Source: Prasinococcaceae sp. CCMP 1430
Lineage: Eukaryota > Plantae > Prasinodermophyta
Assembly: GCA_013416795.1 (NCBI GenBank)
Contig: RQSC01000482.1
Coordinates: forward strand, 57,911-85,686
Reading direction: 5' to 3'
Length of the DNA: 27,776 nucleotides
The translations under genes were made by a program, and so were the position numbers. Of this stretch, positions 1 to 27,776 are shown piece after piece; position 1 is the first letter of the stretch; each line of letters opens with the position of its first letter. The notes below the pieces were generated by a model. The model was given only the letters and a program-made list of their open reading frames with translations. It was not told the DNA's origin and did not search any database.

Positions 1-30
1 CCCCCCCCCCCTCTTCCCACTCTCGCCGCG

Positions 31-2102
31 ATGGCGAGGCGCGGCGCGGCGGGGTGGCGCGCGGCGGTCGCGCTGGTGGCGGTCGCCCTCGCCGCCCAGT
101 GTGCGCGGCTCGCGCACGCCAAGGTGTTCGAGCGTGAGGTCGCGCTGTCGTCGGTCTCCTCGGAGCAAAACCTCGCCAAGTTCTCGTTCTCGCAGGGTGC
201 CGAGGCCGTCGTGCACGGCACATGGCGCATCTCCGAGCGCAAGTACGGCCGGCGCGGGCGGGCGCGGAACAGGCAGCAGAGCTGGGTGCAGGGACGGCAC
301 GCGCTGAAGATTTACCTCTTCGACGACGAAGCCTTTGAGACCTTCAACAAGATGACGGCCGCAGGGTCGCTCTGTGACGAGCGCATGCACCTTGCGTCCG
401 CGTCGCGCGTGCTCAACGTCGCCAATGGCAACGCGGCCAGCGGGGGCAGCTCGCCGGCTGGCGCGCCGCCGATCCCCGAGGACCCCAACGGCTTCACGCT
501 GAAGCTGCCAGAGAACAGGAAGCGCTCGGAGTACTGGTACGTCATCATCGCCGACTGTCAGCTCGAGTGGTACGACGCGCGCAACCTGCCGCCGCTCGCA
601 GTGCGGCTCACCTTCTTCAACGACGGGCAGCACCTGCCCGCGGACGAGGACGGCCTGTTCGCCATTCAGGCGATAGTGCTCGTGACGATGCTGGTGGTTG
701 GGGGGATGCTCGGCGCAGTGGCGATCAATCAGATGGTAAAGGCGGGCAATACAGTCCACCTGCTCGTCATCGTGACCGCCGCGGCGTACGCCCTGCAGGT
801 GGCGAGCATCGCCTCCGAGCTGCTGCACCTCATAGTGTACGCGCGGGACGGCAGGGGGCTTACTTGGAGCAGCAGCTGGATCGCCGCGGACTTCTGGTCG
901 GAGGCGCTCGAGAACCTCAGCGAGCTGGTGACCATCTTCCTGCTGATATTCCTTGCGTGCGGCTGGACGACGACCACGGTTGGCTCTGTTGCCGAGACGG
1001 TCATGGCGGCGGTCGACGCGCCCTCCGGCAGGGTGGCGCCAAAGGCCGGCGCGACCGTCAAGCTCCCGGGGCAGGACAAGGCAGACGCAGCAAAGGAGGC
1101 CACCAAGGATCTCATCAAAGCGGCACAGAAGATGTGGCGCGAGGCCATGGAGGACAATGTCTTCAAGCGACGCGTGTCCGTGGTGGCCGCGGCGCTGCGG
1201 CGCCCGTACAGGATGATGTCGCGCGTTTCTGTGGGATCGGTGGCGGTGGCGGGGGTGGTGTTCGCGCATGTGGTGCTCACGATGCTGGGCCGGCGGTTGG
1301 ATGCGCGCGACGATCTCTTCCATCAGTTCCATGACCACGAGCACTGGCCGGGGCACGCGCTCGTCCTGATGCGCGTGCTGCTGTGGCTGGTATTCATGGC
1401 GGGTGGGTGGGCAACCAAGGTGCGCGCGCGCGAGCGCCGTCCGACGCGCGACCGCAAATACTGCCCAGTGATTACAAAACCCAGGGTTGAGCCGCCCGCG
1501 CCACGGCAGGGACGCTGTGAATTGCAGGTGGGCCTGAGCACGGGGCGCACCCGCCGCCGACACGACGCTGTGAATTGCAGCGCGCGTGCCTCGGTGTGCA
1601 TCGGCGGGGTGAGACACCTAATTGTATGAGAACTGAGGGCAAAGCGGGTGCCATGGCACCGCGCTTGTGTGCGGACCATTGCTCGCACGGGTTCCAGCCG
1701 TGCGCCGCGCGCCGTGGCGCTTGCCGTGCCGCTGACGCCTTGCCGGCGCTCGCTGCCCTCCACGCGCCGCGTCGCTGCTCCGTTCGCGGGCATTTTGGAC
1801 CGCAGATCGGTGCCAGGGGCAGCCAGAGTGTGACCGCGTTCCTCGGCGCGCTCACCATCGTTGGGACGGCGTGGATGCTCGCTTTCCCGCTCGCTGTGTT
1901 CACGGCGGGCATGGTGACGCAGACGAGGCGCCATGCGTACATCACCGTCGTATCGCTCCTCCTCCAGTCGGGTGCGCTGATGGGGTTGACGGTCCTCGTG
2001 ACTGATGAGCGCTTCCGCACGATGTCGACACTGGCGGTTGAATCGGACTCGCTCGACACCAAGCGCGACTCGCGTGGCAGGCCCAAGGTGGCGGTCGACT
2101 AG
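31..2102 (+). CDS. GPR180/TMEM145-like protein (signal peptide, luminal domain, 7TM); exons 31-1419 and 1806-2102
   Basis: Hydrophobic N-terminal signal and a luminal YWYVIIADC motif, followed by hydrophobic helices with GWT after TM3. Donor AAG|GTGCGC at 1420, branch GCTGAC at 1731-1736, acceptor CGCAG at 1805. The phase-0 join restores the last TM helices (IGARGSQSVTAFLGALTIVGTAWMLAFPL), about 561 aa. Confidence 0.78.
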
Positions 2103-2177
2103 ATGCTCGCCCACTCGCCCCGTCGCTGCGAGCACAGCCAGTCGCTGGAAGCGGCGCCTATGGCGCGCGCGGGGCGA

Positions 2178-2182
2178 TGTAA
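2178..2182 (+). promoter_or_regulatory. TGTAA chlorophyte-type polyadenylation signal (candidate)
   Basis: TGTAA lies about 75 nt after the stop at 2102. UGUAA is the established poly(A) signal in chlorophytes. A 5-mer alone is weak evidence. Confidence 0.45.
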
Positions 2183-2337
2183 TCCCATACCCACCCGGCA
2201 CGCACTGGGGCGGGATATCGAACACCACCACACCGCGCGTTCGGACTTCAGAGGCGCATGCGTCCATAAGTTTCGTCACGGGAGTCGCCGCGCGCAGCCA
2301 CGCGCTGGCGAACGGCGCGCGGGCGCTTCCGCGTTTG

Positions 2338-3121
2338 CTAGCCGCTAGGCTCTAGAGACATCACGCTGATGCCGAGCCCGAATGCCGCCGCGCCGCCGCC
2401 TGGCCGTGCCGCCTGCGGGCCGTCCAGTCCGTGGCTGACGCCCGCGCCGTCGCCACCGCCCTCCGCCTTGAACGCGAGCATGAGCTCCTTGAAGCTTGCG
2501 AAGTCGCCCAGCTCGTGCAGCATCTCAAACACGTCGCCCTGCATGCTCGGCCCGCCCTCGCAGTTTCCCCCCTGGCTCTCCTGCTGCTCCTGAAGCATTT
2601 CCATGAACTCGACCATGTCGAAGTCCTCGATGGCCTCAGCGAGCCTGTCGGCGATCAGGGCCTCCATGGTCTCGCAGTACTCCTCGAAGACGGGCGTGTA
2701 TTCGAGCTTGTTCTCGTCGGTGTCCTCGAACAGCTCGCAGTGCGCCAAGCAGAAGGAGCGCTGCGCACCCCGCGGCGCATCGCCGCAGGCGCGCGGGTGT
2801 GCACGTAGCGCGCGCGGATGCGTCAGCGAGCGCTCCCTGGTCCGGCGCAAGAACACGAGCTCGCAGGCAGGCCCAGGCAGGTGTGCGCAGGAGCGGCGGC
2901 CCCACGCGCACCCTTGCGCGCCCGCGCACCTGCGCGCCGACGAAGCTCTCGTCGCACATGATGTCCTCGAGGGCGCCGATGACGGCATCGAACTTGTTCG
3001 TAGCCGCGTCCCTACCCCCACTCGCACCCATCACCACGTCGTCCTCGGCTGCCGCGCCGCCCTTGGCCGCCGCGCCCGCCGGCGCGGCGCCGTTGATGAT
3101 GTCGCACAGCTCGCCGCGCAT
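2338..3121 (-). CDS. ARL2BP: ARL2-binding protein (BART domain); exons 3121-2930 and 2760-2338
   Basis: Spliced product contains FDAVIGALEDIM..F...QRSF...FEDTDENKLEYTPVFEEY...GDVFEMLHELGDFASFKELM, matching the BART family. The intron 2929-2761 is GT-AG, phase 0, with a GCTGAC branch motif (plus-strand gtcagc at 2822-2827). Confidence 0.92.
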
Positions 3122-3444
3122 GCTCTGCGTCTCCTCCCTTCACACCCGCGCACACCCCCTTTCCCGCGGCCGTTCCCCACGCCCGCGGCGCGCAAGTGCG
3201 GAGCCCCAGACGATTAGACTTCCACGCTCCCTCCCCTCCCTCCTACCCCCTTCAATCCCCCTCCGTCAGGCGGCGCGCGCTCCCGCCAGCGAGGGCTCCG
3301 GCGGTGGCCCGGCGCCGCGCGCGCGCTGTGGCGCGCGAGCGCGCGCGCATTGACCGCGCGGCGCGGATTTGAGGTCAGATCTCAACCCCCAACTCCATCT
3401 CCGGTTCAAGACAATACAATGTAAACATATTTCCCTCCTTTTAT

Positions 3445-3452
3445 AAACCCTA
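3445..3452 (+). promoter_or_regulatory. telo-box-like AAACCCTA in an AT-rich divergent intergenic region
   Basis: Exact AAACCCTA between the ARL2BP start and the next plus-strand gene. Confidence 0.4.
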
Positions 3453-3939
3453 ATTTCGTGTAAAGTGAGGCAAGTTTTGTTGGACGGAGGCGCTTGACGA
3501 ACGCTCATATCAAATCGAAAGGGCTGGAGTTCCTCTTCGAATTGATATAAATCATATCAAAACGAATGCTCAATGCTAATGAATGATGGTGATCCCAACG
3601 GCTTTTTGACACGTGGGGCGCCTTTTGGGCCTTTTCCCCGCGTTTTGATGGCGCGCGTGCAAACAAAAAGCAGGAAAAAAATCAGCTGCGGCCGGTCGGG
3701 GGGGCGATCTTGCCTCATCCCCGGATAGCCCATCGAAATGGTAAATTCTCCGCGGTTTTATTACTCAAAGTGAATTATTACTTCGGAAGACGCAGAGTCG
3801 AAAATGTCGCCCACGTGGGTGGCGAGAAGCGCCGCGAGGCGACGTGCGACGGCGCGCGCGCGCGCGCTGCGCGGCTTCGCGCGCTCGCGGTGATTTGAAC
3901 GAGGATTCCATCCAGGAAAGGTAGGTCAGTGCGAATTGG

Positions 3940-4464
3940 TTGACCGAAGTTGGATTCGCTCCATGTAATTGGGGGTCGCGACGCGACGCACGCGCGCGCG
4001 CGCGCCTGCTGCGCGCGTGCGGGCGCGCAGGCGCCACAGGGTGCCAGCCGCTGCCGGCCGCGCGCGAGCCGCGCGGCGCGCCGGGCGGATTCACCGGGGA
4101 CGAGCTGCTGGCTGAGTACGCCGACTCGATGGTCGAGCCGGCCGAGTGCTCGCAACGGCCGCCTGAGCGCGCAACGCCAGGGGGGTTCACCGGGGATGAG
4201 CTGCTCGCGGAGTACGCCGACTCGATGGTCGAGCCGGCGCTCTCCTCGCCGCCGCCCGAGCGCGCCGCGGTGCGCCGCGGCATGGTACGCCCCGCCACGC
4301 GCGAGGCCAAGCGGCTGTTGCGCTCGGAGCAGGCGCTGGCGGCGGCAGCCGGTGCTGATGTTGACGCGCAGCTAAACGAGGACAGAGAAGGTGACACTGC
4401 CGCCGCGCAGGAGGGCGCTGAGGATGCGCCCGGATGCGAGGGCCCCGGCGGCGCGCTCGCGTAG
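3940..4464 (+). CDS. hypothetical protein with an internal repeat; true start unresolved
   Basis: Open frame with GC3-rich codons from about 4080 and a repeat that differs only at synonymous sites. The first in-frame ATG is at 4129. A possible 5' intron runs from 3921 (GTAGGT) to 4030 or 4039. Confidence 0.45.
   Translation: MTEVGFAPCNWGSRRDARARARLLRACGRAGATGCQPLPAAREPRGAPGGFTGDELLAEYADSMVEPAECSQRPPERATPGGFTGDELLAEYADSMVEPALSSPPPERAAVRRGMVRPATREAKRLLRSEQALAAAAGADVDAQLNEDREGDTAAAQEGAEDAPGCEGPGGALA
4081..4239 (+). repeat. 63-nt direct repeat (4081-4143 and 4177-4239), period 96 nt, encoding PGGFTGDELLAEYADSMVEPA twice
   Basis: Direct comparison shows 7 mismatches, all at third codon positions and all synonymous. 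Confidence 0.95.
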
Positions 4465-4811
4465 CGCGTGCGGCGGCATGGCCGCAGCAGCCGTGCTGGC
4501 TCGCGCACGCTTTCGCAAGCGGCGCGGACATGCCGACTCATTTAGCAAGCCCTCGTGGGAGGGCACGAGGGCACAGCCTGGGCACCAGGATGCACCACAC
4601 CACTTAATACTGAGACGCACATTTTGTCGCGCGGTCCTCGCGCGCACGCGTGGGGCCGGGCATGCGCGGGGTAGAGGCCGCCTGTGGCGGAGGTGAGGTG
4701 CACCGCGACACACGCAAGGAAGTGGCGTGATGGCATGCGATTGTTGGTACAGATGGTACACGCGACGCCGGCGGCCGCGGCCCGGCCGCAGCGGCGCCCG
4801 GGGGGGGGCGC

Positions 4812-6787
4812 TCACACCGCGAATGAGCGCACGCGCTCGGAGATGTCTATGCGGCATATTGGGCACTCGGTGACGCTGTAAGCGCACCTCTGGCAGAGCA
4901 TCGTGTGCCCGCACGGCCGCAACAGCACCTCGATATCGTTGGCCATGCAGATCCTGCAGAGGCGCGGGTTGGGGTCGCCTTCGCCTTCGCCGCCGCTCTT
5001 AGCCTCGCGCCGCTGCTGGTTGAGGATGCGCAGGCGCGGGCCCTTGGGCAAGCCGAGCTCCTTCAAGTCTTCTTCGGACATCATCATGATGAGCTCCCGC
5101 GAATCCACGCGCTCTCCCCTGAACGTGTCAACGTACGCGTGCAGCTGCAGCGACTGCAGCCAGCGGCGCACGTCGGCGAACGCGCGCTCGAAGGCGTCGT
5201 CCGGCGCGCTTGCACGGTGCGGCCGCGTCTCCGACGCCCCGGGCGCCGAGCCTGACCGCGCCCGCGAAGGTGATGACGATGCTGACGATGCGTGGCCATC
5301 CCCCCGTGCATGCGCGTCGCCCTCGGTGCTCGCGCCCGTGTCCCCCGTGGTGGGCCCTCCCGCGGTGGCCTTGAAGAGGCCCGCTCCCTTGTACTTGCCC
5401 GTGCCCTTGAGCTTTTCGGGCACGGGGATCGCCATGTTTACGTCGATGGACCCGTGCGTGTACGCTCCAGAGGTGCCGGGGCTGGTGGTTTTCGAGCCGA
5501 TGCCGCTGCTTTGGGCGGCCGCGCGCTCTGCTGCGGCGACCGCTGCGGCGGTCGCACCTGCGGGTCGTTGCGCGCCACATGCCGCGCAGAAACGGTCGAG
5601 AATGTGGTTGTTGAGCGTGCAATTGCTGCAGGCCCACACGCTCTCCGCGGACTCATCCACGCCGTCGGGCGGTGCGCCAGGTGGGGGCGCGGACACGGGC
5701 GAGTGCATGGCGGCGGAAGCCAACGCGAGCGTCCTCTCCTCGGCGGCATCCTTCTGGACCTCAAATGCATCCGCGTCTGCGTCTTTGTTCCTTGCGCCGC
5801 CGCTGGGTGAGGTTGGGTTGCTGCTGCCCATTCTCTGAGACGAAAGCCCGGGCTAGGGGCGAGCGCCGCACGCGGCGTCTTGTCAGCCCCACGGCATGCA
5901 CGCACTCTCGCGCGTGCGCAGAAGCGCCGGCGCGGCTCTCTCACCTTGTCCCAAAATGCGTTCTCGCCGTCGCCCTTGGAGCGATTGAGCGATTCGAGCA
6001 GCTTGCCCTCTGCGTCTTCGCTCATTTCTTCCATTATGGCGGCCGCCGCATCCGCGCGCGACTGCATGGCGAGGTATAGATACTGCGCCGCCTGCATCAG
6101 GCGCGGCTGGTGCGACACAATCACCTGGAAGTCCACGTACGACAGGCTCTGCCGCCGCCCTGCGAGGTCGTCCACCTCCTTGCGCAGCTGCGGGTCCGAT
6201 CGCACCACCTGGCTCCATTCCTGGTTGCCCGCGCCCGTTTTGACCTCCTTCAACGAGCGCCGCACCTTGGGCTTGACTTGCGCGCGCACGCCTTTGACGA
6301 CGCGGCGCACCTTGGGTGGCGCGAGCGTGTACTTCGAGGGGTCCGTGCGCAGCGCGTTCTTGAGCGCCTGGTAGAGCTCGTCCTTGTCCAGCGTGCCATC
6401 ACCGTCGAGGTCGAAGAGCCGATACGCGAACTGCACCACGCGCTCGAAGTCCTCACTCGCAAACTTGCTCAGGCCGTAGACAAACTCGCGGAAGCCGACC
6501 TGCCCCGAATTATCGAGGTCAAAGATGCGCACCAGGCGGTTGGTGTAGGCGTCGCGCCCGAGGCCGAGCGCCCTGCAGAAGCCGTCGTGGTCCAACTGCC
6601 CTTGGGCGTCGGGCACGCCCTCGTAGTAGATGTCATACACCTCCTCGGCGAGCTCGCGGTTGACGCCCGCGTCGCGCACTAGCCAGTTGAACGAATGGCG
6701 CCGCTTAGGCTCGTACTTGCGCGCCCGCGCCGCCCCAGCCCGCCCCCCGCCGCTATGCTCCGCAGCCGTCGAGCACCCGGATCCCAT
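4812..6787 (-). CDS. predicted N-acylated calcineurin-B-like EF-hand + NZF (RanBP2-type) zinc finger + SAM + RING E3 ligase; exons 6787-5945 and 5834-4812 (about 621 aa)
   Basis: Starts MGSGCS. EF loops DLDNSGQVGFRE and DLDGDGTLDKDE; NZF WACSNCTLNNHILDRFCAAC; SAM VRRWLQSLQLHAYVDTF..EEDLKELGLPKGPRLRIL; RING CRICMANDIEVLLRPCGHTMLCQRCAYSVTECPICR. The intron 5944-5835 is GTGAGA...GCTGAC...TCTCAG and is phase 0 on both sides. The domains are secure; the fusion depends on the predicted intron. Confidence 0.82.
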
Positions 6788-6843
6788 CGCCGCCGCGCGC
6801 CACGCGCGCCGCCGCGTCACCACGGCATCTGCCCCTCCCCCCC

Positions 6844-6874
6844 NNNNNNNNNNNNNNNNNNNNNNNNNNNNNNN
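6844..6874. other. assembly gap (31 N) flanked by C-runs
   Basis: N run in the sequence. Confidence 1.
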
Positions 6875-7140
6875 CCCCTTCCCCCTTTCCCTCTGTCGCC
6901 GCCGCCGCCGCTGCCCGCGTGCGCGCGCCCTCGGAGCGGCGGGCGGGCCCCGCTTCGACGGTGGGCGTGCGCGGAGTGCGGAGCGAGCCGCGGCGAGCGG
7001 GTGGCGTGCGGCAGAGGGAAGGGCAGGCGGATGGATGGGGGATGGGGTGCGGGTCGAGCGCGCGCGCGCTGTGGCGGCAACCGCAAGCGAGCCATCGAGG
7101 AACACGGCGGCCCGGGGGGAACCACCAACTTCTGATCCAT

Positions 7141-7148
7141 AAACCCTA
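7141..7148 (+). promoter_or_regulatory. telo-box-like AAACCCTA upstream of Twinkle
   Basis: Exact AAACCCTA about 100 nt upstream of the ATG at 7250. Confidence 0.4.
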
Positions 7149-7249
7149 TACCCTAACAATCTCCCGCGTTCTGTTCATGCAGGGTGTAACCTTTATGGCC
7201 CTGACGATGCGCGCGCTGCCCAGGTCGAAACGCATGCGCGCGGGGACGG

Positions 7250-9316
7250 ATGGCAGGCGGCGGCCGCGGCGGTGGTGGCGGCAGCGGCGCGAGTGCGGGC
7301 GGAGGCGGCGCGGTCGACATTGTCGCGCAGCTCGCCCGACGCGGCGTGCAGCTGTCCCCGTCGCACCGCACGGGCGAGTGGACGCGTGCGGTGTGCCCCG
7401 CGTGCGAGGGCGGCTCGACGGGAGAGCGCTCCCTCGCGGTCTACGTCGACGACGGCGGCGCGCACTACCACTGCTTCCGCGCGAGCTGCGGGCACAAGGG
7501 CACCATCGGCGCGCCCTCGGCGTCGGGCGAAAGGAGTGGGAGCGACGGCGGGGCACAGTCGAGCGGCACTGAGGTCGATGTGGACGCTGCCGAGCGGCGG
7601 CGCGCCGAGGCTGCGCGGCCGCAACCGTCCCTCCTGCCCCTCAACGAGAAGGCGCTCGCGTTCTTCGCGTCGCGACACATCTCGGAGGCGACGCTTCGCG
7701 AGGCGGGCGTGGCGATGGAGCGCGTGTACTCGCCGCCGGCGGGCGAGCACGTGAGGGCCATAGCCTTTCCGTACTACTACGACGGCGAGATCGTCAATAT
7801 CAAGTACCGCGGTCCTCAGAAGACCTTTTGGCAAGTCAAGGGCGCGCTCAAGGTTCTCTACGGCATGGAGGGCGTCAATCCCGAGGACGACTCGGAGCCC
7901 TTGGTCATCGTGGAGGGCGAGATGGACCGACTGGCGCTCATCGAGGCGGGCGTGCGCGGCGCGGTGAGCGTGCCCGACGGCGCGCCGCCGAAAGCGAAGG
8001 GAGGCGCGCTGCCGCCGCGCGAGCGCGACACCAAGTACGAGTACCTTTGGAATTGCCGGCAGGTGCTCGACACGCGCAAGCGCATCGTGCTGGCGACGGA
8101 CGCGGACGGCCCGGGGCGCGCGCTCGCCGAGGAGCTCGAACGGCGCGTGGGGCGCGAGCGATGCTCACGCGTGCGCTGGCCGGAGGGGTGCAAGGACGCG
8201 AATGACGTGCTGGTGGCGCACGGGCCCGACGCGCTCCGCTCTCTTATCGACGAGGCGAAGCCCACTCCCATACGCGGGCTTTTCGATTTCAGCGCATTTT
8301 CGGACGAGATTGACGACTACTACAACCTCGAGGTGGGCGAGGAGGAGCGAGGCATTTCGACGGGCTGGAGTGCGTTGGATGATATATACAAGGTGGTACC
8401 CGGTGAGCTCACTGTTATCACAGGCGTGCCCAACTCTGGCAAGAGCGAGTGGCTTGACGCGCTCTGCGTCAATCTGTGCCTGTCGCAAGGGTGGAGCGTT
8501 GCCATGTGCTCAATGGAGAACCGCGTGCCCGACCACGCGCGGAAATTGCTTGAAAAGGCGGTCGGGCGCACGTTCTTCGAGCCGGCGCGGCCCCGTCCTG
8601 GTGGCGGGCCTGGGCGCATGTCGGCCGGGGAGCTTGAGCTCGGAAAGCAATGGCTCAACGAGCACATATACCTGATCAGATGTGAGGATGATGTGCTGCC
8701 TTCAGTTGATTGGGTGCTGCAGCTCGCGCGCGCAGCGGTGTTCAGGCACGCCGTGCGCGGGCTCGTGATAGACCCGTACAACGAGCTCAGCCACCAGCGC
8801 CCCTCGTCGATGACCGAGACTGAGTACGTGAGCCAGATGCTCACTAAGGTCAAGCGCTTCGCGCAGCACAACAAAGTGCACGTATGGTTCGTGGCGCACC
8901 CGCGACAGATGCACAACTACGCTGGAGAGCCGCCTTCGATGTACGACATCGCTGGCTCGGCACACTTCATCAACAAGGCCGACAACGGCCTGGTGGTGCA
9001 CCGCGTTCCAGACTCCAATGAGGTGCAGATACTCGTGCGCAAAGTGCGCAACAAGAACGCCGGCACGCAGGGCGAGGCGTCGCTGTACTATTCGCACGCC
9101 ACAGGCACGTACTCGGACAACCCGGACATGTCCAAATCCATCGATCAGATCCTCGGAGCCGAGGGCAACGTCGGTGCAGGGGTCGAGGGGCTTGGCGGTG
9201 GGCGCAGGCGCGCCAATGGCGGCCGAGTGAACGGGGACGGCAGTGACAGCGGCGGCGGCGGCGGCGCGCCGGAGCAAGTGCCGCCGCTACCAGCCGAATT
9301 CTTGCCACCCTCCTAG
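7250..9316 (+). CDS. TWINKLE: Twinkle organellar DNA primase-helicase (plant type); the N-terminus may be incomplete
   Basis: Zn-binding domain CPACEG...HCFRASC; TOPRIM motifs LVIVEGEMD and VLATDADGPG; SF4 helicase Walker A GVPNSGKS, Walker B LVIDPYN and FVAHP. Uninterrupted 688-aa ORF. Confidence 0.96.
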   Translation: MAGGGRGGGGGSGASAGGGGAVDIVAQLARRGVQLSPSHRTGEWTRAVCPACEGGSTGERSLAVYVDDGGAHYHCFRASCGHKGTIGAPSASGERSGSDGGAQSSGTEVDVDAAERRRAEAARPQPSLLPLNEKALAFFASRHISEATLREAGVAMERVYSPPAGEHVRAIAFPYYYDGEIVNIKYRGPQKTFWQVKGALKVLYGMEGVNPEDDSEPLVIVEGEMDRLALIEAGVRGAVSVPDGAPPKAKGGALPPRERDTKYEYLWNCRQVLDTRKRIVLATDADGPGRALAEELERRVGRERCSRVRWPEGCKDANDVLVAHGPDALRSLIDEAKPTPIRGLFDFSAFSDEIDDYYNLEVGEEERGISTGWSALDDIYKVVPGELTVITGVPNSGKSEWLDALCVNLCLSQGWSVAMCSMENRVPDHARKLLEKAVGRTFFEPARPRPGGGPGRMSAGELELGKQWLNEHIYLIRCEDDVLPSVDWVLQLARAAVFRHAVRGLVIDPYNELSHQRPSSMTETEYVSQMLTKVKRFAQHNKVHVWFVAHPRQMHNYAGEPPSMYDIAGSAHFINKADNGLVVHRVPDSNEVQILVRKVRNKNAGTQGEASLYYSHATGTYSDNPDMSKSIDQILGAEGNVGAGVEGLGGGRRRANGGRVNGDGSDSGGGGGAPEQVPPLPAEFLPPS

Positions 9317-9384
9317 CTAGGAGAAGTACTTGTACAATACACTCTCTTCAATCAGCTTCGCGCGGGCGCGAGGGCTCGCGCGAT

Positions 9385-11169
9385 TCACACAGAGGCGGCC
9401 ACGATGTCTGCGTACGCCTGCCGCCAGAGCGTTGCTGCTGCAGCGAGCGCCGGTATCGTCGCCGCTGGCTCACCCTCAGCGTCCGCCGCCTCGGCGGCGC
9501 GCGCCAGCTCCGCGCGAATGGCGGGCAGCGCTCCTTTGTGCGCGCGCACCATCTGTTCGAGCTCGCGCTGGGCGCGCCTCTGGCGCAGCGCGCACTCCGT
9601 CACGAGCAGCGCCCCCGCGCAAGGCGCCCCACCAGCGCCCCGCCTTTCCGCGGGCCGAGCTGCTGCCCACTTCTCCGCCGCCACCTGCGCCCGCGCATGT
9701 GCATGCCGTGCATCATCAGCCGTCCGACCGAGTGCGAGCGCTTGCCCGCGCGTCCTGTACCATCGCTTGACGTGTTCATGAGCCTCTTTGGTAGCTGCAG
9801 GCACGCCGTCGCTGTTGGACCCACTTGCCAACATCGCGTTGGCGGCTACGAGCAAGCTGCTGAGCGCCGCAGGCGGGGGCATGGACGCGGGACGCGGCGG
9901 CTCGGGTGGCAGCGCCAGAGCCAGCAGCATTTTCCATCTGTGCGCGCTGAGCTGTGTCTCGGCGTACTGCCGTCGCTCAAGCTCCGCCTCGGGAGACGAT
10001 TCGGGCACCGGCGGCCGCGCCGGCGTCGGCGCCGATCCGGGTTGTCTGCCGCCTGGAGCGTGGACGGCCTTCGCCAGCGTTGGCGATCCCTCAGCAGGCG
10101 CAAGCGATCGCACATGCTGCACGGGCGCTTGCGCAGCAGGCTCTTGATCGCGCTCTTCCCGCTCGCCCTCCTCCATCGGCTGTTGTTGTTGTTGTTGTTG
10201 CTGCTGCTGTTCGTTCAACTGCTGCAGCGGCGGCTGTCGCGGCTGGTGCTGTGATGTGGGCCTCTGCGAGAAAGCGAGCACGCGCTCGGTGCGCTGGCGC
10301 TTGGGGTCGCGCTCGTCGGTGGTTGGTTCCGACGTGGGCGCCATGCCCGGCAGCACCACTGGCACACCGTCCGGCGCCGCGTTGCCGCTCTTCCCGCCGC
10401 TGCCAGTTCCACTTCCGCCGCTGTTGTCTACGCGACCTCGCGCAGTGCTCGTACTGGTCACGCCCGGGATGACGATGGAGGGGCACGCCGCCATCGCCGG
10501 CGTGCGCTCGCACTGCGAGCTGCTGCGGCCGCGAGCAAACGCGTTCAGCGGCGGTGCGGGCGTATCGCTGATATTTGCGCGCCCGCGTCCGCCCACGTAG
10601 TCGCCCGAGGCGCCCATCGCTCCGCGCGACGCGAGCAAAGGGCTCATGAGCGTGCGCTCGAGCTCGCGAACATCGCCGGCGGCCTGCCGCGCATACGCCT
10701 CCTGTCCGATGAGCGCGGCCTGCAGCGCGACAAGCTCCTCAAGCGGCATCGCCGCGCCACCATCGGCCGCCGCTAGAGCCCCGCACCCACGGCCACGAGC
10801 GACGCCGAGCGCCTCTCTTGCTCGCCAGCCGAGCGCGGTGGGCGCGCCGCAGCGGTTGCACGGCGCGTGCGAGGGAAAGCCCTCCTCATCGGCCGCACAC
10901 TCGCCGAAGTAGGCGACCGCCGCACCGCCGCAGCCACTCACGTCGCACGCTGCCGCTGCGGCACGCCAACCGCAATTGCCGCACGCGACGCGCGCGAGAA
11001 GCGGCGTGCACGCCGGGGGCTCGCGCAGCGCAGCGGAAGCCTGCGGCGCGGCCGCCGCCGCCGATGCGCATGCGCCGGCGGCCGCGCCGGTGGCGGCCTT
11101 CGGTGCGTCGGCGTCGGCGTCGGCCGTCCCGCGTCCGCCCGCCACCCAGCCGCACCTAGGGCACCTCAT
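9385..11169 (-). CDS. hypothetical protein: Cys-rich N-terminus, low-complexity/polyQ middle, Ala-rich helical C-terminus
   Basis: 594-aa ATG-started ORF filling the space between Twinkle and cytochrome b5, with CxxC pairs (CPRC, CGNC, CNRC). No family recognised. Confidence 0.55.
   Translation of the reverse strand: MRCPRCGWVAGGRGTADADADAPKAATGAAAGACASAAAAAPQASAALREPPACTPLLARVACGNCGWRAAAAACDVSGCGGAAVAYFGECAADEEGFPSHAPCNRCGAPTALGWRAREALGVARGRGCGALAAADGGAAMPLEELVALQAALIGQEAYARQAAGDVRELERTLMSPLLASRGAMGASGDYVGGRGRANISDTPAPPLNAFARGRSSSQCERTPAMAACPSIVIPGVTSTSTARGRVDNSGGSGTGSGGKSGNAAPDGVPVVLPGMAPTSEPTTDERDPKRQRTERVLAFSQRPTSQHQPRQPPLQQLNEQQQQQQQQQQPMEEGEREERDQEPAAQAPVQHVRSLAPAEGSPTLAKAVHAPGGRQPGSAPTPARPPVPESSPEAELERRQYAETQLSAHRWKMLLALALPPEPPRPASMPPPAALSSLLVAANAMLASGSNSDGVPAATKEAHEHVKRWYRTRGQALALGRTADDARHAHARAQVAAEKWAAARPAERRGAGGAPCAGALLVTECALRQRRAQRELEQMVRAHKGALPAIRAELARAAEAADAEGEPAATIPALAAAATLWRQAYADIVAASV
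10180..10209 (-). repeat. mixed CAG/CAA microsatellite encoding Q10
   Basis: Plus strand reads ctg (ttg)6 (ctg)3. Confidence 0.9.
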
Positions 11170-11520
11170 CCGCGCGCGCGCGCGCGTGACCTTGCGGTTG
11201 ACTCGATCGCCGCGCCTCCCCCCGGTCCTCCCACCTCCCCCCCACCCCGCCTGCGCTGGGCGCGCACTGTGCCTCGGCGGATACTGGGCTTTTGAATTGG
11301 CGTTCGCGACGATGGTTAAGGGTCATGAATTGAGGTTAATAAGTCAGGGTACAAAAACTTCGAACATCCCGAACCTCAACCTGAGCAAAAATGAAAAATC
11401 GCACCATCACTCGCGTGCGTGGTAAGGCATGGCGGACGGTGCGGACACACTTTAACCCTAAACAAGGCGCGTATGTCGGCCCTGAAAAGTTGCGTGTTGA
11501 CCTTCGATTCGGCCAAATTC

Positions 11521-11528
11521 AAACCCTA
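11521..11528 (+). promoter_or_regulatory. telo-box-like AAACCCTA (plus AACCCTAAAC at 11454-11463) in the divergent promoter upstream of cytochrome b5
   Basis: Exact motif in an AT-rich intergenic tract. Confidence 0.4.
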
Positions 11529-11781
11529 CTGACAGGAGCGCCGTGGCGGCGCCTCCGCCACACACACGTCCTCCGCCGGTCCAAATTGACTGGGGCCGCG
11601 TGCGGTCAGCGCGCGCCGAGCGGTGCGCCACTGCGCGCGGCCGGCGTGCACCCGCCCGCCCGCCGCTCCACCCCTTCGCTCCTCCCGCATCTCGTCCCAC
11701 CAGCTCGCCACCGCGCGTGGGGGCGCGCGCACCGCCGCACGCTGGGCGCGCGCGCGCGCGCGCGGCCGATTCGGACCAGCC

Positions 11782-12532
11782 ATGGCGGATGCTGTGGCGG
11801 ACGCCAAGGTGTACACCTATGCGGAGGTGGCGGAGCACAACACGCACGAGGACTGTTGGATGGTCATCGAAAACAAGGTGATGGACATCACCAAGTTCCT
11901 CGACGAGCACCCAGGCGGCGATGAGGTCATGATGAGCGTCGCCGGGCAGGACGGGACCGACGAGTTCGAGGATGGTGAGTGGGCGCTGATGTGCTTGACG
12001 CATGCGCCGATTGCCGGCGTGCGCGTGTGCGCGCCGGCGGCGGTTGCGGTCGCAATGGCGGCGGCAGTCTCCGTGCTGGGTTGCGCCACTATGAGGCTAG
12101 CGCTGCGAGAGGCACGCTGGCGCTGCGCAAGGCGTGTATGCGCGCAGCCGCGTGAAAGCCGGGCGTACGTGCGCTCTGTTGTTTACCACGGCTGTTCGCG
12201 CGCCACGTCGCGACAAGCAGCGAATGATCGCGGGCGCCGCAGCTCGCTGGCCGCTAGCTGCTGCTGTCGAGAGCCACCGGTGAGGTGTTTCTGGCCATTG
12301 AAAACACGCTGACAGGCACGCGCGCACGCGTCACTCAGTGGGCCACTCGTCGTCGGCTCGCAGACAGCTGGATGACTTTGTGATCGGTGAGATCTCGGCC
12401 GAGGAGAAGCGCCCGGAGAAGGTGAGGAAGACGGCGGGCGGCGACGACGGTGGCTCGGCCATGTCAGTCATAATCTCGCTGCTCATCGTCGCCTTGGCTA
12501 TCTACTTCGCGGTGACGCTCAAGAGCGAGTGA
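11782..12532 (+). CDS. CYB5: cytochrome b5, tail-anchored; exons 11782-11974 and 12339-12532 (128 aa)
   Basis: HPGG heme motif, and FEDVGHS restored by splicing (donor G|GTGAGT at 11975, branch GCTGAC at 12308, acceptor CTCAG at 12338). C-terminal hydrophobic anchor [16 protein letters not shown]. Confidence 0.96.
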
Positions 12533-12629
12533 GGTCTCGGCCACGCCCCTCACGCGCGCTAGCAGACCACACACACATTATTTCTGCCTGCCTGCTACTG
12601 CGCGCGCAGCCCTAGCGTTGCCTTGGACC

Positions 12630-12634
12630 TGTAA
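12630..12634 (+). promoter_or_regulatory. TGTAA polyadenylation signal (candidate)
   Basis: About 100 nt after the cytochrome b5 stop codon. Confidence 0.5.
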
Positions 12635-13578
12635 TATGCATCCCCCTTTGCTGCTGCCTCGCCCGACCGAGGCTAGGCTCTCCGCAACCGCGGCGGGGAC
12701 GCCTGCTCTTGTGGCTTTCGTCCCGCGCTCGGTGTGCACACTGCCACGCACGCTCTCGCCGGCCTCCTCTGAGGCGAGCACGCGGCATCGGCAAACAGCG
12801 ACACACGCGCCTCATATGGGCGTTGCCGGCCGAGCGCTTGGCTGGCGCCCTGCAGGGCTGCTCGCGTGGCGGGTGCGGCGCGCCCTCCGCCTCGAGCTGG
12901 AGGCGCTCAGCCTCGGAGCTGCAGATGCGTTAACGCGAGATCGACACGTCAAACCCTGCTGGCCCAGCGAATTCGAATTCGTTCGTGGGGTTGTACCATC
13001 AGGGGGGGTACACTGTACATCTTGCCACACTGGTGATTTGAGGTGAGTATCAGTGGACTAGTATGTGTAGATGGGCGAGGGGGGCCCGCAACGCCCCTCG
13101 GCGGCGGCTGGATCGCAGCGAGCTGGATGTAGTCGCCGCCCCAAAAGTGACACACGTCACATTTTGACCCGGACACTACTGTACGTAGACCCCAAACATG
13201 CCGCGTCCATTGTCGAGCTCGGGTTGGTGCAAAGTTCTTGCACCGCACACGTCCACGCGTACCGCGATCATGGTACCGTCGTATCACCCGATACACTGAT
13301 ACCATGGGCGCTCGTCGAGCTCCCGGTCGCCTTTTTTGGAGCCCTTTTTGGGCCAGCGGGGCGCCGAGGGGTTCTTACGCCGGGGAGTGCGCTCCGGGCC
13401 TGCGCGCGCCTCGGGGAACTTTGCGGGAAAACGGCCCTCGAAATGTGCGCGGTGTGTATGCGAACGAACCTCGTATCGCGGGACGGCCGGACGCCCCGCC
13501 CCGCGCGGGCGCGCCCGGGCGCGGCGAGCCCCGCGGCGGGCAGCGCGCGCTTCGGGACGCGCGCAAGCGGCGCGCGCC

Positions 13579-16500
13579 ATGGGCGCTGGCGGCAACGGGG
13601 ACGGCGGTGGCGAGAGCGGGAAGGATGTGGCGCGCGTTGGGACGAATTGGTCTCCGCCGCACCACGGCCATGCACGCCGCGAAGACTGGGCAAGCGACGA
13701 CACCGACGGCCAGAAAGGCCCCGAGAAGATACGCGCGCTCGGCGCTACGCAGGCGCCGGGCAGCAGAAACGGCAACGGCGGCGGCGGCGACGACGCGGCC
13801 GGTGCGACGTCCTACCAGCGAATCCGGAGCGTCGAGCGCAAGGTCCCCGCCGACACGCCGTCGCGAGGCGTGGCGCCTGCGGCTGCCGTGGACGGCGCCC
13901 ACGCCCACGACGATGACCACAACCACGCTGTGCACCTCCCCGGCGAGGCCAACCTGCGCAAGGAGCGAGCACTCAGGATGGTGCGCGCGCGCCCTGCATC
14001 AGCGCGCATGCCGCCGCACCCAAAAATACATTGACCCGGAGCACGCCGGGCGCGCGCGCGCGCTCGTTCGGGGAACTGAAGCGCCCTTTCTGAATCATTG
14101 ACCTGGGAACGAAACATCTGACCCTAAACCTCAAACCTCAACACTCAACGCTCAAACACTCAAACACTACCCCCCCCCCCCAGGCGAGCGTGACCATCCT
14201 CGCCGCGCTGGGCTTCGGTCTCTTGGTGCTGGTCGACAAAGACGCTTTCCTCCCGGACTCGCCGGCGTTTGCCACGCTCGTCGTATGGGCCACAGCGCAC
14301 GCGGCGGGCTCGCTCGTCGGCGCGTGCGGGCTGCCGCCGCTTCTCGGTATGCTCATGTCTGGCATCGCACTCAAAAACATCGGCGGCGTGGTCGACGGCT
14401 TGACGGAGGGCTGGAGCGCGGCCATACGCGCGATGGGGCTGAGCGTGATCCTGATGCGCTCCGGGCTGGAGCTCGACTTCGCGGCCTTCAAGCGCGTTGG
14501 TCCCGCGGCCGCGCGGCTGACGGCCATGCCGGGCATCACCGAGGCAGTGTCAATCGGGCTGTTCTCCATGCTGCTCTTCAACATGACGGGGAAGGCCATC
14601 TGGCTTGGCCTCACGATGGGCTTCATTTTGGCGGCTGTCTCCCCCGCTGTGGTGGTGATTGGCATGTTCGAGCTCCAGCGCAAGGGCTACGGCGTGGCCA
14701 AGGGCATTCCGTCGCTAGTGGTAGCGGCTGCGAGCTTCGACGACGTGCTGGCCATCTCGGGCTTCAGCATCTGCATGGGCCTCGCGGTTCCGCACGGCTC
14801 GCTGGCGTGGACCATCGCGCACGGCCCGCTCAACCTGGTGTTTGGGATGCTGGGTGGCCTGCTGGGCGGCGCGCTGCTGTCGGTGACGACGTTGTGGAAC
14901 TCGCGATGGAAGCGTAGCGCGTCGACCTTTGTGGTGGGGATGATTATCATGTTCATGGGCAAGAAGTACCACTTCACAGGCGCAGGGGCGATGGGCTCGC
15001 TCATCACGGGAATCTTCGCGGCCATGGGCTGGCAGAATGGCTGGGGCGAGAAAAGGGGCCTGTCGAATGGCCCCATGGAGGTCTACAGCCACGACGTGGA
15101 GCATGACCTGGCAGTCTTCTGGAAGGTGGTTGCGCAGCCGCTGCTCTTTGGCGTGATTGGCGCCGCGATCGACTTCGACACGCTCAACGCCAACACCCTG
15201 CCGCGAGCAGTAGGCATCGTGCTCATCGGGCTGTGTGGGCGCTTGCCCGCCGCGTATGCCGCCGTGGGGCGCGCGGGGCTCAATCACATCGAGAGATTGT
15301 ACATTGCGCTGTCGTGGGTGCCGAAAGCCACCGTGCAGGCAGCGCTCGGCAGCGTGCCCTTGGACATCGTGCGCGAGTACATGTACCCCGACGGCGGCAG
15401 TTCGTGCACGGAACACGAAGATGCGGCCGATTCGGCCGAGTGCGACCAGTACGAGCGCTGGGGAAACGAGATTCTCACCACGGCCGTGCTCTCGATCATC
15501 ATGACGGCGCCCGTGGGTCTCCTGCTTATCAACGGACTGGGGCCGCGCTGGCTGGAGCGCGAAGAGACCCACAGCGAGAGCGCCTCACTCAAGGGCTCAT
15601 GCGACAACCTCGAGACGCTTGACCAGCATCAGGGGGCGGGCCGCAAAGACAGGACGGGAAACGGCGGCTTCCCCAGTGCGGGCGGTGGCGCCAATGTCGA
15701 AATGGGCGAGATCTGCGTCGAAATCAGCGACGGCAATGACCGGATCGAGAGGGCACCCGGCGAGGACGAGTCGATGCGGGGCTTCGCGCCACTCACACGA
15801 TCGGTCATGCGACGCGTGCCGCGGCGCCACCGCCGGTCGTCCATCAAGGCCATCCAGTTGGCACGCCAGCTGCAGCGCGAGCAGCACCAGCACGGACACA
15901 CGGTACACGCAGGGCAGATGGCCAGGGCGTTCAATCGCAGCAAGAGCAGCGGGGATGAAAGCGACGATGGCGAGGGGGGAGGCAGGACAGGGCTGGGTGG
16001 GCGGCGCGGTGGCGGGGGCGGCAGGCGGCGGTCGAGCCTCACGCCGCTCATGCGCGACATGACGACGCAGCTGAGTGAGCTGCAGATGATTGCAGCTTTC
16101 ATGGAGCTGCAGCCGGGCGTGCCTGACTCGCAGGTCGAGCGAATGAAGTCGAACATCGAAGACATCAAGCAGAACCTGCGCACAATGTCGCAGCGCCCCA
16201 CCGTGCACGACGAGATGAGCACGCGGCAGTTCTTCAAGCTCGCACACCCCGTGGGCGGCATGCCGCGCCGACGCGCGGGCGACGGCGCCCGCATGCGCGT
16301 CTCGCTGACAATGCACGCTGGCAGCGATGCGGAGCGCTCAGACGCCACGGAGAATGTCAACACTACGCGGCTGCGTCGCGCCTCGAGCAGTGGCGGAGAT
16401 AGGGCAGCCGCGGCAGCGCGTATGAGGCAATCGATTGACGTGGACCCGCGCCTATCTACTAGCTCGGCAATCTCGGAGTTGTCCGACGAAATGCAGACCG

Positions 16501-16712
16501 AGTCGGACCACGAAGGGTCGGGGCGCTTCAGCCGAGCGGGCGGCTGGCGGCCGCTGGCGCGTAGCGGGCGCAGCCCGTCGTTCCTGGCTCTCGAGCATCG
16601 GCTCGAGCGCGCTGCGGAGATCGCGCGCGCCGAGGCCGAGGAGGCTGAGGCCGCCGTCGCGCAGGCGCAGGCTGCCAGTGCCGCCGAGGAGCGCCTCAAA
16701 ACGCGCCGGTGA
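13579..16712 (+). CDS. SLC9B/NHA-type (CPA2) Na+/H+ antiporter with a long disordered C-tail; exons 13579-13980 and 14184-16712 (about 976 aa)
   Basis: Family motifs LPPLLGML, VILMRSGLELD, AAVSPAVVV, GYGVAKGIPSLVVAAASFDD (DD ion-binding pair), PLLFGVIG and WVPKATVQAALG. Donor ATG|GTGCGC at 13981 and acceptor polyC-CAG at 14183, phase 0. Confidence 0.9.
14121..14170 (+). repeat. degenerate heptamer array (ACCCTAA/ACCTCAA/CACTCAA) at an intron 3' end
   Basis: accctaa acctcaa acctcaa cactcaa cgctcaa acactcaa acactac, followed by a C-run and the CAG acceptor. Confidence 0.7.
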
Positions 16713-16908
16713 CGCTTGTAGCACCAGCACACACCTGGGCGCGCCAACGCCATCGGTAACAAAGTCATTCTTTGCGCACGCGGTGTCAGAGCATGCGCCC
16801 TGACTCTGAGCGCGTCCTTCTCGAGTTTGTCCCAGCCGATCGGCGAGACGTAATGGAGCGCGTGCGTGCGTGCGCTCAGACGGTGCACGCGCAGGCCTCT
16901 GGAGTTGG

Positions 16909-16927
16909 TGGTGTTTTTGAAACACCA
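16909..16927 (-). terminator. histone mRNA 3' stem-loop (H2A copy 1)
   Basis: Minus strand reads AAAC-TGGTGTTTCAAAAACACCA-CCAAC, about 65 nt after the H2A stop. The stem-loop is identical at all four histone 3' ends. Confidence 0.9.
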
Positions 16928-16992
16928 GTTTGTGTGGTAGGGGCGTCCCCGGAGGCGAGGCCTGTGTGCGTGCTCGCGACGGAGCGAGGCGC

Positions 16993-17355
16993 TTACTTGT
17001 CACCCTTCTTCTTGGGCAGGAGCACCGAGTGGATGTTGGGCAGCACGCCGCCGGACGCGATGGTCACGCACGGCTCGTCGAACCTCTCGAGGAGCAGCAA
17101 CGCCTACCGCTCGACCTACACCGCGGGCACAATGCGCGACTTCTTGTTGTCGCGGCTGGCGTTGCCCGCGAGCTCGAGCACCTCGGCGGCGAGGTACTCC
17201 AGCACGGCCGCCATGTAGACGGGCGCGCCCGCGCCGAGGCGCGAGGCGTACTTGCCGTTCTTGAGGTAGGCGCGTTACGCCGGGTGGCCCTTGACCTCCG
17301 GGCGGAACCGCCTCGCCCTGTGGCACTTGGACTTGGTCTTGCCACGGCCAGCCAT
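16993..17355 (-). CDS. H2A: histone H2A (120 aa once two complemented blocks are corrected)
   Basis: [37 protein letters not shown] and [24 protein letters not shown] read directly. Complementing 17270-17325 and 17069-17124 in place restores SRSAKAGLQFPVGRIAR and [18 protein letters not shown]. Confidence 0.95.
17069..17124. other. 56-nt block complemented but not reversed (within H2A)
   Basis: 17069-17123 is the base-by-base complement, in the same direction, of intact H2A sequence at 27722-27776. Confidence 0.97.
17270..17325. other. about 56-nt block complemented but not reversed (H2A N-terminus)
   Basis: The in-place complement gives the canonical VSRSAKAGLQFPVGRIAR and removes a stop. 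Edges are uncertain by 1 nt. Confidence 0.95.
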
Positions 17356-17881
17356 GATGAGAGTGGGGTGGGGGATGTGTGGGTGTTGGGCGTGTGCGGT
17401 GTGGCTCACCAGAGCGCTGCATCGCTTTCGTATCGATCTGCGCGCGGCAATTCGCGCGCGCCTCTTGCCGCGCTCTGATTGGCCAGCGACGCACGCGTGC
17501 CCTGATCTCTGAGCCGCCGGGGGGGAGCCCGCCCTTCCCACCGTGCGCAAATCAATTTTTGTATCAAAACGCGCACTTCGAAAGGCGGGCGTCGCGGCCA
17601 TGCCAGCGTCGGCGCGGAGGGGGGAGCCCCCGACTACCGTGCGCAAAGGGATACGTATATCAACACGGTCGCCCGCTCGCTAGCTACCCGCGAGGCGCCT
17701 TGAAAATGACCTTACTCGAGAATTCGGATGTATAGTGATATGGATTGCTGAGGGTGCTGCGAAAATCGGCGTGAAAACGCGCGCTGCGGCGCGCGCGTGA
17801 GCGCCGCGGGCGTCGGGTGCTGCATGCGCGTCGCGGGCACCACTCTGCGCACACTCCGCACACAGTGTGGGTTGTGAGTGG
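17356..17881. promoter_or_regulatory. bidirectional H2A/H2B promoter region
   Basis: Lies between the divergent starts. It contains an ATTGG (CCAAT) box near 17478 and a duplicated GGGGGAGCCC...ACCGTGCGCAAA motif pair. Confidence 0.7.
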
Positions 17882-17919
17882 TACCGAGGGTTCTTCCGAC
17901 TGTTCTTCGGGCGGTTCTT
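17864..17919. other. about 56-nt block complemented but not reversed (H2B 5' UTR and start codon)
   Basis: The in-place complement gives tcacacccaacactcacc ATG GCT CCC AAG AAG GCT GAC AAG AAG CCC GCC AAG. The ATG appears as 'tac' at 17882-17884. Confidence 0.93.
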
Positions 17920-18537
17920 GACCGTCAAGGGCGGCGCCAAGAAGGCGAAGAAGCCGACGGAGTCGTACAAGATCTACATCTACAAGGTGCTCAAGCAGGT
18001 GCACCCCGACACCGGCATCTCGTCCAAGGCCATGTCGATCATGAACTCGTTCATCAACGACATCTTCGAGAAGATCGCCACCGAGGCGTCCAAGCTCGCG
18101 GTCTACAACAAGAAGCCCACCATCACCTCGCGCGAGATCCAGACCGCCGTGCGCCTCATCCTCCCGGGTGAGCTGCGCGTGCGCGTGGGCGCTCGCGCGC
18201 GCGGCGCGCGCGGCGCTGGCGGCGCTCGCGTAGGAGGAAGGCCAAGAAGGCGAAGAAGCCGACGGAGTCGTACAAGATCTACATCTACAAGGTGCTCAAG
18301 CAGGTGCACCCCGACACCGGCATCTCGTCCAAGGCCATGTCGATCATGAACTCGTTCATCAACGACATCTTCGAGAAGATCGCCACCGAGGCGTCCAAGC
18401 TCGCGGTCTACAACAAGAAGCCCACCATCACCTCGCGCGAGATCCAGACCGCCGTGCGCCTCATCCTCCCGGGTGAGCTCGCCAAGCTGCGGCACAGCCT
18501 CCCGTGGTTCCGGCAGTGGTTCAAGTGGAGCCGGATT
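17882..18537 (+). CDS. H2B: histone H2B (116 aa once the complemented blocks are corrected and the extra 18175-18479 segment is removed)
   Basis: [46 protein letters not shown]...[15 protein letters not shown] reads directly. The start and the C-terminus are restored by in-place complementation; the stop TAA appears as 'att' at 18535-18537. Confidence 0.92.
17936..18479 (+). repeat. identical 239-nt direct repeat of the H2B core (17936-18174 and 18241-18479) separated by a 66-nt GC-rich filler
   Basis: No mismatch found on direct comparison. Confidence 0.93.
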
Positions 18538-18543
18538 CGCGGG
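18488..18543. other. 55-56-nt block complemented but not reversed (H2B C-terminus and stop)
   Basis: 18488-18542 is the same-direction complement of intact H2B sequence at 19491-19545. Confidence 0.97.
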
Positions 18544-18620
18544 CGAGGCCGAGCAGCTGCACCACAGCCTCCTCTGCTACGCGCAAAGGACGGTGGCAGC
18601 GCCACCACCATCACCAAAAC

Positions 18621-18639
18621 TGGTGTTTCAAAAACACCA
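18621..18639 (+). terminator. histone mRNA 3' stem-loop (H2B)
   Basis: AAAAC-TGGTGTTTCAAAAACACCA-CCACA, about 83 nt after the restored stop. Confidence 0.9.
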
Positions 18640-18754
18640 CCACACCCAGAGACGCGTCGGCTGTGCCAGCGAGCTGCTCGCGCGAGACACACCTGGAACG
18701 AGGCAAAGGAGCAATCGTATGTACATGCGCGCACGCGCGCGCCATGAGCGCGCC

Positions 18755-19299
18755 TCATGTGTCGGGCTGCTCGAGCATCCATTGGGAGAGTATGCCCCAC
18801 ACCGCCGCGCCCGTGGCGGCCCCCTCGCCACTGTCACCGCCACCGCCAACACCTTTGCCACCGGCGAGCCACTCGTCCCAGTCGGCATCAGTGCCCCCAC
18901 TGGGGGGCTCGCCGCCTCCTCCGAGCCGCCTGAGTGCGTCTTCAAGCGCATGCGGGTACTCATTCACCCTCCTCTGCGCCAGCTCGGTACCCGCCTGTCG
19001 CAATTCGGCGTCGCGACCGCCCTCCAGCAACTGCACGGCCGCCTCGGCGAACGCGCCCGCATCGCCCGCGTCAGCGAACGCAATCGCGCCGCACTCCTCG
19101 TACTCGGCGTCCAGCGCAGCATCGGACGAGCGCTCGGAGAGCACTGCTCGTCCAGCCGCTAGCAGCGGATTGATGCTGTGTACCTCGAGCGGCGCACGCT
19201 CATAGAAGTGCACATTTGCGATCAGCCGCGCTGACGCGACGGCTGACGCCTGTTCCAGCGCGTCGTCGAAGTGCTGCAACCGCACGCGCAGCCCACGAG
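18755..19299 (-). CDS. 3' exon of a probable GT-B glycosyltransferase (CgeB/Glyco_trans_1_2-like); 5' part missing
   Basis: ARLIANVHFYERAPLEVHSINPLLAAGRAVLSERSSD..D..Y resembles, from recall, the C-terminal lobe of this family. It is preceded by branch GCTGAC (plus 19331-19336) and acceptor CTCAG at 19300. The upstream sequence ends in a poly-G run. Confidence 0.6.
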
Positions 19300-19303
19300 C
19301 TGA

Positions 19304-19540
<237 letters not shown>

Positions 19541-19621
19541 GCGCCTCGAGGTCGAGCAGCTGCATCGTCTCCCTCTCTGCTAAGCGCAGGAGATGGCGGC
19601 AGCGTCACCACCACCACAAAC

Positions 19622-19640
19622 TGGTGTTTCAAAAACACCA
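19622..19640 (+). terminator. histone mRNA 3' stem-loop (second H2B)
   Basis: ACAAAC-TGGTGTTTCAAAAACACCA-CCACA. Confidence 0.9.
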
Positions 19641-19902
19641 CCACACCAGACCCGCACCAGCTGCGCTGGGCAGCGCCGGATGCCTGCTGCCGCGCACGAC
19701 GACAGCCAGAAAGCCTCCAACAGCCCGGTTGCGCCGCATCGCTACGCACTCAAGCTCGCGCGCGTGACCGTGGCGACGATGCACGAGCGCGCCAGGCGTG
19801 CGAGGCGCCTAGGTCCGATTTGGGGGAATCGTACTGTACAGTGTACATGCGCATGCACGCGTGCACGCTTTCGAGCTCCGCATGCACGTGCGGCCGACTC
19901 TC

Positions 19903-20860
19903 CTACTCGTCACTGTCGAGGACGCCAGCCGCGCGCAGCGCTTCCCTGACGGCGCCGAAGTCGCCGCCGTACGCCCGCGCCTGGAGGCCACGCGGGGCGC
20001 CGTGGCCATCGTCGTCGCCGTCGGCACCCCACCCGTTGGCTGCGCTCGGCCGCTGCTCGGGCGGGATGGTCAGGCAGAGCTCGAGGCGTCGCACCGGCGG
20101 CTCGCCCATGCGGTCGGGCCATTCCACGAGAGACACGGCACCCGCGAAAGCCTCGTCAAGCTGCACGCGACCCAGACCCTTGCCCTGCGTGGCGTGGCGT
20201 GAAAAAGAAGAGGGCGCGGCGTCAGCATGGTGTCACATGCCGCTGGCGGGCTCGCACCCGCTCGCCTGATGATGTGCACGCACCTCCGAGCCGTGACCAC
20301 CCCCCTCGACGACGCTGCTGCCCACGCCGCCGGCGCCGCCGCTGTCGAGGCGGTACAGGTCGAAGTGTGCCAGCGCGCGGCCGTCGGCGGCGTCGTAGTC
20401 GTTGCGCAGCGTGTAGGTCGGCGACGGCACGTGCATGGCGGCATCGGCGCACGCACGCCGGAGCAGCGCGCGCGCAAACGTGCTCTGGTGTTGCGCGAGA
20501 GAGCGAATGGGCGTAGAGTGAGCGATCGAGACATGTGTGTGGGGGGTGGGGGGTAAGTCACGGATGCATGCAACGGCAAGGGCCACCAGCTCCTGCGCGA
20601 GAGCGTGCCCGCACGCGCAGCACCCGACCGTGCTCACCTTGCCTGCACCGACGTCGCCGCGCAAGAATATGACGTCACCAGGAAGTGCGACGTCCGCGAG
20701 GGCCTTCGCCACGCGTTCTGTGTCCTCCAGCGCCTCCAGCCGCCCGCCCGCCTCCCACACCGCCGCCGCACCAGCAGCGCTGGTCACGCAGCGCGCCACC
20801 CCACCGCAGCCGCCGCTGACGGCCCCGTGGCGGCCGCGCCGCGCCGTCGCGGCCGCCACG
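19903..20860 (-). CDS. tsaE: tRNA t6A biosynthesis ATPase TsaE (YjeE); 5' end in the gap; exons <20860-20638, 20484-20284 and 20184-19903
   Basis: TERVAKALA..ALPGDVIFLRGDVGAGK|STFARALLR (Walker A split by an intron), VPSPTYTL, LAHFDLYRL and VSLVEWPDR are diagnostic TsaE motifs. Both introns (20637-20485 and 20283-20185) are GT-AG and phase 0. Confidence 0.93.
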
Positions 20861-21625
20861 NNNNNNNNNNNNNNNNNNNNNNNNNNNNNNNNNNNNNNNN
20901 NNNNNNNNNNNNNNNNNNNNNNNNNNNNNNNNNNNNNNNNNNNNNNNNNNNNNNNNNNNNNNNNNNNNNNNNNNNNNNNNNNNNNNNNNNNNNNNNNNNN
21001 NNNNNNNNNNNNNNNNNNNNNNNNNNNNNNNNNNNNNNNNNNNNNNNNNNNNNNNNNNNNNNNNNNNNNNNNNNNNNNNNNNNNNNNNNNNNNNNNNNNN
21101 NNNNNNNNNNNNNNNNNNNNNNNNNNNNNNNNNNNNNNNNNNNNNNNNNNNNNNNNNNNNNNNNNNNNNNNNNNNNNNNNNNNNNNNNNNNNNNNNNNNN
21201 NNNNNNNNNNNNNNNNNNNNNNNNNNNNNNNNNNNNNNNNNNNNNNNNNNNNNNNNNNNNNNNNNNNNNNNNNNNNNNNNNNNNNNNNNNNNNNNNNNNN
21301 NNNNNNNNNNNNNNNNNNNNNNNNNNNNNNNNNNNNNNNNNNNNNNNNNNNNNNNNNNNNNNNNNNNNNNNNNNNNNNNNNNNNNNNNNNNNNNNNNNNN
21401 NNNNNNNNNNNNNNNNNNNNNNNNNNNNNNNNNNNNNNNNNNNNNNNNNNNNNNNNNNNNNNNNNNNNNNNNNNNNNNNNNNNNNNNNNNNNNNNNNNNN
21501 NNNNNNNNNNNNNNNNNNNNNNNNNNNNNNNNNNNNNNNNNNNNNNNNNNNNNNNNNNNNNNNNNNNNNNNNNNNNNNNNNNNNNNNNNNNNNNNNNNNN
21601 NNNNNNNNNNNNNNNNNNNNNNNNN
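20861..21625. other. assembly gap (765 N)
   Basis: N run in the sequence. Confidence 1.
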
Positions 21626-22236
21626 GCGCCGCGCGGCGGCGCAGCGGCCGCGCCCATGGGCGCGCCGCAGGGGAGCGGGGCGCCTGGCAACCGCAGCGAG
21701 CACGAACACTCGCCATCGCGAGAGGGGCGGGCGAGTATAGGGTTGGGGTGTGGGGTGGGGGGGGGGGCGGGGAGCGCGTGGCGCGGTATGGCACGGAGTG
21801 CGCTGCTGCCGCCGCCCCTCCGCGCGCGCAATCCCCAGAAGAACAGGGAGAGTATCTACGATACCAGGCACGCAATTTGGCCATCATGGATTATGTGCAC
21901 TCGCCGCACTGCCTCCCGCGCTGCCCTGCTGCCACAGGCGCCGCGCCCGCGCCCCCACCCGACCCCGCGCGCGGCCTTGACCCACCGGGCGGGGAGCTCG
22001 TCCCGGTGCGCCCAGCTGCAATGGTCGTGGTCGGCGACTTCCTCCTGGGCGTCGCCGCGAGCGCGGCCGCGCTCGGCGCGATGAAGCGCAAGGGCGTCGT
22101 GCGCGTGAACTTCAGCGCAGTGAGCAGCGAGCAAGGGCGCAAGGCGCTGGAGCTGTACGTGTGGAGTGGGGAGCGCATGGCCGCAGTTGTCGAAGGGGCA
22201 GTGGATGCCGTCAAGAAGTCGACATCTCCCAAGTGA
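21626..22236 (+). CDS. partial hypothetical protein (C-terminal part; start probably in the gap)
   Basis: Frame is open from the gap to TGA at 22234-22236. The segment EQGEYLRYQARNLAIMDYVH...VVVGDFLLGVAASAAALGAMKRKGVVRVNF...LELYVWSG looks protein-like. TGTAA follows at 22423-22427. Confidence 0.45.
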
Positions 22237-22652
22237 TGAGCGCTGCCGCCGCCCTCCCGCCGCCCGTACCCTGCCCAGTGCTGTCGCTGCCCCACGCGGC
22301 ACAGCGGCGCTGTTGGTTTGCGCCTGCAGACGCGAGTCACGGGAGGCGGAGGCCGCCAGCAACGCCCTGCTGTGAGGCGCCCGCGCGCCTGCTGGCGAGG
22401 CTATGATGTGCGTGCTCGTCGCTGTAAATTATGCCTGTGATCCTACACCCATTGGAGGTGCGCATTCGAGCAGCAGGGGCCGTCGCAGCGCGGCCGCGAG
22501 CAGATGGACATGGCCACGGGCTCCCCTCCCACGCTCCTTGCAAGAATGATGCAATCATTAGCGCCACGACGCGCAACTGGCACGTCGCACGTCCCGCCTC
22601 GCAATCCGCGGCAGAGAGGAAGGGAACGGCCTCATCGGCGAGCTAGCTAGCA

Positions 22653-24701
22653 CTAATTCCCGCGGTACTCAGCGACTTCATCCATCATCAGCGTGCGCAT
22701 GGACAGGTCATCGCTGAGCTGCACGGTCGCCTCACCACTGTCGGAGTGTCGCTCGATGAGCTGCGCGACCTCGCCACGATGTTCTCCCTTCACAACGATG
22801 ACACGACCTCCGCGCTTCGGCAGAGCGGTCTCGAGCGAGCGCTGCGGCACCTCGTGTACGACGGTGTCGCCGTTGCCACTGAGCATGGAGAGCGTGGCCT
22901 CCTCGGGTCCTGTCACGTCCAACACGCAACCCTTCTGCAGGTAGAGCTTGCCTTCGGCCAACCGCTTGGAGACGACGCGCACGACGATGCCCGGACGCAA
23001 CCAGGCGGCGTCACGCGGTGGCGGTGGCGGCGGCGCGTGGTCGCGTTGGCTGCGATCGCGGCGATGGCGGTCGTCTCGGTCCGACTTGTGTCGCTTGTGG
23101 CCGCGCTCGCGGTCTCGGTGCTCTCGGTCGCGCTTGTGCTCACGCTTATGTCTACTTCTGTCCCTGTCACGGTCCTTGTCCCTATCGCGGTCGCGGTCGC
23201 GGTCGCGGTCGCGGTCGCGCCCATTGTGCCTGTCGTGGTCCCTATCGCCACCGCGGTCTCGTCTCCCGCCGTCCAAACTCTCGTCGCGATCGCGCCCTCT
23301 AGCCTCCACGCGCGCACTCCCCTGCTCCGCACGGCCCTCGCCAGGAAGTACCGGCGCATCTGCGTCCGACATCTCTTCCACCTTCACACGAACCGCATCA
23401 CAATCGGCGGCAGCAAATGCTTTTGCCCTTGGAAGAGCCTCGGCCTCGGCAGCGACGGCCTTCGCCCTCGCGTCGGCCGCGGCCGCCTCTGCAGCCGCCT
23501 CTGCTTCCGCCCTCGCCTCCTCGCGCTTGGACGCCTCGCCGATCTCGCCCAGCTCCGAACAGCGCACGCGCACGGTCGCGCCCGAGCCTACGAGCGTCAC
23601 CAGGGCGCGGTCGGAACGCCCTTCCTCCTTGACGACCTCGTTTACCTCGCACGTCAGGCCCGAGTGCGGCCCAGCGACGACCTCCATCGTCTTGCCCACC
23701 GCCGCGCCACGCACAGGCGCCTTCGTGAGCTTCTCATCGAGGCGCCGCACAGAGCGCATCGTGCCCTCAGCGACCATCATCTCTGCGGGGCCGCGCTTCT
23801 CGCCTGGCTTGATGAAGCGTTTCTTTTTGGCTTGGCCAGTCGCCTCGCGCAGCGAGGCCAGCGTGTTGGGGTCGGCGCCTAGGCCGAGCTTGTCGGGGCG
23901 CTTGAGGTACTCAACCGGTGCCGCAGGGCCCTTGCCGCTTCGACCCACTGCCATTCCCTTCTTCCATCCCATGCCGCGAAGCATCGCCAGCCCGAAGTCT
24001 TCCACCGGCATTGCCTCGTACTGTGCGAGCGTGGCGACCTCGGGGAGGTCCTCAGCATCCTTCCCGCCCCTGGGCGCCCTGCCGCCGAACGACGGTCGCG
24101 ACGGCTGCGCCGCCGCCGCAGGGTCACCGCTAAAATGCTGCTGCTGGTCATTCCCAGACTCCCGCTGCTGCTGCTGCGGCTGCTGCGGCTGCTGCTGCTC
24201 GGCTTTCTTCCTCTGCTCCATCCTTTCGCGCATGTTGTTGAGTCCGTACTTCACGTCGGGGGCTTGCGCCACCTCATCGGCCTGCGCTGCCTCGAATCTG
24301 TCCGCCGCTTTCTTTGCCGCCGCCACCGCCCCCTCCGCGCCGCCGGCAGTCTCACCCACCGCCGCTGCGGCAGCGGCCTCCGCTTCAGCGTACTTCTGCT
24401 GGAGCTCGGTGGCAGGGTCCCACGTGTTTGGTAGCGCCTTGATGACTTTCGGCTGCTTCTTCGGCTTGGCACCCTCGGCTGACTGCAGCACGCCCCCGGA
24501 TAATCCTGTGACAAGCTCCTTGACATCACCATCGCTCTCTGCCCGCGCAGCTGCCGCCGCGCCGAGGAACGCGCGCGCAGCCGCACCGGCGGGCGCAGCA
24601 GCCGCCGCTGGCTTCTGCACGCCCTGCCTGCCGCCACCGCTGCCGCCAGGGCCGAGGCTGAACCCGAACGCGACGCGCGCGGGATGCTCCTCCTCTCCCA
24701 T
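22653..24701 (-). CDS. MOS2: G-patch and KOW domain splicing factor (MOS2/GPKOW/Spp2 family)
   Basis: G-patch VEDFGLAMLRGMGWKKG...RPDKLGLGA; KOW motif VVAGPHSG; RD-repeat tract; C-terminal Kin17-like KOW module WLRPGIVVRVVSK...LETALPK.GGRVIVVKGEHRG. 682-aa ORF. Confidence 0.92.
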   Translation of the reverse strand: MGEEEHPARVAFGFSLGPGGSGGGRQGVQKPAAAAAPAGAAARAFLGAAAAARAESDGDVKELVTGLSGGVLQSAEGAKPKKQPKVIKALPNTWDPATELQQKYAEAEAAAAAAVGETAGGAEGAVAAAKKAADRFEAAQADEVAQAPDVKYGLNNMRERMEQRKKAEQQQPQQPQQQQRESGNDQQQHFSGDPAAAAQPSRPSFGGRAPRGGKDAEDLPEVATLAQYEAMPVEDFGLAMLRGMGWKKGMAVGRSGKGPAAPVEYLKRPDKLGLGADPNTLASLREATGQAKKKRFIKPGEKRGPAEMMVAEGTMRSVRRLDEKLTKAPVRGAAVGKTMEVVAGPHSGLTCEVNEVVKEEGRSDRALVTLVGSGATVRVRCSELGEIGEASKREEARAEAEAAAEAAAADARAKAVAAEAEALPRAKAFAAADCDAVRVKVEEMSDADAPVLPGEGRAEQGSARVEARGRDRDESLDGGRRDRGGDRDHDRHNGRDRDRDRDRDRDRDKDRDRDRSRHKREHKRDREHRDRERGHKRHKSDRDDRHRRDRSQRDHAPPPPPPRDAAWLRPGIVVRVVSKRLAEGKLYLQKGCVLDVTGPEEATLSMLSGNGDTVVHEVPQRSLETALPKRGGRVIVVKGEHRGEVAQLIERHSDSGEATVQLSDDLSMRTLMMDEVAEYRGN

Positions 24702-25085
24702 CGCCCCCTACGCGCCCCTCCCGCGCACCCCCGCCCGCCCCCCAGCCCGCGCACCGCAGGCCCCCCGCGGCAGCGCGCGGGCGCCGCGGCGGCCGACGGA
24801 TTCCGATTCCACCCGCGCGTCGCCGCGCGCCGCCGCGCGCCGAACCCGGAACCCAGATGGATTCCGGGGACGACCCAGGTGGAATCCCCGAATCCTGGAA
24901 TCCGGACTCGAGGAATCCCGGGCCCCTGCCCTTCCGTTGCCTTCCTTGCCCCCCCCCCGGCCGGAGCTCCCCCCGCGGCCCAGCCGCCGCCGCGCGATCC
25001 TCGTCGAGGCGGGCCACCCCGCCGGCGCGAGGGCTTGGCCGGCTGCGGTTACGGCCGCTCGCGAGCGGCGCTCGCCGCTCGCGCG

Positions 25086-27327
25086 ATGCCGCGCGCATCG
25101 AAGAGCGCGTCCGCCGCGAGCGGCGGCAGCTCGGGGGGCGGACGCGCCAAGTGCGTGGGGGCGCCGACGGTGTGGAGCGAGGATGAGGACGCTAAGCTGC
25201 GCGCGCTCGTCGCCGAGCACGGCACCAAGTGGAGCGAAGTCAGCCGCGTGCTCGGAAGGTGCGCCGGCACGCGCTGCGGGCCGCGCGCACGCGCCAATGC
25301 GCACCATAGCGCCAATGCGCACCATAGCGCCAATGCGCACCAGCGCGCGCCAGCGCACTCGCCCACCCATCCGCTCACCAATCACCCCCATGCTCAATCC
25401 CCCCCACCCCCCCACACTCACCCACCATCACCACCGCCGCCAATAACAACACCAACACCAACCACAACAACAACTCGACTCGACTCCGCAAACACGAGCA
25501 GCAAGGGCCCCAAGCAGTGCCGCCGCCGCTGGGGCAACCACCTGAACGCCAACAACAAGACGGAGTCGTGGTCACCCGAGGAGGACGCCACCCTACTCGA
25601 GGGGCACGCGCGGCTGGGCAATCGGTGGACGGAGCTGGCGCGCCTCGTGGGCGGGCGCACGGACAACGCCGTCAAGAACCGCTTCGACGCGCTCGCGCGC
25701 AAGCGCAAGCGCGCCGAGGCGCAAGGGGCCGCGGCGGGAGGTGCGGATGCTGGGGGGAGCAAGGCCAGCGCCCTCGAGGCGAGTGGCAAGGCCAACAACA
25801 CGCCGCCGCCGTCGGCTGCCGGCGCCGCCGAGGGCGGCGCGGAGCGGAAAAAGGCCTCGGCGGAACAGTCAAGTCCGGAGAAGAGAAAGACGAAGGGCGG
25901 CCTCGCGGCCGCGAAGCCAGCGTCCACGCTCCCTCCGCTGATGGCCAGTCGACAAAAAAGCCTGAGCATCCAGATCCCCTCGGCCCCCCACGCGCCGCCA
26001 AGCACCGTGGTGACCAACGCCTCGGGCGTGCCCGTTGTGGCGGGGTCGCCCGTGCCGCCCACGCTGGCGACGTACCTGCGAACGCAGCTCGCCCAGCTCT
26101 CGCCGATGGACCTGCGCTCGATGGGCGGCATGGGGTCGCCCGACCTGGCGCAGCTCTTCTCACTCTTCGGCGCGGGCGACCTCGACCACCTGCCCAGCGC
26201 CGACCGCCGGGCGCAGCACGTGGCGGGAGAGACCGCGGCATGCGGCGGCAGGGGGGGCACGCAGGCGCCGAGCGCCGCCGCCGCCGCCGCGGCCTCCGAC
26301 CCCGCGGACCCCGCGCAGATGCTGCCCGCGCAGACGCCCGCGATCGACCCCGAGGAGGTGATGGGCTGGCTGCGCGCGATCACGCCGCGCGCCCAGAGCA
26401 CCGGCCGCTGCAGCGGGCCCGAGAGCGGCGGCAGCAAACGCGGCGCGAGCAGCACGCCGACGACCGCCGCCGCCAGCGCGGGGGTCGAGGGCGGCGGCCG
26501 CAGGAGGGGCGAGGGAGCCGGCGGCAGCGCGAGCGGCGCCTGCCTCGGGCTCGGCGCCGCCGGCGCGTCATCGTCCGTGCAGGGCANNNNNNNNNNNNNN
26601 NNNNNNNNNNNNNNNNNNNNNNNNNNNNNNNNNNNNNNNNNNNNNNNNNNNNNNNNNNNNNNNNNNNNNNNNNNNNNNNNNNNNNNNNNNNNNNNNNNNN
26701 NNNNNNNNNNNNNNNNNNNNNNNNNNNNNNNNNNNNNNNNNNNNNNNNNNNNNNNNNNNNNNNNNNNNNNNNNNNNNNNNNNNNNNNNNNNNNNNNNNNN
26801 NNNNNNNNNNNNNNNNNNNNNNNNNNNNNNNNNNNNNNNNNNNNNNNNNCGCGGCCGCGGCCGCAGCGCGCGCGCGCGCGCGCGCCGCAGGCGATACGAT
26901 ATGTACCCTGCAATCCACATATCATCACATTGAAGCCCTATTAAAAAACCTCAAGCACAGTATCTGGCGGCGCCTTTGTGTGACGCGCCGATCGCCGCGC
27001 CTGCGCAGCGTGGCGAGCCTCACGCGCTCGGACGCGGCCGCGGCCGCCCCCGTGGCGTCCAGCCCCGCCTTTTCGGCGCGCGAGGCGCACATGCTGCTCA
27101 ACGCCCTGGGCGCCGACACGGAGGGCCTCCTGCAGCTCGCGGCGCAGCCGGTGGGCGAGCCGACGCTGGCGGCCGACGCACCGATAGCGCCCGGCGCGCT
27201 GGACAGCGAGGACTCGGAGCAGCAGGCCCATCCCGTGTCGTCGGTGAGCTTCGAGTTCCACGCGCCCCCGACGCCCATCAGCGCCAGCGTGTTCTCGCCG
27301 CGGCGCTCGCCGAGGACGGCGCCGTGA
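25086..27327 (+). CDS. R2R3-MYB transcription factor, FLP/MYB88-like; exons 25086-25258, 25502-(gap at 26587) and probable last exon 27009-27327
   Basis: R2 WSEDEDAKLRALVAEHG.KWSEVS...KQCRRRW and R3 WSPEEDATLLEGHARLGNRWTELARLVGGRTDNAVKNRF. Removing the intron 25259-25501 gives normal R2 spacing. The last exon follows a TGTGAC...CGCAG acceptor, and its linkage crosses a gap. Confidence 0.88.
25291..25342 (+). repeat. 18-nt tandem repeat (GCGCCAATGCGCACCATA) x2.9 in MYB intron 1
   Basis: Units at 25291-25308, 25309-25326 and 25327-25342. Confidence 0.95.
26587..26849. other. assembly gap (263 N)
   Basis: N run in the sequence. Confidence 1.
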
Positions 27328-27566
27328 GCTCGCGCGCGCGCGTGCGCGTCGGCCGCTCCGTAACGACCGGCCGAGGCGCCTCTCGCGCGCCGTCGTCCGC
27401 GCCGCCAGGCGCAACTCGCTAGAGACGCGCGACAGCAACAGGTGTGGAGCGGCGCGGTTGGCCTGCGGGCGGCGCGGGTGCGGTCCCTCGAGCGCCCGCT
27501 CCGGCGAGCGCGGCAGCTCGCTCGCGGCGCGGGCGTGGAGGGGCTTTCGCCGTCGTCTGGGTGTGG

Positions 27567-27585
27567 TGGTGTTTTTGAAACACCA
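27567..27585 (-). terminator. histone mRNA 3' stem-loop (H2A copy 2)
   Basis: Minus strand reads AAAAC-TGGTGTTTCAAAAACACCA-CCACA, about 60 nt after the stop. Confidence 0.9.
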
Positions 27586-27645
27586 GTTTTGTGTGGTGGT
27601 CGGGGCGTCGCCCGAGGCGAGGCCAGTCGTGCGCGTGCTCGGCGC

Positions 27646-27776
27646 TTACTTGTCGCCCTTCTTCTTGGGCAGGAGCACCGAGTGGATGTTGGGCAGCACG
27701 CCGCCGGACGCGATGGTCACGGTGCCGAGCAGCTTGGAGAGCTCCTCGTCGTTGCGGATGGCGAGCTGGATGTGGC
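27646..27776 (-). CDS. H2A: histone H2A, C-terminal part (continues beyond the window)
   Basis: [42 protein letters not shown] reads intact. Confidence 0.96.

Follow-up and report, generated by a model that had tools for sequence, protein, structure and literature searches.

In plants and algae, Ca2+ signals are decoded by pairs or fusions of a sensor and a kinase, as in CBL-CIPK and CDPK. In CDPK and CCaMK the Ca2+ sensor is fused to its effector, which is a kinase. Among ubiquitin ligases, ZNRF1/2 and MGRN1 are N-myristoylated RING E3s devoid of a Ca2+ sensor. Both groups are compared with the protein described here by analogy.

Full-text searching of the literature, including a survey of plant RING E3 ligases, a review of plant EF-hand proteins and a census of the CBL family, found no description of a protein combining EF-hand, SAM and RING or CBL-like and RING domains, nor of any sensor-ligase fusion of the calcineurin-B/CBL plus RING type. 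The CBL census lists Micromonas 'MpCBL' genes and does not mention a RING.

In this work we have analyzed a locus in a 27,776-nt stretch of contig RQSC01000482.1 of Prasinococcaceae sp. CCMP 1430 (the window). An earlier note on this DNA had joined two adjacent open reading frames into one spliced gene. The order of domains in the product is an MG..C motif, a four-EF-hand module, a disordered linker, a RanBP2/NZF finger, a disordered linker, a SAM domain and an IAP-type RING. We consider it reasonably probable that the whole is best explained as a lipid-anchored Ca2+ sensor-responder RING E3, encoded by one gene and belonging to a conserved family.

Results

Organization of the gene

The coding region, from ATG to stop with one intron, occupies positions 4812-6787 on the (-) strand, the strand of all features given below, and the orthologue P0016 aligns with its product end to end. 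Exon 1 (5945-6787; 843 nt, 281 codons) starts at the ATG at 6787, which is the first in-frame ATG downstream of an upstream stop (read in the gap-free contig L012). It encodes the lipidation motif and the EF-hand module and ends in ..AFWDK, a conserved F-x-D-K/R motif. Exon 2 (4812-5834; 340 codons plus stop) begins with RMGSSN if the acceptor chosen in the earlier note is used and encodes, in order, a linker, the NZF finger, a second linker, the SAM domain and the RING. Removal of the 110-nt phase-0 intron gives a 621-aa product with no internal stops. GC3 is 0.86 in the exon 1 frame and passes to the +2 frame past the intron, where it is 0.82 in exon 2; within the intron it is 0.75, 0.75 and 0.69 in the three frames, i.e. 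without codon periodicity.

The splice keeps the frame, the GC3 signal changes frame from one exon to the next, and the closest orthologue has an uninterrupted ORF collinear across the junction. The locus is accordingly read as one spliced nuclear gene with two exons, in a marine green picoalga of high GC content, with a product of 621 or 627 aa. The earlier joining of the two ORFs is borne out by that uninterrupted ORF and by further relatives, MMETSP transcripts among them. The sequence features on which it was built (MGSGCS, ..AFWDK, GTGAGA, CTGAC, tctCAG and RMGSSN) are all present as described, and the proposed succession of EF-hands, NZF, SAM and RING agrees with Pfam, the family profile and fold matches. 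Pfam scores exceeded the gathering cut-offs for EF-hand_1 (twice, 45.7 bits), SAM_1 (43 bits) and zf-C3HC4_3 (47 bits). An exact-product look-up of the 339-aa exon 2 ORF returned no record.

The intron and its two acceptors

Splicing is predicted from its signals, the reading frame and comparison with orthologues. The intron as first delimited (5835-5944, 110 nt, GTGAGA..tctCAG) is without counterpart in the orthologues, which makes it a clean example of lineage-specific intron presence. Its donor at 5944 is firm. A candidate branch point, CTGAC (5882-5886, intron positions 59-63), lies 48 nt from the CAG acceptor and 30 nt from an alternative in-frame acceptor, ccccTAG (TAG at 5853-5855), which would shorten the intron to 92 nt and make PGLSSQ (18 nt, 5835-5852), otherwise intronic, exonic, so that the product would gain six residues and reach 627 aa. 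The junction would then read WDK|PGLSSQRMGS; the intronless orthologue has WDKPGRSGS, the WDKPG of which matches WDK|PG. The CAG at 5835 and the TAG at 5853 are both in frame and appear equally viable, and the TAG would agree no worse than the CAG with the orthologue and with the distance to the branch point. Because of this second in-frame acceptor and the orthologue's sequence, the exact 3' boundary is given here as either 5835 or 5853: the donor, branch site and phase of the original 110-nt proposal stand, and its acceptor becomes one of two choices.

The gene is found on eight Logan/TARA contigs (L001, L008-L014), which are all genomic and retain the intron; for this reason they are silent on splicing. 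In exon 1, five of the six population variants fall in codon position 3 and indels are confined to regions outside the CDS; exon 1 is thus under purifying selection across these eight contigs. The 110 nt of the intron contain no SNPs among the population contigs, too few sites for use. In the JGI metagenome contigs an exact 24-mer spanning the exon-exon junction was unmatched, a result that is uninformative because an intron 20-mer was likewise absent, i.e. the collection is without the locus. When the intron was compared by blastn with the whole window as a test for an introner, no second copy was detected.

The N-terminal lipidation motif

The N-terminus MGSGCS (6770-6787) conforms to the N-myristoylation consensus (Gly2, Ser6) and offers Cys5 as a candidate palmitoylation site; extended to MGSGCST, it satisfies the pattern G-{EDRKHPFYW}-x2-[STAGCN]-{P}. 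The MG is conserved: Gly2 is found in all seven family proteins with an intact N-terminus, and the pattern in six of the seven, including MGN.TS (P0203-P0206), MGCYGS (Nephroselmis) and MGCCLS (RCC2288). P0016 (MGNGCV) departs from the strict pattern by a Val at position 6. A Cys is present within the first 11 residues of the family N-termini. The myristoylation consensus and nearby Cys pointed out in the earlier note are in this way upheld by conservation, and the protein is predicted to be N-myristoylated and located at a membrane, and is probably also S-acylated.

The EF-hand module

The module contains two canonical and two degenerate EF loops. EF1 (6581-6616, VPDAQGQLDHDG), identified by HMMER alignment to EF1 of calcineurin B, is degenerate, since Gly occupies loop position 12; its conserved form among the relatives is P-D-x-x-G-Q-L-x-H. 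EF2 (6485-6520, DLDNSGQVGFRE) is canonical and detected by Pfam as an EF-hand, and its D90, D92 and E101 are invariant in an alignment of 15 sequences. EF3 (6377-6412, DLDGDGTLDKDE), also canonical (Pfam EF-hand_1, residues 118-144), has D126, D128, D130, D134 and E137 invariant in the same number of sequences. Between EF3 and EF4 lies a Lys/Arg-rich insert (aa 147-197, 6197-6349) of predicted disorder (pLDDT <50 at 157-190), gapped in the alignment and differing in length by lineage. EF4 (6131-6166, LAGRRQSLSYVD) is modelled as a helix-loop-helix and is degenerate, without acidic ligands at loop positions 1, 3 and 5. It is followed by three extra conserved helices (aa 228-266, 5990-6106; pLDDT 83-92), in the region of which L237, L263 and R269 are nearly invariant. 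Plant CBL sensors carry a C-terminal FPSF phosphorylation motif and pair with CIPK kinases of the NAF/FISL kind. FPSF is absent from the exon 1 product; the module ends instead in a conserved G-F-x-D-R.

The best sequence matches in the PDB are to calcineurin B: E values lie between 6e-14 and 3e-13 when the chain is calcineurin B by itself, and a chain in which calmodulin and calcineurin are fused reaches 1e-19. The AF2 model of the module (pTM 0.73) was matched by Foldseek to calcineurin B, SOS3, CBL2, CHP1, calaxin and NCS proteins with probability 1.0 and TMt of 0.6-0.74. The calcineurin B/CBL-like frame with two canonical loops, as originally proposed, therefore agrees with PDB and Foldseek matches and with the invariance of EF2 and EF3, and the conservation of these two loops suggests that they bind Ca2+.

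The zinc finger

The RanBP2/NZF-type finger (5562-5645; pLDDT 73-91) has the motif W-x-C-x2-C-T-L-x-N-x6-C-x-A-C-G, invariant in seven sequences, and the signature W-x-C-x2-C-x3-N-x6-C-x2-C is present as WACSNCTLNNHILDRFCAAC at aa 348-367. The window sequence alone scores 16 bits with Pfam Zn_ribbon_RanBP, under the cut-off of 27; despite this, the family finger profile matches NZF/RanBP2 fingers in the PDB, as the earlier assignment would have it. Its best match is Nup153, a Ran-binding finger (8e-7), followed by HOIP NZF1 (4e-5) and by TAB2, TRABID and Npl4 (1e-3 to 5e-3). Ubiquitin-binding NZF fingers carry a triad of T-F and a large hydrophobic Met/Val (T13, F14 and M25 in Npl4). At these positions T, L and A are invariant in the family, with L in place of F and A in place of M/V, and Nup153 has L-L/L-V. 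Ubiquitin may be the ligand of the finger, or some other partner may be.

The SAM-RING tail

The SAM domain (4992-5204; pLDDT 89-97) matches SAM_2 (38 bits) in addition to SAM_1, and Foldseek aligns it with SAM domains. It is followed by a C-terminal C3HC4 RING of the IAP/IDOL type (4815-4967; zf-C3HC4_3 cut-off 27 bits) with the tail ..VRSFAV. All eight ligands, C-x2-C-x11-C-x-H-x3-C-x2-C-x6-C-x2-C, are present and invariant in 16 sequences. Alignment with cIAP1 (6hpr; E 1e-10, 49 residues) places C-x-I/V-C, C-P-I-C-R and an R-x-F near the C-terminus at the E2-contact, linchpin and tail positions. Foldseek recovered the dimeric RINGs of cIAP1/2, XIAP, IDOL and BIRC7, with TMt of 0.70-0.78 to cIAP1/2, XIAP and BIRC7. 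Both the IAP type claimed for the RING and the likeness of the SAM-RING end to LRSAM1 (Pfam SAM, then zf-C3HC4_3) have been confirmed by these matches. In other protists the SAM-RING cassette is partnered with MORN, ankyrin, FHA or kinesin domains. On account of the conserved Gly2, the EF2 and EF3 loops, the eight RING ligands and the IAP-like tail, we infer that the protein is a membrane-anchored, Ca2+-binding RING E3.

Relatives and conservation of the fusion

The closest orthologue (P0016/P0165) is an uninterrupted 620-aa ORF on genomic contigs of marine metagenomes, with the same domains. In the relatives P0017 and P0203-P0206 the domain order is identical to that of the window protein, and it is the same in distant relatives of 555-600 aa. 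Three family members, P0236, P0250 and P0251, are MMETSP transcripts, the entries of the last two reading 'type:complete'. P0019 and P0012 are without the finger and P0012 also without the SAM, so these domains would be dispensable in some lineages. The lineages of the family are only about 40% identical overall. The fusion occurs in early-branching green algae, in the window's lineage and in Mamiellophyceae-like plankton, with at least the sensor half in Nephroselmis. No conserved synteny was found between the orthologue contigs L002, L003 and L004 and the window: the orthologues neighbour La, GHMP kinase and SUI1 (L004) or HIT and SEP-UBX (L002/L003), and the window gene a Twinkle-like helicase.

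Comparison of these proteins indicates that the fusion is real, shared by related algae as a small conserved family and not unique to the window's genome. The earlier note assigned the architecture to no family. No paper describing it was found; sequences of the family are already publicly available, either without a name or under the automatic name 'PP2B regulatory subunit' (IMG). Under that label on the relatives, and with prokaryote-style calling dividing the gene in two, the ligase half has been hidden.

Discussion

The reading that we favour would work as follows. The N-myristoyl anchor, probably with an S-acyl group, would hold the protein on a membrane. Binding of Ca2+ at EF2 and EF3 would open the hydrophobic groove of the sensor, as in calcineurin B, CBLs and CHPs, and the open groove would either capture an amphipathic helix in a substrate close to the membrane or free the module's own C-terminal helices. 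Self-association of the SAM and dimerization through the RING tail would create the active unit that binds E2~ubiquitin, with a possible contribution of the finger in holding ubiquitin or another partner. Such a sensor-responder E3 would be to ubiquitination what CDPKs are to phosphorylation. That it is the first calcineurin-B/CBL-type sensor within a RING E3, a CDPK counterpart by which one polypeptide converts a membrane Ca2+ signal into ubiquitination, we put forward tentatively, as a possibility.

The same domains would also be found in a constitutive E3 in which the EF module binds Ca2+ structurally, or is a fixed domain for binding a substrate or the membrane, and Ca2+ is no switch. In the TKB of c-Cbl a single EF-hand is a structural part of a phosphotyrosine-binding domain. 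Degeneracy of two of the four EF loops speaks for such an enzyme, as do the long disordered linkers and the low pTM (0.34) of the model of the C-terminal half, by which no allosteric contact is predicted. Against it, the two canonical loops have stayed invariant across lineages as divergent as those of this family, and the closest relatives of the module (calcineurin B, CBL, CHP and NCS) bind their targets in a Ca2+-dependent manner; we regard a Ca2+-independent ligase as rather unlikely.

Two further readings were weighed. If the 110-nt element were retained, the gene would be disrupted, or would be expressed as two proteins: one with the EF-hands and a tail translated out of frame, the other with NZF, SAM and RING and starting at the ATG at 5831. 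That ATG does lie 3 nt past the first proposed acceptor, and prokaryote-style callers divide the locus into ORFs of 461 aa and 339 or 209 aa. The element nevertheless looks like an intron, with GT..AG ends, GTGAG at the donor, CTGAC as branch point and a 3' end rich in pyrimidines. Reading through it would lengthen the product by about 170 residues out of frame, at a GC3 of 0.63. Each orthologue is a single ORF or a single transcript, neither half of the gene is damaged, and exon 1 is under purifying selection in the population contigs. Together these points make retention very improbable. Still harder to credit is that the protein is an orthologue of calcineurin B (the PP2B regulatory subunit) that has acquired its C-terminal extension by accident. 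Calcineurin B gives the top sequence and fold matches (TMt up to 0.74), the MGSGCS myristoylation signal accompanies the fold, and IMG has named the relatives accordingly. Instead of a stand-alone protein of about 170 aa with four canonical loops, however, we find a module of about 270 aa, with only two such loops, an insert of about 50 aa and three extra helices, fused to 340 more residues, and the NZF-SAM-RING extension is conserved across the family. Calcineurin A is not known from green plants.

Should the EF module gate the RING, the sensor-responder E3 would offer a compact system of simple genetics in which to study how Ca2+ controls ubiquitination at membranes, and this in picoalgae of ecological abundance. 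Taken as a Rosetta-stone fusion it would, if true, lead one to expect that in other eukaryotes CBL/CHP-like sensors and SAM-RING E3s cooperate as separate proteins.

Each part of the protein has a counterpart among described systems. LRSAM1 likewise has a SAM directly followed by a C-terminal zf-C3HC4_3 RING, whereas the window protein is without LRR (Pfam, E up to 1) or coiled-coil and has a different N-terminal sensor. With cIAP1/2, XIAP, BIRC7 and MYLIP (IDOL) it shares the RING at the extreme C-terminus, its R-x-F tail corresponding to VRTFLS of cIAP, but not the BIR or FERM domains. MDM2 and HOIP also combine a RanBP2/NZF finger and a ubiquitin-ligase domain in one polypeptide; the surrounding domains are unrelated, and HOIP belongs to the RBR ligases rather than to those with a simple RING. 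In c-Cbl, too, EF-hand and RING occur in one E3, yet only its RING aligned with the window protein, the EF module of which is a calcineurin-B-like sensor. Calcineurin B, CBL (SOS3) and CHP are alike in fold and sequence of the module, in the N-terminal MG with a nearby Cys and in a non-canonical EF1. The window protein differs from them in that only EF2 and EF3 are canonical, a basic insert precedes EF4, three helices follow it and the FPSF is not visible; and while those sensors pair with a phosphatase, a kinase or an exchanger, the sensor module of the window protein is covalently joined to an E3 tail.

Results

Structure of the gene

The gene has been located on the minus strand between 6787 and 4812. 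The exon 1 frame runs from the ATG at 6787 to 5945 (281 codons, MGSGCS.. to ..AFWDK) and is directly followed by a GTGAGA donor and, as read from the sequence, by a candidate branch point CTGAC (5886-5882) and a pyrimidine-rich tract upstream of CAG at 5835; the exon 2 frame extends from RMGSSN.. to the TGA at 4812-4814 (340 codons). Since the interval is 110 nt long, the frames are joined in phase 0 into a stop-free product of 621 residues. The GC3 value is 0.86 in the exon 1 frame and, after the interval, the +2 frame takes over with 0.82 (exon 2 in the read-through frame gives 0.63); inside the interval third-position GC shows no periodicity (0.75/0.75/0.69). The in-phase signals and this frame switch bear out the phase-0 join of two ORFs proposed in the earlier note. 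Population contigs free of gaps contain an upstream in-frame stop, after which the first ATG in frame is that at 6787.

About 40 nt before this ATG, at 6817-6828 (minus strand), there is an out-of-frame three-codon ORF (ATG CCG TGG TGA), which may act as a uORF if it lies inside the 5′ leader. The start codon is preceded, at a distance of 57 nt, by a 31-N assembly gap (6844-6874), and no sequence appears to be actually missing there because three TARA/Logan contigs (L012-L014) pass from 6875 directly to 6843 within a G-rich run.

Eight such contigs (L001, L008-L014) are collinear with the window and 99.1-99.6% identical to it, and all keep the intron. Variants fall in the third codon position in five of six cases in exon 1 and in four of eight in exon 2, the remainder of the latter lying within disordered linkers, and indels are confined to non-coding sequence. 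This distribution is in keeping with a functional rather than a decaying gene.

One gene or two

When exon 2 was searched against 1.84 billion representative proteins, P0016, a protein of 620 amino acids (57% identical) with EF-hands, finger, SAM and RING, was found. Its near-identical cluster member P0165 is encoded by a single uninterrupted ORF of 1863 nt on genomic contigs (up to 29 kb) from marine metagenomes, and the alignment of this orthologue (..PFWDKPGRSGS..) with the window (..AFWDK|RMGS..) meets at the same point. The same domain order was seen in P0017 and P0203-P0206 (555-600 amino acids, approximately 40% identical in the sensor half). MMETSP transcripts among the cluster members (P0236, P0250 and P0251, the last two labelled 'type:complete') indicate that in the relatives all four domains are carried on one mRNA. 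The fusion claimed earlier is upheld by the uninterrupted ORF, the transcripts and the conserved domain order, and the comparative evidence argues strongly for one gene rather than two. P0019 has no finger and P0012 consists of sensor and RING only; the pair of sensor and RING forms the conserved core. MMETSP fragments were also found in Mamiellaceae sp. RCC2288 (71% identical to P0019) and Nephroselmis pyriformis (spanning the sensor half); the window protein is about equally distant from Mamiellophyceae and Nephroselmis sequences.

In one relative (contig L002, 6001-7742) the caller divides the gene into ORFs of 436 and 144 amino acids because the frame shifts after the finger and before the SAM domain. 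An uninterrupted ORF of 582 amino acids (P0204/P0222) is present on further contigs of that 90% cluster; the shift probably reflects an error of assembly or a frameshift in the strain.

Choice of the acceptor

Enumeration of all GT..AG pairs joining both frames stop-free left two good acceptors for the donor at 5944: CAG at 5835 (110-nt intron) and ccccTAG at 5853 (92-nt intron, six extra residues PGLSSQ). The branch-point A lies 30 nt from TAG and 48 nt from CAG, and the TAG junction, WDK|PG.., is the same as WDKPG of the orthologue, whose DNA reads AAG CCG GGC at this point. The two sites, both in frame and 18 nt apart, may be alternative acceptors adding or removing PGLSSQ; the domain architecture is the same with either. 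The first reading of the gene is confirmed apart from the acceptor: the donor of the 110-nt intron stands, and CAG is one of two in-frame choices. As the intron was not found in any relative examined, it is specific to the lineage of the window, within which there is no second copy.

Domains of the predicted protein

Pfam recognizes two EF-hands above their own cut-offs (45.7 bits). The best sequence match of the N-terminal half is calcineurin B: the top hit is a calmodulin-calcineurin fusion chain (E 1e-19), followed by stand-alone calcineurin B chains (E 6e-14 to 3e-13, query 60-146). An AlphaFold model of the sensor half, built from 15 family sequences (pLDDT 74, pTM 0.73), has a four-EF-hand fold matched in Foldseek by calcineurin B, SOS3, CBL2, CHP1, calaxin and NCS proteins (TMt 0.6-0.74). 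Canonical loops are found in EF2 (aa 90-101) and EF3 (aa 126-137), whose ligand residues do not vary across the 15 sequences; the EF1 loop carries Gly at position 12, and acidic ligands are missing from EF4. EF4 has a disordered insert rich in Lys/Arg (aa 147-197) on its N-terminal side and three helices (aa 228-266) on its C-terminal side, the latter conserved and predicted with confidence. The end of exon 1 coincides exactly with a conserved F-x-D-K/R motif. Two canonical loops in a calcineurin B/CBL-like frame, as noted before, are thus corroborated by Pfam, sequence and fold.

For the C-terminal half, the model is confident over the finger, SAM domain and RING (pLDDT 73-97), the linkers being disordered. 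SAM_1 (43 bits) and zf-C3HC4_3 (47 bits) exceed their Pfam cut-offs. The RING matches cIAP1/2, XIAP, BIRC7 and IDOL in sequence (E 1e-10) and in structure, in agreement with the IAP/Mdm2 type assigned to it earlier, and shares with dimeric IAP RINGs the C-P-I-C-R segment and the C-terminal R-x-F tail. The RanBP2-type finger of the window scores below the Pfam cut-off (16 bits against 27), although seven family fingers show an invariant W-C-C-T-L-N-C-A-C-G pattern and a profile built from them matches in PDB Nup153 (E 8e-7), the HOIP NZF (E 4e-5) and TAB2, TRABID and Npl4 (E 1e-3 to 5e-3). These matches indicate a true RanBP2/NZF finger, as first proposed. The ubiquitin-binding triad of Npl4 is T-F plus Met, whereas the family finger has T-L plus Ala.

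Neighbouring genes

The window has a GC content of 68%. A Twinkle-like primase-helicase (7250-9316, plus strand, Toprim + DnaB_C) is divergent from the gene under study across an intergenic region of approximately 460 bp. Pfam also identifies a GPR180/TMEM145-like membrane protein (31-1626, plus), a GPKOW-like G-patch/KOW splicing factor (22656-24701, minus) and an R2R3-type Myb (24684-26930, plus). Animal CHP proteins, relatives of the EF module, bind NHE exchangers, and a Na+/H+ exchanger gene (14190-16709, plus) lies 7 kb away; its proximity is probably coincidence because the orthologue loci have no such neighbour. There are N runs at 20861-21625 (765 nt) and 26587-26849 (263 nt). The composition dip at 21-22 kb (GC 0.28) coincides with the former and is therefore probably its artefact, not a real AT-rich island.

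Discussion

Judged from its conserved residues, the protein may reasonably be regarded as a lipid-anchored, Ca2+-binding, self-associating RING E3. No family member has a curated name; the label "serine/threonine-protein phosphatase 2B regulatory subunit", which IMG gives to some of the relatives, does not fit when the defining features of that subunit are compared. The earlier note placed this architecture in no known family, and our full-text literature search found no paper on an EF-hand/CBL-like plus RING E3; the architecture is nevertheless present in public sequences of relatives, and is both real and conserved. The SAM-RING cassette occurs in 12 of 47 other long proteins whose RINGs are the most similar, and no EF-hand family is among the 25 listed of the 52 families matched in them. 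MORN-SAM-RING and ankyrin-SAM-RING proteins were seen. The protein described here extends a known kind, the RING E3s with exchangeable sensor domains.
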